NCBI GenBank assembly: GCA_040220235.1
Contig: JAVJTO010000064.1
Source: Coleofasciculus sp. B1-GNL1-01
GTDB taxonomy: Bacteria; Cyanobacteriota; Cyanobacteriia; Cyanobacteriales; Coleofasciculaceae
Length of the DNA stretch: 64,000 nt
Direction: 5' to 3' (one strand)
Position numbers and translations under genes: made by a program
Notes under the pieces: model-generated
Told to the model about the DNA's origin: nothing
The model's database searches: none
What the model saw: only the letters and a program-made list of their open reading frames with translations
Shown: positions 1-64,000 of the stretch, piece by piece
Numbering within the stretch: position 1 is the first letter of the stretch
Layout of the letters: each line of letters starts with the position of its first letter

Positions 1-274
1 CTGAAGTTCCCCTTTGACAAATCGCTACACTGTATGCCTATCCAGACTTAGGGCGATTTCACTTTCGGCTTCACTGGGTACATATTAGGCTGACACCCAA
101 CAAATCTAAAGCCTTCCTTTGTACCGGAGTCGGTTCGGTTACCTTGTCAAAGTCGAAATTTACACCTGGGATATTAGACTGAATTCGATTGTTAACAATT
201 GTCCCTAAATCAGCTAACAAGGTTTGAAAGCTATGTACAGGTAAATTATCGGCTGACACCCAATAAATCTAAAG
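1..274 (-). pseudogene. IS1634-family transposase C-terminal remnant with probable right end
   Basis: ORF 71..259 reads ADNLPVHSFQTLLADLGTIVNNRI...T.PTPVQRKALDLLGV, which resembles IS1634 transposase C-termini; the rest of the gene is absent. Confidence 0.7.
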
Positions 275-279
275 TGAGG

Positions 280-393
280 AGGGCGGGTTTTGTTGTTCAT
301 TTATTGGTGACTAGCTGAGTTGATTCCCTAAACCCGCCCCTACAATTGTGACAATTGTTGCTAAACCCGCCCCCACAGTTCCTAAACCTGTCC
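280..393. repeat. REP/REPIN-like element cluster (GGGCGGGTTT...AAACCCGCCCCTAC)
   Basis: Internal inverted arms; near-identical inverted copy at 1323-1389; relatives near 30984, 35620 and 56675. Confidence 0.8.
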
Positions 394-1218
394 CTATACT
401 GTTGCTTTATCATCTTGATTCACGACGCGATTTAACTTGCCACTGTGATACCCTTCTAAATCTAGGGTGACATACAAAAAGCCTAAATCTTGAAACGCTG
501 ATACCAGTGTTGGTAAATCCATAGTCAAAACAAATTGTTTAATTTGTTCTGGCGATAATTCAATTCGTGCGGTATCCCCTTGAGAACGCACCCGCAAATT
601 TTTCCACCCTAATTTCCGTAAATAAACTTCTGCCCGCCCTACTCTTTGCAGTTTAGCAATTGTAATTTCTTCGCCATAAGGAAAGCGAGAACTCAAACAA
701 GGTTGAGCAGGTTTATCCCACCAGGGAAGCCCTAATTGTTGCGACAGTTGGCGCACTTCGGCTTTTGTTACCCCCACTTCCGCTAAAGGCGATCGCGCCC
801 CTCGTTCTTTCGCCGCTTGAATTCCTGGGCGATAGTCCCCCAAGTCATCAGCATTCACACCATCCACGACATAGGGATAACCCCGTTGCATCGCTAAGGG
901 TTTCAGCGTGTCGTGGAGTTCACTTTTGCAAAAATAGCAACGGTTAACCGGATTCGCCGTATAATTTGGATTATTCATTTCATCGGTTTGCACCAATTCA
1001 TGAGGAATGCCAATTACCGCTGCTTGAATCCGGGCGTCTTCCAATTCTTCAGGTAACAGAGATGGGGATTCGGCGGTTACCGCTAAAGCGCGATCGCCTA
1101 AAACATCATAAGCAATCTTGGCAACTAAGGTGCTATCCACTCCTCCGGAATAGGCAATCAATGCCCGATCCATTTGAGCAAATAAGCGGGTGAGTTGTTC
1201 AAGTTTATTATTTAACAT
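394..1218 (-). CDS. larE: ATP-dependent sacrificial sulfur transferase LarE family (PP-loop)
   Basis: AYSGGVDS PP-loop, NRCYFCK, DDLGDYRPG, QPCLSSRFPYG, LRVR; ATG at 1218 chosen over the upstream TTG at 1242. Confidence 0.9.
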   Translation of the reverse strand: MLNNKLEQLTRLFAQMDRALIAYSGGVDSTLVAKIAYDVLGDRALAVTAESPSLLPEELEDARIQAAVIGIPHELVQTDEMNNPNYTANPVNRCYFCKSELHDTLKPLAMQRGYPYVVDGVNADDLGDYRPGIQAAKERGARSPLAEVGVTKAEVRQLSQQLGLPWWDKPAQPCLSSRFPYGEEITIAKLQRVGRAEVYLRKLGWKNLRVRSQGDTARIELSPEQIKQFVLTMDLPTLVSAFQDLGFLYVTLDLEGYHSGKLNRVVNQDDKATV

Positions 1219-1278
1219 GGTTGTCAAGACAGATGACTTCAAGGCAGAAGGCAGGAAGCAGAAGTTATGCCTTATTAG

Positions 1279-1457
1279 AGGGGCGGGTTTAGGGGCAATT
1301 GTCGGGGCGGGTTTAGGGAATCATTGTAGGGGCGGGTTTAGGGAATCAACTCCGCTAGTCACCGCTAAATGAACAACAAAACCCGCCCTCTTCACCGATA
1401 AATGAACAACAAAACCCGCCCTCTTCACCAATAAATGAACAACAAAACCCGCCCTCT
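1279..1457. repeat. REP/REPIN-like cluster with three tandem 33-bp units
   Basis: GGGCGGGTTTAGGG x3, then TCACCnnTAAATGAACAACAAAACCCGCCCTCT x3. Confidence 0.85.
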
Positions 1458-1549
1458 TGTCGTTTATATTAGAGCCAAATGGCAAATGACGTAGCTTGCT
1501 GGGATAAGGGCGAGTATGACACAAACAAAAGACAAAGGATCAATACCAA

Positions 1550-2665
1550 TTAAGCCAAAAGCGATTCCCCTTGTTCGTCCGACGTTGCCAACTCCTCCAA
1601 ACGTTCCTGTTGATCCTGGGTAATACAGGCTTGAATCACAGACTCCAAATCCCCTTCCAACAAGCTATTCAGCGAATAGTTTTGGCTCAAGCGATGATCC
1701 GTCACCCGATTATCCTTATAGTTATAGGTGCGAATCTTCTCTGATCGCGAACCCGTCCCCACCTGCGATCGCCGCATTGAGGTTACCGCTTCCTGTTGCT
1801 CCCGCAGCTTCATTTCATACAGTTTAGCGCGGAGAATTTGCAATGCCCGTTCTCGGTTTTGCAGTTGAGAACGTTCCTCGGTACAGAAGATGCGAATCCC
1901 AGTCGGCTTGTGGAACAGATCAACCGCCGTTTCCACCTTGTTCACATTCTGTCCACCAGCACCACCCGAACGGGCTGTGGAAACTTCTAAATCCTTCGGA
2001 TCAACCTCAATTTCCACATCATCTACTTCTGGCATTACCGCCACAGTCGCGGTTGAGGTATGAACTCGTCCTCCTGCTTCCGTCACCGGGACTCGTTGCA
2101 CCCGATGCACACCCGCTTCAAATTTCAGCTTGCTATAAACCTGTTCCCCTTGAATTTCCAGAATCGCCTCTTTAAATCCGCCCATATCAGCCGGGGACTC
2201 ACTCAATAGCTTCACCCGCCAGTTCTGAGTTTCGGCATAGCGCGAGTACATTCGCACTAAATCCCCTGCCCAAATACTGGCTTCGTCGCCCCCGGTTCCG
2301 GCCCGAATCTCCAACATGATGTTCTTATCATCATTCGGATCACGCGGCAAGAGTAGGATTTTCAGGCGTTTTTCCAACTCCTCCAGCTTCGTTTGCAGTT
2401 CCTCAACTTCCAGGGATGCCATTTCGTGCATTTCACCATCCCCATTGGCTTCCTTGAGGATTTGGCGAGCGCCCGTCAGTTCCTCCTGGGCGGTTTTCCA
2501 GAGTTCGTAGGTGCTAACCACTTCCTCTAAAGACGAACGAGCTTTTGCCACCCGTTGCACTTCCACCGGATCAGTGGCAATATCTGGATCAGCCAAACGG
2601 CGCGTTAATTCGTGAAAGGTTTGTTCAACCGATTTTAATTTATCAAGTAAGTAAGTTTCCGCCAT
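1550..2665 (-). CDS. prfA: Peptide chain release factor 1
   Basis: GGQ motif (GAGGQNVNK), PVT anticodon motif, [11 protein letters not shown]. Confidence 0.98.
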
Positions 2666-2773
2666 GGTTAAAGCGATCGCTCCATTGAAATAGCCTAAAA
2701 AAGCATTGAAGAGCGAAGTCTAACTATTAAGAGTTAGGCTCCGCTACCGTCGAACACACTTCAAGCTACCTCG

Positions 2774-3019
2774 CTATTTCTCTTTAGACGATTGCTGCTC
2801 CGAGGCATTTCCTTCTAACATGCCGTATTTCCGCATAAAGCGTTCCACACGACCTTCCGTATCAATAATTTTTTGGGTTCCCGTGTAGAAGGGATGATTT
2901 CCCGACCACACATCAACATGAATTTCCGGCTGGGTTGAACCAACCGTCATCACAACTTCTCCGTTGCAATAGACTTTGGCGTCTGGATACCACTGGGGAT
3001 GAATATCAGGTTTTGGCAT
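2774..3019 (-). CDS. rpmE: 50S ribosomal protein L31
   Basis: MPKPDIHP...HPFYTG...DTEGRVERF. Confidence 0.98.
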
Positions 3020-3107
3020 AGTTACTATCCTCTCTCAGCAAGCGTTGCTTAGTTCTGTCATTTGGGGCGAAATCACCCCTGATGATTCGTCTTCTCTTCT
3101 CCCAATT

Positions 3108-3524
3108 CTAACGCTTCGAGTATTGGGGAGCTTTGCGGGCTTTATGTAAGCCATATTTCTTCCGTTCTTTGGCACGGGGATCGCGGGTTAAATATCCTTC
3201 CATCTTCAACGGAGAGCGATTTTCCGGGTCAAGTTCACAAAGCGCCCGCGCCACACCTAAGCGAATCGCATCGGATTGTCCGGTCAACCCACCGCCGTGA
3301 GCATTGACTAAAATGTCATAATCATTTTCTAGACCCAGGGTTTCCAATGGTGATTTGGTCACCATTAAATAGGCTGGATTGAGATTAAAGTAGACATCGC
3401 CGGGACGCCCGTTAACAACGAGTTGACCCGTCCCTGGAACTAGGCGCACCCGGGCAACTGAGGATTTACGGCGACCCGTTCCCCAGTAAACAGCGCGATT
3501 TTCTATCGGTTCTGTTGCTTGCAT
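3108..3524 (-). CDS. rpsI: 30S ribosomal protein S9
   Basis: [38 protein letters not shown]. Confidence 0.99.
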
Positions 3525-3979
3525 TAGTCTTGTTCTCCTGGAATGGTGTCAATGGTTAAGGTTTGAGGTTTTTGAGCGTCATGGGGATGGGTTGCTCCCC
3601 CATAAACTTTCAGCTTAGTAAAAAGTTTGCGACCCAGGGAATTTTTGGGCAGCATCCCTTTCACCGCCTTTTCAATAATCCGTTCTGGTAGGCGGGCTTG
3701 TAAATGGGCAAAGGTTTCCGTCTTCATCCCACCTGGACGACCGGAATGGCGGCGATAGAGTTTCTGACTGCTTTTTTTTCCGGTGACGACGACTTTCTCG
3801 GCATTGACCACGATCACGAAGTCCCCTGTATCCATGTGTGGGGAATAAGTCGGTTTATTTTTCCCTCTAAGAATCATGGCAATTTCAGTTGCCAATCGTC
3901 CCAGACGTTGACCGTCGGCATCGATAACGTACCAATTTTGTTCTAAGGAATCCTGAGTTGGCAGGTAAGTTTTTTGCAT
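3524..3979 (-). CDS. rplM: 50S ribosomal protein L13
   Basis: [30 protein letters not shown]. Confidence 0.99.
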
Positions 3980-4012
3980 GAGTTTTTTTTGATTACTTCA
4001 AACGGTAAACAG

Positions 4013-4864
4013 TTAACCTAAACACAATTGAGGGGGCGTCTCGGTGGGCAAGATAAACGTCGGCTGAGTATCAAACCACGTTTTTGGCGGAAACGGCGAA
4101 TTTGGATATCCCACTCGTAACAAACACAGACCCTTTGCTGGCGCTGAATATTTGATCCGCTCTCGTTGTTGATTCACCCACAGTTGAGTAAACTCCTGGG
4201 GATCAAGCTTGCCCCGCCCTACCTCCACCAGCATGCCGACGAGTAGCCGCACCATGCCGTATAAAAATCCATCCGCCTGAATTTCAATATGAATAAATGA
4301 ACCATTCCGGTAACAGTGGGTGTCCTGAACCGTGACCCAGGAATGCTTCCGTGACGAGTTGGCGCGATGGAACGCTGCTAGGTGGTGTTTGCCCCGCAGT
4401 GGATTCAGTGCTTCCTGAATCCGATGTTCATCCAAGGGAGCGTGATAGTAATGCCAACTAAACGGTCGCACAAATAGGTTGGGACAAGCATCTGTATAGA
4501 TACTGTACCGATACCGACGCCAAATCGCCGAAAAGCGAGCATGCCAATTGGCGGGGACAGGGGCTGATGCCCGAATCAGGATATCCTCCGGTAGTCGGCT
4601 ATTGAGCATCGGCATCCACCGCTCCCCCGGAATCGGACGGCTGCTATTAAAATGGGCGACTTGGGCAGCGGCATGAACTCCTGTATCAGTACGCCCCGCC
4701 CCGTGTAAGGTTACAGGTTTTCCTTCGACGGTGGACAGAACTTGCTCAATATCCGCTTGTACCGTGCGATGGTGAGGCTGTCGTTGCCAACCATAGAACT
4801 TTGTACCCAGGTATTGAATCACCAGAGCAATGCGTTGAGTTGGCTTAGCCTCGCACTCGGACAT
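4013..4864 (-). CDS. truA: tRNA pseudouridine(38-40) synthase
   Basis: YLGTKFYGWQRQ, GAGRTDTGVHA, HARFSA, FLYGMVR. Confidence 0.97.
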   Translation of the reverse strand: MSECEAKPTQRIALVIQYLGTKFYGWQRQPHHRTVQADIEQVLSTVEGKPVTLHGAGRTDTGVHAAAQVAHFNSSRPIPGERWMPMLNSRLPEDILIRASAPVPANWHARFSAIWRRYRYSIYTDACPNLFVRPFSWHYYHAPLDEHRIQEALNPLRGKHHLAAFHRANSSRKHSWVTVQDTHCYRNGSFIHIEIQADGFLYGMVRLLVGMLVEVGRGKLDPQEFTQLWVNQQRERIKYSAPAKGLCLLRVGYPNSPFPPKTWFDTQPTFILPTETPPQLCLG

Positions 4865-4873
4865 GACTTGAGT

Positions 4874-5224
4874 TCACACCAGCTCGATAATTGCCATTTC
4901 CGCATTGTCCCCACGACGGCGCAGGGTTCTGAGTACGCGAGTATACCCACCGTTACGATTGCCATAGCGATCATTCACCCCTTCAAACAAGGCATGAACT
5001 AACTGCTTGTCGTAAATATAACCCAAGGCTTGACGGCGAGAGGCTAGGGAGCCATCTTTTGCCAAGGTGATCATTTTTTCCACTTGGGAACGCACAGCTT
5101 TTGCCCGCGCTTTGGTGGTGGTGACTCGACCATGACGAATCAACTCCGTAGCTAAGCTTCTGAGCAGCGCTCGACGCTGGTCGGCTGGTTTTCCCAGTTT
5201 GGGTACGCGACGACGATGACGCAT
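4874..5224 (-). CDS. rplQ: 50S ribosomal protein L17
   Basis: [11 protein letters not shown]...RNGGYTR...[14 protein letters not shown]. Confidence 0.99.
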
Positions 5225-5315
5225 TTTCTTTTCTTCCTCTACAATCCCACAACAATGAAAACTTTTTCAATCGAATGGCTAATCGAGTTGACGATTAGCC
5301 ATTGAGTCTCAATCC

Positions 5316-6263
5316 TTAAGTTGGTTTAGCCGATTTTTCGTGGGGCAATGTAATCCCCAAGCGTTTTTGCAAGGCATCGATGACTTCTTCGGCAGACTTT
5401 TGACCAAAGTTCTTGATTTCGAGCAGATCCTCCTGGCTATAATCTAGTAAATCAGCAACGGAGTTAATTTGCGCTCGCTTGAGGCAGTTATACGCCCGCA
5501 CCGACAGTTGCAGTTCTTCAATCGGAATTTGGCTGGTTGGATCTTCATCTTCAGGACGACCCACAGGCTCTGGCTTCAGCTCGATATCTTTCAGGGGATT
5601 GAATAAATCCACCAGAATATTAGCGGCTTGACTCAGTGCTTCCTGGGGTGACACGCTGCCATTGGTCCAAACATCTAAAATTAAGCGGTCTTTTTCCAGG
5701 GAACCGTCAATCCGAGTATCCTCGACGCTGTAGTTGACCTTGGTCACTGGCATGAATACGGCGTCAAGTTGCAGGAAATCGACTGAAGATGTTTCATCAC
5801 GACCCCGTTCTACAGAGCGATATCCTTTGCCTCTTTCGATACGGAACTCCATTTCCAGTTTGGCGCCGTCGGCTAGGGTGGCGATATACTGACCCGGATC
5901 AACAAATTCTACGTCCGACGGTAGGTCAAACTGAGCCGATCGCACGGTTGAGGGTCCAGTGATCATGACTCGACCAATATGGGGTCCGGGCGTATAACTT
6001 TTGAGGACGACTTCCTTCATATTCAGGAGAATTTCTAAGACATCCTCTCTGATTCCCTCAATCGTGGCAAACTCATGATTGACTCCAGCAATCCGGACTG
6101 CAGTAATTGCTGTCCCTTCTAGGTTAGACAGGAGAACCCTTCTCAGGGCGTTGCCAACTGTTGTACCTTGACCGCGTTCTAGAGGTTCTAGGACAAATTT
6201 GCTATATTGACTTTGATTCTTTAGTGTTTTGGATTCTACGCACTCAATCTGAAACTGCGCCAC
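5316..6263 (-). CDS. rpoA: RNA polymerase alpha subunit
   Basis: EPLERGQGTTVGNALRRVLLS, LSVRAYNCLKRA; GTG start at 6263 after AAGGAGG. Confidence 0.98.
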   Translation of the reverse strand: MAQFQIECVESKTLKNQSQYSKFVLEPLERGQGTTVGNALRRVLLSNLEGTAITAVRIAGVNHEFATIEGIREDVLEILLNMKEVVLKSYTPGPHIGRVMITGPSTVRSAQFDLPSDVEFVDPGQYIATLADGAKLEMEFRIERGKGYRSVERGRDETSSVDFLQLDAVFMPVTKVNYSVEDTRIDGSLEKDRLILDVWTNGSVSPQEALSQAANILVDLFNPLKDIELKPEPVGRPEDEDPTSQIPIEELQLSVRAYNCLKRAQINSVADLLDYSQEDLLEIKNFGQKSAEEVIDALQKRLGITLPHEKSAKPT

Positions 6264-6517
6264 GGAGTGACCTCCCTCCTTTAATTCATAGGAACCCATC
6301 AAAAGCACCAAGCGAGTACTTTTGAATTTTTGTTGCGCCTAACCCACAATTTGGTACAAGTGGCACTAAGCAAAGTATTAGTGGTTGGCATAATTCGCTC
6401 GATGCTGACACTTGATTTTGTTGTCGAGTCGAGACGGATGCGGGGTAAACCGATTTACAGGTTTTCAATCCAACTCTGGGTTTAACCTCCCCAATTCCCC
6501 TTCCCAATTTCCCGATC

Positions 6518-6910
6518 CTAGACGCGGCGTCGTTTCGGGGGACGGCAACCATTATGAGGAATTGGCGTGACATCCCGAATTAGGGTAATTTCTAGTCCTG
6601 CCCCTTGTAGGGCGCGAATAGCCGTTTCTCGACCTGCACCCGGACCGCTAACCATTACCTCTATTTGACGCATTCCTTGGTCTATCGCTCGACGGGCGGC
6701 GTTATCGGCAGCGGTTTGAGCGGCAAAGGGGGTGCCTTTCTTAGCTCCCTTAAACCCACTTGATCCCGCCGATGCCCAGGAAACCACATCACCTCGCGTG
6801 TCAGAAATGGTGACGATGGTATTGTTGAAAGTGGACTGGATGAATGCCATTCCATTGGGAACGTTTCGTTTCTGCTTTTTTGTACCAGTTTTTTTAGTTG
6901 GTCGCGGCAT
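6518..6910 (-). CDS. rpsK: 30S ribosomal protein S11
   Basis: [35 protein letters not shown]. Confidence 0.99.
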
Positions 6911-6959
6911 ATCGCTTTAGTTGGCTATCTTAGTGATGGGTGTGAACTGAATAAGAGTG

Positions 6960-7343
6960 TTACTTCTTCGCGGGTGCTTTTTTCTTCCCGGCAACGGCAA
7001 TACGTCTACCCCGGCGGGTACGGGCATTGGTGCGGGTGCGTTGACCGCGCACAGGTAACCCTTGGCGATGACGACGCCCGCGATAGGTGCCAATATCAAC
7101 AAGGCGCTTGATATTCATGGCTTCCCAGCGCCTTAAGTCTCCCTCGACTTGATAGTCGCCCTCGACCACTGATCGCAGGGTGGCTACGTCAGCATCGCTT
7201 AAATCCTTGACGCGGATATCTGGATTAATACCCGTTTTGGTAAGAATTTCTTTGGAGCGAGATAGACCAATTCCGTAGATGTAGGTTAGACCAATTTCTA
7301 TTCGTTTATCGCGAGGTAGGTCTACACTGGCAATTCTTGCCAC
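6960..7343 (-). CDS. rpsM: 30S ribosomal protein S13
   Basis: [42 protein letters not shown]. Confidence 0.99.
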
Positions 7344-7403
7344 GGTATTTTTCTCCCTTTTGCTGGTTTTGTGCTACAAATGAGTCTTATAGAGTCTGCT
7401 GGA

Positions 7404-7517
7404 TTACCCCTGACGTTGTTTGTGCTTGGGGTTTGGACAAATAACCATTACTCGACCCCGGCGTCGAATAACGCGACATTTTTCGCAAATTTTGCGGACG
7501 GATGCTCTAACCTTCAT
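7404..7517 (-). CDS. rpmJ: 50S ribosomal protein L36 (below the ORF-track size cutoff)
   Basis: Translated by hand: [37 protein letters not shown]. Confidence 0.97.
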
Positions 7518-7604
7518 GGTTTTTTTAGTTACAACGCAAGCACATTATCATATCATTTTTTGGTTTTCGCGTCAAATAACTCCCGAAACCAACTCTACCG
7601 ATTT

Positions 7605-7829
7605 TTATTTTTTGCGAAGTCGGTAGGTGATTCGCCCCTTGCTCAAGTCATAAGGGGTCAGTTCAACTTTGACGCGATCGCCCGGTAAGATTTTGATGTA
7701 GTTACGGCGAATTTTGCCAGAAATATGGGCAAGGACGTTGAAGCCATTATCCAAATCAACCCGAAACATGGCGTTCGGCAAGGATTCGGTTACCGTCCCT
7801 TCCATTTCAATTAAGTCTTGTTTAGCCAA
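7605..7829 (-). CDS. infA: Translation initiation factor IF-1
   Basis: TTG start; [27 protein letters not shown]. Confidence 0.98.
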
Positions 7830-8043
7830 TTTTGTCGTTCCTCAATACAATTGGTCACTAATTCCCCTCCACACAGATAGAGATTTGTCCAGGGAGTGTT
7901 ATGTTAACTTATGTTATCAAAATCCTCCCCCAAAGAGCCTGTCCCAATCAAGGGAAGCCTTAGAAATAGTAACGACTTACCCTAGAGGAGAACATCCCTC
8001 AAAAGTGAGACGGCGTTCGTTTTCCGGTTTGAGCATGGATGAC

Positions 8044-8598
8044 TTAACTCGACATCACCTGCTTGAGAGAATCCGTAACCTCCTCCATTGGTCTATCCCC
8101 ATCAATCTCACGTAAGATTGAGCGATCGCGGTAAAACTCAATCACCGGTCCAGTCTGTTGGCGGTAAACGTCTAGGCGTCGCCGAATCGTCTGCTCATTA
8201 TCATCTTGGCGTCCCCGGCAGAGTAACCGATTCAGGATTGATTCATCGGTGACATCCAAATAAATGGCATAATCGCACTGCTGATCGAGATCCTGAAGCA
8301 GATTCTCCAGAAAAGCCGCTTGGCTAACATTACGCGGAAATCCATCCAAAATCCAACCCCCTTGAGTATCAGGTTGTTTGAGGCGATCGCGAATCAGATC
8401 CAGAATCAATTCATCTGGCACCAACTCGCCACCATCCATATAAGACTGCGCCTTTTGTCCGAGGGATGTAGATGCGGCGGTCGCACTCCGTAGAATATCC
8501 CCGGTAGATATGTGAGGAATCTGATAAAGCTGAGCGATATGCTGAGCTTGCGTTCCTTTGCCTGCTCCTGGTGGTCCTAAAAAAACTAATCGTGTCAT
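8044..8598 (-). CDS. adk: Adenylate kinase (short-lid type)
   Basis: [23 protein letters not shown]. Confidence 0.98.
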
Positions 8599-8603
8599 TG
8601 GTT

Positions 8604-8652
8604 ATTTGTCATTTGTCCTTTGTCATTTGTCATTCGTCCTTTGTCCTTTGTC
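8604..8652. repeat. STRR-type heptamer tandem repeat (TTTGTCA/TTTGTCC)
   Basis: Same family near 13657-13690 and 18126-18172. Confidence 0.8.
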
Positions 8653-8755
8653 AATTTGATGTCTGCTCAAGTCCAGCTTTGAATTATCGAGACATCCCAT
8701 TTGGGTTTAATCAACGATGAACAAAGGACAAGTAACCAATGACATAGCCAAAACT

Positions 8756-10102
8756 TTACTGCTTGACCATACCCTCGTAACGCTGTGAAATCACATACGT
8801 TTGAACTTGTTTCGCCGTGTCAATTGCCACACCGACCAAAATCAGTAACGAGGTAGCGCCTAGCCCTCTAAACGTGGTCACTCCCGTCGCACTTTCGACA
8901 GCCGTTGGCACAACCGCCACCAGTCCCAGGAAAATGGCACCCAAAAATGTTAACCGATTCAGCACTCGCTCAACATAGTCGCTTGTGGCTTTACCTGGAC
9001 GAATTCCCGGAATACTCGCTCCCATTTTCTTCAAATTCTGCGACATATCAACCGGATTCACGATCAACGACGCATAGAAATAGCTGAAAAAGAGAATTAA
9101 CACCAGATAAACCAGTACATACAGCCACGGCGTCGGACCATTCGGGCTAATATACAGTGCTACCTGATTTACCCCTTGCATGAGCGACCCTAAAAAGCCT
9201 TCCCCCGTGCCACCACGAGCAAAGCCAGCCAGAGACGTGGGCAGAATCAAAACGGCTGAGGCAAAGATAATCGGCATTACCCCACCTTGGTTCAGTCGTA
9301 GCGGCAGATAACTCGTCCGTTCCCGATAGAGGCGACGCCCAACTTGGCGTCTTGCCGAAATAATCGGAATCCGGCGTGTTCCCTCCTGAACAAAGACAAT
9401 CCCCACAATCATCACCAGGAAAACCAGGAGCAAAATGACCACCTTACCTGCCATTTCTCGCCCCCCCGTCTGTGCCAATTCAATCGTTTGACCCAATGTC
9501 CGGGGCAGAACTGCCACAATATTGACAAAAATCAACAAGGATGCTCCATTACCAATCCCGCGTTCGGTAATCAGTTCCGAAATCCACATGACAAACATTG
9601 AGCCAGCCGTGATGGCTAGCACAGTTTCCACAAAGAACAGAGTTCCGGGATTTGTGGCAAATTGGCTGGCAAATATTGCCAAACCCACACTTTGCAATAT
9701 CGCCCAACCGAGGGCGACATAACGGGTAATTTGAGAAATCTTTCGACGTCCAGCTTCCCCTTCATTCTTCTGCAAATTTTCCAGCGTAGGAATAGCTGCC
9801 GTCAGCAACTGCAAGATAATCGACGCATTAATATAGGGCAAGATTCCCAGGGCAAAAATCCCTAAAGCCGAGAACCCTCCCCCAGAGAAAAAATCTAAAA
9901 TGCCAGCGATGGGAACGTTTCCACTTTGGATAGCGGTGGCAAGTTGTTCCCGATCAATTCCCGGTACAGGTAAAAAGACACCAAACCGGGCTAGGATCAA
10001 CAAACCGATGGTCAAAAGCAACCGACCTCTAAGACCGGCAGCTTGTGCCATCTGCATAAATGTTTCTTGAGCCGTTGGAGCTTTGTCTCGACTGACGACC
10101 AT
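8756..10102 (-). CDS. secY: Preprotein translocase subunit SecY
   Basis: IFALGILPYINASII, ITERGIGNGASL, GVMPIIFAS, IPGIRPG. Confidence 0.99.
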   Translation of the reverse strand: MVVSRDKAPTAQETFMQMAQAAGLRGRLLLTIGLLILARFGVFLPVPGIDREQLATAIQSGNVPIAGILDFFSGGGFSALGIFALGILPYINASIILQLLTAAIPTLENLQKNEGEAGRRKISQITRYVALGWAILQSVGLAIFASQFATNPGTLFFVETVLAITAGSMFVMWISELITERGIGNGASLLIFVNIVAVLPRTLGQTIELAQTGGREMAGKVVILLLVFLVMIVGIVFVQEGTRRIPIISARRQVGRRLYRERTSYLPLRLNQGGVMPIIFASAVLILPTSLAGFARGGTGEGFLGSLMQGVNQVALYISPNGPTPWLYVLVYLVLILFFSYFYASLIVNPVDMSQNLKKMGASIPGIRPGKATSDYVERVLNRLTFLGAIFLGLVAVVPTAVESATGVTTFRGLGATSLLILVGVAIDTAKQVQTYVISQRYEGMVKQ

Positions 10103-10343
10103 AAAGGGGTACCTCCAGATGACACAGTGTTGACCTCTCCCTGGTATAAATAAACAGGGATTCTAATAGGATACTTCGGGGCTACTTAAAATCGCGTCCC
10201 TTCGGATCTTATTAGAGTTCCAGATCAATAACCTGGATGGCGCGGTCAAAAACGCCCTACAGACCTTGGTTAGATCAAGACCTAACTGTATCTCTACTTT
10301 TCTCACACTATCAGCAGCACCATTACCCGCCAACGCTAAAACG

Positions 10344-10793
10344 TTACGCCTCAATCACTTCACAACTCCCGCCAGCCGCCTCAATTTTTTGGCGAGCGCT
10401 AGCCGTGAAGGCAGCAGCTTTAACAGTTAGCGATACAGTCAACTCCCCGTCGCCCAGAATTTTCAGCGGTCCGTCGTTAGTGGTGACGATACCCGTTTCC
10501 ATCAGTGACGGTAACGTCACCTCTGTATTGGCAGGGAGCGATGCCAACTTACCTACATTTATCGTAGTGTAATGTTTGGGATTAATCACCGTAAAGTGTT
10601 TTAGCTTAGGTAAGCGGCGGTACAAAGGCATCTGACCCCCTTCAAACCCCGGTCTTGTACCCCGACCCGATCGCGACTTTTGTCCGCGCATGCCAAAGCC
10701 ACAGCTAGCTCCTTGACCGGCGCTAATCCCGCGACCAACACGACGACGACGTTTCTTTGCACCGTCTTGGGGTGCTACAGTATGGATTCTCAT
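10344..10793 (-). CDS. rplO: 50S ribosomal protein L15
   Basis: [26 protein letters not shown]. Confidence 0.99.
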
Positions 10794-10873
10794 AATTTAG
10801 ATCGTGAAACTCAAAACTCAGACGTGCCATGGCACGTCTCTACATTTAAAACTCAAAACTCAACACACTATCT

Positions 10874-11395
10874 TTAGACATAGAGCTTCTCAATCTCAAC
10901 CCCGCGTTCTTGCGCCACTTCCTTGAATGTCCGGAGCGCATCTAGGGCATTGATAGCAGCTCTAGCATTATTTAAGGGATTATTAGACCCCAGTTGCTTG
11001 GCTAAGATATTACGAACCCCTGCCAATTCCAACACCGTCCGTACTGCGCCACCAGCAATTACACCTGTACCGGGTGCAGCAGGTCTTACCATGACCTTGG
11101 CACCAACAGCCGCTCCATTAGAGGGATGAGGAATGGAATTCGACTTGGTTAACGGAACATCGATGACTTGTTTTTTGGCATCGACAACCCCTTTGCGAAC
11201 AGCGCCAATCACATCACTGGCTTTACCCACACCAACGCCTACCTGACCGCGCTCATTGCCAACCACAACGATCGCCCGGAAACTTAATTTTTTACCGCCT
11301 TTGACCACCTTGCTGACTCGACGGATTTGAATAACCCGCTCTTGCCATGTGCTGTCTTTTTCTTTGGCGCGGTTACCTTTGCGACGATTTGCCAT
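10874..11395 (-). CDS. rpsE: 30S ribosomal protein S5
   Basis: [21 protein letters not shown]. Confidence 0.99.
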
Positions 11396-11420
11396 AATTT
11401 AAATTGTGCTTTACTTACTT

Positions 11421-11783
11421 CTAGAAGTCTAACCCAGCTTCACGCGCCGCTTCTGCCAAAGCTTTCACGCGACCATGGTACAGGTTTCCTCCCCGGTCAA
11501 AAACAACCTGAGATATACCTTTTTCCAACGCTCGCTGGGCAATTAATTGACCCACTTTAACCGAGGCGTCACAGGTTGCACCTGATTTTACCTCTGACTT
11601 CAGTCCAGGTTCTAGAGTGGAAGCCGCCGCTAGGGTGTGTTGCTGATGATCATCAATAACCTGCACATAAATGTGCTGATTTGACCGAAAGACGGCTAAT
11701 CTTGGACGTTCAGCACTACCTTGGACTGTCCGACGCACGCGCCGATGTCTACGGCGGACTGATTCTTTACGAGTAAGTTTCAT
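11421..11783 (-). CDS. rplR: 50S ribosomal protein L18
   Basis: [28 protein letters not shown]. Confidence 0.99.
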
Positions 11784-11827
11784 GGTTTTCCTTGGGGATC
11801 TACTACTGGTACTCGTGTGTTTGACAT
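11780..11827 (-). pseudogene. IscB (RRXRR/PLMP domain) N-terminal stub, [15 protein letters not shown]
   Basis: Translated by hand; resembles the IscB N-terminus RVPVVDxxGKP(LMP); its TGA overlaps the rplR ATG (ATGA). Confidence 0.75.
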
Positions 11828-12042
11828 TTGGTATAACCCATAAATGTTTTAGTCTCTTCGCCCAACTGCATTAGCGTGTCTTGGCTTTACCCAACGCTCT
11901 GACCACTAGAGCCTAGAGTGGTACAGACTAGAGAAGCATCTGTACGTCCGTAACTAATGCCGTCTCAACGGGCTATTCAACACTTGCCTCACCGGAAGTG
12001 GTTCCGGCAATCCCCACCCGTCTTTACAGTGGGGTAGTTGAA
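11828..12042 (-). ncRNA. HEARO/omegaRNA-like scaffold of an IS200/IS605 IscB element
   Basis: Minus strand starts TTCAACTACCCCAC...GTGGGG hairpin, then GAATAGCC, GATGCTTCTCTAGTC and GTTGGGCGAAGAGAC, directly upstream of the IscB stub. Confidence 0.75.
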
Positions 12043-12044
12043 GG

Positions 12045-12584
12045 TTACTTCTTACCTGCTTTACCAGCTTTACGTCTAATCATTTCACCGGCATAGCGAA
12101 TGCCTTTCCCTTTATAAACTTCAGGGGGACGCACCGCACGAATTTTAGCCGCTGTGTTGCCGACGATTTCTTTATTGATCCCGCTAACAATCACGTTAGT
12201 ATTCCCTTCAACCGCGAGCTGCACGTCTTCAGGAGGGACAATTTCCACGGGTTGACTGTATCCGACATTCAGGATTAAGTTACGTCCTTGAACCTGGGCA
12301 CGATAACCGACCCCTTGGATGGCTAGACGTCTCTCAAAGCCTTTGGACACCCCTTCAACCATGTTGGCAACTAGGGTGCGAGACAATCCGTGGCGCTGAC
12401 GGGCAAGTTTGGATTCATCCCGCCGCTGCACTTGGATGGTTTCTCCTTCTTGTTCAACGGTGACTTGTTTCGGTAGAACTCGTTGGAGTTCTCCTTTGGG
12501 TCCTTTGACGGTAACCTGTTGACCTTCAATGGTCACGGTCACTTTATTGGGAATTGTTATCGGGCGTTTGCCAATACGCGACAT
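12045..12584 (-). CDS. rplF: 50S ribosomal protein L6
   Basis: [28 protein letters not shown]. Confidence 0.99.
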
Positions 12585-12647
12585 GATTTTATACTCCTTA
12601 TCCGGGCAAAAGAATTCAAAAGAGCCGAGGTGCTGATTTGAGCCGTG

Positions 12648-13049
12648 CTACCAGATGTAACACAGCACTTCACCACCGATTCCTTGTCGTCTGGCTTCCC
12701 GGTCAGTCATGATCCCACTGGACGTGGAAATAATCGCAATACCAATACCACCCAAAACTCGCGGTAATTCCTTGCGATTTTTGTAAACTCTGAGACCGGG
12801 TTTGCTCACCCGTTTCAGGACTCGGATAATGGGTTGGCGCGTTTTTCCCTTGTATTTCAACGAAATAACTAAGTATTTTTTGACGCCTTCCCCAGCTTCT
12901 TCAAACTCGGCAATAAAGCCTTCCTCTTTCAAGACCTGAGCAATTGCACGGGTCATTTTTGTTGCTGGGACATTTGTGGTTTGATGCCGTACCAAACACG
13001 CATTCCGAATGCGGGTCAGCATATCTGCAATTGTGTCGTTTGCCGCCAT
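12648..13049 (-). CDS. rpsH: 30S ribosomal protein S8
   Basis: [32 protein letters not shown]. Confidence 0.99.
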
Positions 13050-13073
13050 TAGTTCCTTCCTATGCTTACAGGC

Positions 13074-13619
13074 TTATTTCTCCCGGAAAGGCATTCCCAT
13101 CTCTTTGAGTAAAGCGCGACCCTCTTCATCGGTGTTTGCGGTGGTGATAATTGAAATATCCATGCCACGAATTTGATCGATACTGTCGTAGTCTATTTCC
13201 GGGAAAATCAGTTGTTCTCGGATGCCTAAGGTGTAGTTACCGCGACCGTCGAAACTGCGAGGGCTGATCCCGCGAAAGTCACGAATTCGCGGCAGGGCTA
13301 AGCTAATTAGGCGATCCAAAAACGAGTACATCCGTTCTGATCGCAGGGTCACCATGACCCCCACAGGCATTCCTTCACGAATTTTAAATCCCGCGATCGC
13401 TTTTTTGGCACGGGTGACCACAGGTTTTTGACCGGTAATGATCGCCAGTTCACTCAATGAGGATTCCAGGGCTTTTGCATTTTGAGATGCTTCTCCTAAT
13501 CCTCGGTTGACGGTGATTTTTGTCACACGCGGGACTTGATGGATGTTTGTATACCCAAACTGTTCTTTAAGTTTGGGAACAATAGTGTCTTGATAGAGTG
13601 TTTTCAATCGGTCAGACAT
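13074..13619 (-). CDS. rplE: 50S ribosomal protein L5
   Basis: [22 protein letters not shown]. Confidence 0.99.
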
Positions 13620-13724
13620 GGTGGTTATCCTTTTTCCCTGGGCTTGGTCAGGGTAATTTGTCCTTTGTCATTTGTCATTCGTCCTTTGTTTTTTTTGATA
13701 ACTCCAAAGGACTTGACGAAAAGA

Positions 13725-14075
13725 TTAGTCAATGATTTCACCCGTTTTCTTCAGCATTCGTACCTTGCGTCCCTCTTCAGTCAAGGTGTAACAGATACGA
13801 CTTGCCACTTTTTGCTTTTCCGAATACAGCATGACATTGGAACTGTGAATCGGGGATTCAATGGTAGCAATTTGACCTGTTTCCCCTTCTTGCTGAGGCT
13901 TAACGTGTTTGGTTTTAATATTCACGCCTTTGACGACAACCTTACTGTCTTTCGGTAAGGTTTGCAGAATTTCTCCGACCTTACCTTTATCGTGACCACT
14001 AATCACTTGCACTGTGTCGCCTTTTTTGACGTGCATTTTGTAACGCACTGGCGCTTTTTTTGTCGGTTTAGCCAT
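13725..14075 (-). CDS. rplX: 50S ribosomal protein L24
   Basis: [25 protein letters not shown]. Confidence 0.99.
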
Positions 14076-14443
14076 CAGAGTACCTCCGGCGCTAAGGACA
14101 CAATTTTCGTGTAATTTCTTTCCCGTAGTTCTCGCGCTACTGGACCAAATACACGAGTTCCTCTGGGATTACCTTCCGGGTTAATAATCACAGCCGCATT
14201 ATCGTCAAAACGAATACTCATGCCGCTTTCCCGGCGCAATCCTTTACGAGTGCGGACAATAACAGCCCGAACCACATCGGACTTTTTAATTGCCATGTTA
14301 GGAATCGCATCCTTCACCACAGCAATAATCACATCACCCACACTACCGTAACGTCGATTTCCAGAACCGACGACGCGAATGCACATTACTTTACGCGCAC
14401 CGCTATTGTCAGCCACATTTAAATAGGTTTGTTGTTGAATCAT
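14075..14443 (-). CDS. rplN: 50S ribosomal protein L14
   Basis: [26 protein letters not shown]. Confidence 0.99.
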
Positions 14444-14586
14444 CTGATTTGTACTCTTGATTCAGAGTTATGAGTTATGAGGCAAGTCGGAGTGGATTTC
14501 ACGATTATCGTTTCTCACCGATTCGTGAACATTTAAAACCCAAAACCAAGTTCCTTCGAGGGTGGCGAAGGGTTAATACGCCTTAA

Positions 14587-14835
14587 TTAAATTGAGGCAC
14601 TATTGAGAATATCCGTAACCTGCCAGCGTTTCGTGCGACTCAGAGGTCGGGTTTCTTGAATGCGGACGCGATCGCCTTCTTGGCAGCGATTTTCTTCATC
14701 GTGTGCCTTGTATCGCTTGGTATTGACAACGATTTTGCCGTACTTCGGGTGGGGCGATCGGTTTTCGACAGCAACAACCACGGTTTTATCCATTTTGTTG
14801 CTCACAACTAAACCAACTCGTTCTTTAACTGCCAT
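14587..14835 (-). CDS. rpsQ: 30S ribosomal protein S17
   Basis: [23 protein letters not shown]. Confidence 0.99.
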
Positions 14836-14841
14836 CGCGGT

Positions 14842-15207
14842 TTACTCCTCTTTGTTTTCCTCAGATGGTGAGGATTCAGGGGTGACTTCAGTTGTCTGTT
14901 CACTCACTGACTCTTGCTCATCGGCTTTAACCGCCTCTTCCGCTTCAGCTTGAGCGGGTTGAGTCGTGGCTGAATCGCTCACGGATTGGGATGTCTCTTC
15001 AGACAGGGCTGCCAATTGCCGCTCTCGCGCAATCGTCATCATCTGAGCAATGCGATGTTTGAGATGCTTAAACTGATGGGGTTTTTCCAAACGGCGGGTG
15101 GCTTGTTGCAACCGCAGTTCAAATAGCTCACGCTTGGCAGCTAAAATTTCATCCGCTAACTCTTGATCACTTAAGGTTCTGGCGTCGTCTATTTTGGGCA
15201 AAGGCAT
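14842..15207 (-). CDS. rpmC: 50S ribosomal protein L29 with acidic C-terminal extension
   Basis: KRELFELRLQQAT..LEKPHQF..LKHRIAQMMT; located between rplP and rpsQ. Confidence 0.96.
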   Translation of the reverse strand: MPLPKIDDARTLSDQELADEILAAKRELFELRLQQATRRLEKPHQFKHLKHRIAQMMTIARERQLAALSEETSQSVSDSATTQPAQAEAEEAVKADEQESVSEQTTEVTPESSPSEENKEE

Positions 15208-15212
15208 AATAC

Positions 15213-15626
15213 TTATTCCCCTTCACGAGTAACGAACTTTGTTTTAATGGGAAATTTGTTAGCCGCTAGACGCATGGCTTCGCGGGCAAGGGGTTCGGGA
15301 ACACCAGCGATTTCATAGAGAATTCGACCAGGTTTAACCACAGCTACCCAATATTCAGGGGACCCTTTCCCGGAACCCATACGAGTTTCCGCCGGACGCA
15401 TGGTCACAGGTTTATCTGGAAACACGCGAATCCAGATTTTTCCGCCCCGGCGAATATAGCGAGTCATGGCTCGACGACCGGCTTCAATTTGACGAGCTGT
15501 AATCCAGGACGGTTCAGTCGCTTGCAAGCCAAAGTCCCCAAAATTGAGGGAGTTGCCGCGAGTCGCTTGACCTCTCATCCGCCCGCGATGCTGTTTGCGG
15601 AATTTTGTTCGTTTAGGACTTAACAT
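15213..15626 (-). CDS. rplP: 50S ribosomal protein L16
   Basis: [26 protein letters not shown]. Confidence 0.99.
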
Positions 15627-15708
15627 AGTGATTTTTGTCCGTTATCAGTTAGTCGTGATTGTTTCTCCTTTACCTGTTGTCACCTGCTTCAGGGCAAAAG
15701 ACAAAAGA

Positions 15709-16434
15709 CTATTCATTAGAACGATCTTCAAATTGTTGGCGACGCCGTTGTTGACGACGACGGGGTTGAGCGGTGGGGGGTGGGGCGACTTCTTCGGTAG
15801 ACGGAATGATTTCGCCTTTAAAGATCCAGACTTTCACACCGAGAATCCCGTAGATGGTGCTAGCGGTACGGTAGGAATAATCAATATCCGCTCGCAGGGT
15901 ATGCAGGGGAACTCGACCTTCACGAGTCCACTCTGTTCGAGCAATTTCAGCACCATTCAGGCGACCACTCACTTGCACTTTGATGCCTTGGACATCTGCC
16001 CGTTGCGCCCGTTGAATCGCTTGACGGACAACCCGACGGAAGGACACCCGGCGTTCGAGCTGTTGGGCAATGTACTCAGCAATTAGCTCCGCATCAGCAT
16101 CCACCCGGGCGACTTCAATGACATTGATGCGAATTTGACGATTGCTCCCCAAAAGGTCTTGGAGACCTGTACGCAAGGATTCAATGCCACTACCGCCACG
16201 ACCAACCACGACACCAGGTCGCGCTGTATGAACTTCTAAATCAATTTGATCGGCTTTGCGTTCGATCCGGATCATCGAAATTCCGGCGTTACTCAGATTT
16301 TTTTCGACGTATTGTCGGATGATGTAGTCCTCTTGCAGGACTTCTGGGTAACGCTTGGTATCAGCAAACCAACGGGAGCGATGTTCTTGAGTGACACCTA
16401 AGCGAAAACCAATTGGATGAATTTTTTGTCCCAC
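15709..16434 (-). CDS. rpsC: 30S ribosomal protein S3
   Basis: GTG start [26 protein letters not shown]. Confidence 0.98.
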
Positions 16435-16494
16435 GAAACCTTCCTTTACTTTATGTTTGTCCGTTGTCAATCGTGCATCATTGATGACGATTAA

Positions 16495-16857
16495 CTAGTC
16501 CTCAACTTGGGGTGAAACCGCCACCGTTATATGACAGGTTGGCTTGCGAATCTGATAAGCTCGACCTTGTGCTCTGGGGCGATAGCGCCTAAAGCTGGGT
16601 CCCATATCAGCCGAAGCATGGCTAATCACCAAGCTGGTTGGATCTAGACCCGCATTATGTTCGGCATTCGCCACGGCGGATCGTAGGACTTTCAGCACGG
16701 GTTCGCACGCCCGGTACGGCATAAATTCCAGAATAATCAGGGCTTCGCGGTAGGAACGTCCGCGAATCTGATCAAGAACCCGCCTAACTTTCAAGGGGGA
16801 CATGCGAATGTAACGTGCGATCGCTTTGGTTTCTACTGTTGTATCTATCGTCGCCAT
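16495..16857 (-). CDS. rplV: 50S ribosomal protein L22
   Basis: [26 protein letters not shown]. Confidence 0.99.
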
Positions 16858-16931
16858 AGTTTGTGTGATCTCTAATAGGCAAGAGCGAGATAAAAGCTGC
16901 CAACTCCAAGGGACAGCATCGTGCGTGCCGA

Positions 16932-17207
16932 TTAACGCGCCCGGCGATCGCTTTTAGAATGACCGCGAAAGGTACGAGTTGGGGCAAATTCGCCCAGTTT
17001 ATGCCCCACCATCTGCTCATTGATAAAAACCGGCACATGGGTTCTGCCATTATGAACGGCGATGGTATGACCCACCATTTGCGGCAGAATGGTTGAGGCG
17101 CGTGACCAGGTTTTAATTACCTGCTTTTCGCCTTTAGTATTCAAGGCTTCAATCTTACTCAGAAGACTGTCGGCAATAAATGGACCTTTTTTTAATGAAC
17201 GACCCAT
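16932..17207 (-). CDS. rpsS: 30S ribosomal protein S19
   Basis: [27 protein letters not shown]. Confidence 0.99.
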
Positions 17208-17247
17208 AATCTCAATATGGTAAATGGTCAGTGATTGGATGCAAGCG

Positions 17248-18111
17248 TTAAGCTTGACGCCCACCCCGTCCTCGCTTCGAGGATTTGCGCCGACGGCGGA
17301 CAACTAAAGCCGTGCTTTGTTTTTTCGGCTTCCGAGTTTTAGCTCCCAAAGTGGGTTTACCCCATGGGGTGACTGGACCTGATCGACCAATAGGCGCTCT
17401 GCCTTCACCACCACCATGGGGGTGATCAACCGGGTTCATGACGCTTCCTCTGACTTTAGGACGGCGTCCCAAGCGACGGCTACGACCGGCTTTTCCTAAA
17501 CTGAGGTTACGAGCTTCACTATTCCCAACCTGTCCAATCGTGGCATAGCAATTTCGCTGCACCATGCGAACTTCCGTCGAGGGTAGCTTCAGCGTGACAT
17601 ACTTCCCTTCTTTGGCAACGACTTGGGCACTCACCCCAGCCGCACGGACGATTTGACCGCCTTTTCCGGGTACCAGTTCTACGTTATGCACGCTGGTTCC
17701 TAGAGGGATATTGCTTAGAGGTAAAGCATTACCCACCTCAATCGGAGCATCGGGTCCAGAAATCACAGAAGCGCCTACTTCTAAACCAGCCGGATGCAAA
17801 ATATAGCGTTTTTCGCCATCCTGATAGTAAAGCAGGGCAATCCGGGCGTTCCGGTTAGGGTCATATTCAATGGATGCTACTTTAGCCGGAATATTGTGCT
17901 TGTTCCGGTGAAAGTCGATGATCCGGTAGAGGCGCTTGTGTCCACCTCCCCGACGCCGACTGGTGATCACCCCCCGATTATTGCGACCTTTGGGACGGTG
18001 ATTAGACGTGGTTAGTGATTTTTCTGGTTCACTGCGGGTAATCTCCGCAAAGTCTGAGAGTGTAACCTGACGGGTACTTGGGGTATACGGTCTATAACTA
18101 CGAGTTCCCAT
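17248..18111 (-). CDS. rplB: 50S ribosomal protein L2
   Basis: [34 protein letters not shown]. Confidence 0.99.
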
Positions 18112-18268
18112 AAAACTATCCTTTATTTGTCATTTGTCATTTGTCATTTGTCATTCGTCATTCGTCATTTGTCTCTGAAAACTCGGTTGGGGCTGGTTGA
18201 GTTGCATCTGGGTTGTGTAATAAAAGATAGTTGTGAAACCCGACCTTACACAATCAACCTTGTTTTAT

Positions 18269-18574
18269 TTATACGTCTGGGAACAACGTAATGGAGTCTT
18301 CAGGAGCTAAGGTGACAATTGCCCGTTTATATTGGGGCTTGTACCCAATGAATCTGCCGACGCGACGCTTTCGGCGCGGTGGCATTAAGGTGTTAACGCC
18401 TGTAACTTTGACATCAAAAAGGCTTTCTATTGCCGCTTTGATTTCAGGTTTAGTGGCTTTGGGAACAACATCAAAGACGTATTTGTTATCTTCTAAAAGC
18501 AACGTTGCTTTTTCAGTCACAATTGGGCGCAGCACCATATCTGCCAGGTCGCGGGGGTTAGTTGATTTAGTCAC
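18269..18574 (-). CDS. rplW: 50S ribosomal protein L23
   Basis: [32 protein letters not shown] start. Confidence 0.97.
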
Positions 18575-19199
18575 TGTAAACCTCCTGAATTTTGGCAAGG
18601 GCTGTATTGGTGGTGACAATTTTGTCAGCGTTCAATACATCGTAGACATTTAAGCTATCCGCATAAATTAGCTTGATGCTTGGCACATTACGGGCAGACA
18701 AATAAACCTGTTGTGCGGGTTGAGGTAAAATCAAAAGGACTTTTTGATTGGGATCAATTCCCCAACGGGCGATCGCTTCCATCAAGTCTTTGGTTTTAGG
18801 ACGAGGCAGTTGATCGGCAAACTCTTCGACGACAATCAGATCCTCCGCTCGACTTTGCAATGCGGTTCGCAGTGCCAAGCGCCGCTCTTTGCGGTTCATC
18901 TTTAGGTTGTAGTCTCTGGGCTTGGGACCAAAGATAATGCCCCCTCCGCGCCACAAGGGTGAGCGGTTTGTACCCGCCCGAGCGCGACCTGTTCCTTTTT
19001 GCCGCCACGGTTTGCGTCCGCCGCCTCTAACTTCGGCGCGGGTTTTCGTGGATGCGGTTCCTTGACGAGCATTGGTCATTTGTCGAACTAATGCTCGATG
19101 AACAATGTGAGACGCACTATCTTCTTTGGCTACTTTCAGCTCCAGGGTGGCTTGTCCCACTTCTTCCCCTTGCCAGTTTCGCACTATACAATCGACCAT
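18567..19199 (-). CDS. rplD: 50S ribosomal protein L4
   Basis: [32 protein letters not shown]. Confidence 0.99.
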
Positions 19200-19279
19200 A
19201 GTTTTTAGTCCTTAGTCTTTAGTCTGGTTGTTCAAGATTCATCGGTGGGCATCAACAATCAGCCATGAACCCTAAATAA

Positions 19280-19915
19280 CTATTTTCCGACTTTATTTGT
19301 GGGTGCAATGTTTAAAAGCGCTCCTGGCTTACCGGGAACTGCCCCTTTAATAATCAGCAGGTTTCGCTCTGAGTCTACGCGCACCACCTGTAGTTTGCGA
19401 ATGGTCTGACGTTTACCGCCATAACGACCCGCCATTTTCTTCCCTGGGAAGGTACGACCGGGCGTTGTTCCAGCACCAGTGGAACCCGGTAAGCGGTGGT
19501 TTTTTGAACCATGCGCCATAGGTCCGCGCTTAAAGTTGTGGCGTTTTTGATAGCCAGCAAAGCCACGACCAATGGTATTACCAGAGACATCCACCAGTTG
19601 ACCCGCACTAAATATCTCGACGTTGACGAGTTGACCGAGTTGGAATTCGTCGGTGCTATCGAGACGATATTCGCGCAGGTGACGTAAGGGGGGAGCCTCA
19701 GATTTGGCTAAATGCCCCTTTTCTGGCTTATTGACTGCCTTTTCTTTAACTTCGTGATAGCCCAGTTGCACAGCACTGTAGCCATCCGTTTGCTTGGTTT
19801 TGATTTGAGTCACCCGACAAGGACCCGCTTGAACGACTGTGACAGGAAGGGCGCGTCCTTCCTCGTCAAAGACTTGGGTCATGCCGAGTTTCGTGCCGAG
19901 GATACCGACAGACAC
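19280..19915 (-). CDS. rplC: 50S ribosomal protein L3
   Basis: GTG start [25 protein letters not shown]. Confidence 0.98.
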
Positions 19916-20352
19916 GGGCTTCTCCTTTCTAGACGGTACAGCGAGGCAAATTTGGCGTTGATTCACAAGTGAATCCGCTAGTGCCTCAGCAGGTTATCTT
20001 CCTGACTAATCGACAGGGATTGCCTCGATTGAGGGTAATTCTTGCCTGGTTAGTTGTGGAAATTTGGGTTAGTTACTGACTAACCGCGTCGCCTTGGAAC
20101 GCTGGGACTTAAAGAGTTATCTCCTCAGTATCCCTACGAGGCGCAGTGCAAGTGCCAAAGGTCAGAAGCTGCTACTACAAGTGCCTTATGGCGGTTTTAT
20201 CTGAGTTCACTCGAGTTCTACAGTAGAACGAGCTGATCTCAACTTGGTGGTTTGACTGGATAAATCCAAGACCACAGCTTCTGTTGACCTGAGTTGCGAT
20301 CGAGTAAGTCGCGATCGCGCAACTGGCAATTTGGTCACAATTGCTCAGTATA
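19916..20352 (-). promoter_or_regulatory. Putative rplC-operon promoter (-10 TATACT at 20352-20347) and long structured 5' leader
   Basis: TATACT on the minus strand; many nested inverted repeats between it and rplC. Confidence 0.5.
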
Positions 20353-20791
20353 GAATAATTCCCTAGCTTTGTCTAGGAAATTGGCGACAATTTTATGAAT
20401 CTGAGTCAGCCAGCCTAGGAGTAGGACATCCATCAAACAAATAATTCAGAGCGCACAGAGCGCATGTCGGTCATCCGTGTCAACTTAAGCAACCGGGATT
20501 TACGCAGGCTTTACCGTTAAACCACTCACTATCTGTAGGGAACATGTCGTGTCCCTACCATAATGCTCGGCTACGAGTATCCTAGCCAGAGGCGAGAAAC
20601 GAGGGTTTTAGAGTGCCAGAAGATAACAGCAGAATACTTGGAGGGAATTTAGCTTAACTCTTGCCCCAAACTATGGATAAACAATTCTGTTGGATGTGAC
20701 AATAATATTTTTATATTTAAATCAAATACAATCAGCATATTTTCAGATTTTGCTGTAAGATTTATTCTTATCAATAATTCTTGATTTATAT

Positions 20792-21849
20792 ATGTTTTCA
20801 TCAAAAGAATTCAAGCATGGTCGTATAGGCAAATTACATCTTTCACAAATAGACAGGAAAATCTCTACGCCACATCTGTTTCCGGTAGTCAGTCTAATGA
20901 CAGGTACAACGGCGAAGGGGGGAGGTTTGTGGAAGTATGTACTCCAAGAAAACCAATCTTATGGTCTGATGCGCCGTGACCTGCCCATGATGTCTCAAGT
21001 TCTTCATTTTTTGGACTTCATTCGTGATCGACCCCATGAATTAGAAAAGTGGCGAAAGCGTGGGATAAAACAACGTTACAACCAGGAGGTTTCGCCCTCC
21101 CCCAACTATACAGCTCCTCTATTTCTAGATTCGGGTGGTTTTAAGCTGCTTTGGAATAAAAGCGTAAATCTATCCGCGTATGGTTTATCAATCGACGATC
21201 AAAAGGGATTCCAGGTGATTCTGGACTTACAGAAGGATTTAGGAGGAGATATAGGTTATCCCGCACCTTAATCTCGATGCCTCAAAAGTCTCAACCTAAC
21301 CGAGATGAACGGATTGTGTCTCTGAATTACACACCGGATGACTTCGATATTCTGAAAAATGGTTATCAGCCGTCTCAAGACAAGCGGGTGTTACTGATTA
21401 TCCCTTGTTCAGGTGGTAAGCCCTATTCTAAATCCCGTTCCCATCGTTTGATTGCTGAACGCCTTGAACAAGGTTTGGGTGAGAAGACGAAACTGATTCA
21501 AAAAGTGACACTTTCTGGACTCTATGGTATTGTCCCCGAAGAATACGAGCTGGAAGACGCGATTCTAGGTTATGACTTTCGCTTAGAGCGTTTCAATAGG
21601 GAGCAGATTACCTTGGTGACCAATCGTCTAGTGACGTTCTTGGAACGTTACAGTAAATATGATGCTTATATCGGTTATGCTACCAGTAGTGCCTATCGTG
21701 CTGTATTAGAGCAGGCAGCTAAAAAGGTTTCCTGTTTGCAGGTACTTCCGGTTAAACCCAAGACTCGCCGACTGACGGAGTTTTTCCGCCGGGAAAATAT
21801 AGCTGAGTTAGTGGAGCGGGTTAGCGCTATCTTGGATAGTGGGGAATAA
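20792..21849 (+). pseudogene. tRNA/DNA-guanine transglycosylase (TGT/DpdA-like) with C-terminal DUF5591-like domain; split, centre missing
   Basis: 20792..21271 has TP.LFPV and LFLDSGGF...Q..GGDI (TGT N-terminus); 21277..21849 has LLIIPCSGGKPYSKSRSH, SGLYGIVPEE and Y.F.L (DUF5591-like); central barrel and Zn motifs are not seen. Confidence 0.7.
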
Positions 21850-21879
21850 TCAAATCTAGACTTCACACCTGAGTGATCT

Positions 21880-24800
21880 ATGTCTTATCGTGATATTCGT
21901 CTTCTGCTTGAGAGTCTCTTCGCTAGGTTGAATGCGGCAAATGCTGTTCCCCATCCAGATGAGATTTGGGCAGACTACGATCAAGACATTCACCCCCTAC
22001 TGGAGCTTAACGGTATCACAGATGAGTTCACCGATCTGGGTAATGGGATTCAGCTTCCTAAAGCAATAGAAGCAGCACGACTATTACAGAATCTACGTCA
22101 ACGCTTTGATACAGATGGAAGAGCAAATCCAGTAGTAGGGCGTATTCGAGCCGCCGTTGTTGAGAAACAGCGTCCCACGCGAAATGTAGATAGAGCTACA
22201 ATTCAAGCTACAGGTGACGACATTGGCAACATTGTTAGATTAACTCCTGACTCATTTACCCACTTTTCCAGATTTCAGGTAGAAGGCTGGCAAAGGGTAT
22301 TGAATACGATTCATAACCGCGAGGGGATAGTTGTCGTTGCTCCAACAGGAAGCGGCAAAACAGAAGTATTCTTAATGCCCCTCATTTATGCGATCGCTCA
22401 ATCAATCCGTCAAAATCCTAAGCATCCCCATCGCTTTATTACCCTTTATCCGCGAGTTGCTCTGCTTAAGGATCAGTTGGCTCGCATTTTCCGTTATGTT
22501 CACCGTGCCGAGCAAGAATTTCTAACAACAGGACAACTGTCTCTATTGAGTAGTCAAACCATTGAGCAGGGAATTATTATTGGTTTCCAATTTGGTGGAA
22601 TTTGCGCTGAGGCTAAAGACACTCTGGATAATCGGGATATCTTTGAGGAAGACGGTACATTCAAAATAGTCGATCAATGTCCAATTTGTCATCAAGGTCA
22701 ACTTAAAGTTGACCGGGATCGCAGGAGTAGTCGTTACCATTCGAGAAATGTACCCAGTGGCGTTACTTTACTTTATTGTGATAACCCGACTTGTGGAAAT
22801 GGTTCTGAGTTTTGCGTATCCCTTGCCAAAAATGATCATGCAAGAACTTGTCCTCATATTTTAGTCACGACTGCCGAATCGTTAGATCGCCTTTATCTTA
22901 ATCCAAAACCGAATTTTGAAAATTATCTACGACAGCTAACAGGTGTTATTTTTGATGAAGTCCATTTAATAACCGTGCCATTGTTTTTTCTGATTCCCTC
23001 GATATGGCGGGAAGATTAACAGCACAGATTCAGGATGCAGAGGAAAATAAACGTCTCTGGGAATTTCGCACTATTTCTGATGCTATTCGTTTCCGAAATA
23101 TAACCTGTCCGGGGACTCCTCCTCGTGAATGTCCCATTTATTTAGCGGGTGAATGCTGGCGAGGTATTCTTGGAAATCAGGAATGTTTTCAGTTAATCGA
23201 TGCTTTACGGGAAGTTCCTCTAAGAATTGTATCCGTATCCTCGAAACAGCAGAATGATTATCGAGATGGAGATATCATTGTTGCCACACCTACTCTTGAA
23301 GTCGGTGTTGATGATCCGCAGATAAAATCAACAATTCACTACTTACCCCCTCGCACAGTTTTTTCATTCATCCAAAAGAGAGGAAGAGCCGGACGAGGAT
23401 CGGGAGAAATTGCCTATACGTTAATGATATTGGATACAACTCCATCCTCTCAGTTTTACTTTTTCCGGCGTAACCGTTTGATTAATGGCAGTTATGAGTT
23501 ACCTCTAAATCCACAGAATCAGGTTGTGCGCGGAATGCACAATCTTATTCAGCGAGAGCGAGAACGTATGGGTGAGTGTTTTCAGAACGCTCCTCGTAAT
23601 AATGCTATCCTTGGAATCTGGCGTTGGGTCTGGGAAACTTTGCATCAATGCCATATCCTTCGACACTATTATGATCGACAGTTAGCCGAACTTAACAGTT
23701 CTCCCCGTTCTGCTCAAGATCAAGCTCGTGTTAGACATATTCTTCGAGATTGGATTCAAAGAGAGAAGGAATTATTGGGTAATTATTTAAGTTTAGAACA
23801 ATTACTAGAGCAAATTCAGGAAGAATCTCCCCAGGAATTACATGATACTGTGCAGGACGTTATTAATGCTGTCAATAGTTTTCTGTCTCACCAAGGTGTG
23901 AGTGCTGATGATGTACGCCGACAATTAGGCAGACTTGACAGTGAGTTAGGTCAGTTATATTACTCGGATGAAGCAAATCAAGAACTTCTTGAACAAATTA
24001 CTGGAATTCAAAGAACAGTTAGAGATACTTGGCAGTCTCTACGCCGACAACAGGCTTGGCAAATTGAATTACATCACGTTGAATGCCTGTATGATTTCTT
24101 CCGCGCCTTAGAGAGACTATGTGAACCCAGGATTCTAAATACGGCTCCCGATGTTTTGAAGATTGTGCTTCAAGCCATGTTTTATTTACATCTAGGGCTA
24201 AATGAATCAGATACGCCAGAAGGACATCAGTCTCAAATCGAGGAGTACAGCTATTACATACCCGATGCCTATTTTCAGACTGTCAAACCTATTATCATAG
24301 AAGCTCGGTATCTATTGGGTTCAAGATATAATTTTGATTTATATCAAGAAAATCTAACTGAATTATCAACAACCTTTATACCCTATAAAACAGTATATCG
24401 CTATCGCCCTAATCCTGACTCACAGCCTAATCCTAATATTTCCTATTTAACTGTACTCAGCCTTGAACATAGACCTGATTGGGTGAGTGATGATCGAGAA
24501 ACTGTGACTATTCGTCTGCGTTCTGAAGGCGTAACACGAGGCGGAATACAATTTCCCAAAAAAGTTCATGTTAAATTTCTAGAAAGTGATTCCCAAGGTC
24601 AGCAAATCGTGGCCTTTTGTCCTCGGTGCTACGCGATCCATAATATCCGGCACAATCGTTGTAATTGCTATGAAGAATTACAACGAGTCAAGCTTTATGC
24701 TCAACCTATAGTTGAACGAAGTTATGAAGCTTTAGTTGAACCACGCCCAATTACACGAAGCTTGAGTATTATCGATCAAATGAGAGGTAGTACTATTGTC

Positions 24801-25709
24801 AGAGGCTCTTCCGTCGAAGCTCGACGAGTATTTTGGGATGCTGAAGTTCGTTATTACAGATACATCGCTAATGTTCACCCATACAGTTTTGACGCGCTAT
24901 ATAACACACCTGTTCAATATGGCATTCCTACCAAAGGGATTACCTGGAATTTAGCTAGCGTTGTCGAACAGATATTACCGGATAATAATTTGCGTCAACA
25001 AGTCGAACAAGTTGTTATTGACGGAACCCATAAGGAATTAAATGAGGGGCTAGTATTACATACAGCCTCTCACCTATTGCATAGAGCGATCGCGGCTATC
25101 AGTGGTGTTAATGAGCAAGAACTTGAATACTCCTATAATGAAGCTACTCCAGATAATCCTCCAGAAGTCGTGGTTTGGGAACGCTACGAAGGTGGCGCCG
25201 GGGTTTCAGAAGTCTTTGAAAATACTTTGCGGACTAACCCTGTAGCCGTTTATCAGGAACTCTTAGGTTCTATTCTTTGCCCGATAGATTTAGCGGAAAG
25301 TTCCACCTGGACATCGGTTGAACAATTACGTGCTGAACTTGCTCAACGTTGGTGTTTACCCGAAGACAATGAACTAATCATTAGAGTTGTAGAGGAAGCT
25401 GAGGCAGAACGTCAAGTTCAAATTCAACAACAAGAACAAGGGGAAGAAGAGCGAATGATGTGCCAACCGCCTCAAGGACACGATGGTTGTCCCGCCTGCA
25501 TTCACACAACTTACTGTACAGAACGCGATAACCAAAACTTGAGTGTTAGCCGTATGGTTGGTGAAGCTATCCTGCGCTGTTTCGTACAACAGGTAAGCAG
25601 GGAAGAGCAAGAAGCTTTGATCAATCAAGCGATTATGCAGGGCTTCCAGCAACCACAAATCCTTGGTGCCGATCTCGCACAGGGATTATATGATGTACTA
25701 ATTTTATAA
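21880..25709 (+). pseudogene. DEAD/DEAH helicase with C-terminal DUF1998 (DpdJ/DrmAB-like); split by frameshift and apparent deletion
   Basis: FQ..GW Q-motif, APTGSGKTE, YPRVALLKDQ and DEVH in 21880..23019; ATPTLEVGVDD, QKRGRAGR, HTASHLL, ERYEGGAG and C..GCPAC in 23004..25709; motif III (SAT) is absent. Confidence 0.75.
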
Positions 25710-25758
25710 GTCTGTATTCGCACTTAGCTACTAATAATTAGTTAAACGGGAGAATAAT

Positions 25759-26847
25759 ATGGTTTCACTGGAAGAAATTATAGACAATAAAATTGGTGAA
25801 GTTCGTACTGAAGCTCTTGATTTCAGTTTTGGTGAAATCGTTAATTTGCATTCTGATGGAGAGCTGATAATTCAGCCAGAATATCAACGTCTTTTTCGAT
25901 GGTCTGACGAGCAAAGATCTCGCCTCATAGAATCTATTATTTTAGAACTTCCCATTCCTCAAATTTTTGTTATAGAAAGGGAAAACGCTGTTTTCGAGCT
26001 AATTGATGGTTTACAACGAGTAAGTTCAGTTATTCAATTTATAAACCCTGACGTTTTAAATTTAGAGCCTCTTACTCTTCAAGGATGTGATTTGGTCAAA
26101 GAACTTAATGAAAAGAAATTTGAGGACTTATCGTTAAGGCTTAGACTTACAATAAAACGCTCATCTGTGAGAACAGTAGTTATCAAGCGTCAAAGTAAGT
26201 CAATGTTACGATATGCAATGTTTAAACGCTTAAATACAGGTGGAGAGATTCTAGATCCTCAAGAAATTCGTAACTGTTCTGCTCGAATGGTAGGTGAGGA
26301 TGGTATTCGTTTTTATTCTTTCATTCAAGAAAAAGCATCTCATTCTGCTTTTACAAATTGTATAGAAACATTGGCACAAGTAGAGAAAGAAAAAAAAGGA
26401 GATGAAGAATTAGTTCTGAGATTTCTAGCTACTAAAAATGCAAGAAATTTATTTAAAGGAAGTGTACAAGATTGGCTAGATAATTATATGGAAAAAATTC
26501 TACTTGATCAAATATATTTTGACTATAAAAAAGAAGACGATGATTTTAATAAATTATTTAATTTTTTAAGCAATACTCTTGGGGAAGGGGCATTTGTGAA
26601 ATATAGAGGAGATAAACCTATTGGTGGTCTTGCACCTGCTTACTATGAAGCCATTACTGTAGGTACTCTTAATGCGCTAGATCAAATTCGTAATATTCCA
26701 AGCGAGCTAGTTAAACAAAAGATAATAGATACAGTTCAGACTGAAGAATTCAGAAATAATACAGGTTCAGGAGCTAATAAACTGTTTAAGTTAGAAGGAA
26801 GAATTAAAGTTATTCAAGATGCCCTTTTAGAATTGATAAATGAGTAA
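25759..26847 (+). CDS. DUF262 (GmrS/ParB-like) domain protein
   Basis: IQPEYQRLFRW, LIESI, IDGLQR, FKRLNTGG. Confidence 0.88.
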   Translation: MVSLEEIIDNKIGEVRTEALDFSFGEIVNLHSDGELIIQPEYQRLFRWSDEQRSRLIESIILELPIPQIFVIERENAVFELIDGLQRVSSVIQFINPDVLNLEPLTLQGCDLVKELNEKKFEDLSLRLRLTIKRSSVRTVVIKRQSKSMLRYAMFKRLNTGGEILDPQEIRNCSARMVGEDGIRFYSFIQEKASHSAFTNCIETLAQVEKEKKGDEELVLRFLATKNARNLFKGSVQDWLDNYMEKILLDQIYFDYKKEDDDFNKLFNFLSNTLGEGAFVKYRGDKPIGGLAPAYYEAITVGTLNALDQIRNIPSELVKQKIIDTVQTEEFRNNTGSGANKLFKLEGRIKVIQDALLELINE

Positions 26848-27472
26848 TTGGTTAAAGCAACTAGAAGAGGATCTAGATTGGAGACTGACAGAACTTGCAA
26901 TTTTGAAAAAACAAGCAGTTCTGGCTTCCAAAGATTCTGATAGATACAGAGCGCTTCTTCGCGCCCTATGGGCAATGCTTTATGCCCATTATGAAGGATT
27001 TTGTAAGTTTGCATGGGATTTATATCTAGACGAACTGCAAAAAGCGGGTGTCAAAAGGAAAAACTGTAAAGATGAAATAGCTAAACTGTCACTGCAAAAG
27101 CAATTTAAGAGATTGAAAGGAGACTTGTCTCCAGAAAGTATCTGGAATTTTGGTCAGACAGGTTTTAGAACAATGCTAGAAGACAATCTGGATTTTCAAG
27201 TAAAACTAGAAACAAAATCAAATCTCTATCCTCAATTATTTAAAGAAAATTCCCTTAAAGTATGTCTTAGTTGTACTTTAGTAGACCAGTATGAAATTGA
27301 GCTTAAAGGGTTGGTTAGGAGAAGAAATGAAATTGCTCATGGTCAAAAAATGATCATAAAAGATCTGAACGAATACAAAAAGTATGAAGATGCTGCCATA
27401 GAGGTAATGCACGAGTTAGCCATAGCAATTGTTGATTGCCTGGATCAACGGCTTTACTTGAAAAATCCGTAA
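26840..27472 (+). CDS. HEPN-domain nuclease (MAE_28990/RiboL-PSP-like)
   Basis: LYAHYEG and RRNEIAHG (Rx4H); overlaps DUF262 by 8 bp. Confidence 0.85.
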   Translation: MSNWLKQLEEDLDWRLTELAILKKQAVLASKDSDRYRALLRALWAMLYAHYEGFCKFAWDLYLDELQKAGVKRKNCKDEIAKLSLQKQFKRLKGDLSPESIWNFGQTGFRTMLEDNLDFQVKLETKSNLYPQLFKENSLKVCLSCTLVDQYEIELKGLVRRRNEIAHGQKMIIKDLNEYKKYEDAAIEVMHELAIAIVDCLDQRLYLKNP

Positions 27473-27551
27473 TCAAGGTTTAATTATTTAGATATCAAAT
27501 CTTTAAGGGCGCACCTCTGTGCGCCCCTAACCATCCTGTTGATAATACTCA

Positions 27552-27761
27552 CTATTTTTTCCCCAGATCAGGGATAACCAACATAAAAAGAATACCGAAA
27601 ACAATAATCGCCAGAGCTTGCTCTGTGGTCAGTAGATTTGGTCTGACTAGATACAAGACAGCAAAGCCAAGCAACGCAATCGTCAGATTCCGAGACAGCA
27701 GTCCTGGCGCTACTAAAGTTGCAATGATGCAAAATGCGATTATTGCAATGGCTACTTCCAT
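27552..27761 (-). CDS. Small hydrophobic membrane protein with internally repeated helices
   Basis: Three hydrophobic segments each ending in P-x-L; AGGA upstream of ATG. Confidence 0.55.
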   Translation of the reverse strand: MEVAIAIIAFCIIATLVAPGLLSRNLTIALLGFAVLYLVRPNLLTTEQALAIIVFGILFMLVIPDLGKK

Positions 27762-28208
27762 GGTTCCTGTTTCCTTGTTTCGGGTAATTACAGGGCGTTT
27801 AGCAAGGCGGAAAGCCTAACCGATCGCCTACTATCAATCAGCCGTTACCTTTAACCCGATTCCTCGTGGACAAGATTTGTCGGTTTCTGTCGGGCTGGCT
27901 TGTGTACGGGTTCCCCCTGTACGCTATCCGGCACTCGGTAACGTAACTCTAAACTATCTCAAAACCGCTCATAAGTCAGTAGTGAGTAACTGCTCATTTG
28001 GACTCTAGGCGATCGCACTCCCCGAAAAACCCCCTCTATCCCTTATCCCAATAAGGCTTTCCCTGACTCCGAGTCCGGGTAAACTTGTGTTAAAATATTA
28101 AAAGAAAGTGGCACATTTTAGCAACTATTTGGGTTAAACATGGCGGTTTAGCTCACTTTTTGCGCTTTTTTTGCCTAAATCCTGAATTTTTATGGAGTTT
28201 TTCGTTCT

Positions 28209-30800
28209 ATGAGTACCTCCCAAGAGCGGATTGTCCCGACAAATCTTCGCAGCGAAATGTCTAGGTCATACCTAGAATATGCCATGAGCGTCATCGTGGG
28301 TCGGGCGCTACCCGATGCGAGGGATGGACTCAAGCCAGTACATCGGCGGATTCTCTATGCGATGCATGAACTGGGACTCACGCCTGATCGCCCCTTCCGT
28401 AAATGCGCCCGTGTTGTGGGTGAAGTCTTGGGTAAATATCACCCCCACGGCGATACAGCGGTGTATGATGCCTTAGTTCGCATGGCACAGGATTTCTCCA
28501 TGCGATCGCCCCTCATTAACGGACATGGTAACTTTGGGTCGGTGGATAATGACCCCCCAGCGGCAATGCGTTACACAGAATGCCGCTTGCAATCCTTAGC
28601 CACAGACTCCCTACTCCGGGATATTGAGTCAGAAACCGTCGATTTCCTGGATAACTTCGATGGATCACAACAAGAACCGATCGTTCTCCCCGCCCGGGTT
28701 CCTCAGTTACTCCTGAATGGATCATCGGGTATTGCTGTGGGGATGGCAACCAATATCCCGCCCCATAATCTGGGGGAATTGGTAGATGGCTTAGTTGCCC
28801 TCATCCATAACCCAGAAATCACCGAGAAAGAATTGATGCGGTATATTCCCGCCCCAGACTTTCCCACTGGCGGTCAAATCCTGGGCAGATCCGGCATCAA
28901 AGACGCCTACACTACCGGGCGCGGTTCCATCACCATGCGGGGTGTGGCGCAAGTTGAAACCATTGAACACCGGGGACGCCCGGATAAAGAAGCGATTATT
29001 GTCACCGAATTGCCCTACCAAACCAATAAGGCGGCACTGATTGAAAAAATTGCCGAAATGGTGAATGATAAGCGCATTGAAGGCATTTCCGATATTCGCG
29101 ACGAAAGCGATCGCCGGGGAATGCGGGTGGTGATTGAACTGAAGCGTGATGCCTATCCCCGTGTCGTTCTTAACAATCTCTACAAACAAACTCCCCTACA
29201 AACGAATTTTGGTGCCAATATGTTGGCATTAGTTGGGAATGAACCCCAACTTTTGACAATCAAGCAGTTCCTTGAAGTCTTCCTGGATTTCCGTGTCGAA
29301 ACAATTACCCGACGCACTCAATACGAACTCCGCAAAGCGGAGGAACGGGATCATCTATTGCAAGGGTTACTCATTGCCCTGGATAACCTAGATGCGGTAA
29401 TTGCCGTCATTCGCGCTGCTAATGATACCGCCACTGCCAAGAGTCAATTAATCGAGCAATTTGGACTGTCCGAAGCCCAAGCTGATGCCATTTTGCAAAT
29501 GCAACTGCGACGGTTGACGGCATTAGAAGCCCAGAAAATTCAAGCGGAACACGAAGAGTTACAAGTTCGCATTGCCGATCTGCAAGACATTCTGGCAAAT
29601 CGACAGCGGATTCTGGAAATTATTGAAACCGAAGCCATCCAGATTAAAACCACCCACGATACACCGCGCCGCACGGTGATTCAAGAGGTGGAAGGGGAAC
29701 TGGATGATATTGACTTAATCGCCAATGAAAAAGCGGTGATTTTAGTCACCGAACAAGGGTATATCAAACGGATGCCGATTCACTCCTTTGCTGCCCAAGC
29801 CCGGGCAACACGGGGCAAAGCGGCTGCCCGGATGAAGGAAGATGACGGGGTTGAGCATTTCCTCACCTGCTGTGATCACGACAGCCTACTCTTTTTTAGC
29901 GATCGCGGTGTGGTTTATTCCCTACGCGCCTACCAAATCCCCGCCGCATCTCGTACTGCCAGAGGGGTTCCCATCGTGCAGATGCTACCGATTCCCCACG
30001 ATGAAAAAATTACCTCGGTTGTACCTGTTTCCGAGTTCACCGATGATGTCTATTTGGTGATGTTAACTCGTAAAGGGTATATCAAAAAAACGGCGTTGGA
30101 TGCCTTTAGTAATATCCGGGCAAATGGTTTAATTGCCATTTCTCTGGGTGAAGGCGATCAACTGCGCTGGGTGCGTCTATGCCGAGCCGAAGATAGTATT
30201 ATCGTGGGTTCCAGTCAGGGCATGGCAATTCATTTTAAAGCCGATCACGATCAACTGCGTCCCCTAGGTCGGGCGACACGAGGGGTGAAGGCGATGAAAC
30301 TGCGCTCCAAGGATGAGTTGATCAGTATGGATATTCTCCCGGCTCAAGTTGTCGAGAGGCTGGTGGCTACAGCTAACAGTGAAGAGGTGGAAACGGAAGA
30401 GGATATCAGTGATGAAGTGAATGGGGAAGAAATCAATGAAACCCCAGGCGAAGGACCCTGGGTTTTGGTAGTTACCACAGGCGGTTTAGGTAAGCGAGTG
30501 CCAGTGTCTCAATTCCGGCTGCAAAATCGGGCAGGAATGGGATTAGTGGCAATTAAGTTCCGCCATAAGAAAGATAAACTCGCTGCATTGCGGGTGGTGA
30601 ATGAAGGAGATGAGTTGATGATGGTAACCATGCGAGGAATTATCATTCGCCAAGCCTTAAATGCCATTTCCCCCCAATCCCGAATGGCGACAGGGATACG
30701 AGTTCAGCGCTTAGATGAAGAGGATGCGATCGCAGCGGTGGCGTTAGTTCCTTTATCGGGTTCTGAGGAAGAAGCTGAAGCCCTGGATGAAGCGTTGTAA
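28209..30800 (+). CDS. gyrA: DNA gyrase subunit A
   Basis: YHPHGD, AAMRYTE, GyrA-box-like QARATRG, pinwheel repeats, acidic tail. Confidence 0.97.
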
Positions 30801-30809
30801 TGTCTAATT

Positions 30810-31140
30810 AGGGAACAGGGAACGGGGAACAGGAAACAGTTTTCATCTGACTTTCATCCTAACGTTTAGATCCCCCTAAATCCCCCTTTTTAAGGGGGAC
30901 TTTGATTAATTTCTGAATGTATTTGATGTCCCAATTACCCTGGCGACTGCTGAATTAAGGCAGTTGTCAGTTAGCGGTGAGATAGGGCGGGTTTTGTTGT
31001 TCAGTTATTTCTGAATGGCTGATTGTATCTCCTAAACCCGCCCCTACAATTCTAAAAAAATAAGTCTCAGTAGGGTGGGTTAGGCGGTCATACCATCTCA
31101 CAATCAACCCTTTAATTTGATATCCGCCGTAACCCACCAA
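30810..31140. repeat. Cluster of dispersed repeats (GGGAACA heptamers, CCCCCTAAATCCCCC/GGGGGAC palindrome, two REPIN-like hairpins)
   Basis: Seen directly between convergent genes; 30984-31050 matches the element at 280-346. Confidence 0.7.
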
Positions 31141-31277
31141 TCACAAAGCTTGAGTAAATATCAACCGATAACAAATATACTATTTTGCTAATGGATGTGG
31201 TTAATAACTTACATGAATCAAGCTTATATTATGCCATTGGTGCATTGCGCTACCCTTTGGAAACGATGCGCGAACGC

Positions 31278-33128
31278 TTACACACAAACCCGCTCTGGAG
31301 CAATAACCACCTGAATATACTTCTCACAACACCGTTGAGATAACTCCTGGATTTGCTCATCTCGGTTCTTCCCCTGTTTTAAGTTATCCAACAAGCCTTG
31401 AAAGCCGAGAAAAGCCAGCTCATACATAAGTTGCTGACTCAAGTTGCCATAAAAGAAACCGCCATGGGTATTAATTTCCCCTTTGACAAAATAAGCAATA
31501 CTCAACCGCAAGTAATCAAACACCACTAATGCCGATTTTTTCAAAGACTGGCTAACCACACCTGTTGCTATATTAGGTTCTGAGTCAGTAAAATCACAAT
31601 AATCCGTGCAATCAAAATAGGTAAACCGATCCGCAACTCGCACGTCTTGTAAATTGATAGTTGAGACATCAGAACCCTTCACAATTTCCTTGTCAACCTG
31701 ACCCACTGGAACCAGTTCATCGAGTTGTTGATGTTCCCGATTAGACGCCCGAATTTCTAGACAACAATACGGCGATTCAATTTGACCATTTTTATTGTTC
31801 ACAATGCCGTAATCCTTCTCAGTCAGACGTTGATTGCGATAGTCATATTCATCAGCAAATCGTTGCACTGTTAAATTTCCCAATCGGTAACCGCGAAAAC
31901 GAGTTCTGGCGGGAAAACTGATGTAATTCACTGCCGTTGATGCCAGTCGCAGGGCTAAATCGCCTTCATTACTAAACAAATATGCCTCTTCGCAACGACG
32001 TAACGCCGATCGCAAGAAGTTTGAACGAACAGGCATAATCGAGTCAATGGAGATATCGGGAGCTACCAGAATTAATCGACCCAAACTAAAAACGCGACCA
32101 ATATAGTTAGAGGGTTGTTTGTTAATAGATTCTGTATCGAAGACATCGGAAAGAATTCGCACCACATTGGTTACCACAAAACAGCCCATACTGTGACCCA
32201 AAAAATTCAACTTGATTCGGATATCTTCGCTTTGTCGGCATTCGATTACAGCTTGGTCAATTTGCCGGATTAATTCCACTAAATCCACAACACCATAGTT
32301 CATCGCCCGGTTGCGATCGCGTAGATACGTCGATAGCCTGAGTGCTAGTAACGCCAGGATTATTCCCACTGACAGGATAAATAGGATTAACAGAATGACG
32401 AATAACCCATTAACTATCCCATTAAGTTGCAAAGGTAGAAAAATTCCCAGTCCACCGATGAGTAATCCACCTAAGAGAATGTAAATCGGTAACCGAGGCA
32501 GTAAATCCTGTAAATCGGTTTTCTTCAAAATAGCTTTAGTACCAAAAAAGGAAACGATGGCAACTAAAGCTAAGGTGATGAATTGAGCCGTCGCGTGACC
32601 AACTAAAAAAGGTCTAGCAATGATTAAAAAAGCCGTAATGACTCCCAGAATTAGCCCAAAGCTTAAGACAATAGTTAGAAGTGTTGGCAGTGACTGGAAG
32701 GCATAATTTAACTTGTCACCAATAGTCGTCGGTTTATTACTAGGGGGTTGGGGATCATCTTTCGTTGGGTTCTCGGCGGGCCAACGGTATCCAATAAAAA
32801 CAGTCTCGTTCGGTTTTTCCGGTTCGCAATTCTCTGTAACATACTTGTAAATTTTCCGGTATCGTTTTTGCGCCTCAGAGCGTCGTGTTCCATAGCCATG
32901 AACCGAAATTACGATTTGCGGATTTTCGCTGTTGACAAGATAGTCAGCAATTTCTCGGAGTCGCTGTTGGGTTAAGGGATTTTCCTTCTGATTAACTTTT
33001 TGAACCAGATCTTCAGCATTAATCGGTGCTGTACTATTGACGTAGTACCCCCAAACGGCTTTCTCTTGGCTAAATTCTTCGATGGGGACAATTTCAAATT
33101 CGGAAATTTTCGACGGGATTGATGTCAT
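31278..33128 (-). CDS. Alpha/beta hydrolase (DUF900-like) with inserted transmembrane helices
   Basis: VHGY, YRWP, GHSMG nucleophile elbow, LVAPDI, D.AL; hydrophobic block of about four TM segments. Confidence 0.75.
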   Translation of the reverse strand: MTSIPSKISEFEIVPIEEFSQEKAVWGYYVNSTAPINAEDLVQKVNQKENPLTQQRLREIADYLVNSENPQIVISVHGYGTRRSEAQKRYRKIYKYVTENCEPEKPNETVFIGYRWPAENPTKDDPQPPSNKPTTIGDKLNYAFQSLPTLLTIVLSFGLILGVITAFLIIARPFLVGHATAQFITLALVAIVSFFGTKAILKKTDLQDLLPRLPIYILLGGLLIGGLGIFLPLQLNGIVNGLFVILLILFILSVGIILALLALRLSTYLRDRNRAMNYGVVDLVELIRQIDQAVIECRQSEDIRIKLNFLGHSMGCFVVTNVVRILSDVFDTESINKQPSNYIGRVFSLGRLILVAPDISIDSIMPVRSNFLRSALRRCEEAYLFSNEGDLALRLASTAVNYISFPARTRFRGYRLGNLTVQRFADEYDYRNQRLTEKDYGIVNNKNGQIESPYCCLEIRASNREHQQLDELVPVGQVDKEIVKGSDVSTINLQDVRVADRFTYFDCTDYCDFTDSEPNIATGVVSQSLKKSALVVFDYLRLSIAYFVKGEINTHGGFFYGNLSQQLMYELAFLGFQGLLDNLKQGKNRDEQIQELSQRCCEKYIQVVIAPERVCV

Positions 33129-33312
33129 CGGTTACCAATTTTACAGACAAATAATGTTTAAGAGCTTCAGTTTAATCGAATTGGTGCTTTTTTCAAGTCA
33201 TTGTTATTAAAATCAATAATTTTTATAGAATTTTAATCATTCTTGTTCCCAGACGTTCCACCGGAAGGTTTATACCTCTCCTTGTCATGTTGGGGATGAG
33301 GTGGGTTTCCCT

Positions 33313-34293
33313 TCATTTGGTTTTCTCTGGTGAGGGAGAAGAAGAATCCGGAGACCAAACCCCAATATCAACCGTCATTGATATAATTCCAGCAATGGCA
33401 GCGGCTATTCCCAGAATTCCCCCCACTATTTTCCCCACCTTCACCCATTCTGCCTTCGTTTGCGGAAATCCAGGAACCCTTATCCCCCGCCTGATTCCCA
33501 ATAACGCTAACCACTCCTCCATTGTTTGCGGGCGATCGCCATATTCCAATTTCATACCCTGGACAATCGCCTGATTTACCCGCTCAGAAATATCAAATTT
33601 TAGCGTCTTCGGTTCAACTAACTCAGCACTATCATCCAAACGATCTAACGCCGTTGCAGGTAATTTCCCCGTCAGCAAAACGTATAAGGTTGCGGCTAAA
33701 GAATAAACATCCGTATACGCCCCCTGTTTTCGGTTCGTTGAACTTAACTCCACCGGAGCGAATTGTTTATCTTTCCAACGAGAAGTTAACGGATTATTAA
33801 ATTCCCCTGCTAAATCAAAATCAATCAGCACCGCCTGCTGCTTTCCAGCGCGTACCATAATATTCTCTGGCTTCACATCCCGATGCAGCAATCCCTGTTG
33901 ATGCACCTCAATTAACGCTTCACCCACCTGCTGGATATAAACTAAGGCTTCCTTTGGGGGTATGGGTAGCGTCAAGTCAGAGAGTTTAATCCCGGCAATA
34001 TACTCCATCAAAATACAAAAAACTTGCCCCTCTTTAAACGTGCGGTAAACTCGGACAATATGAGGATGCTTGCAGCGTTCCAGCTTCAGCGCCTCATCAC
34101 AAAATTTTGACTCGATGCTGGTTCGTTCTGCATCCGGAAGTTGACTGAGAATATCCTGATTGAGGGTTTTGACGACAAAATCCTTTCCGGTATCATCCTG
34201 AACCCGATAGGTAATCGCACAACGCCCTCGTCCTAATTCCTGTTGTATCGTGTACTTGCTATTTTGTAACGTCTGTCCCGTTATCCAAGCCAT
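33313..34293 (-). CDS. Serine/threonine protein kinase with C-terminal TM helix
   Basis: LGRG, VVKTL, HRDVKPEN, LIDFD, DVYSLA. Confidence 0.92.
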   Translation of the reverse strand: MAWITGQTLQNSKYTIQQELGRGRCAITYRVQDDTGKDFVVKTLNQDILSQLPDAERTSIESKFCDEALKLERCKHPHIVRVYRTFKEGQVFCILMEYIAGIKLSDLTLPIPPKEALVYIQQVGEALIEVHQQGLLHRDVKPENIMVRAGKQQAVLIDFDLAGEFNNPLTSRWKDKQFAPVELSSTNRKQGAYTDVYSLAATLYVLLTGKLPATALDRLDDSAELVEPKTLKFDISERVNQAIVQGMKLEYGDRPQTMEEWLALLGIRRGIRVPGFPQTKAEWVKVGKIVGGILGIAAAIAGIISMTVDIGVWSPDSSSPSPEKTK

Positions 34294-34747
34294 TACCTGT
34301 AAATCCAAGACGTTACCTTATTCTGACACAAGGGCAATTTGTCTTATGTCTTATGTCTTATGTGAGGGTTTGAGGACTATTTACAGAACTTAATGTAGTT
34401 TGGGCTTTTTCCCCCAACCGACTTAGGCAGGCATGATGTAACAGGAAACAAAAACAAGGAACCTGGGCGTGTTGAAAATCTTTAACTCAATTAACAAAAT
34501 TGATGTCTCGGTACTTATCAGCGGATTTATTAAATAATTATTAATTAATAATTATCCTATTTATCAAAAATGAAGTATAGATAAAAAACTAAAACCCGGC
34601 TGACTTATTCTTTGTTTTCGGAAACAAGTCAACAATTAAGATTTATTTTGTTTTAACTTTAAATATCTGTAGTCAAGATATCCTAGACGTTATCTAAAGA
34701 AAAATTAGTCGGATCATTGGCTAATTCAGGGTAAAGGCAAACAACGA

Positions 34748-35539
34748 ATGGATATCGTAGAATACAATCGCATCAAGCTGACCATCCGCCATCGACCTCT
34801 GTTGCTGTGGCTTTTGAGTAGTATTCTCGCCGCCGTTGGGCTAGGGGTAATTGCCTTTCAAGGCGGGTCAGCCCTAACCTGTCAGCGAACTGGACAAACG
34901 GGCAGTTGTGAATTGGTTAACTCCAGGTTGGTCGGAGCAGAGGTTAGAACTATTCCTTTAGACAGTTTACGAGATGCCAGCATTGAGATCAATCCCAGGA
35001 ATGAGAGTGATGATACTTATCGGGTTGTCCTCATAACGGGGAGCGGAGCAATTCCCTTAACGTCGGATTATAGTTCCGATAGTAATCAGCAAGAATCGAT
35101 TGCTTCCCAAATTAATACCTTTATTATGAATCAAGACCAGGTATCCCTGAACGTGCAGCAAGACGATCGCTGGTTTGGTTATCTGTTTGGCAGTTTATTA
35201 ATCGGCGTGGGGTTGTTCGTGGCGGTGCGTAAAGGGAAAGTCGTTACCTTGAGCTTTGATAAAGTGCGCGATCGCATGATGCTCAAGCAACGGGGTTTGC
35301 TCAGGGGTACAACGATAGAACTCCCTCTTGCCGAGATTGTTGATGTGACGATAGAAACGATTAGAGATGCCAAAGATCGCCAGATAGAGCGAGTGGCTCT
35401 GGTTTTGAATTCGGGTAAGCATCTTGCTATCACTCCTGATGCTGATCCATTCTGGGACTACAAAAAAGTGGCTCACTGTATTCGCCTCTTTCTAAATCTC
35501 AACTCGGAGCAGTCGTCGGGAAAGACGCCACAGATCTGA
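34748..35539 (+). CDS. Conserved hypothetical membrane protein
   Basis: Two TM segments; internally repeated beta-rich domain. Confidence 0.7.
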   Translation: MDIVEYNRIKLTIRHRPLLLWLLSSILAAVGLGVIAFQGGSALTCQRTGQTGSCELVNSRLVGAEVRTIPLDSLRDASIEINPRNESDDTYRVVLITGSGAIPLTSDYSSDSNQQESIASQINTFIMNQDQVSLNVQQDDRWFGYLFGSLLIGVGLFVAVRKGKVVTLSFDKVRDRMMLKQRGLLRGTTIELPLAEIVDVTIETIRDAKDRQIERVALVLNSGKHLAITPDADPFWDYKKVAHCIRLFLNLNSEQSSGKTPQI

Positions 35540-35547
35540 GCAGGAGA

Positions 35548-35612
35548 AGCTGGGGGAGATAGGGGAGATGGGGGAGATAGGGGAGATAGGGGAGATGGAG
35601 GAGATGGGGGAT
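35548..35612. repeat. Nonamer tandem repeat GGGGGAGAT(A/G)
   Basis: About six tandem units seen directly. Confidence 0.8.
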
Positions 35613-35780
35613 GCAGCCAGGGCGGGTTGAGTGAAATTAGGGTTTTCTCCTAAACGTTATCGGTAAAACCCGTCCCTAAACACTATGCCCTCTTTCCGAA
35701 GCGAAGGATCAAAACTCAAAACTTTATAACAACGCGCTAACCTATTCCTGGTAGGCTGATAGCTGAGATTAACAGCGTAG

Positions 35781-38147
35781 ATGGCTAATATGGGACTGAA
35801 TCGGCGGACTTTCCTGCAAAAAGCTGGCTGGGGTCTAGCGGCACTGGGAGTCAGTGAAACGGTACTATCACTCCTTAGTGATAAAAGTTTAGCCGTGCCT
35901 TTGTTGGAGCGTTATTTTCAGGTGCTGGCACAACCCGGTGGACGTAAGTTGGCACTTCTGGTGGGGATCAATGAGTATCCGCGCACGACAGCTTTGGCGG
36001 GGTGCGTAACGGATGTAGAGTTGCAACGAGAACTGTTAATTCATCGGTTTGGGTTCCAGGCGAACGATATCGTGACGCTGACGAATAGCCAAGCCACTCG
36101 CGAGACGATTGAAACCACGTTTATTGAACATTTAACCAAGCAAGCCGAGGCGGGTGATGTGGTTGTCTTCCACTTTAGTGGTTACGGTAGCCAAGTGCAG
36201 ATGCCTCAGCAAGATGAAACCGTAGCCTCGGCGGTACGCTGGCAAAACAGTTTTGTACCCGTTGATGGGATTTTACCCACAAAAGGCGAACCCGCTGCTA
36301 ATGATTTTTTAGCCGAAACCTTGGCATTGCTGTTGCGATCGCTAGCCACGGATCAGGTGACAACAGTCCTTGATACCAGTCATACACAAGCGGTGAATAT
36401 CCTCAAAGGCAGTCTAAAAGTACGCTCTTCTTCCCGCCAACCCGCCCTAGCGCCTAATCCCGATGAACTGGCGTTTCGAGAACAACTCGTGCAGCGGCTC
36501 AAAGCCTCATCCAAACCCTGGAAACCATTAGATAAATCCATGCAAATGCCAGGATTGGTGTTAACGGCGGCGGGTTCGTCTCAACCCGCAACCGAGGCGC
36601 AGTGGAATGGCTTTAGTGCGGGTTTATTTACTTATGCTCTAACTCAGCATCTATGGCAAGCCACGGCTGCAACCAGCGTTCAGATTAGCGTCAGTCGCAC
36701 CACTGGGATGATTAATCAATTCGCGGGTAATGATCAACAGCCTCAGTTAAGGGGTCAAAAGAGCCAAAATTCCTTGCTTGCCTATTACTTATCCCCCAAT
36801 CCTCCCTTGGGAGCAGATGGAGTTGTCACGGGGATTGAAGAGAATGGCAAAGTGGCACAGCTATGGTTAGCGGGATTACCGGCACCTGTGCTGGAGTATT
36901 ATAGTCCCAATTCGGTTCTAGAGTTGCTCGATGAATCGCTGAGTTTACCGCTGTCGCCGCCCGAAAATTCATCAGCTACGGATAACCCCGCCCAACCTGT
37001 CCCTAAATCCGTTCAACTCCAACTGCGATCCAAAGACGGGTTAACCGCCAAGGCACGTATACTAAGTGGCAATGGTGGGGAAAAAGTGCAACCGCAAGTG
37101 GGTCAACTGGTACGCGAACGGATTAGAGTATTACCCCGAAATATGGGTTTAACGATCGCCCTGGATACTCACTTGGAACGCATTGAACGGGTGGATGCAA
37201 CCAGTGCCTTTGCGAGTATTCCTTCGGTGTCATCCGTTGTCGTTGCTGGGGAACAAGCAACAGATTATTTGTTTGGCAGAGGAAAAAAACAGGCAACAGA
37301 AACATCAGAACCGAAGTTTAAAGGAGGCTATGGACTCTTTTCCCTTGCCCGGAACCCAATTCCCAATAGTCTAGGCGAGGAGGCGGAGGCAGTTAAATCA
37401 GCAGTGAATCGCTTAAATCCCAAATTTAAAACCTTATTGGCAATGAAATGGCTGCGGTTGACCGCGAATGAAGGGTCATCGCGCCTGGGGATTCGGGCAT
37501 CGCTGGAAATGATTGCCCCGGAAACCAAGACAATTATCCAACGGGAAACCTGGCGCACGTCTGGGAGGTTCGCTACCAATAAAACGAAGAACAATGCGAG
37601 TAAGACATCGCCCTCGGTGGGATCAGCAACAATGCCCAAGTTACCCATTGGTAGTCGGGTGCAGTATCGCGTAGAAAATTATAGCGATCGCCCTTTGTAT
37701 TTCATGGTGTTGGGTTTGGAAAGTAGCGGCGGTGCGATCGCGTTTTATCAACAACTCCCTTCCCCGGAAGGATTGGAGTCAGAGCAAAATCCACCGCTGA
37801 TTAGTGGTGCGATCAAACCTGGGGAAACTCTGATTCTGCCCCAACCCTCGGCATCCTTTAATTGGATGGTTCCCGGTCCGGTGGGTGTGGCGGAAATTCA
37901 ACTGATTTGCAGCCCTTCTCCGTTCAAAGGTGCGATCGCGGCATTAGAAGCAGCCATGCGTCCCAAGGGAGAGGGAGAACGAGTGGGCGATTTGTTTAAT
38001 CCCCTGGAAGTCACACGGGCGATTCTACAAGACTTGCATCAGGCGAGTAACATTACTCCCGATAAGTTGGGTATCGGTTCTGATGTGTATGCATTGGATG
38101 TGAATGCTTGGGCAACCTTGAGTTTTAATTATCAGGTGGTTTCTTGA
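35781..38147 (+). CDS. Caspase-family (C14) protein with substituted catalytic dyad, Tat-like signal and C-terminal DUF4384-like domain
   Basis: NRRTFLQ; KLALLVGINEY, LAGCVTDV; FSGYGS (H to Y) and LDTSH (C to S). Confidence 0.85.
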   Translation: MANMGLNRRTFLQKAGWGLAALGVSETVLSLLSDKSLAVPLLERYFQVLAQPGGRKLALLVGINEYPRTTALAGCVTDVELQRELLIHRFGFQANDIVTLTNSQATRETIETTFIEHLTKQAEAGDVVVFHFSGYGSQVQMPQQDETVASAVRWQNSFVPVDGILPTKGEPAANDFLAETLALLLRSLATDQVTTVLDTSHTQAVNILKGSLKVRSSSRQPALAPNPDELAFREQLVQRLKASSKPWKPLDKSMQMPGLVLTAAGSSQPATEAQWNGFSAGLFTYALTQHLWQATAATSVQISVSRTTGMINQFAGNDQQPQLRGQKSQNSLLAYYLSPNPPLGADGVVTGIEENGKVAQLWLAGLPAPVLEYYSPNSVLELLDESLSLPLSPPENSSATDNPAQPVPKSVQLQLRSKDGLTAKARILSGNGGEKVQPQVGQLVRERIRVLPRNMGLTIALDTHLERIERVDATSAFASIPSVSSVVVAGEQATDYLFGRGKKQATETSEPKFKGGYGLFSLARNPIPNSLGEEAEAVKSAVNRLNPKFKTLLAMKWLRLTANEGSSRLGIRASLEMIAPETKTIIQRETWRTSGRFATNKTKNNASKTSPSVGSATMPKLPIGSRVQYRVENYSDRPLYFMVLGLESSGGAIAFYQQLPSPEGLESEQNPPLISGAIKPGETLILPQPSASFNWMVPGPVGVAEIQLICSPSPFKGAIAALEAAMRPKGEGERVGDLFNPLEVTRAILQDLHQASNITPDKLGIGSDVYALDVNAWATLSFNYQVVS

Positions 38148-38151
38148 TCTT

Positions 38152-38192
38152 TGAGGGAACAGGGAACAGGCAACAGGGAACAGGGAACAGGG
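38152..38192. repeat. STRR heptamer GGGAACA repeat
   Basis: About five tandem units; also near 30810 and 43160-43222. Confidence 0.8.
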
Positions 38193-38286
38193 AATTCTAG
38201 TGTTATTGGTCATTTGCCTTTTCTCCCCGCACTTGGGATAAAACGAGACAGTGACACAGTTGGCAGCGCAAAACTGCAATTTGGTA

Positions 38287-39567
38287 TCAATGACTGGAAA
38301 AAAGCTGAGTTCTCCCCCAAATACCAACTGCTCCTAAACCTAACAATACAGCGATCGCACTCACCAGGGCACCGAAAACGGGGATAGTGGTTAAGATGAC
38401 AAAAATCAGCAATCCCATCCCTAAGGGTAAAATTTGCCCCTTGGTTTCAATCCGACTCACTCGCAGTACCCAGCGCCCGCCCAAACGACTAATCACAATT
38501 TGGGGAACGTAGATGACAAACAGCCAAAAGCTAGCCACGAGTACAGTGTAAGTCAACAGTCCTAAACCGAGAACCAGTGGCACTAATTTTGGGATAATCC
38601 AGCCCAAGACGAACATTAGTATCAAGCTAACCACCGGAATGGCGATCGCGAAGACTCCCACACTCACAACAACCAGAATCCCCCAACCCGCACTCGCTAA
38701 GGGTTTGGATGCAACAGTATGGGCTAATTGATTTGTCCAATTGGGTACAATCGCAAACAGCAATAAGCCAACCAGCAGTAATGCTAACCAACGCTGCACT
38801 CGATTCCATATCCTTGCGGTTAAGGGTGGAGGTGGTGCTGTTTCTATCTCTTGTCGAGCAATACCCTCAGCTATTGTTGCTTGCGGACTGATATCAGCAT
38901 CGGTGGGGGATTGATAGCGAAGCTGACCCTCAATTTGAGCCGAATCCGTTACCGTTAGCCCCCCTGGAACCTCAGGAATGGGTACAGGGGTTTGACGGAC
39001 AAAGGTAGGGTTAAAAGAACCATCACCCACTGCAACCTGCACATCACCGCCAACGGTACCACTCAATTCTAAAGCTGCCATACCCCCCGTCATCCGTTCT
39101 GCAAGGGTTCCAGCCAATAGCGCTTGCGCTCCACCATAAGATAAACTTCCCCCAATAGTGCTACCTGGTTTAATCTCCAGACTGAAGCCTGCGGCGACCA
39201 CATCATCGGCAATTTCAGCCTCGGTTCCCAATTGCAATACTTGACCCGCTATGCGGACATCATCCTGGACTGTACCGTTAATCACCACGGCTTGACCCGC
39301 CGCAATTAAATCGCCTGTAACTGTGCCGTTGACTGTAATTTGGCGACCTGCCCCAACGACATCTCCGTTGACTGTACCGTTAATCGTAATTTGGTTTCCA
39401 GCTAAGTATAAGTCATCCTCAATCAACTCATTGACACCAATAACGATCTCTTCTCCACTTTGCATCGTCATTGACCAGACGGGTGAGAGTCCAAATAGCC
39501 CTCCCAGCAATACCAAACCGATTAGAAATAGGAGAATTCGTTTAATGGTCATTCGCAGCGATTTCAT
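38287..39567 (-). CDS. Bactofilin-like beta-helix membrane protein
   Basis: Signal peptide, repeats of INGTVxGDxxAAG, multi-TM C-terminus. Confidence 0.75.
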   Translation of the reverse strand: MKSLRMTIKRILLFLIGLVLLGGLFGLSPVWSMTMQSGEEIVIGVNELIEDDLYLAGNQITINGTVNGDVVGAGRQITVNGTVTGDLIAAGQAVVINGTVQDDVRIAGQVLQLGTEAEIADDVVAAGFSLEIKPGSTIGGSLSYGGAQALLAGTLAERMTGGMAALELSGTVGGDVQVAVGDGSFNPTFVRQTPVPIPEVPGGLTVTDSAQIEGQLRYQSPTDADISPQATIAEGIARQEIETAPPPPLTARIWNRVQRWLALLLVGLLLFAIVPNWTNQLAHTVASKPLASAGWGILVVVSVGVFAIAIPVVSLILMFVLGWIIPKLVPLVLGLGLLTYTVLVASFWLFVIYVPQIVISRLGGRWVLRVSRIETKGQILPLGMGLLIFVILTTIPVFGALVSAIAVLLGLGAVGIWGRTQLFSSH

Positions 39568-39798
39568 CCTATCGTCCTCCAGGGAGTTTCGCCTATGCTG
39601 GACTATCTCTTGGATTTTGGGCGACTATCAAAAGATAGAGATATTAATCGTTTCTTCTATAAATTTTCCCAATTAGCAATCAACTTTGAACAATTAGTAG
39701 TTAATTTCTACCGCCTGATAGATTTTTTATAAATCAGCTTGGCGGATGATAACGGTAAACTCCTAATATTCAGTGAAGTATTTTCCGAGGAACTACTC

Positions 39799-40758
39799 GT
39801 GCGCCAGGATCGAATTCTTGCCTTAGTGTTGATTATTATTTGCGTCGTGGTGGCATTGGGGAATTGGCTAGGAGGCGGCACTCCTCGTCCTGAACAGGTA
39901 GGTTCTGGCACAGGTATTCGTACCAGGGGTCAGGCAGATGTGGCTCTGCTAGAAGTCTATGGTCTAATCAGCGACCAACCGACAACCACGCCATTTGCTA
40001 CGACCGATACCTCAAATTCTAATGCGTTGATTAAAGCGATTCGCCAAGCTCGCCAGGATCAGGTTAAGGCAATTTTACTACATATTAATAGTCCAGGTGG
40101 AACTCCGGCAGCATCGCAAGCGATTTACAATGAGCTGATGCGAACCCGTGAAGACACTGATATTAAAATTGTTGCCAGTATGGGTGACGTTGCCGCGTCT
40201 GGTGCTTATTATGTCGCCAGTGCTGCCCATCATATTGTCGCCAATCCGGCATCGGTAACAGGTTCAATTGGTGTAATTGTTCGCACCCAAAACGTGTCAC
40301 CCTTGTTGGATAATATTGGCGTGCAAACCGATAATATTAAAAGCGGTGAATATAAAGATATACTCTCTCCGTTTCGAGAGACAACATCAGACGAACGGCA
40401 AATTGTAGCAGGGATTGTTATGGACTCCTATCAACAATTCCTGGATGCCATTGTCGCGGCACGGGACATCTCGATGAACCAGTTAAAACCCCTGGCAGAT
40501 GGGCGAGTTTTCACCGGGAGACGCGCTAAGGAACTTAACTTAGTCGATTCCTTGGGGAACTCCTATGATGCGTTGCAAAAAACGGCGGAGTTAGCAAATA
40601 TCCAAGGCGAACCAAAAGTCCGCAACTATACCTCAGGATTTTTGCAACAACCGTTTGATCTGTTGTTCTCGTCGTTTTGGCAGCAGTTGATTCCAGGGTA
40701 TCAAAGGATTCGTCAACGGATTGACTGGAACAAATTACCGTTAATGGTGATGGAATAG
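39799..40758 (+). CDS. sppA: Signal peptide peptidase SppA (short form)
   Basis: HINSPGG, DVAASGAYY, TGSIGV, KSGEYKD, ADGRVFTG; GTG start after GAGG. Confidence 0.92.
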   Translation: MRQDRILALVLIIICVVVALGNWLGGGTPRPEQVGSGTGIRTRGQADVALLEVYGLISDQPTTTPFATTDTSNSNALIKAIRQARQDQVKAILLHINSPGGTPAASQAIYNELMRTREDTDIKIVASMGDVAASGAYYVASAAHHIVANPASVTGSIGVIVRTQNVSPLLDNIGVQTDNIKSGEYKDILSPFRETTSDERQIVAGIVMDSYQQFLDAIVAARDISMNQLKPLADGRVFTGRRAKELNLVDSLGNSYDALQKTAELANIQGEPKVRNYTSGFLQQPFDLLFSSFWQQLIPGYQRIRQRIDWNKLPLMVME

Positions 40759-40833
40759 TCCATTTTTGACGTTGTACAGACGTTCCGGCGGAACGTCTCT
40801 ATTGATTGTGACCGCTAACTGTGATTACTCGTT

Positions 40834-41358
40834 ATGCTGGATTCCTTTTATACGGCTATTTTCCGCCCCGCTTCAGAAATTCGCTCTCCGATTCAAACCG
40901 CCATTGTCATTGGGTTATTGGTGGTACTGATAATGGCGCTAAACGCCGCAGGTGCGGCGGGATTGGGTGTGGGGGGTATCATCGGCTTTGGTGTGCTGTT
41001 CCTGTTTGCTGGATCGCTGGGTTGGTATTGGCTGGGAGCATCCCTGAACCTGGTGACTCAATTGTTCGGGGGACAAGGGAATGGTAGAGACAGTTTGAGT
41101 GCGATCGCGCAAGGCTTGTGGCCCCTACTCCTCACAGGAGTTGCGATCGCGGCGAGTCAATGGTCTCAAACCCTGGGCGCTGTGTTCTCTGTGGCGATTA
41201 CCGTTGGCGTGTTTGGGACTCTGGCGATCGCTATCCATCGGGTGCATCAGTTAAGCTGGTTGTCTTCAATTCTCTGTGTGGCGATTACCTTTAGTCTTTC
41301 TTTCTTAGCCCTATTCGGACTCATCCTGTGGCCCCTAATGATTATTTTGGGTACCTGA
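40834..41358 (+). CDS. Yip1-like membrane protein
   Basis: Five hydrophobic helices, FGGQG motif, H.LS near the C-terminus. Confidence 0.6.
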   Translation: MLDSFYTAIFRPASEIRSPIQTAIVIGLLVVLIMALNAAGAAGLGVGGIIGFGVLFLFAGSLGWYWLGASLNLVTQLFGGQGNGRDSLSAIAQGLWPLLLTGVAIAASQWSQTLGAVFSVAITVGVFGTLAIAIHRVHQLSWLSSILCVAITFSLSFLALFGLILWPLMIILGT

Positions 41359-41409
41359 ACGCGAGAAATCAGCCATTGTCGGTGGCGAAAACTTGTTAGG
41401 ATTTGTTAC

Positions 41410-43155
41410 ATGGCTAATTCTCGTATCCAAAAATTATGGGGCTATCTGCGCCCTCATACCACTCAGGTATCATTAGGCATCCTGGCTCTGCTGATTGTCA
41501 ATGCGGTGGGAGTCTATATTCCCCTCTTGATTCGGGATAGTATTGAGGAACTCCGCATCGCCTTCTCGTTCGATCACGTGTTGCGGTTAGTCGGACTGAT
41601 CTTTATCCTGGCATCCTTGATGTGGGGGATTCGCATGGCGTCGCGTATCTTCATCTTCGGGGTGGGGCGTCGGGTGGAATTTGACCTCAAGCAAAAGATT
41701 TTTCAACATCTGCTTACCCTCGAACCCTCTTATTTCTCTACGAATACAGCCGGGGATTTGATTAACCGCGCCACGAGTGATGTGGACAATATCCGCCGTC
41801 TGGTTGGGTTTGCGGTGTTGAGTTTGGTGAATATTGTCTTTGCTTACGGCTTAACGCTACCTGTGATGATGTCGATTGACTGGCGGCTGACGTTCTTGGC
41901 GCTGGCGGTTTATCCGGTGATGTTGATCACAGTGCGTCTGTTTAGTGATAAGCTGCGTACTCAACAACAGGCGGTTCAGGAAGAACTCTCCAACCTCAGC
42001 GAACTGGTTCAGGAAGATATGAGTGGTATCTCCCTGATTAAAATTTACGCCCAGGAAGACAATGAACGCCGTGCCTTCCGTAGTTTAAATCAACGACTGT
42101 TATCGGCAAATCTGGGATTAGCCAGCACTCGCAATATCCTGTTTCCGGTGATTGAAGCCCTATCCTATATCAGCTTACTCCTGTTGATGTGGTTTGGCTC
42201 GGGTTCGATCGCACGGGGGGCGATTACTGTGGGGGATTTTGTCGCCCTGGTTCTCTACGCCGAACGATTAGTCTTCCCCACCGCCTTACTCGGATTCACG
42301 ATTACTACCTATCAACGGGGTGAGGTGAGTATTGACCGAGTGGAGTCAATTTTAACCATTGAACCCAAAATTAAAAATGCCCCAGATGCGATGGCGCTTG
42401 TGCAACCGATTCAGGGAGAGTTGAAAGCCGATCACCTCAGCTACACATTCCCTGATGCCAAAACTCCCGCCCTGCAAGCTGTTGACTTCCACATTCATCC
42501 CGGTGAAACAGTGGCAATTGTCGGTGCGATTGGTTCCGGAAAATCAACCCTGGCAAATGTTTTACCTCGCCTGTTAGATATTGCCCCGAATCAGTTATTT
42601 CTGGATAGTTCCGATGTCACTCAGATACGCTTACCCGATTTAAGGTCTGCGATCGCCTACGTTCCCCAAGATAGCTTTCTATTTAGTACCAGCCTAAAAA
42701 ATAACATTGGCTACGGCGCACCGGGAAGCGAAAAGCCGGAGATAGAACAGGCGGCAAAACAAGCCCAAATTCATTCTGAAGTTCTCAATTTTCCCCAACA
42801 GTATGAAACAATGGTGGGAGAACGGGGAATTACCCTATCTGGTGGTCAGCGTCAGCGAATCGCCCTGGCTAGGGCTTTAGTGATGGATGCGCCGATTCTG
42901 ATTTTAGATGACGCCCTCTCTAGTGTGGATAATCAGACGGCAACCCAAATTTTGGCAAATCTTTCCACAGGAGTTGACCGCAAAACGGTGATTTTCATCT
43001 CCCACCAACTCTCAGCCGCCGCTACCGCTGATCGGATTTTTGTCATGGATGCGGGGAAGATTGTGCAAATGGGAACTCACACTGAACTGATCCAACGTCC
43101 AGGGCTTTATCAAGACTTGTGGAGTCAGCACCAGATTGAGGAGGTTTTGCATTAG
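41410..43155 (+). CDS. ABC exporter, fused permease/ATPase (MdlA/MsbA-like)
   Basis: GAIGSGKS, LSGGQRQR, ILDDALSSVD, ISH; N-terminal TMD. Confidence 0.95.
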   Translation: MANSRIQKLWGYLRPHTTQVSLGILALLIVNAVGVYIPLLIRDSIEELRIAFSFDHVLRLVGLIFILASLMWGIRMASRIFIFGVGRRVEFDLKQKIFQHLLTLEPSYFSTNTAGDLINRATSDVDNIRRLVGFAVLSLVNIVFAYGLTLPVMMSIDWRLTFLALAVYPVMLITVRLFSDKLRTQQQAVQEELSNLSELVQEDMSGISLIKIYAQEDNERRAFRSLNQRLLSANLGLASTRNILFPVIEALSYISLLLLMWFGSGSIARGAITVGDFVALVLYAERLVFPTALLGFTITTYQRGEVSIDRVESILTIEPKIKNAPDAMALVQPIQGELKADHLSYTFPDAKTPALQAVDFHIHPGETVAIVGAIGSGKSTLANVLPRLLDIAPNQLFLDSSDVTQIRLPDLRSAIAYVPQDSFLFSTSLKNNIGYGAPGSEKPEIEQAAKQAQIHSEVLNFPQQYETMVGERGITLSGGQRQRIALARALVMDAPILILDDALSSVDNQTATQILANLSTGVDRKTVIFISHQLSAAATADRIFVMDAGKIVQMGTHTELIQRPGLYQDLWSQHQIEEVLH

Positions 43156-43275
43156 TTACAGGGAACAGGGAACACATCGACTCCGCTCGGTAACACGCTC
43201 GGTGTGTCACAGGGAACAGGGAAATTGTAAAGTTTTGGTAACGAATAATTAGAATTGTCACCGATTTAATTAAAG

Positions 43276-43317
43276 GTAAAACTTGATACAGTTACTACCA
43301 ATAGACTAGGTTAGTAT
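43276..43317 (+). promoter_or_regulatory. Canonical NtcA-activated promoter
   Basis: GTA-AAACTTGA-TAC (43276-43289), exactly 22 nt, then TAGTAT (-10 TAN3T, 43312-43317). Confidence 0.75.
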
Positions 43318-43616
43318 TCAAGAAGACATTATAAAATGCAATGGGCAAATGTTTAGCATTTGCTTAAATCGTGCATTTGACCGAGCATTGCTCTATGCAA
43401 CTTCATTAAATACCAGGGATTCGCGCTCAGGGTGTTTTGTTTTCGTCACTTCCCCAGTTTGAATTAAACCGGGAATACTTAAGAAATCTTAAACGGAAGA
43501 ATTAATCTAGATAGTAATAGAATGATTAATTGATCACGTCCACAAGAAAAGACAACGGTCAAAAGATTCTTAGACAAATAGCCACTTAACGGGAGAACAT
43601 TTCGGGAACATCGGTA

Positions 43617-46433
43617 ATGAGCGAATTCAACCAGTCAGTGATCAGATCTGGTACGACGATCCGTGTTGGTATTTTACATTCTTTAAGCGGCACGATGGCG
43701 ATTAGCGAAGCCTCGTTAAAGGATGCAGAATTGATGGCGATCGCGGAAATTAATCAAGCGGGTGGTGTCTTAGGACATCAGATAGAACCCGTGATCGAAG
43801 ATGGCGCATCGGAATCGGCGACGTTCGCGATCAAAGCCAGAAAGTTGATTGAACAGGATCAGGTTGCCACAATCTTTGGCGGGTGGACATCGGCGAGTCG
43901 TAAAGCAGTTTTACCCATCTTAGAAGAACTCAACGCCCTGATGTGGTATCCGGTTGAATATGAAGGACTCGAATGTTCTCGCCACATTTTTTATACGGGA
44001 ATTTGTCCGAATCAACAAGTCGATCCAGCGGTGAATTGGTTGTTGAACCATAAGGGAAAACGTTTTTTTCTGATTGGATCTGATTATGTTTTTCCCCGCA
44101 CTGCAAACAAGTTAATTAAGGCGCAGCTTAAACAGCAAGGGGGGAGTTTAGCGGGGGAAGAGTATGTTCCCTTAGGAATGACCGACTTTGGTGATTTGAT
44201 CGCCAGAATCAAGCAAGCTAAACCCGATGTCGTCTTTAATACTCTGAATGGAGATAGTAATTTAGCCTTTTATCAACAGTACCAAGAAGCCGGAATCACG
44301 GCGGCGGAGATTCCCATTTTAGCCGTGAGTATTGCTGAAGAAGAACTACGGCGAATTGGCGGAAGTATCGCAACGGGTCATTATGCCAGTTGGAGTTATT
44401 TTCAGAGTATTGATACCCCAAAAAACCGCGAATTTGTCCAGAATTTTCAGGTACGTTATGGTCAAGATCGAGTCACCAGTGATCCGATTGAGTCGGCGTA
44501 TACCCAGGTTTATCTCTGGAAACAAGCCGTAGAAAAAGCGGGTGGCTTTGATGTGGAATCAGTGCGAGAAGCGGCGTATGGGCAAACCTTTGCAGCGCCG
44601 GGAGGGAAGATTCGGATTGAGACAAATAACCATGTCAGCAAACATTGCCGAATTGGGAAGATTTTGGAGGGGGGTCAATTTGAAATTGTCTTTACCAGTG
44701 TTGGACGCCTTAAACCTCAGCCTTGGTTGGGAATTGAAAAGTTAAGTAATCAGATCTCACCCGTGGTGATTGATATGCTGGCAGAGGTGTCTCAATCGAT
44801 TCAATACAACTGCCAACTGGAACAAAAGTCCCGTGAATTAGAAGCGGCGATGGCGCAACTGGTGACGACGAATGAAAAGTTACAACGCACTCAAGACCAA
44901 TTATTGCAAGCCGAAGCCCAATTTCGCCAGTTACAAGATCAAGAAAAACTGTTGAAGCGTCGCTTGTCGAGTCAAATTCGTAGTTCGTTGGAATTAGAAC
45001 AGATTTTAAAGACGGCGGTGAGTGAAATCTGTAGTTTATTGCATATCGATCGCTGTCAGTTTTTGTGGTATCATCCCAACAGTAGTCCCCCTCGCTTTGA
45101 ACCCATGGAAGTGGCAGGAGAGTTGAGTGAGAATGGGGGAGTAAAATGGAATACAGCGGACGAACTTTTACCGGATTTCCCGTCAATGATTCAGCAGCAA
45201 TCGTTGCTACGGATTGACGATATTGCTAGCGATAGTCAGCTTAAGGGTAAGACTCGCGATCGCTTCCTGGATGATGGACTGCAAGCCTTACTAATTGTCC
45301 CCCTACAAACTCGCAGCAGTAAAATTGGTGTGGTGGTTTGTGAACATTATCAGGAAAGCCGCTACTGGAGTGAACAAGAGGTTGAATTAATTGTTTCAGT
45401 AGTTGATCAACTATCGAGTGCCATTGATCAAGCCGAATTATATGCCCATAGTCGCACAACCGCCGCCTTAGCCACCGCCCAAGCAGAACAACTGAAGCAA
45501 GCGTTGCATGATTTAAAAGCCTATCAAGCGCAGTTAGTGCAGACGGAAAAAATGTCCACATTAGGGACATTAGTGGCGGGGGTAGCCCATGAAATTAATA
45601 ATCCCACCAGTTTTATTTACGGTAATCTCCACTACGCCAAAGAATACACCGAGGATTTATTAGAAATGCTGCGGTTGTATCAAGAGTATTATCCTGAACC
45701 CGCACCCGAAATTCAAGATCATGCCCAAGCGATTGAGATAGAGTTTCTGATGCAAGACTTGCCCAAAACTTTGGGTTCAATGGAGATTGGGGCAGAACGA
45801 ATTCGTCATTTGGTGTTGAGTTTGCGGAATTTCTCGCGTTTGGATCAAGCCCAAATGCAACCCATGGATATTCATGAGGGGATGGAGAGTACCTTACTTT
45901 TATTGCGGAATCGGCTAAAAGGGAATGGTCACAATCCAGAGATTGAATTAGTGAAAGAGTACGGGGAGTTACCCTTGGTTGAGTGTTATCCGTCGCAGCT
46001 TAATCAAGTGTTTATGAATCTCCTGGGTAATGCAATTGATGCGTTAGAAGAAGTTGTCGCCCGGAATGAGACAAATTTTTCGCCGATGATTCGGATTCAG
46101 TCAGAAGCACCCTCGGCAGATTATATTCGCGTAAGAATTAGTGATAATGGATCAGGGATGACGGATGATGTGAAGTTAAAGTTATTTGATCCGTTTTTTA
46201 CGACTAAGCCGATTGGGAAGGGGACAGGATTGGGACTTTCGATTAGTTATCAGATTGTCGTGGATAAACATAAGGGAATTTTGCAATGTCACTCTACTCC
46301 TGGACAAGGAACTGAGTTTATTATTGAGATTCCGGTGCGACAAAATCGTAAAGTTGCCGTGAGTCAGGAGATGAATATCCGACTGAAGGCTCAAACGTCT
46401 GAAGGGGTAACAAGCAGCTCAAAAGCTTGGTAG
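43617..46433 (+). CDS. UrtA/AmiC-type ligand-binding domain fused to GAF and histidine kinase
   Basis: VGILHSLSGTMAISE, GGWTSASRKAV, GSDYVFPRTAN; GAF with WSEQE; VAHEINNP, NQVFMNLL, DNGSG, FFTTK, GTGLGL. Confidence 0.92.
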   Translation: MSEFNQSVIRSGTTIRVGILHSLSGTMAISEASLKDAELMAIAEINQAGGVLGHQIEPVIEDGASESATFAIKARKLIEQDQVATIFGGWTSASRKAVLPILEELNALMWYPVEYEGLECSRHIFYTGICPNQQVDPAVNWLLNHKGKRFFLIGSDYVFPRTANKLIKAQLKQQGGSLAGEEYVPLGMTDFGDLIARIKQAKPDVVFNTLNGDSNLAFYQQYQEAGITAAEIPILAVSIAEEELRRIGGSIATGHYASWSYFQSIDTPKNREFVQNFQVRYGQDRVTSDPIESAYTQVYLWKQAVEKAGGFDVESVREAAYGQTFAAPGGKIRIETNNHVSKHCRIGKILEGGQFEIVFTSVGRLKPQPWLGIEKLSNQISPVVIDMLAEVSQSIQYNCQLEQKSRELEAAMAQLVTTNEKLQRTQDQLLQAEAQFRQLQDQEKLLKRRLSSQIRSSLELEQILKTAVSEICSLLHIDRCQFLWYHPNSSPPRFEPMEVAGELSENGGVKWNTADELLPDFPSMIQQQSLLRIDDIASDSQLKGKTRDRFLDDGLQALLIVPLQTRSSKIGVVVCEHYQESRYWSEQEVELIVSVVDQLSSAIDQAELYAHSRTTAALATAQAEQLKQALHDLKAYQAQLVQTEKMSTLGTLVAGVAHEINNPTSFIYGNLHYAKEYTEDLLEMLRLYQEYYPEPAPEIQDHAQAIEIEFLMQDLPKTLGSMEIGAERIRHLVLSLRNFSRLDQAQMQPMDIHEGMESTLLLLRNRLKGNGHNPEIELVKEYGELPLVECYPSQLNQVFMNLLGNAIDALEEVVARNETNFSPMIRIQSEAPSADYIRVRISDNGSGMTDDVKLKLFDPFFTTKPIGKGTGLGLSISYQIVVDKHKGILQCHSTPGQGTEFIIEIPVRQNRKVAVSQEMNIRLKAQTSEGVTSSSKAW

Positions 46434-46503
46434 ATAAAGCATTCTCCCCCTCAAATCTCAAAAAGATAAGAGCTTATTGACAGATGAAGACCACCTGATC
46501 AGA

Positions 46504-46646
46504 TATAGCAACCGCCATAGCGGTTAGGACACATCATTTATAGCCCTACGCATTGAGGTTAGGACAATAAAATTAGGTGAAAAGGCAATAGGGAATAGGC
46601 AATAGGCAACAGAGTAATGTCCTAACGTATGCCCGTAATGCTATAT
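46504..46646. mobile_element. MITE-like element (TATAGC...GTTAGGAC / GTCCTAAC...GCTATA), followed by palindrome GTAGAGACGCGCCATGGCGCGTCTCTAC
   Basis: Imperfect terminal inverted repeats seen directly; left end appears duplicated; internal GGCAATA heptamers. Confidence 0.55.
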
Positions 46647-46709
46647 GTAGAGACGCGCCATGGCGCGTCTCTACAATGGTGCTGCGAGATTGATAAACCT
46701 GAATCAATA

Positions 46710-49568
46710 CTACCTAAACTTAGGTGGAAATTCAGCGGGAGGCGGAGAATCGGCACCTGGAGGAAGCGGAGGTGAACCCCCTGGTGGTAGGGGTAGCGGT
46801 TTGGGTTCTGTTCCAGATGGTGTCGTTCCCGGTGAGGGTGAGGGTGAGGGTGAGGGGGATGTTCCCGCTTCTGCGGTAGAATCCCCTTCCGGTGGAGGTG
46901 GAGGCTCAAACGTGGGTAATCCGTTAGCTGTGTCTCCTGGCGGAGATAAGGGAGTCATTTCCACAGGTTCTGGAGGCGGTGGTTGGATGGTTTCAATGGT
47001 GACTGAACGGCTTTTTTGTTCTCCGGCTTCATTGGTAACTTGTAATGTAATTGTTTCCGTGCTTGGTTCTGGACTCAGGGGATAAGGTACTGTTCCTTCC
47101 CGTGGTACAGTACCGGGTGCAGGCAGAAGTTCAACTTTCAACTCTCTACCTCCCTCAACTTTCCAGGATAACGGTACAGGTATCGATTCATCTTCAGAAA
47201 TTTGCACCACAAATTTAGGGCGAGTTAGGGTTTCTATCCCGTTAACGGTAAACTCAACAATATCAAAGGGAACAGGTTGGGCTTCAATTTTAATCGGATC
47301 AGTTTTTTGAGCGGGTAATTCTTCCGGTTCTCCTTGTTGGGGAACCACAATTAATTCAAAAATATAGGTTCCAGGTTGACGAACACCTGTGGCAAGATTC
47401 ATACAAACTAATGCCTCATCCTGTATTTCACAGGAGTCTTGGAGGGGTTGAGGAATCCCTTGGCTAAAATCAATGGATTGCATGGGAAAGGTGACAATTC
47501 CTTCAGGATTGCGACCCACCAGTTTTAAGAGTCTGATTTGTTCGGGGTGACTAATTTTCCAATTTAGTAAAATACCCAGGTTTTCCGGTTGCGGTTGCTC
47601 TTCAGGTGAGTTATTCTCATTGGCTGTTGGACTGGCTTCTTGGTCTGCTGCTTCCGGGTTAGTCTGAATGACTTCTTGGTAAACGGGTTGAGTTGAGGCA
47701 AATTCTTCAATCTCAGGAATTGGAAACGGTGTAATTTTGACTGTATTCGTTTGTAGTTCTTCTAATTCTCCCCTCTTTTTGCCTTCAGGAATCACCGTCA
47801 GTTCAAATACATAATCTCCGGGTTCACGAGCATCAGTTGGCACATTCTGGCAATTGAGAACCTCATCGGTTGTGCAGAAACGCTCTAACTCATTGGGAAT
47901 TCCCCGGCTAAAATTGTAGGCAATTGGACCACTGGTGACCACCCCATCTGGGGATACGCCTTGTATTTTTATAGTTTGGATACGTTTGGGGTTGGTAATT
48001 TCCCAATTCAGGCGAACACTCTCCTCATCAGCCGCTGAGTAATTCTTGCCTGCTGGCGCAAATTCGATAATTTCTGGACGGGGTTTGGGTCTAAAAAAGA
48101 GAAACCACAACAGGAATATTAATGCCCCAATCAGTCCGACTATGCCTAAAATAACTAATAAAAATTGCCACCACGGACGCCCTTCCCAAATTAAGGTGCC
48201 TTGGAAGCGATTGTTAATTAGGGGAAACTGTTGCAGGTCTTCAATTTCAATAACAAAGTTTAAAACTCGCCCGTAGAAGGGTCTACGCCACCATTTCTGG
48301 CTGGGTTGCACCTCTAAATTCGCGATCGCATACCCACCGGGGGCGAGTCGAATTTGGGTGGGTATCAGGGTATAGGTACATAGATCATCGCCATCGGCAC
48401 TTTTGGCGATGAGGGCGATGTCGCGGGTAATATTGCCGCCGTTATACAGTTGTAACTCGAATACACCCGATTGATGGCTGACTTTACCCACTAGGGTGAC
48501 TAACTCGACAGTTAACAGGTAAATCGGCATTACCTGGAGGTAAATCGCATCCAGTAGCACCAAGTCAGGATTATTCAGGGAATAAAGACGCACCGTGGGG
48601 GAATAGATTGTCGCCCAGGTATCTACAGGTGGGGTGATAATGAGCTGGATTAGACCCTTTTCACCCGGATTCAACTCTAAGCCATCCATCACCCGCACCA
48701 CTCCGGTGTCGGTATAGCCTTCGGGATAAATCACCCTATACCAATTGGCGGCTAAATCCGGACAGGTTAAGCGAAATCGATCTACGCGATCCGATCGGTT
48801 GTGAACTAGAACCTGAACCTCTAAAGGTTCTCCCGGTTGCACCACAGCCGGGACGGCGGAACTTGTGATCGGGAGTAGAGAGAAGGTGGGATCATTAACC
48901 CGGATGGCTTCTTGGACAAAAGGCAAGACTTGCAGCCGTGCTTGATGCTGGATTGGCGTGTCTTCCGGGTAATGCTGCTGGGCATCAACCATCAGCAGAT
49001 AATTATAGGTACCCGGTGTCGCATCCAGTGGTATCGGAATCTGGAACACCACCTCACTACTTTGTCCTTGCCCTAACGCCAGACGTTCATAGGGAGAAAT
49101 ACACCACTGGTGCAGGAATTGGGAGGTTTCATCGATATAAATCTCAATTAAGGCACTTTGATTGCCCTCATTGGTAATCGTGACGCACAACTCAAACGTC
49201 GAACCGGGTGTAATTGGCGCATCCCCAGAGGGATTCACAATCATGGACAGAGGTTTTCCGGGAGTCAGCGCTTGCTGAATCATCTTGGAAAACTGGCTAC
49301 CTTGTCGTCTCATTTCGCTGCGGTAGTAACGGGGAATGCCTTCCACTTCCATTTCTCGGATGAAACCCTCTTGAACTAACTCATCGAGTTCTATAGCGAT
49401 CGCCTGTTCGTCTTCATTCAGGTGATCGGCAATTTCGGGTAGGGTATGCCCTTCCTCGCGACGGATAAACAGAGCAATTTGCCGTTGACGTTCCGGAAGT
49501 GCCAAGATATCAGCAATATTTATTGTTTTACCACCATTTGCCGAAGGATTGGATGGATTGCTATTCAT
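46710..49568 (-). CDS. Large hypothetical membrane-anchored protein (N-terminal wHTH-like region, Ig-like beta domains, single TM, Pro-rich tail)
   Basis: LPEIADHL..DEQAI..ELDELVQEGFI; beta-rich repeats; TM WWQFLLVILG...FLFF. Confidence 0.7.
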   Translation of the reverse strand: MNSNPSNPSANGGKTINIADILALPERQRQIALFIRREEGHTLPEIADHLNEDEQAIAIELDELVQEGFIREMEVEGIPRYYRSEMRRQGSQFSKMIQQALTPGKPLSMIVNPSGDAPITPGSTFELCVTITNEGNQSALIEIYIDETSQFLHQWCISPYERLALGQGQSSEVVFQIPIPLDATPGTYNYLLMVDAQQHYPEDTPIQHQARLQVLPFVQEAIRVNDPTFSLLPITSSAVPAVVQPGEPLEVQVLVHNRSDRVDRFRLTCPDLAANWYRVIYPEGYTDTGVVRVMDGLELNPGEKGLIQLIITPPVDTWATIYSPTVRLYSLNNPDLVLLDAIYLQVMPIYLLTVELVTLVGKVSHQSGVFELQLYNGGNITRDIALIAKSADGDDLCTYTLIPTQIRLAPGGYAIANLEVQPSQKWWRRPFYGRVLNFVIEIEDLQQFPLINNRFQGTLIWEGRPWWQFLLVILGIVGLIGALIFLLWFLFFRPKPRPEIIEFAPAGKNYSAADEESVRLNWEITNPKRIQTIKIQGVSPDGVVTSGPIAYNFSRGIPNELERFCTTDEVLNCQNVPTDAREPGDYVFELTVIPEGKKRGELEELQTNTVKITPFPIPEIEEFASTQPVYQEVIQTNPEAADQEASPTANENNSPEEQPQPENLGILLNWKISHPEQIRLLKLVGRNPEGIVTFPMQSIDFSQGIPQPLQDSCEIQDEALVCMNLATGVRQPGTYIFELIVVPQQGEPEELPAQKTDPIKIEAQPVPFDIVEFTVNGIETLTRPKFVVQISEDESIPVPLSWKVEGGRELKVELLPAPGTVPREGTVPYPLSPEPSTETITLQVTNEAGEQKSRSVTIETIQPPPPEPVEMTPLSPPGDTANGLPTFEPPPPPEGDSTAEAGTSPSPSPSPSPGTTPSGTEPKPLPLPPGGSPPLPPGADSPPPAEFPPKFR

Positions 49569-49989
49569 AGTTTCCCTTTCCCCTCTGGGTTTGACCTCAC
49601 CTCCTGCTGACTTCCAAAGGCTAAACCGATTATTTATACGTTCAGCATGGGTGGAGCGACAACTGTATTAATGTTTACAGCGTTCACTCTGACAATTAAA
49701 CCGCAAGCGAGACGGAATGTCAGCTATTGTCATCTATCCTAGGTAATTAGCCCTCAACTAAAGTTGGGGCTAAAAGCTTAAACCCGTTAAAACGGGTTCA
49801 AAGAGCTACTCAGCAAGCTCGATTCTTACTTGAACTTTAGGCGATATTCCGTTTGAGCGTGCCATTCATTCTAGGTTAGTAGTAGACACCAAGCGTGTCA
49901 GAAGCTCCCGACAGCGCTGACTACAAACTACGCGATCGCAGGTTGTCCTTAACCGATGAACAGGAAATCGCTATCCGATTACCTAGACC

Positions 49990-50042
49990 TGAACGGCTGT
50001 CGGGTTGGGGGTTTTACGGATATGGGGAGGGAGTGCGATACG
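49990..50042 (+). repeat. HIP1-terminated ~53-bp direct repeat, copy 1
   Basis: TGAACGGCTGTCGGGTTGGGGGTTTTACGGATATGGGGAGGGAGTGCGATACG. Confidence 0.85.
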
Positions 50043-50111
50043 TGCTTCGCACAGGCTTCGCGATCGCGACCTTGGCAAGCTAAAGTTAGTTGTGGATACT
50101 CAAGATAACTG

Positions 50112-50336
50112 ATGAATTACCAAGACATCATCACCTTAGAACCCGGAAAGCGTGGCGGTAAGCCCTGCATTAGAGAGATGCGAATCACGGTCTATGATAT
50201 TTTAGAATACCTCGCATCCGACATGAGCCAAGAGGAAATTCTAGAAGACTTTCCCTATCTGACTAAAACAGACATCCTCGCTTGTCTTTGGTTTGCCGCT
50301 CAACGCGAACGTCTTACCGTTACCGTTCAACCGTGA
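50112..50336 (+). CDS. DUF433 antitoxin
   Basis: PGKRGGKPCIREMRITV, ILEDFPYLT..DI.ACL. Confidence 0.92.
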   Translation: MNYQDIITLEPGKRGGKPCIREMRITVYDILEYLASDMSQEEILEDFPYLTKTDILACLWFAAQRERLTVTVQP

Positions 50337-50534
50337 AACTCCTCCTGTTTGATCAAAACCTTTCCCCTCGCCTAGTGACTCGACTAACCGATTTGTATCC
50401 CAACTCAGTGCATGTTGATACATTAGGCTTAGGAACATCTTCAGACCGGGATGTTTGGGAATATGCTCGGCTCAACGCCTTCATTATTGTTACCAAAGAT
50501 TGCCGATTTTAGTGAGTTAAGCCATACTGGGTAA
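50333..50534 (+). pseudogene. DUF5615 PIN-like toxin, frameshifted and truncated
   Basis: GTG overlapping the DUF433 stop; LLFDQNLS, D.DVWEYA, IVTKD; an extra T shifts the expected ADFSELS out of frame. Confidence 0.8.
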
Positions 50535-50558
50535 AGAACCTCACCACACTACGGCGGT

Positions 50559-51662
50559 ATGGACTTTATCGACCAAATTAAATCTATCTCTCAGCAAATC
50601 TTAAAGCTAAGAGAGCAAATTCAGACAGAAGAAGCTACCAAAAGCGCTTTCGTTATGCCTTTCATTAATGCTTTAGGGTATAACGTTTTTAACCCAATGG
50701 AGGTTTGCCCTGAATTCACGGCTGACGTACCTGGACTAAAAGGGGAAAAGGTAGATTATGCAATCATCATGGATGAAAAGCCCATCATCTTGATTGAATG
50801 TAAATGGTGTGGAGGGAGTCTAGAGAACCCTAAGCATAACTCACAGTTGCACAGATACTTTCATACAACAGAGGCAAAGTTTAGCGTTTTGACCAATGGG
50901 ATTATCTATCGGTTTTACACCGATACAGAGAAACCCAACATCATGGATGAAAAATCATTTTTTGAGTTCAACATGTTGGACTTCCACGAATCCAATATTA
51001 ATGAACTCAAGCGTTTTTCCAAATCAAGCTTTAATTCGGGTGAATTGGAAGATGTTGCCAGGAATCTTCTCTATACTAAAGAAATTAAGCGTATCATGAC
51101 AGAGCAACTGGCTGACCCATCTCCTGAATTCGTTAAGTTTTTTGCCAGTCAAGTCTATTCTGGGAGGCTGGCTGCATCGGTTATGGAAAGGTTCACAGAT
51201 ATAACCAGACGGTCACTAAAAGAATTTATTAACGAGCGCATTACAGAAAGGCTAGCGGCTGCTATTAACACACCAGAAACCTCTACACCATCAACTGAAG
51301 GGCAAGAGGTTGAATCTGAATCCTCTTCAGACGAAGGAATAGTGACCACAGAAGAAGAGTTGGAAGCTTTTCATATCGTCAAAGCGATTCTACGTGAAGT
51401 TGTAGATATTGGACGTATTGAGTACAAAGACACCAAAAGCTATTTTGGTGTTAATCTAGATGGCAAGGCAACAAAAACTATTTGCCGACTGCGGCTTTTT
51501 CCTACAAAAAAATCTATTGCCATTATTGATTCTGAAGGGAAAGAAGCCAAGAAAGTCCTCTCAAGCTTGAATGAAATTTATGGGGTTGCAGGAATATTAA
51601 AAGACAGAGCTAGATATCTAGCCCAAGATGAGACAACACAACCTGAAGTTGTTGAACAGTAA
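50559..51662 (+). CDS. Type I restriction enzyme HsdR N-terminal-like endonuclease protein
   Basis: TEEATK..FVMPFI.ALGY, EKVDYAI, LIECK, QLHRYF, LTNG..YRFY, IVTTEEE. Confidence 0.85.
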   Translation: MDFIDQIKSISQQILKLREQIQTEEATKSAFVMPFINALGYNVFNPMEVCPEFTADVPGLKGEKVDYAIIMDEKPIILIECKWCGGSLENPKHNSQLHRYFHTTEAKFSVLTNGIIYRFYTDTEKPNIMDEKSFFEFNMLDFHESNINELKRFSKSSFNSGELEDVARNLLYTKEIKRIMTEQLADPSPEFVKFFASQVYSGRLAASVMERFTDITRRSLKEFINERITERLAAAINTPETSTPSTEGQEVESESSSDEGIVTTEEELEAFHIVKAILREVVDIGRIEYKDTKSYFGVNLDGKATKTICRLRLFPTKKSIAIIDSEGKEAKKVLSSLNEIYGVAGILKDRARYLAQDETTQPEVVEQ

Positions 51663-51757
51663 CTCATGATCTGCTTTGGATAAGTCTAAACAAAAAGATC
51701 TAGATATCGAATCCGATGTAATCCATCTGTACAGCGATCGCGACTTTACTCAAAAAT

Positions 51758-51810
51758 TGAAACGCTTTCGGGTTGGGGGTTTTGCGGATATGGGGAGGGA
51801 GTGCGATCGC
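51758..51810 (+). repeat. HIP1-terminated direct repeat, copy 2
   Basis: TGAAACGCTTTCGGGTTGGGGGTTTTGCGGATATGGGGAGGGAGTGCGATCGC. Confidence 0.85.
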
Positions 51811-51900
51811 TCTCCTCCTGCTCCCTCAGCAAAAGAGGAGGTGGCACAACCGAAGAATGACAACTCTCTCCGAACTGGCACAACAAAGAGTCGGCAAAAC

Positions 51901-52227
51901 ATGAAAATCCCTGATGATGCCATCATTCCTGATACTAAATTAACTCGCTATCTCCTAGTCAAGAGAGAACAAGACGATAAATCAAACTTTTTGGCACAGG
52001 CGGGATTTACACGGGATAATCCCGACCAATTAAAATCCGCCATTCGTCAACTTGCCGATACAGTAGAAGCGGTAGAAGATAGAAGCAATGAATATGGGAC
52101 GTTCTACCGTGTCAAAGGTCAACTCATGGGTGTCAATAACACAAACTTGGAAGTAATCACAGTCTGGCTGAACCGTAAAATTGATAACCAATTCCAGTTT
52201 ATTACTTTAATTCCCAACAAGGAGTGA
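51901..52227 (+). CDS. DUF6883-like protein (putative toxin)
   Basis: ATG at 51901; AIIPDTKLTRYLL, K..FLAQAGFT, YG..Y.V.G, ITVW, FITLIP. Confidence 0.7.
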   Translation: MKIPDDAIIPDTKLTRYLLVKREQDDKSNFLAQAGFTRDNPDQLKSAIRQLADTVEAVEDRSNEYGTFYRVKGQLMGVNNTNLEVITVWLNRKIDNQFQFITLIPNKE

Positions 52228-52481
52228 CACTAGAAATGCTTGAACTTTACCAGCGCGTTGTCCTATCTCGCAACCTACCAGAACATCACCTGCAAAAAGG
52301 CGATGTTCTCACTCTGATTGATTATGTGCCTCACCCTAGCGGTGGCGAAGATGGCTATATTTTGGAAGTTTTCAATGCTGTGGGTGAATCGATTAATGTA
52401 ATTGCTGTGCCGATGGGAGCAGTTCAAGCCTTGAAAAATAATGAAATCCTCACTGTTCGTTCTTTAGCTGAGGCGAGTTAG
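52224..52481 (+). CDS. DUF4926 protein (putative antitoxin)
   Basis: LYQRVVL.RNLPEH.LQKGD, GYILEVFNA.GESI.V; overlaps the upstream stop. Confidence 0.8.
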   Translation: MTLEMLELYQRVVLSRNLPEHHLQKGDVLTLIDYVPHPSGGEDGYILEVFNAVGESINVIAVPMGAVQALKNNEILTVRSLAEAS

Positions 52482-52673
52482 TAAAACTTAAACCTGCTCT
52501 CGCGCTAACCATGCAGCAGACAGCAATGACTGTTGAATATCTTCGGGTTCCAAATAGGGATAATCTTCGATTATTTCCCCCACTGTTTTACCATTTGCCA
52601 CTAAATTTAAAACTAATGAAACCGGAACTCGCATTCCCCGAATACAGGCTTACCCGCTACTTTAACCGAAACC

Positions 52674-52725
52674 TGAAACGTTGTCGGGTTGGGGGTTTTG
52701 CGGGTTTGGGAGGGAGTGCGATCGC
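52674..52725 (+). repeat. HIP1-terminated direct repeat, copy 3
   Basis: TGAAACGTTGTCGGGTTGGGGGTTTTGCGGGTTTGGGAGGGAGTGCGATCGC. Confidence 0.85.
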
Positions 52726-52846
52726 TCTTTTCATGAGCAGTCGCCTAAAAGTTCTAGGGGAAACAGGCGAGACGCGATCGCAAATCTCACCTCAACCCAG
52801 CCAATCACATCCCTAATCTGAGTTCTAGCTTGGTAAGAAAATGGCT

Positions 52847-55800
52847 TTACTTCCACTGTCGCCCAACCTCCTGAATCGCACGAGCTGTTGCGGCTAATGC
52901 TTCTTTCCCACCGAGAGCGATGATCACAGGACTTAATGCTGAGATATCTTCTAGTAGGTTTCTACGAATACGGTAAGCTAAAACGTCAAGGCTCTCTTTC
53001 CATAAGGAAAAGTCAAAATAGGAGGGTTTAAGGTTTGGTAGTAATCTACTGAGAGCCTCGGCACGGTAATATGCATCTGGTATAGTCCGTGCAGCTTCTA
53101 GCGCTTCAGGTAGAATTTCAGGGAAATGGGGTACAATTTCTGAGAGAACCTGGGCGCGGTGTCTCTCATCTGGTATAGCCCATGCAGCTTCTAGCGCTTC
53201 AGGTAGAATTTCAGGGAAATGGGGGGCAATTTCCGAGAGAGCTGATGCCCGGTGATACTCATCTATAACCCGTGCAGCTTCTAGCGCTTCGGGTAAAATT
53301 TTTGGCAAACGAGAGGCAATCTTAATCAGAGCTGATATGCGGAAATATTCATCTGGTATAACCCGTGCTGCTTCTAGCGCTTTGGGCAGTAGATTTTCAG
53401 GTAAATGAGGGGCAATCCTACAAAGATCTAATCCGGGGAAAAACCCACCTGATATAGCCAGTGCTGCTTCTAAGGCTTTGGCAAGTAGACTTTCAGGTAA
53501 ATGAGGGGCAATCCTAGAAAGAGCTAATGCACGGTTAGGCTGATCTGGTATAGCCAGTGTTGCTTCTAGCGCTTCGGGAAATAGACTTTCAGGTAAATGG
53601 AGGGCAATCCCAGAAAGAGCTAATGCGCGGTTAGGCTCATCTTGTATTGCGCGTGACGCTTCTAGCGCTTCGGCAAGTAGATTTTTTGGTAAATGAGGGG
53701 TAATCCTAGAAAGAGCTAATGCACGGTTAGGCTGATCTGGTATAGCCAGTGCTGCTTCTAGCGCTTCGGGAAATAGACTTTCAGGTAAATGGAGGGCAAT
53801 CCTAGAAAGAGCTAATGCGCGGTTAAGCTCATCTTGTATTGCGCGTGACGCTTTTAGAGCTTTGGCAAGTAGATTTTTTGGTAAATGAGGGGCAATCTGA
53901 CTCAGAGCTGATACTCGGTTATGCTCATATGGTATAGCTAGTGCTGCTTCTAGAGCTTTGGGTAGACTTTCAGGTAAATGGGGGGCAATCCTAGAAAGAG
54001 CCGATACGCGGTGTCCCTCACCTTGTATTGCCAATGCCGCTTTTAGAGCTTTGGCAAGTAGACTTTTTGGTAAATGGGGGGCAATCTGACTCAGAGCTGA
54101 TACGCGGAAATACTCATCTTGTATTGCTATTGATGCTTCTAGGGCTTTGGCAAGTAGATTTTCTGGTAAACGAGGGGGTATCTGACTCAGAGCTAATGGC
54201 CGATTCCTCTCATCTTGTATAGCCAGTGCTGCTTCTAGGGCTTTGGAAAATAGACTTTCAGGTAAATGGGGGGCAATCTGACTCAGAGCTAATGCGCGGT
54301 TCTGCTCATCTTGTATTGCTAGTGCTGCTTCTAGGGCTTTGGGTAGACTTTCAGGTAAATGAGGGGCAATCTGACTCAGAGCTAATGCTCGGTTCTGCTC
54401 ATCTTGTATAGCCAGTGCTGCTTCTAGAGATTCGGGTAAAATTTTGGGAAAATAAGGGGCAATCCGACTCAGAATGCCAAACCGGTTTCTCTCATCTTGC
54501 ATCGCGTGTGAGGCTTCTAGGACTTTGGCAAGTAGATTTTTGGGTAAATGAGGGATCATCTGACTCAGAGCAAATGCCCGGTTCTGCTCATTGTTTATTG
54601 CTAGTGATACTTCTAGAGCTTTATCAAGTAGATTTTCAGGTAAATAGGGGGTAATCCTACTTAGAACAAATGCCTGGTTCTGCTCATTTTGTATTGCCAG
54701 TAATGCTGCTAGCACTTTGAGACGTAGATTTTCTGGTAAATGGAGAAAAATATCACTCAGAGCTAATACGCGGAAATTCTCATCTGCTATAGCCAGCGCT
54801 GCTTCTAGCGCTTGAGGTAGTAAAGTCTCAGGTAAATGGGGTGCAATTTTCCCCAGAGCTTCTGCTCGACTACTTGGCTCTTGTTTCTGTTGAGCATAAG
54901 CTAAACCCTGTTCTGGCGTCCATATCTGCTTCTCCACCAGCGCCGCCATTAATTCAGCCGGAATATTCTCTGCCAAAGAATTAAGAGATGCAACAATCAA
55001 GGCATAGCGGCACTGGAGTCCAATGGATTCTGATGGTTTCTCCTCATACATCTGTTCTGCTAATCGCCAAGCTCGTGCCACATCGGTGACAAAGTTTCCC
55101 AGTTTCCCCAGTCTGTCGCACGCCTCATACCACGCATTACGTCCTTGAGGTGTTGAAGCTTGTAAAAGTTGATGTAATTCTTGGGATTGACCTGCTTGCT
55201 CTAAATGCCAACTCAAATAGTTATGAATATAACCATCATTCGATAATGTGTACCATTGTCCATTTTCAGTCTTAGCACGGTAACGCTCCAGAAACGCTGC
55301 ATGAGCCTCTTTTAACCTTAATCCCAGTCCTGGTAATTCCTCCGATTGAGTCGGGTTAACACTATCGGTTAACAACTCCTTAGCTCGGTCATGCATTAAA
55401 TCATGGATGCGATAAGTCGGCTTCTCTCCCGGCTGCACCGCTCCAGATAACAGCAGTGCTTTAGAACGCAGCGTTCGCAGAATCGCCCCAGCTTGTCGCG
55501 GTTTCACTTGCCAGAGAATGGCGGCTGTTTGTTGTCCAATGGCAGCATCTTCAGGTAAAACACCTAACCAAGCAAACTGCTGTAACTGTTCCGGAGATAA
55601 CTGCCGTAAACTCAAGTTAAATGATGCGTTTAAGCTCAGACGCTTACGAGTTTCTTCACAACTGGCACTCCCAGCAGCACTATCATCTAATGTCTCTAGT
55701 CGTGCAACTTCAGCCTGGAAGTCCTCTAATAATTCCCACCACTCCACACCCTCAGCGATTTGAGCCGCCGCTAGTTCTATAGCTAATGGCAGATACCCTA

Positions 55801-56584
55801 ACGCCTGTGCCAAGTCTAGAGCTTGTTTCTGCTCCTCCGAGGACATCAGCATTAGAGGTCTACATTTATTCAACAACTCCAGCGCCTCGGCTGGACTCAT
55901 CATGTCCAAGTCATAGCGAATGGCTCCCCGCACGGGAGCTTCACGGGTGGTGACTAAAACCCGACAGTTTGACCCTCCCACCTGGAACGGTTCGATATCT
56001 TCCGATTTCCAAGCATCATCGACAACCAATAAACTACGTTTGTCATAAAGTAGGGTTCTCAGATGCGTCGAAGCGGCTTGGGGAGTGGTGGGTTTATAGT
56101 CAAAGTCTCCTAATGCGTGAATCCAAGTCGCCAGAAATGAGAGGATATCCGGTTGTTGACCCAGTGTTACCCAGAGTATCCCATCGGAAAAGCGTTGATG
56201 AATATCGGCGTCATGAGCCAGTGCTGTGGCTAACACGGATTTGCCAATACCACCCAGTCCATAGATAGCACTCACCACTAACGTTCCCGGTGTGGTTTCT
56301 CCCGTTTCTAGGAGTAATTTTTTCAGTTCCCGACGCGGTTGGGAGCGCTCGACAAAGTTGGGGGGTAATGGGGGAGCCTGAAAGGGTTTGCCTACCCATT
56401 TAGGTTTAGTGCCAAAATTAACAGTCCCATAATTCTGGAAGCTGTTTTGATTTCCATGAACCTCACCAACCGCCGTACCAATTGTGTTTTGATCACCGGA
56501 ACTACCGATATGACCTTGATTATCAACACTGCCAACATCGTCACCAAAGGTGTATTGTTTTATCTGGCTTTCATGCTCACTCAT
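52847..56584 (-). CDS. NB-ARC (STAND) NLR-like protein with short N-terminal low-complexity motif and ~19-20 helical repeats
   Basis: FVER, GLGGIGKS Walker A, LLVVDDAW Walker B, LVTTR, LGYLPLAI, IHDLM; C-terminal 31-32-aa repeats. Confidence 0.92.
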   Translation of the reverse strand: MSEHESQIKQYTFGDDVGSVDNQGHIGSSGDQNTIGTAVGEVHGNQNSFQNYGTVNFGTKPKWVGKPFQAPPLPPNFVERSQPRRELKKLLLETGETTPGTLVVSAIYGLGGIGKSVLATALAHDADIHQRFSDGILWVTLGQQPDILSFLATWIHALGDFDYKPTTPQAASTHLRTLLYDKRSLLVVDDAWKSEDIEPFQVGGSNCRVLVTTREAPVRGAIRYDLDMMSPAEALELLNKCRPLMLMSSEEQKQALDLAQALGYLPLAIELAAAQIAEGVEWWELLEDFQAEVARLETLDDSAAGSASCEETRKRLSLNASFNLSLRQLSPEQLQQFAWLGVLPEDAAIGQQTAAILWQVKPRQAGAILRTLRSKALLLSGAVQPGEKPTYRIHDLMHDRAKELLTDSVNPTQSEELPGLGLRLKEAHAAFLERYRAKTENGQWYTLSNDGYIHNYLSWHLEQAGQSQELHQLLQASTPQGRNAWYEACDRLGKLGNFVTDVARAWRLAEQMYEEKPSESIGLQCRYALIVASLNSLAENIPAELMAALVEKQIWTPEQGLAYAQQKQEPSSRAEALGKIAPHLPETLLPQALEAALAIADENFRVLALSDIFLHLPENLRLKVLAALLAIQNEQNQAFVLSRITPYLPENLLDKALEVSLAINNEQNRAFALSQMIPHLPKNLLAKVLEASHAMQDERNRFGILSRIAPYFPKILPESLEAALAIQDEQNRALALSQIAPHLPESLPKALEAALAIQDEQNRALALSQIAPHLPESLFSKALEAALAIQDERNRPLALSQIPPRLPENLLAKALEASIAIQDEYFRVSALSQIAPHLPKSLLAKALKAALAIQGEGHRVSALSRIAPHLPESLPKALEAALAIPYEHNRVSALSQIAPHLPKNLLAKALKASRAIQDELNRALALSRIALHLPESLFPEALEAALAIPDQPNRALALSRITPHLPKNLLAEALEASRAIQDEPNRALALSGIALHLPESLFPEALEATLAIPDQPNRALALSRIAPHLPESLLAKALEAALAISGGFFPGLDLCRIAPHLPENLLPKALEAARVIPDEYFRISALIKIASRLPKILPEALEAARVIDEYHRASALSEIAPHFPEILPEALEAAWAIPDERHRAQVLSEIVPHFPEILPEALEAARTIPDAYYRAEALSRLLPNLKPSYFDFSLWKESLDVLAYRIRRNLLEDISALSPVIIALGGKEALAATARAIQEVGRQWK
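53030..54860 (-). repeat. Intragenic 93-96-nt tandem repeats encoding ALEAALAIxDExxRxxALSxIAPHLPExL
   Basis: Visible at both DNA and protein level. Confidence 0.9.
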
Positions 56585-56825
56585 TACGCCCAGAAACCCT
56601 ACTCACTTTTCACAAGACATCTCGAAACCCTGTCCGATAAGCGTTGCTAAAGGTCAAAACTATTGCATTGGGTCAGGGCGGGTTTAGTCACATCTGGGTT
56701 AACCCAGAAAGGATAGTTGTCAAACCCGCCCCTACACTCTATCACTCAAAACAATATGCCGTGAAACGTCAGAGAAACTGTAGGGGCGCACTGACCTGCG
56801 CCCAATTCACTGACCTGCGCCTGAT

Positions 56826-57299
56826 TCAATCGTCAACGCTATATCCTTTTTTAGCCGTTTCAGCAGAGGAATCCGCTTCAGCTTCAACCCACCCCCTAAC
56901 CATTTCAATAGGAATACCAATAGGAGCAAACAACACTTTTAGCGCTTCAATACCACCTTCTTTCAGGGCATTACGGAGTCGGGTTCTGAATGTCGGATTG
57001 TGCTTAATTTCTTGTTGCAGCGTTACCACTAAAGCACTTTGTCTTTCAGTTTCAGTAGCATTCGGATAGGTTTGCTTAAGCTGTTCCAGTAGCTGCTGAA
57101 TTTCGGCGGCGGCTTGGGCTAGTGTTTGCTTTTGCTCTGGTGCATAGTTGTTAAAGTGCTGAAGATTTTTATAATCGCCTTTAACCTCACCCGCCCCACT
57201 GTTAATCGTGTTGGACTTACCAGAGCTGATGATATGACCATGACTTTCAACACTACCAACATCGCCATGAAAGTTGTATTGTTTCTTAGAGTCTACCAT
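56826..57299 (-). CDS. Small protein: N-terminal motif shared with the adjacent NLR plus C-terminal helical domain
   Basis: KQYNFHGDVGSVESHGHIISSGKSNTINSGAGEVKG then QKQTLAQAAAEIQQLLEQL...ALKEGGIEALK...VRGW; GAGG upstream of ATG. Confidence 0.85.
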   Translation of the reverse strand: MVDSKKQYNFHGDVGSVESHGHIISSGKSNTINSGAGEVKGDYKNLQHFNNYAPEQKQTLAQAAAEIQQLLEQLKQTYPNATETERQSALVVTLQQEIKHNPTFRTRLRNALKEGGIEALKVLFAPIGIPIEMVRGWVEAEADSSAETAKKGYSVDD

Positions 57300-58126
57300 T
57301 CGTGTTGAAACCTCACCGAGTTGTTATTGAGCTTGATTTAAGCCAAAGAATCATCGATTAACTGCTTTATCTTTATCCTCTAGTCTAGCTTTAAGCTGTA
57401 GGTGAAGTGTCAAGTATTCCCTCAAAACCAGGTATGGAGTGAGGACAACAACTCTCCACTACGGCATTTCACCTGGCTGCGGGTTCTTCTAGGGCTAAGG
57501 TTCCCTACTACAAGCTGATCGCACTTCTTTTGATAACCACGATTCACGACATACCGCTTTGCTCTTTCTGTATCCTTCGCTACTGATATTATCTTTAGTT
57601 TAGTCAAATGTCGTTTCGGCTAAATTTGTCAAGCTGTGATAATTTAAACTATTCTTTTACCCAGAACGGTTTAATTTTTTCAATCATGCCTTCATCTCAA
57701 CAAAACGTCATAATTGCTCATTTTTGACTCCTTTTCCGGAATTATCTACGAATTTCCAAGGGTTACAGCAATTGTGAGATGAGTGTGCGATTTTCAGGTA
57801 TATTATCTATGGTGGTTTTATTGTAAGCAAAACTAATCCCGACACAGATAAACTCCTTTTGACACAGAGAAGTAAATAATCTCCCCAACAATTCTTACAT
57901 CTTTTTATCCTTTGCCAGCGAGAACTAACGCCTCTGTGTAATCAGTGCTACCAGCCTCCCACCCCCCACCTCTAGCGTTCCTACCAATCAGAGAAATCAG
58001 TGTTACCATCTTGATTCAGCCAGGGAGTGTCATATCCAAACAGGCGATCGCAGATTAAACTAAGAGGCGGTGCTTGATTGCTAATCTGTCGTTATCGTCC
58101 TCTCCCAACCCGCTCAGGAGCAAGTA

Positions 58127-59350
58127 TTGATGATTCGCCTGCCTAACAACCACCCAATTTTCAAGGGTTCCAGACTATGGTCAATGGTTGTGGTTTCAGC
58201 ATCCCTCGCATTGCCCTGGATGTTAGCTCAATCCTTTTATTCCGGTTCTCAACCGATCGCATCCTCTCCCCAGCCGTCTTCGGAGCCATCACCTGAATCG
58301 CAAGTCCCGCCGCCGCCAAATCCGTCCCCGGCTGAAGCCCAATGGCGTCATCGTCTGATTGCCCAAAGTCTCTCCTGGCAACGTCCCTCAACTCCTGTTC
58401 CCAAGGCAACTCCATCTCAATCCTCTACGGCTCAAGATACCGCCAAAACTCAAACCTCGGCGGCTCAATCACCGACAGCCAACCGAACCACTCAAACCTC
58501 GGTTCCCAAACCCCCCACCCCCCTACCGCCCAAACCTAACGCCCAGACTCAAGCCCAAAGCCCACCCCCGCAATCCCCTCCCGCCGCTTCGGAAAACTCT
58601 GCCAAATCTGAAACTCCTCCCGCCAATGCAGCCAGTTTAGAGATGCGAGTTGCGATCGCGACTGGGGTAAGTTCCCTCGACGTTGGCACATCTACCACTG
58701 GATTGGTGGTGGATGGGAATGGCAAGACATTAGGAAAACTTGAGGCGAACGAAGGCGTTAATGCTCAACCCAATGGTTCTTATCTTCGCATCGGTGAATG
58801 GAAAATCCCAGGGGGCGTTTGGCTTAAACCCACAGGTGGCGGATTTGTTTTTGTCAATGGTCGCTGGTATCGAGGGGATTTACTTTTAATATCCCAAGGG
58901 GATAGTCTACTTGCCGTTAACTATATTGAGCTTGAGACGTATCTAGCCAGTGTCGTCGGTGCAGAAATTTATCCCAATTGGCCCCCCGCCGCCCTGAAAG
59001 CCCAAGCGATCGCAGCTCGTTCCTATGCGATCGTGCATTATATTCGACCCGCTAATCAGTTATACGATTTAGGTAATACTCAGCGTTGGCAAGTGTATAA
59101 AGGAATTGAGTCGGAGTGGAATACCACAACTCAAGCGGTTCAACAAACCCAGGGCATGTTTCTCAGTTATAAAGGGGGCGTCGTGGAATCATTATACGCC
59201 GCTTCAGATGATATTGTGAGTAATGTTTTTGGCGGTCAAGGAATGAGCCAAAGGGGAGCTTATGAGTTGGCGATGCAAGGGTATGATTACAAACAAATTT
59301 TAGCTCATTATTATCCGGGTGCGGGGTTGTCGTGGCTTGAGGATCAGTGA
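58127..59350 (+). CDS. SpoIID/LytB domain protein
   Basis: YRG.L, VN...LETYLASVV..E, ALKAQAIAARSYA, QVYKG, GMSQ.GA, ILAHYYPG; Pro/Ser-rich linker. Confidence 0.9.
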   Translation: MMIRLPNNHPIFKGSRLWSMVVVSASLALPWMLAQSFYSGSQPIASSPQPSSEPSPESQVPPPPNPSPAEAQWRHRLIAQSLSWQRPSTPVPKATPSQSSTAQDTAKTQTSAAQSPTANRTTQTSVPKPPTPLPPKPNAQTQAQSPPPQSPPAASENSAKSETPPANAASLEMRVAIATGVSSLDVGTSTTGLVVDGNGKTLGKLEANEGVNAQPNGSYLRIGEWKIPGGVWLKPTGGGFVFVNGRWYRGDLLLISQGDSLLAVNYIELETYLASVVGAEIYPNWPPAALKAQAIAARSYAIVHYIRPANQLYDLGNTQRWQVYKGIESEWNTTTQAVQQTQGMFLSYKGGVVESLYAASDDIVSNVFGGQGMSQRGAYELAMQGYDYKQILAHYYPGAGLSWLEDQ

Positions 59351-59450
59351 TGTCATTTGTTATTCGTCAGGGTTTGACAGGTAACGCTTTAAACGCTGGG
59401 GGGATTTTCAGGCTTAAGTGTATGATAATAATTTCGAGCAGGCGATCGCG

Positions 59451-60062
59451 ATGACATTAGCCACCAAGCGACTAACCTTTGAAGAATACCTGACTTATTC
59501 AGATGGGACGAACACCCGTTATGAGTTGGTGAACGGCGAATTAGTAGCAATGAGCATTGGTACTGGGCAACATGGAGAAATCATTGACTTTCTCTATCGG
59601 CAAATTGATGCAGCCATTAGGCGTACCGGACAAGACTGGATTGTTAGACCCGTAGCAATTGGTGTGCGATCGCCTCGTGCTGGCAAATGGGATACGTCTC
59701 GCATTCCTGATCTAACCGTTATTCCTAGCCAGCAGTGGCGCGAGTTAAGAAACCGCGAGGCGGTGATTGAACTTCACGAACCCCCTCCCATTTTAGTTGT
59801 AGAAGTGGTTAGCGAATCGACCAAGACTACTGATTATCGTGCCAAGCGGGTCGAGTATAATGTTTTAAATATCCCCGAATATTGGGTGATTGACCCATTG
59901 GAATCAAAAGTAACAATTTTTACCCTGATTGAGGAACTGTACGAAGGAGCCGAGTTTGCGGGTACTCAGCAGATTGTTTCCAGTACATTTCCAGAGTTGA
60001 GGCTGACAGCCGAACAGATTATTCAGGCTGGGTTAATTCCTCGTGACGAAGCAAACGAATAA
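59451..60062 (+). CDS. Uma2 family (DUF820) endonuclease
   Basis: LTFEEYL, RYELVNGEL, RIPDL, VVEVVS, DY..K..EY...IPEYWVIDP. Confidence 0.93.
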   Translation: MTLATKRLTFEEYLTYSDGTNTRYELVNGELVAMSIGTGQHGEIIDFLYRQIDAAIRRTGQDWIVRPVAIGVRSPRAGKWDTSRIPDLTVIPSQQWRELRNREAVIELHEPPPILVVEVVSESTKTTDYRAKRVEYNVLNIPEYWVIDPLESKVTIFTLIEELYEGAEFAGTQQIVSSTFPELRLTAEQIIQAGLIPRDEANE

Positions 60063-60224
60063 GAGACGATTGCATTTGGGTTATGCTAACGGTATCTTCA
60101 ACCTAGTTACGCCATGTTTTCGGGAAACTAGGTTACAATTTACCCAAATAGCAGCAAAACCGAAAAAGCTCTCAGTTAACATAATAGACCACATCACAGT
60201 TTGCCAAAATAGTCCGATCAGTAA

Positions 60225-63200
60225 ATGAACTATCCCTTTGAGAATCTTGATCCAGAAAAAATTCAGGAATTCTGCCAATCACTACTCATAAAAGAATTTC
60301 CTGATGTGCAATGTTTTCCTGTTGCACAACCAGATGGTGGTCGAGATGCATTGGCTTATTTGGGAGGGGATCGTTATCCGAATGATTTTATAATGTTTCA
60401 GGTCAAGTTTAACAGACGACCACAGGCAGAAAAAGATCCTCACAAATGGCTTGTGAAGATTCTCGAAGGAGAAGCACCAAAACTTAAGAAGCAAATTGCC
60501 AAGGGAGCAAAACGCTTTGTCTTGATGACAAATGTTGCAGGAACAGCACACCCTGATTCGGGTTCTCTCGATAAAGTTAATAACCTCCTCAATAATGAAT
60601 TTGGGGTTCCGTCATTCTGTTGGTGGCGTGACGATCTGAGCCGCCGACTAGATGATGCTTGGAATCTGAAGTGGGCATATCCTGAGCTGATGACAGGTGC
60701 AGACCTGATCAGATCTGTGATTGAATCTAGCTTGTCAGAAAACAAAGAGCGCAGAACCTCTGCAATTCGCGCTTTTGTAAAAGATCAGTTTTTGACTGAC
60801 CAAGTGGTCAGGTTCAAACAAGTAGATTTGCAAAACAGACTTCTTGATTTATTTATAGACGTTCCAATTACTCCTCCTCACAGTGCTACTACGAGAGAAC
60901 AACGATACCGTTACCACCATATTCATCAGTACGTCACTTACATTACACGAAGTCAGCAAGGCACGGGTATTGTTGATAGAGAGGATATAAATTCACTGCC
61001 TGATATAAATCGCAGATTTTATCTAGGCAGAGAGGAAAAAGACACCCTAGGAGCAGCAACCCTATTGCTTCATCCAATTATGCAGGAAAAAGTTCCCTGG
61101 ATAGTTCTTGAAGGCGCACCGGGACAAGGAAAATCTACAATAACTCAATACCTATGCCAAGTGCATCGTATGCGAGTACTTGGTGACGATGAAGTATTAC
61201 GTACTTTGCCAGAGGATCACAAAGATGAGGTGTTAGAAACTCTGCCAGAATCTCATAGATCATCTCCTGTTCGGCTACCATTCAAAGTTGATTTGAGAGA
61301 TCTCGCAGCTTGGCTTGCCGGAAAAAATCCCTTCTCATTGGAAAATGGCAATGAACCTCCACCTGATTGGCGCAAATCTTTAGAGACATTCCTTGCTGCT
61401 CAGGTTCGCCACTGTTCAGGGGGTTCTGAGTTTAGCGTTGACGATTTACGCGCCGTAGCAAGACTGAGTCCGCTATTGCTTGTTTTCGATGGACTTGATG
61501 AGGTTGCTGATATTGGTCGAAGACAGGAGGTAGTTAAGGAAATAGTTAGCGGTGTTAACCGTCTGGAGGCTGTATCCCTCCAAGTGGTGGTGACAAGTCG
61601 TCCGGCTGCTTTTGCGAATTCTCCTGGTCTTCCAGAAGATAAATTTCCATACTATCAGCTAGATGCAGTGACTCCTCCCCTAATTACCGAGTACGCTGAA
61701 AAGTGGCTGAAAGCCCGAAAGCTGCAAGATCGTGAGAGTGCAGACGTCAAGAAAATTTTACGAGAGAAGCTGGATCAACCTCATTTACGAGATCTAGCAA
61801 GAAACCCTATGCAGTTAACGATTCTGCTTAGCCTCATTCATACTCGTGGTTCATCATTACCTGATAAACGGACTGCACTATACGACAGTTATGTAGAGCT
61901 TTTTTTCAATCGCGAGTCAGAAAAGAGTGCAGTAGTTCGCGAACATCGTGACTTGCTTATTGATATTCATAGATATTTGGCATGGATACTTCATGCCGAG
62001 GCAGAACAGGAAGGTGGTAGTGGCAGCATCACAGAGGATAAACTCCACAAACTTCTTTCAGAATATCTGGCTACTGAAGGTTACGAGCCATCTTTGTCCA
62101 AGAAGTTATTTACTGGCATGGTTGAGCGCGTAGTGGCGCTTGTATCTCGCGTCGAAGGTACGTATGAATTTGAAGTTCAACCACTCCGAGAATATTTTGC
62201 AGCACGATACCTTTATGAAACTGCTCCCTATTCTCCCTCTGGAGGTGAACAAAGCGGAACAAAGCCTGACCGTTTTGATGCCATAGCACGTAATTTTTAC
62301 TGGCTCAACGTTACAAGATTTTATGCTGGTTGTTATAGCAAAGGCGAACTTCCTTCACTTATTGATCGTCTACAAGAACTTACTGAGGTAGAGGGTTACC
62401 GTCTAATCAGTCATCCCAGAATATTAGCAGCAACACTACTCTCTGATTGGGTATTTACACAGCATCCCAAGTCAGTACAAGCCGTTGTGGAACTTATTCT
62501 AGATGGTATGGGACTGCGATATATTCTCCCCTCAAACAGCCGCCGCATCGGTCAAGGAAATCCAGTCATACTCCCGAAAAACTGTGGTAAAGATGAACTG
62601 ATCAAACACTGCTTTGCCATTTTAGGAGATACTCCCACTAAAGATTATGCTTTAGACATAATTGATTTGGTAAAAGCCAATGCTTCTTCAGAGGAAATAG
62701 CTAAGTTATGGTTTGGAGGTGTGGTTACACAGAAGGGGAGTAAGCGCACTCAATGGCTTGAATATGGTCTGTATTTGGGTGTGTTAGCAAAACTTACATT
62801 GGCTGATCTACGTACTGCTCTTGCTGACGATCCGAATGATCCGGAGCGTCTTAATCTTCTATTCAGGGCAAGGCGAATTGACTACTGTGAGGCGAAAGAA
62901 GATCGATTTAATGCTGCGATACAGGCTATTTTAAACAGAGACTTTATGGTTGAACGTCGTCGGCGTGTACAGTTCTGTCTTGATTTATTGAGTCACGCAT
63001 TAGACACAGCTCGCTATGCAGTAGCCTTCAGTCTCCCGCGACCAGTACCGCTATTTGAATGTTGGGAGAGGAATTTCTGGTTGAATGGTGGAAGTCTTTC
63101 TATTCGCGATCTAGATAGAACAAATATTAAAAATCCCCCAGTCTTCCCGGAAGTAACTAAATGTTATGACATTGCAGACACTGCACAGATGGAATCACAG

Positions 63201-64000
63201 CGTCCAGTTATAGAATGGGCAACTGAACTCACACCATGGGACAATCTTATAGAAAAGGTTCGTTCGCTTTGGGGAGATCAATGGGTGTGCTTCCATCTAG
63301 CAAATGTTAGCAGTGGAATAAAGTCTAAAAGTGAAACCTGTACAGACTTCCCTGAACTTTTTGATCACTCAAAGCCTCTATGCCGACGCACGCGCTATGC
63401 AAGGTTGAGAGCTGGCACAGTACGTTGGTGGCAAACACAATTTGACCAACTGCGTAATGAAACAGATGTAATGTTCATCCTGTTAATTCTTCTAAGTTGG
63501 GGCAGTAGCAAGACGCTCACTAAGTTGTCTAGTCGGATTGATGATTTTCTCAAAGAAATATCTGATGAAAACTGGAATCGTTTATACATTTCTATAGAAG
63601 AAGCTGTCAAATTAACCCAGGATTCGAGTGATCGTTTACGTTTAGTGGTCTTTGACATGAATTCCCTACCCAGCTCTTTAAGTCCAAGGACTGTTACTTT
63701 ACTAAGTGTTCGTGCGAAAGAGCAAAATCAAGAGAAGCTGTACTCCAAGTACCTGAGCCAATATGATGGTTGTGACTTATTAACACTCCAATTTTGCCAA
63801 AGGATAGCATTAGACTTGCTTAACTCCAGTAAAACAAATTGGGATTCTGTTCGCGAAGTTATCCAGAAAAGCTATAAAAAGGGTGCAATTTCTGAAAGAT
63901 ACGCTTTTCATCAATTTGTTCGTCAATCTGCACAAAATCCTCTTCCTGAAAAAATTGCTCAAGAAATTGCTCAAGAACCAGACCAATATCCTGGATTTCT
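60225..64000 (+). CDS. Mrr-like/PD-(D/E)xK nuclease-NACHT NTPase (bNACHT/Avs-like), 3' end beyond the window
   Basis: Partial hand translation from ATG 60225: QEFCQSLL, PDGGRD, FQVKF; in-frame GAPGQGKST (~61113), VFDGLDEV (~61482), VTSRP, ARNPMQL, EFEVQPLREYFAA; same frame at the window end. Confidence 0.88.
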   Translation, partial: MNYPFENLDPEKIQEFCQSLLIKEFPDVQCFPVAQPDGGRDALAYLGGDRYPNDFIMFQVKFNRRPQAEKDPHKWLVKILEGEAPKLKKQIAKGAKRFVLMTNVAGTAHPDSGSLDKVNNLLNNEFGVPSFCWWRDDLSRRLDDAWNLKWAYPELMTGADLIRSVIESSLSENKERRTSAIRAFVKDQFLTDQVVRFKQVDLQNRLLDLFIDVPITPPHSATTREQRYRYHHIHQYVTYITRSQQGTGIVDREDINSLPDINRRFYLGREEKDTLGAATLLLHPIMQEKVPWIVLEGAPGQGKSTITQYLCQVHRMRVLGDDEVLRTLPEDHKDEVLETLPESHRSSPVRLPFKVDLRDLAAWLAGKNPFSLENGNEPPPDWRKSLETFLAAQVRHCSGGSEFSVDDLRAVARLSPLLLVFDGLDEVADIGRRQEVVKEIVSGVNRLEAVSLQVVVTSRPAAFANSPGLPEDKFPYYQLDAVTPPLITEYAEKWLKARKLQDRESADVKKILREKLDQPHLRDLARNPMQLTILLSLIHTRGSSLPDKRTALYDSYVELFFNRESEKSAVVREHRDLLIDIHRYLAWILHAEAEQEGGSGSITEDKLHKLLSEYLATEGYEPSLSKKLFTGMVERVVALVSRVEGTYEFEVQPLREYFAARYLYETAPYSPSGGEQSGTKPDRFDAIARNFYWLNVTRFYAGCYSKGELPSLIDRLQELTEVEGYRLISHPRILAATLLSDWVFTQHPKSVQAVVELILDGMGLRYILPSNSRRIGQGNPVILPKNCGKDELIKHCFAILGDTPTKDYALDIIDLVKANASSEEIAKLWFGGVVTQKGSKRTQWLEYGLYLGVLAKLTLADLRTALADDPNDPERLNLLFRARRIDYCEAKEDRFNAAIQAILNRDFMVERRRRVQFCLDLLSHALDTARYAVAFSLPRPVPLFECWERNFWLNGGSLSIRDLDRTNIKNPPVFPEVTKCYDIADTAQMESQRPVIEWATELTPWDNLIEKVRSLWGDQWVCFHLANVSSGIKSKSETCTDFPELFDHSKPLCRRTRYARLRAGTVRWWQTQFDQLRNETDVMFILLILLSWGSSKTLTKLSSRIDDFLKEISDENWNRLYISIEEAVKLTQDSSDRLRLVVFDMNSLPSSLSPRTVTLLSVRAKEQNQEKLYSKYLSQYDGCDLLTLQFCQRIALDLLNSSKTNWDSVREVIQKSYKKGAISERYAFHQFVRQSAQNPLPEKIAQEIAQEPDQYPGF

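What the first reader, a model, noticed from the sequence alone, without database searches (positions are those of the whole stretch)
11780..12044. IscB omegaRNA (HEARO-like) remnant inside the spc ribosomal operon, with an IscB stub coupled to rplR
Seen: rplF and rplR are separated by 261 bp. On the sense strand, TAA-CC is followed by TTCAACTACCCCAC...GTGGGG and further HEARO-like blocks, then a 15-codon [18 protein letters not shown] whose TGA overlaps the rplR ATG and whose sequence supplies AAGGA upstream of that ATG. Removing the insert gives ...AAGAAGTAACC|ATGAAA. Established: omegaRNA guides come from the DNA flanking the element end, IscB begins with a PLMP domain, and ATGA is a reported IscB 3' TAM. 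Inference: an IscB element inserted at an ATGA target (the rplR start) and lost nearly all of iscB, keeping a stub that may preserve rplR translation. The omegaRNA would be transcribed with a highly expressed operon and carry a guide matching the rplF 3' end, so it could be loaded by IscB in trans or be domesticated.
Basis: partly seen in the sequence, partly recalled or inferred. Interest (0 to 1): 0.8.

Follow-up and report, generated by a model that had tools for sequence, protein, structure and literature searches.

The report
Stranded IsrB guide RNA before rplR
A broken jumping gene left only its guide-RNA scaffold and the first 15 codons of its DNA-nicking enzyme between two essential ribosomal protein genes, and this immobile scrap appears to have passed recently between three related cyanobacterial species.

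Summary
The 259-bp insert (11784-12042, minus strand) is a one-ended remnant of an IsrB (ISC1) IS200/IS605 element, not IscB. It matches HEARO end to end below the cut-off (57.9 bits, E 3.8e-11). Copies 79-90% identical elsewhere run on into an HNH-less ORF that matches DtIsrB. The element entered at N|ATGA, here the rplR start. It lost isrB after codon 15 and its far transposon end, so it should be immobile. The stub leaves AAGGA and an ATGA stop/start overlap at rplR. The insert is in 3 of 9 genomes of the genus, with one shared breakpoint and 1-2 substitutions in 261 bp, against 12-13% at fourfold sites. The carriers are not a clade (AU p=0.002). An intact IsrB element shared at one site by two other species shows the same near-identity, synonymous sites included. 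So recent lateral spread fits better than domestication. Both pseudoknots are intact, and the guide would match the empty allele beside an ATGA TAM, so IsrB-assisted homing is my lead mechanism (0.4). No cognate IsrB was found in the six close assemblies, and there is no evidence of activity.

The parts
12045..12584 (-). rplF (uL6); its last 18 nt plus the CC spacer would be the guide
   Evidence: ORF; gene name from sequence motifs and operon order (recalled)
12043..12062 (-). predicted 20-nt guide, host-derived, 5' of the scaffold
   Evidence: Guide outside the element per Meers 2023 and Hirano 2022; compared with empty alleles. The length is assumed from DtIsrB.
12039..12042 (-). TTCA, the retained element terminus (omegaRNA end); not an NTG TAM, so the filled allele should not be cut
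   Evidence: Same terminus in donors and in other IsrB elements of the genus, fixed by filled/empty pairs
11846..12042 (-). IsrB omegaRNA scaffold (HEARO-like)
   Evidence: RF02033 57.9 bits, E 3.8e-11; 89-90% to copies in G004/G007 and 79% to G024; 58 of 60 hand-drawn pairs form
12012..12034 (-). SL1-like terminal hairpin; G005 breaks one pair here
   Evidence: SL1 is dispensable for nicking in DtIsrB; helix naming is my analogy
11902..12002 (-). adaptor-type pseudoknot, 12002-11997 with 11907-11902, 6 of 6 pairs
   Evidence: only 52.9% paired across 20 family members on the MAFFT alignment, so family-wide support is weak
11853..11934 (-). nexus-type pseudoknot, 11934-11930 with 11857-11853, 5 of 5 pairs
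   Evidence: 100% paired in 20 sequences, 2 pairs with changes on both sides
11780..11827 (-). isrB stub, 15 codons ([15 protein letters not shown]), stop overlapping the rplR start
   Evidence: 14 of 15 residues as in the G004/G007 ORF, which continues LMPT
11789..11793 (-). AAGGA, Shine-Dalgarno-like, inside the stub, 5 nt before the rplR ATG; present in the donors too
11780..11783 (-). ATGA: insertion target/TAM, rplR start, and deletion junction where the far transposon end is missing
   Evidence: Donor far ends finish with a hairpin then G/A|ATGA, absent here; 18 of 21 family sites are N|NTGA
11421..11783 (-). rplR (uL18), intact
   Evidence: ORF; 95-98% DNA identity among the close species

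Best explanation
Step 1 (shown): an IsrB-encoding IS200/IS605 element inserted at N|ATGA, the rplR start, in the same orientation as the spc operon. Step 2 (shown as a structure, inferred as an event): one deletion removed isrB from codon 16 through the far transposon end, leaving the omegaRNA and a 15-codon stub that TnpA should not be able to excise. Step 3 (inferred): the allele is tolerated in an essential operon because no terminator-like site was found in it and the stub puts AAGGA and an ATGA stop/start overlap at rplR, replacing the native coupling to rplF. Step 4 (well supported): this one allele moved recently between three species. Step 5 (inferred, the committed mechanism): operon read-through makes an omegaRNA whose guide is the rplF 3' end. 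An IsrB supplied in trans nicks empty TAACC|ATGA alleles but not filled ones, and recombinational repair copies the insert with very short flanks, as a protein-less homing allele. A variant is that the full-length ancestor homed and the deletion swept afterwards. I put steps 1-2 at about 0.95, step 4 at about 0.7 and the whole chain at 0.4.
For: IsrB identity: (E 7.6e-41 over residues 1-380 against 8DMB; IscB chains match only the N-terminal 190 residues or fewer). Target rule: 18 of 21 sites N|NTGA; cyanobacterial IsrBs use an NTG TAM (Hirano 2022). Recent spread: 1, 2 and 1 substitutions in 261 bp against 12.0-13.4% at fourfold sites (Fisher p about 1e-12). Only 2 changes at 65 sites that differ in family relatives, 12.2 expected, P 1.7e-4. 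Carrier monophyly is rejected on two data sets (AU 0.0019 and about 1e-63), and the three carrier pairs are the three most distant of 15. Control: an intact element at one site in G001 and G006 differs at 3 of 1443 bp and 2 of 182 fourfold sites against 11% in operon genes, with clean flanks of only 86 and 41 bp; G000 is empty there with a perfect 20-nt target plus ATGA. Two more shared-site elements: 1 of 421 and 5 of 276. The scaffold is intact in both pseudoknots. G000 has apparently intact IsrB ORFs and Y1 transposases. TnpA-independent homing is known for TnpB.
Against: No cognate IsrB: best full-length hits are 47-59% in G000 and five close genomes, and the 89-90% relatives in G004/G007 have internally deleted ORFs. 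Cross-loading is untested. No co-conversion signal: first flank differences among carriers lie 47-94 bp upstream and 29-51 bp downstream, like non-carrier pairs, which is also what vertical inheritance predicts. None of 27 empty alleles is a perfect target, which could be escape or mere spacer variability. IsrB only nicks, and the 2026 review lists homing evidence for TnpB and IscB, not IsrB. The intact control elements could have reached the same site by separate transpositions: near-identical IsrB ORFs also cross species at different sites (5 of the 7 pairs at 99.4% or more, among 302) and one site holds two different elements. Identity tracts of 340-410 bp occur elsewhere in the operon without any element. 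Trees are mosaic and rest on one contig.
Confidence: 0.4

Rival explanations
1. Same IsrB remnant, spread recently between species by ordinary homologous recombination (drift, hitch-hiking or a small advantage in rplR expression). The omegaRNA is inert and simply has not had time to decay.
For: Conflicting trees and 340-410 bp identity tracts show short interspecies exchange in this clade. No cognate IsrB. G000 holds two other one-ended omegaRNA-plus-stub remnants (17 and about 66 codons), so this is a recurring decay product.
Against: The same 259-bp heterology must have entered at least two species with homology arms now at most about 46-93 bp and 28-50 bp, which is inefficient without a break (own knowledge). 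The same near-identity recurs at 3 of 3 other shared-site IsrB elements found.
Confidence: 0.3
2. Domesticated RNA or leader: an old insertion, inherited vertically and held by purifying selection (for example IsrB binding that tunes rplR and downstream genes), and lost from G002, G003 and G006.
For: The insert is as conserved as second codon positions (3.3 changes expected, 2 seen); only the infA windows are as conserved (2 of 670 windows with 3 or fewer variable sites). All three variants fall in the first 60 nt, in SL1 or an unpaired linker (a post hoc reading). Flanks diverge normally up to the edges. In the operon tree the carriers branch first among the six, compatible with one gain and one loss.
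Against: Sites that vary freely among family relatives are also frozen. An intact control element shows the same near-identity at synonymous sites. The empty alleles (CA, CA, CCG) are not the precise-loss product CC, and the element lacks the end needed for excision. The tree from 24-44 kb does not recover this order.
Confidence: 0.2
3. The remnant derives from an IscB (HNH-bearing) element.
For: It hits the HEARO model, and the genome has true IscB elements.
Against: Its 73-90% relatives with a readable ORF all encode HNH-less IsrB-type proteins. The strong HEARO hits (91-154 bits) are separate elements; two of their ORFs carry HNH.
Confidence: 0.03
4. Assembly artefact, or an RNA-level excised (intron-like) insert.
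For: One RNA-library contig skips exactly 259 nt here (run X16).
Against: That contig matches the empty genome G002 at 39 of 40 listed sites and has the same 34 differences over 12044-13100. Single DNA contigs of runs X4 and X5 span the whole insert without gaps, and two other genomes carry it.
Confidence: 0.02

Closest known systems
IsrB / ISC1 elements of the IS200/IS605 superfamily (Kapitonov 2016, PMC4810608; Hirano 2022, PMC9581776)
   Same: omegaRNA upstream of an RVPV...PLMP ORF without HNH; N|ATGA target as for ISC1-1_MA; two pseudoknots; ISC1 families are already listed for Coleofasciculus chthonoplastes PCC 7420
   Different: The ORF ends at codon 15 and the far end is missing. The ISC1 families listed for that strain have TT|GG and TT|GA sites; I did not compare sequences with them (supplement not read).
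PATE-like and standalone omegaRNA elements (Meers 2023, 10.1101/2023.03.14.532601; standalone omegaRNAs cited in Hirano 2022)
   Same: An omegaRNA without its nuclease that would need a protein in trans
   Different: PATEs keep both ends and move by TnpA; this has one end, a translated-looking stub fused to a host start codon, and one breakpoint shared by three species.
OMEGA homing: restorative homing (Meers 2023) and the TnpA-independent TnpB drive in plasmids (10.1101/2025.02.20.638934; review PMC13565253)
   Same: The guide plus TAM would hit the empty allele and spare the filled one
   Different: Those cases use a double-strand nuclease encoded in cis, within one cell's replicons. Here a nickase in trans, a chromosomal core operon and several species are implied.
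HEARO RNA (Rfam RF02033)
   Same: Full-length covariance match
   Different: Below the gathering score, as are other IsrB-linked copies (45-57 bits); no HNH endonuclease follows.

Membership tests
IsrB (ISC1) element, derived from | omegaRNA 5' of the ORF starting at the element terminus | tested here: met
IsrB (ISC1) element, derived from | Cognate ORF with PLMP and split RuvC, no HNH | tested here: met
   Met by the nearest full-length relative (L065); the insert itself keeps 15 codons
IsrB (ISC1) element, derived from | Insertion 5' of an NTG(A) target without duplication | tested here: met
   ATGA follows; 18 of 21 family sites are N|NTGA; no empty allele with the exact CC spacer was found
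Intact mobile IS200/IS605 element or PATE | Both ends with subterminal hairpins | tested here: not met
   The far end seen in L063-L065 is absent from the window
Intact IsrB system | Full-length nickase encoded in cis | tested here: not met
   15-codon stub
IscB element | HNH domain inside RuvC in the cognate ORF | tested here: not met
   Pfam finds RRXRR only for L065; the same scan finds HNH in two true IscBs of G000
HEARO RF02033 | Score at or above gathering (83 bits) | tested here: not met
   57.9 bits
Functional omegaRNA | Adaptor and nexus pseudoknots intact | tested here: met
   6 of 6 and 5 of 5 pairs; the structure was drawn from the insert itself, and family covariation supports the nexus one only
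Functional omegaRNA | Expressed and processed as a discrete RNA | tested here: inconclusive
   One low-depth RNA-library contig bridges rplR and 66 nt of the insert; contigs show neither ends nor strand, and DNA may be present
Functional omegaRNA | Loads an IsrB and guides nicking | not testable with these tools
   Needs biochemistry; only non-cognate IsrBs were found
Homing allele | Non-vertical distribution with lower divergence than the host | tested here: met
Homing allele | Co-conversion of flanking markers | tested here: inconclusive
   No excess identity in the flanks; equally short clean flanks in the intact control
Domesticated ncRNA | Purifying selection under vertical descent, with variation at tolerant sites | tested here: not met
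   Monophyly rejected; tolerant sites frozen; only three genomes, so the power is limited

The most novel reading that the evidence does not exclude
An immobile, protein-less omegaRNA allele acts as a homing parasite of IsrB. It uses the ribosomal operon's transcription for its guide, borrows a nickase in trans, pays its way by giving rplR a ribosome-binding site and stop/start overlap, and converts the empty rplF-rplR junction across species boundaries. It would be natural evidence that IsrB nicks drive homing.
Probability: 0.3. Interest if true: 0.8.

Novelty: new variant of a known kind. Interest (0 to 1): 0.52.

Why it matters
What IsrB nickases do for their transposons is not demonstrated in the sources I read; homing evidence there is for TnpB and IscB. 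This locus gives a defined guide, TAM, filled and empty alleles and natural near-miss targets, so nick-driven homing and omegaRNA use in trans become directly testable. It also shows how an OMEGA insertion can survive at the start codon of an essential gene, and it warns that extreme conservation of an omegaRNA remnant need not mean domestication. If the RNA is inert, it is an ordinary decay product in an unusual place.

Tried and rejected
Rfam at gathering level: 0 hits in the window. Whole-RNA minimum free energy is no better than shuffles (z -0.66), as expected for a pseudoknotted RNA, so it was not used. Junction-pattern scans gave 44 metagenome and 33 genome loci; only 2 of 77 were the rplF junction, both Coleofasciculus records of the same genome collection, not counted as extra carriers. 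No match in viral contigs or phages; one 68% match on a Nostoc plasmid under an RRXRR gene: no vector found. Order-wide search: 6 of 401 genomes at E 1e-25 or better, three of them the carriers; only 2 candidates per genome were scored. Splicing was rejected. The lack of RNA cover over 11851-12053 in run X15 is one low-depth run and was not used. My HNH pattern missed even true IscBs and was discarded in favour of Pfam. The Shine-Dalgarno estimate gave -5.2 kcal/mol for the filled allele against -6.1 to -7.8 for five empty alleles (the anti-SD was recalled, since no 16S tail was found in the assembly), so a stronger RBS is not supported. One helix was mis-set and corrected. Flank identity gave no co-conversion signal. 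Earlier scan notes: nothing in 3 look-ups. No paper on such an insert in a ribosomal operon came up in the searches; the library lacks most subscription papers, including the original HEARO and IscB/IsrB reports as far as these searches showed.

Full report
OBSERVATION. rplF (12045-12584) and rplR (11421-11783) lie on the minus strand of an S10-spc-alpha operon, 261 bp apart (gene names recalled from sequence and order). After TAA-CC the insert starts TTCAAC at 12042. It matches Rfam HEARO over the whole model at 11846-12042 with 57.9 bits, E 3.8e-11, under the gathering score of 83. A 15-codon ORF at 11827-11780 ends in a TGA that overlaps the rplR ATG, with AAGGA 5 nt before that ATG. A consensus scan finds no promoter-like or terminator-like site on the operon strand in 11400-12700.

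NOT ANCESTRAL. Of 41 genomes searched, G000, G001 and G005 carry the insert at this site; that is 3 of 9 in the genus. Loci were fetched for 30 genomes, and the other 27 have 0-5 bp between the genes. DNA contigs of runs X4 and X5 span the insert without gaps. Two named Coleofasciculus records carry it; they belong to the same genome collection and are not counted again.

IT IS IsrB, NOT IscB. The same element lies elsewhere in G004 and G007 (89-90%) and G024 (79%). There the ORF continues past GKP into LMPT. The G024 ORF (399 aa) aligns over residues 1-380 with DtIsrB (8DMB, E 7.6e-41), IscB chains match only its N-terminal part, and Pfam finds RRXRR and no HNH; the same scan finds HNH in two real IscBs of G000. 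The G004/G007 ORFs are internally deleted. Of four further loci at 73-75%, two have an IsrB-type ORF and two end at a contig edge. Kapitonov 2016 (passages and section 9 read) describes these HNH-less ISC1 elements in cyanobacteria, with N|ATGA sites in Microcystis.

TARGET AND DELETION. Among 78 loci from five close genomes, a terminus was found in 47. At 21 distinct sites with a TTCA terminus that are empty in G000, 18 read N|NTGA, 11 of them ATGA. Of 13 ATG sites tested, 4 are the first ATG of an ORF of 80 codons or more, against 137 of 3000 random ATGA sites: landing on start codons is a family habit. Donor copies end in a hairpin followed by ATGA. That end is absent here: the sequence runs from codon 15 straight into the rplR ATG, sharing only AT with the donor. 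All three carriers have this breakpoint, so the allele arose once. TnpA excision relies on both ends (Meers 2023, passages), so it should be stranded (inference). G000 has two other one-ended omegaRNA-plus-stub copies, at sites where G003 holds the full element; the remnant type is thus not unique, but its place is unusual.

SCAFFOLD. With helices drawn by analogy to DtIsrB (Hirano 2022, section 6 and passages), the insert forms 58 of 60 pairs, G024 57, G004 54 and G007 53 (the structure came from the insert, so the count favours it). Both pseudoknots, required for nicking in DtIsrB, are complete. Across 20 family members S1, SL1, SL4 and the nexus pseudoknot are 90-100% paired with changes on both sides; the adaptor pseudoknot (53%) and S3 (30%) are not supported on that alignment.

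WHY SO CONSERVED. The carriers differ at 12.0-13.4% of fourfold sites in 17 operon genes and at 5.8-7.4% of other spacer sites, but at only 1, 2 and 1 of 261 insert sites, plus a 4-bp duplication in G005. This could be selection or youth. Three tests favour youth. (a) At 65 sites where family relatives differ, 12.2 changes are expected and 2 seen (P 1.7e-4). (b) Carrier monophyly is rejected on the operon (7251 columns, AU 0.0019) and on window 24-44 kb (5724 columns, about 1e-63), and on the latter the three carrier pairs are the most distant of 15; the two trees conflict, so the clade is mosaic. (c) An intact IsrB element at one site in G001 and G006 differs at 3 of 1443 bp and 2 of 182 fourfold sites against 182 of 1652 in operon genes, with clean flanks of 86 and 41 bp; two other shared-site elements differ at 1 of 421 and 5 of 276. 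Against this reading: the flanks show no co-conversion; the three variants sit in SL1 or an unpaired linker; the operon tree alone allows one gain and one loss; and intact controls could be repeat transpositions, since 5 of the 7 cross-genome ORF pairs at 99.4% or more lie at different sites. That last escape is closed for the rplF-rplR allele, which cannot transpose.

MECHANISM. Guides of this class are host sequence transcribed from outside the element, and elements are biased to the orientation of the upstream gene (Meers 2023). Here read-through from rplF would give a guide ending in the TAA-CC junction. An empty allele presents it next to ATGA, matching the NTG TAM of two cyanobacterial IsrBs; the filled allele presents TTCA. 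None of 27 empty alleles matches perfectly; G002 and G003 differ by one base next to the TAM, and G006 by a 1-bp shift and three nearby synonymous changes. G000 encodes several full-length IsrB ORFs at 47-56% to the cognate protein, with the RuvC motifs aligned in three I checked, and 13 Y1 transposase matches. No cognate IsrB was found in G000 or five close genomes. Homing without TnpA is shown for TnpB on plasmids (preprint passages; review section 6), not for IsrB. Cyanobacterial polyploidy would help such a drive (own knowledge). I commit to IsrB-assisted homing at 0.4, passive recombination at 0.3 and domestication at 0.2.

rplR TRANSLATION. The native junction couples rplR to the rplF stop 0-5 nt upstream. 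The stub substitutes AAGGA and an ATGA overlap. AAGGA was already in the donors, so the deletion end-point brought it into place; selection for that end-point is inferred. The predicted pairing is not stronger than in empty alleles, and the stub's own start has only a weak signal (-3.1), so whether the stub is translated is open.

EXPRESSION. One RNA-library contig, G001-like at 37 of 40 listed sites, bridges rplR and the last 66 nt of the insert; this is weak. The contig that skips 259 nt is from a G002-like empty strain.

VERDICT. A real, correctly located feature; an IsrB remnant of a known kind in a new configuration (one-ended, coupled to an essential start codon, shared across species). 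No matching report came up in eight literature searches. Supplements were not read; the ISC1 sequences in Kapitonov's supplement could show whether this family is already named. Interest 0.52.

Noticed in passing
L188:1277-2719 (G006) and L192:1277-2719 (G001); L191 (G003) with G000:C34; L220 (G003) with G000:C29: IsrB elements sit at identical sites in species 11-12% apart at fourfold sites yet are 98-99.8% identical; possible cross-species homing of IsrB elements in general.
   Followed up: partly
G000:C29 (L051 region) and G000:C34 near 56100-56530: Two more one-ended omegaRNA-plus-stub remnants (17 and about 66 codons); at C29 a second, 81% identical IsrB element lies about 100 bp downstream.
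   Followed up: partly
L005 (G006), equivalent of window 12043-12060: Three synonymous changes and an extra base fall inside the would-be guide target, with none in the preceding 150 bp against G000; possible target escape.
   Followed up: partly
G000:C69 near 12566 and L063:1484 (G004): The same genomic site holds different IsrB elements in two species, a hint of hot spots or replacement.
   Followed up: no
L066-L068 (G028); G000:C141:8615-8930: ORF-less two-ended omegaRNA mini-elements ending at ATGA; L067 sits directly before a leuB-like start (name recalled) and the C141 copy before a long ORF.
   Followed up: no
L201, L235, L227, L192 sites in G000 (C82, C84, C109, C34): IsrB elements often insert exactly at start codons: 4 of 13 ATG sites against 4.6% background.
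   Followed up: partly
window 8593-8656, 10819-10861, 18112-18177: Short dispersed repeats in operon spacers that vary in copy or presence among the species.
   Followed up: no
G029:C135 near 6805-6965 and G035:C1 near 1585377-1585452: Coordinates imply rplF-rplR spacers of roughly 70-85 bp in these two genomes; the sequence was not examined.
   Followed up: no
window 4700-19200 in six species: Identity tracts of 340-410 bp between various species pairs and conflicting trees point to frequent short interspecies recombination in ribosomal protein genes.
   Followed up: partly

Follow-up and report, generated by a model that had tools for sequence, protein, structure and literature searches.

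Known two-gene systems and the Coleofasciculus locus

To our knowledge, a prion-like fold transmits an immune signal only in NLR-associated amyloid motifs, and the bacterial motifs have so far been tied to executioners of the Bell/Bab type, with the motif at the C-terminus. In Bell-BASS/NLR pairs, as described in the parts of Dyrka et al. (2020, 10.1101/2020.01.06.895854) consulted here, adjacent co-oriented genes of a multicellular bacterium encode an NB-ARC or NACHT protein with internally conserved repeats and a small partner. A short G/N/Q-rich motif, belonging to one of several families (bacterial amyloid signalling sequences, BASS1-10), is present at the NLR N-terminus and in the partner, where it lies C-terminally after an N-terminal Bell (HeLo-like) domain; in these published pairs the small partner is the executioner. 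In the E. coli abortive infection system Bab/Agp (BASS11; excerpts of Ibarlosa et al. 2024, 10.1101/2024.11.07.622273), a motif is likewise common to two adjacent genes and the sensor activates its partner through it; Bab carries a pore-forming-type N-terminal domain, and phage defence has been shown experimentally. Judging by these portions of the two reports, adjacent-gene amyloid-motif signalling is experimentally established. The fungal NWD2/HET-S, HRAM, sigma, PP and PUASM pairs (Wojciechowski et al. 2022 preprint, in part) follow the same logic, with an N-terminal motif of the NLR templating the motif of the neighbouring effector; the effector-side motifs described there are all C-terminal, and the effector domains are HeLo, HeLo-like, sesA or PNP_UDP.

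A second kind of coupling is found in effector-associated domain (EAD) conflict systems of multicellular prokaryotes and in cyanobacterial TRADD-N systems (passages of Kaur et al. 2020, PMC7159879, and 2021, PMC8195603), where the same small globular element occurs on the N-terminus of an NTPase and on its neighbour. The organisation is one of a constant module plus variable partners, drawn from a TIR, CHAT, REase, TRADD-N, pentapeptide, HEAT and STAND repertoire; both the organisation and the repertoire resemble what we describe below.

The window (the whole stretch of 64,000 nucleotides analysed, from Coleofasciculus sp. B1-GNL1-01) contains two collinear neighbouring genes on the minus strand, separated by a gap of 241 bp. 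The upstream small gene (56826..57299) encodes 157 residues: an N-terminal tag (residues 6-49, 57153..57284, minus strand; BLASTP and AlphaFold2) and a C-terminal helical domain, CTD (56847..57140, minus strand), with helices predicted by AlphaFold2 at residues 54-77, 83-100, 102-113, 117-127 and 131-151. Its nearest representative is 78% identical over 148 aa, and a Coleofasciculus MAG holds a 100% identical copy. The downstream gene (52847..56584) encodes an NLR-like STAND NTPase of 1245 residues, whose orthologues vary in length from 919 to 1245 aa. It starts with the tag (residues 9-50, 56435..56560, minus strand; BLASTP), followed on the same strand by an NB-ARC nucleotide-binding domain (residues 85-294, 55703..56332; Pfam PF00931, E 1.6e-22, 80.4 bits against a cut-off of 23.5) and an APAF1_C-type helical domain (residues 424-474, 55163..55315; PF17908, E 1.5e-6, 28.6 bits against a curated cut-off of 22.8). 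This succession of P-loop NB-ARC, helical domain and repeats is that of the NB-ARC (AP-ATPase) clade of STAND NTPases. GLGGIGKS and LLVVDDAW, which we take to be the Walker A and Walker B motifs, can be read directly in the translation. The repeat array (53165..54847, minus strand) comprises 17.7 tandem copies of 96 nt (32 aa), 76% matching (Tandem Repeats Finder). From our reading of their sequence the repeats appear HEAT-like, and the array is presumed to be the sensor. The sole Pfam match within the repeats, a CUE domain, was judged spurious.

Both ORFs lie on the minus strand, at the positions given in a first-pass annotation of this DNA. That annotation had described an NB-ARC protein without an N-terminal enzymatic domain, which is borne out in that a whole-protein Pfam search finds no domain ahead of residue 77, and a partner whose motif is N-terminal and precedes a cyanobacterial helical domain, which is the arrangement we see.

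The likeness to Bell-BASS pairs extends to gene adjacency and orientation, the repeat-bearing NB-ARC protein, and a short motif on the NLR N-terminus and in the small partner. Three features differ: the partner motif precedes a C-terminal helical domain (and is mid-protein in fused forms), the partner domain matches no named family, and the tag is about 42 aa long, whereas roughly 25 aa is typical of BASS. The domain order is also reversed relative to Bab/Agp, and the present system is known computationally; the fungal effector domains have no sequence relation to the CTD system. This arrangement suggests a variant of NLR-associated amyloid-motif signalling that has so far gone undescribed, the motif lying upstream of a new C-terminal domain and not after Bell. 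An excerpt of a published note on GFP fusions in Podospora reports that motifs placed N-terminally did not form foci.

The tag common to both proteins

A BLASTP comparison of the two proteins aligns NLR residues 9-52 with small-protein residues 6-49 without gaps (23/44 identical, E 2e-12), and all remaining HSPs have E above 8. Recounting by hand the 42 columns of the first-pass annotation returned the 23/42 identities reported there, and its statement that similarity is confined to the motif agrees with the HSPs. In a search of the 8.66-Mb Coleofasciculus genome (52,618 six-frame ORFs, minimum length 50 aa), the only non-self match of the tag better than E 2.5 was the N-terminus of the adjacent NLR (E 8.5e-10); by this exclusive linkage the two genes form the motif-coupled pair that had been proposed. 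At the DNA level the two copies of the tag are ~67% identical; no identical run exceeds ~10 nt and synonymous sites differ, which favours conservation over recent conversion.

The same tag type, T1, also heads an unrelated family of P-loop/WD40 STAND NTPases, where it is 66-81% identical, and eight proteins from the two unrelated STAND classes all have the same residue at 21 positions within residues 9-44. Its presence on a second class and this invariance argue that the tag is a mobile N-terminal module under selection. The T1 consensus shows side-specific variants, one on the NLR side and one on the CTD side, and so do the motifs of the fungal pairs in the part of Wojciechowski et al. 2022 consulted.

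Compared with the genome's long ORFs, the tag pair is rich in G (2.6x), N (2.2x), H (3.1x) and S (1.8x), contains L at 0.11x, and lacks P and R altogether; the residues that show the composition bias are G, N, S, V, P and L. According to the available part of the Dyrka preprint (10.1101/2020.01.06.895854), BASS motifs are rich in G/N/Q/V and poor in P/L, and the tag resembles them in composition; measured against the broader profile of such motifs (G/N/Q/V/I high, P/L/K low), K is not depleted. In the AlphaFold2 model of the small protein the tag is disordered and a helical bundle follows it; residues 17-48 are modelled as coil without secondary structure (pLDDT below 50). The first-pass annotation had named a motif folded into a globular domain as evidence against its reading; the model, which leaves the motif unstructured, argues weakly against such a fold.

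Neither tag peptide matched any Pfam family at E<=10, RHIM, HET-s and sigma models included, and the whole proteins gave no RHIM match at E<=1. Two identities were considered and rejected. The tag has the positional logic of an EAD (EAD1-12, bacterial Death-like domains), but it is predicted to be disordered, and neither tag nor CTD matched an EAD or Death-like model in the Pfam collection searched, which we take to include EAD models. The RHIM, PP and BASS3 motifs have a G-phi-Q-phi-G core (Dyrka preprint, in part); by reading, no such core is visible in T1, and there was no Pfam RHIM match. As to BASS membership in general, five strings of 5-7 residues taken from tags T1, T2 and T5 had 0 occurrences in the accessible part of the BASS training-set supplement (PMC8086366).

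Tag matching across loci

The CTD is always preceded by a G/N/Q-rich segment, which comes in several discrete types; at least seven were found, each directly upstream of the CTD. We surveyed 102 related loci with a tag match cut-off of E<=1e-3. A tag of the same type was present in another ORF of the locus for 32 of the 99 assessable CTD ORFs, compared with 1/495 shuffled tags; recurrence in adjacent pairs with the motif type matched within pairs is what the first-pass annotation had suggested looking for. Among the 29 pairs with a non-CTD partner, the partner in 15 is a co-oriented downstream gene that carries the tag N-terminally (NACHT, NB-ARC, TRADD-N, CHAT or CHASE2 proteins) and in about nine a co-oriented upstream gene that carries it C-terminally (HEAT/TIR, NACHT or pentapeptide proteins); the remainder are internal, convergent or distant. 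The partners are conflict-system proteins: NACHT, TRADD-like_N with pentapeptide, CHAT, CHASE2, HEAT with TIR, and NACHT with HEAT. The cyanobacterial NACHT family of loci L013-L028 appears in the portion of the Dyrka group's NLR N-termini consulted.

For the window's pair, the tag of the own neighbour scores 49.3 bits and the next best 25.4. Across the 29 pairs, the own neighbour was the best of 100 tags in 14 and was not the best match in 15, which have common tag types; matching is therefore by type and not pair-specific. The same genome contains a second stand-alone tag-CTD gene, on contig C112, whose tag has exactly one genome-wide match (E 3.4e-5), at the C-terminal end of the pentapeptide protein encoded next to it on the upstream side.

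The match within the pair, the recurrence of types in neighbouring ORFs and the presence of T1 on the WD40 STAND NTPases make a homotypic coupling tag well supported. The linkage evidence, from the genome-wide searches and the matching across loci, is equally compatible with non-amyloid docking, in which the tag would be a short beta-augmentation or coiled oligomerisation tag, functionally equivalent to an EAD, and would build an NLR-partner complex of finite size with neither templating nor prion-like spread. The EAD principle provides a precedent, since there too the NTPase N-terminus and the neighbour share one element, and the closest copies are those in adjacent genes (passages of Kaur et al.), and the internal position of the tag in most family members, with 109 of the 150 representatives listed being fused forms, also fits. 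We consider docking of this kind rather unlikely: the tag is short, of low complexity and predicted to be disordered, unlike the globular EADs, it matches no EAD or Death-like Pfam model, and in composition it agrees with published amyloid signalling motifs.

Our preferred reading, to which we assign a probability of about 0.55, is a two-gene NLR module of a filamentous cyanobacterium, in which the ~42-aa G/N/S/V-rich tag acts as a homotypic, probably amyloid-like coupler between the STAND switch and its CTD partner. Ligand binding to the hypervariable 32-aa repeats would trigger oligomerisation of the NB-ARC domain and so cluster the otherwise disordered N-terminal tags. The clustered tags would take on a beta-rich, probably amyloid-like fold and recruit or template the matching tag of the partner, by which the CTD would be clustered or switched on as the output. 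In this proposal the sensor would act on its partner through the shared motif, as in Bab/Agp. On this reading the pair is one case of a wider cyanobacterial system in which at least seven tag types address the CTD to neighbouring NACHT, NB-ARC, TRADD-N, CHAT, CHASE2, TIR/HEAT or pentapeptide proteins. Against the amyloid-like coupler stand the length of the tag, the missing match to Pfam amyloid or RHIM models, matching by type and not by pair, a CTD position that suits an adaptor too, the lack of a transmembrane segment and of a significant fold match in the CTD, the instability of the pair within the genus and the Podospora observation on N-terminal motifs. We infer amyloid templating, the direction of signalling, an activity or effector role of the CTD, and a role in defence or cell death. 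Should the tags form amyloid, they would add to the known bacterial signalling amyloids, reveal a class missed by pipelines that search effector C-termini alone, and provide coupling tags that are orthogonal by nature; should they not, they would still make up a compact natural docking code for the assembly of immune complexes.

The CTD and its fused and split forms

Residues 61-140 of the small protein are predicted to form a folded block (AlphaFold2, pLDDT 79-89). The CTD has no family match in Pfam, NCBIfam, PADLOC or PDB, structural comparison gave no significant fold match (the best Z of 7.7 is not significant for a helical bundle), and we found neither a transmembrane segment nor an enzymatic signature. 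The passages of Kaur et al. (PMC7159879, PMC8195603) consulted contain no mention of it. The domain nevertheless matches 1037 representative proteins (E<=1e-3) and occurs in 77/401 sampled cyanobacterial genomes; the tagged arrangement around it is repeated in many cyanobacteria with large genomes. Of the 150 representatives listed, 146 have it within 10 residues of the protein's C-terminal end and all 150 within 30. Usually it ends long pentapeptide, HEAT, NACHT-HEAT, TIR, CHAT, REase or kinase proteins, and in all-in-one NACHT-HEAT proteins it is placed after the repeats. The locus points to a second partner domain, widespread and without a family name, with the motif on its other side; a set of discrete types of motif comes with it, and its broad range of partners has members in common with the TRADD-N, TIR and CHAT conflict systems.

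As the usual end of long multidomain proteins, the CTD may be a constant module, adaptor or output, and not an executioner like Bell; its position after NACHT-HEAT repeats and TIR, CHAT or REase domains suits an adaptor, or a constant component, no less well than an executioner. Of the earlier description of the small protein as a possible membrane-damaging or adaptor effector, the coupled partner stands, and the effector role is qualified accordingly. One could go further and regard the small protein as a guard or regulator, with the CTD capping the NLR N-terminus through the tag, or tying the NLR to a cellular structure, and the real output lying elsewhere. The CTD is indeed a constant C-terminal module on proteins that already have effectors or sensors (TIR, CHAT, REase, kinase, NACHT-HEAT), it has no membrane segment or enzymatic signature, and one congener retains the NLR without the CTD gene. 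We regard a guard or regulator as improbable, given that the genome-wide tag search (52,618 ORFs) gives no sign of another partner and that the small partner is the executioner in the NLR/amyloid-motif pairs covered by the available part of the Dyrka preprint. That the NLR has no other recognisable effector domain speaks for a guard or regulator; against it, an NLR lacking any effector would be left without an output.

Split forms (a protein ending in the tag plus a tag-CTD protein) coexist with fused forms in which tag and CTD follow in one chain, as is expected if tag-tag binding can replace the covalent link. A methionine stands just ahead of the tag in 92/109 fused representatives, compared with 33% expected, mostly as MAE or MSE as in stand-alone starts; its retention suggests that tag-CTD is a cassette that has been repeatedly fused and split. 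Within the genus the NLR/tag-CTD pair is unstable. In one congener (G217) the CTD gene has been deleted by recombination between the two tag copies and the NLR kept, another has only the tag gene, truncated and unlinked, and a fourth has no T1 match. The natural fused and split variants and the deletion between tag copies are ready-made experimental contrasts.

The retained methionine and the deletion in G217 would also suit a tag that is the footprint of gene fission or fusion and cassette shuffling, a duplicated junction with no signalling role beyond, at most, that of a substrate for recombination. Such a neutral footprint would decay, whereas proteins of two unrelated NTPase classes keep 21 invariant positions; both tag copies retain the peptide pattern although their DNA is only ~67% identical, and type matching repeats in many independent loci with different partners. 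A footprint is therefore very improbable. Returning to the tag as an amyloid-like coupler, we tentatively extend it to a prion-like network in large-genome, mostly filamentous cyanobacteria, in which at least seven orthogonal amyloid-type 'address' motifs might wire diverse immune sensors and effectors to a common CTD output; the domain order would be opposite to that of all known amyloid-signalling effectors, and the coexistence of fused and split forms would mean that the motif can stand in for a peptide bond.

A separate observation concerns the 241-bp intergenic spacer, which contains a repeat hairpin and was counted against the coupled-pair reading, co-transcription being putative. The hairpin is a palindromic repeat element, GGGGCGGGTTT ... 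AAACCCGCCC, at 56675..56732. Contigs from four RNA libraries, which may include DNA, break at this element, and a spike in depth together with loose ends is seen at 56669-56736, as expected of a multi-copy element.

An NLR gene and a small gene with a common N-terminal segment

The first-pass annotation had placed a co-oriented gene pair on the minus strand of the window, and ORFs were found at both positions: an NLR of 1245 residues (52847-56584) and, 241 bp upstream of it, a small protein of 157 residues (56826-57299). BLASTP of the two proteins aligned NLR residues 9-52 with small-protein residues 6-49, ungapped, with 23/44 identities and an E value of 2e-12. This was the only significant HSP, all remaining ones being no better than E 8; the earlier description of an ungapped similarity (23/42 identities) restricted to the N-termini was accurate. 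We refer to this G/N-rich segment as the tag. The NLR contains an NB-ARC domain (residues 85-294; Pfam, E 1.6e-22) and an APAF1_C helical domain (residues 424-474; Pfam), and its C-terminal half features 17.7 tandem copies of a 96-nt (32-aa) repeat with 76% matching. Pfam found no domain upstream of residue 77, in agreement with the claim that an N-terminal enzymatic domain is missing. PADLOC assigned no family to the NLR, and no family name for the small protein was obtained from Pfam, NCBIfam or PADLOC. A Coleofasciculus MAG carries the small gene at 100% identity.

When the small protein's tag was searched against the six-frame translation of the 8.66-Mb source genome (52,618 ORFs, minimum length 50 aa), the sole other match better than E 2.5 was the N-terminus of the adjacent NLR (E 8.5e-10). 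In DNA sequence the two tag copies share ~67% identity; uninterrupted matches extend over ~10 nt, and synonymous positions differ. This pattern suits a peptide conserved over a long time better than a recent gene conversion between the copies. A duplication that left the shared segment behind as a functionless footprint is, in our estimate, very improbable. A recombination cassette as the main function in the window was rejected because the tag copies are only ~67% identical in DNA, although one congener, G217, does show a deletion of this kind.

In an AlphaFold2 model of the small protein (70-row alignment), the tag core (residues 17-48) shows no secondary structure and stays under a pLDDT of 50. 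The prediction thus keeps the tag out of the globular domain; a motif folded into such a domain had been named beforehand as speaking against the signalling reading, and the model weakly supports the motif on this point. Helices follow at residues 54-77, 83-100, 102-113, 117-127 and 131-151, with block pLDDT values of 79-89 over residues 61-140, so that the motif indeed precedes a helical C-terminal domain (CTD), as first proposed. A complex prediction for three copies of NLR residues 1-58 and small-protein residues 1-56, run with their own alignments, returned 'no answer' (score 0.01, mark 0.32), which speaks neither for nor against a complex.

The spacer between the two genes contains a palindromic element, GGGGCGGGTTT...AAACCCGCCC (56675-56732). 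Contigs from four metatranscriptomic libraries span both genes with 95-100% identity and similar depth, although contigs alone cannot prove transcription or a joint transcript. The library contigs break at 56669-56736, where there is a roughly 10-fold spike in depth and several different loose ends, and the palindrome is therefore evidently a multi-copy dispersed repeat; it could possibly also act as a transcript-processing or stabilising hairpin. A scan of the minus strand between the genes found no consensus promoter or terminator. The flanking genes encode a SpoIID-like protein, a Uma2-family nuclease, an HsdR_N-like protein and small DUF433-like, DUF6883 and DUF4926 proteins. Those at 50112-52481 and 59418-60062 have a mobile or defence flavour (a DUF433-like pair, HsdR_N-like, DUF6883 with DUF4926, and the Uma2-family nuclease), and the DUF433 pair we take to be toxin-antitoxin-like. 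ORF translations at 49956-50108, 51676-52227 and 52511-52816 contain a common string (RVGGF-x-DMGRECD / CRVGGFAGLG), which suggests another short dispersed DNA repeat in the window.

The C-terminal domain and the tags ahead of it

Exhaustive phmmer searching at E<=1e-3 detected the CTD in 1037 representative proteins. Of the 150 representatives listed, 146 have a CTD that ends 10 or fewer residues from the C-terminus. The CTD profile matches 77 of 401 sampled cyanobacterial genomes (1-9 copies per genome) and 47 of 156 genera. The positive genomes are concentrated in families with genomes of 4-10 Mb, and one family of 29 genomes gave no match to the profile. Structural comparison of the CTD model with the PDB by Foldseek returned nothing at E<=1e-3. 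VIA-align wide scored highest (Z 7.7) against C-terminal domains of TetR regulators, a value in the noise range of helical bundles, and no fold was assigned; HeLo, MLKL and Bab-like folds were not among the fold matches listed. Searches with the CTD profile against PDB sequences, and against Pfam at E<=10, gave chance-level helical matches only. The ESM Atlas holds the CTD in 'hypothetical protein' clusters only, and a TCAD2 lead from the same source (0.89) was not confirmed by Pfam.

The region ahead of the CTD was scanned with Pfam in 85 of the 150 listed representatives. Pentapeptide repeats are the commonest, and HEAT repeats, NACHT with HEAT, WD40, protein kinase and TIR with TRADD-like_N also occur, as do a DpnII/MboI-type REase, CHAT, alpha/beta hydrolase, dynamin-like GTPase, SLOG and HTH; 20 of the 85 have no Pfam family there. 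The window's genome encodes five CTD proteins, namely the small protein, a stand-alone protein on contig C112 and three fused copies whose tags have no second match in the genome. Its contig C44 encodes an all-in-one protein of 1149 aa with the order NACHT-HEAT-segment-CTD. Since the CTD follows sensors as well as effectors, it may serve as a constant module with an adaptor or output function, and not as a pore former of the Bell kind; no membrane segment was detected in it. The role of the CTD is the weakest part of our interpretation, and that the small protein is instead a guard or regulator of the NLR seems improbable to us. In two other genomes (L117, G013:C1; L120, G136:C80) a CTD variant has a hydrophobic C-terminal end with many small residues (…LIGEAVVTVVKSALQFLGLPIP), and a membrane-active output would be easier to reconcile with this variant than with the CTD of the window.

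Every representative among the matches listed has a G/N/Q-rich stretch of about 30-45 aa ahead of the CTD, and these stretches sort into discrete types, which we label T1 to T5. T1, the window's type, reads K-x-Y-T-F-x-G-x-VGSVENQGHI-x-SSGN-x-N-x-IG; T2 contains ...AQFAGGLVNADTVNA-x-QIGGNI..., T3 SYQSKYDQRN..., T4 ...NFHASVYGVAGNVEGD and T5 DRNINTGGGNYNERIQGDYVQGNYY, and additional types are centred on GDTYNVGQAGAVGKYARSD and SGNFGIGHMSGGEIK. The end of T2 (...A-x-QIGGNI-x-NY in L013, L023, L028 and many representatives) resembles what we take to be the RHIM core (IQIG..N.); T2 has no Pfam RHIM match at E<=10. In 92 of 109 fused representatives a Met occurs 15-70 residues before the CTD, shortly in front of the tag, compared with 33% expected from the Met frequency elsewhere in the same proteins, and its context is mostly MAE or MSE, as at the starts of stand-alone proteins. 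These features indicate that genes have been fused here repeatedly and left a trace, or that an internal start is used, which would also yield a free tag-CTD protein. Tag and CTD together therefore behave as a cassette that has been repeatedly fused and split, or is translated from an internal start.

Tag matches between neighbouring genes

Species genomes contributed 23 loci to a survey of recurrence, and metagenome contigs, scanned with an 11-row CTD alignment, contributed another 79. The segment of each CTD protein was compared with every other ORF in the same locus at E<=1e-3. A match was found for 32 of 99 assessable CTD ORFs (105 in total), compared with 1 of 495 composition-shuffled segments; since many contigs are short, 32 is a lower bound. 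The arrangement recurs in adjacent gene pairs, which the first-pass annotation had proposed as a check, and the finding reaches well beyond the window. In 29 pairs the partner has no CTD. Fifteen of these partners are co-oriented downstream genes with an N-terminal match, as in the window, and the intergenic gap is often 3-90 bp; about nine are co-oriented upstream genes with the match at the C-terminus, and the remainder are internal, convergent or distant. Pfam identifies the partners as conflict-system proteins. N-terminal tags occur on NACHT (L013, L023, L050, L055, L070), TRADD-like_N with pentapeptide (L020, L061, L073), CHAT (L048) and CHASE2 (L072) proteins, and C-terminal tags on NACHT with HEAT (L047), HEAT with TIR (L045, L046), pentapeptide (L097) and DUF6232 (L068, L080) proteins.

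The upstream arrangement is exemplified by C112 in the window's own genome (L002 / L113:2947-4917), where a 491-aa pentapeptide protein ends in the tag DFHAPVVSVGNQGVQGNLATENQG and the next gene encodes a 138-aa stand-alone tag-CTD protein starting with the same tag. The single genome-wide match of this protein's tag is the C-terminal end of its upstream neighbour (E 3.4e-5). The final residues of the pentapeptide protein resemble the start of a truncated CTD helix. In 14 of the 29 pairs, none of the 100 segments matches the partner better than that of its neighbour. Within T2 and T5, which are abundant, the neighbour's segment is one of the better matches; matching is thus by tag type, as in published motif families, rather than by individual pair. 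In the window's pair the neighbour ranks clearly first (49.3 bits vs 25.4). On a metagenome contig (L050, 10288 bases), the T5 tag (DRNINTGGGNYNERIQGNYVQG) is present in at least seven neighbouring genes on both strands, encoding two tag-CTD, one NACHT, two pentapeptide and two unnamed proteins, and the tag seems to link an entire gene cluster at this locus and not just two genes.

Fused X-tag-CTD proteins, in which another domain X precedes the tag, coexist with split forms consisting of X-tag and tag-CTD proteins, as expected if tag-tag association can replace the covalent link. That the tag is a homotypic coupling element joining a STAND switch to a CTD protein is strongly supported by these sequence comparisons. 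We put the probability that the coupling is mediated by an amyloid-like fold at roughly 55%. In favour of such a fold are the amino-acid bias of the tag (G 2.6x, N 2.2x, S 1.8x, L 0.11x, no P), the disorder predicted for the monomer and the genomic arrangement of the tagged genes. Against it stand the length of the tag, which exceeds that of typical BASS motifs, the lack of any match of the tags to the Pfam RHIM, HET-s or sigma models, and the absence of five tag-derived strings from the examined part of a published BASS training set. A docking tag that couples the two proteins with no amyloid involved is a possible but distinctly less probable reading. If the fold is amyloid-like, NLR oligomerisation would cluster the N-terminal tags, the clustered tags would form a β-rich nucleus, and this nucleus would recruit or template the partner's tag, whereby the CTD would be activated or concentrated. 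This mechanism, which we consider the most likely one, follows the established NLR/amyloid-motif paradigm, as set out in the consulted parts of two preprints (Dyrka et al., 10.1101/2020.01.06.895854; Bab/Agp, 10.1101/2024.11.07.622273).

In the portions of Dyrka et al. 2020 and Wojciechowski et al. 2022 covered here, all effector-side motifs are C-terminal, whereas the motif of the window's partner lies upstream of its domain. The literature covered, which included parts of these two papers and of Kaur et al. 2020 (PMC7159879) and 2021 (PMC8195603), contains no account of the CTD or of effector-side motifs in an upstream position, although an earlier mention may exist in the journal version of Dyrka et al. 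or in supplements on bioRxiv.

The T1 tag on other NTPases and in congeners

The first 56 residues of the NLR matched 12 longer proteins. Eight are NB-ARC orthologues of differing lengths (919-1245 aa), and the other four belong to a STAND class of another kind, which combines a P-loop with a membrane-like stretch and WD40 repeats and carries the T1 tag at its start with 66-81% identity. Twenty-one positions between residues 9 and 44 are invariant in eight aligned proteins. Judged by these alignments, the T1 tag is a module of its own. NLR-side tags are closer to one another than to CTD-side tags, a likeness to the fungal PUASM motif, for which side-specific variants are described in the part of Wojciechowski et al. 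2022 covered here.

T1 is rare: within the order, 6 of 301 genomes carry it, and four of the six belong to the genus of the window (including the window's own). In G217 the NLR (L116, G217:C208:6660-9806) starts with MADSKKEYTFGDDVGS..., the start of the small gene joined to the NLR tag, and BLASTN found no counterpart of window positions 57183-56561. We read G217 as a naturally occurring deletion in which the two direct repeats that encode the tags recombined and the CTD gene was lost; the query used in the T1 survey gave no further match in this genome. In the congener G136 the pair is accompanied by a T1-CTD gene that is not linked to it, G153 has no more than a truncated form of that unlinked gene, and G098 has no T1 match. 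This presence/absence variation indicates that the partner gene is dispensable for survival, and it resembles the birth-and-death dynamics of NLR loci described in the consulted part of the preprint by Dyrka et al. (10.1101/2020.01.06.895854).
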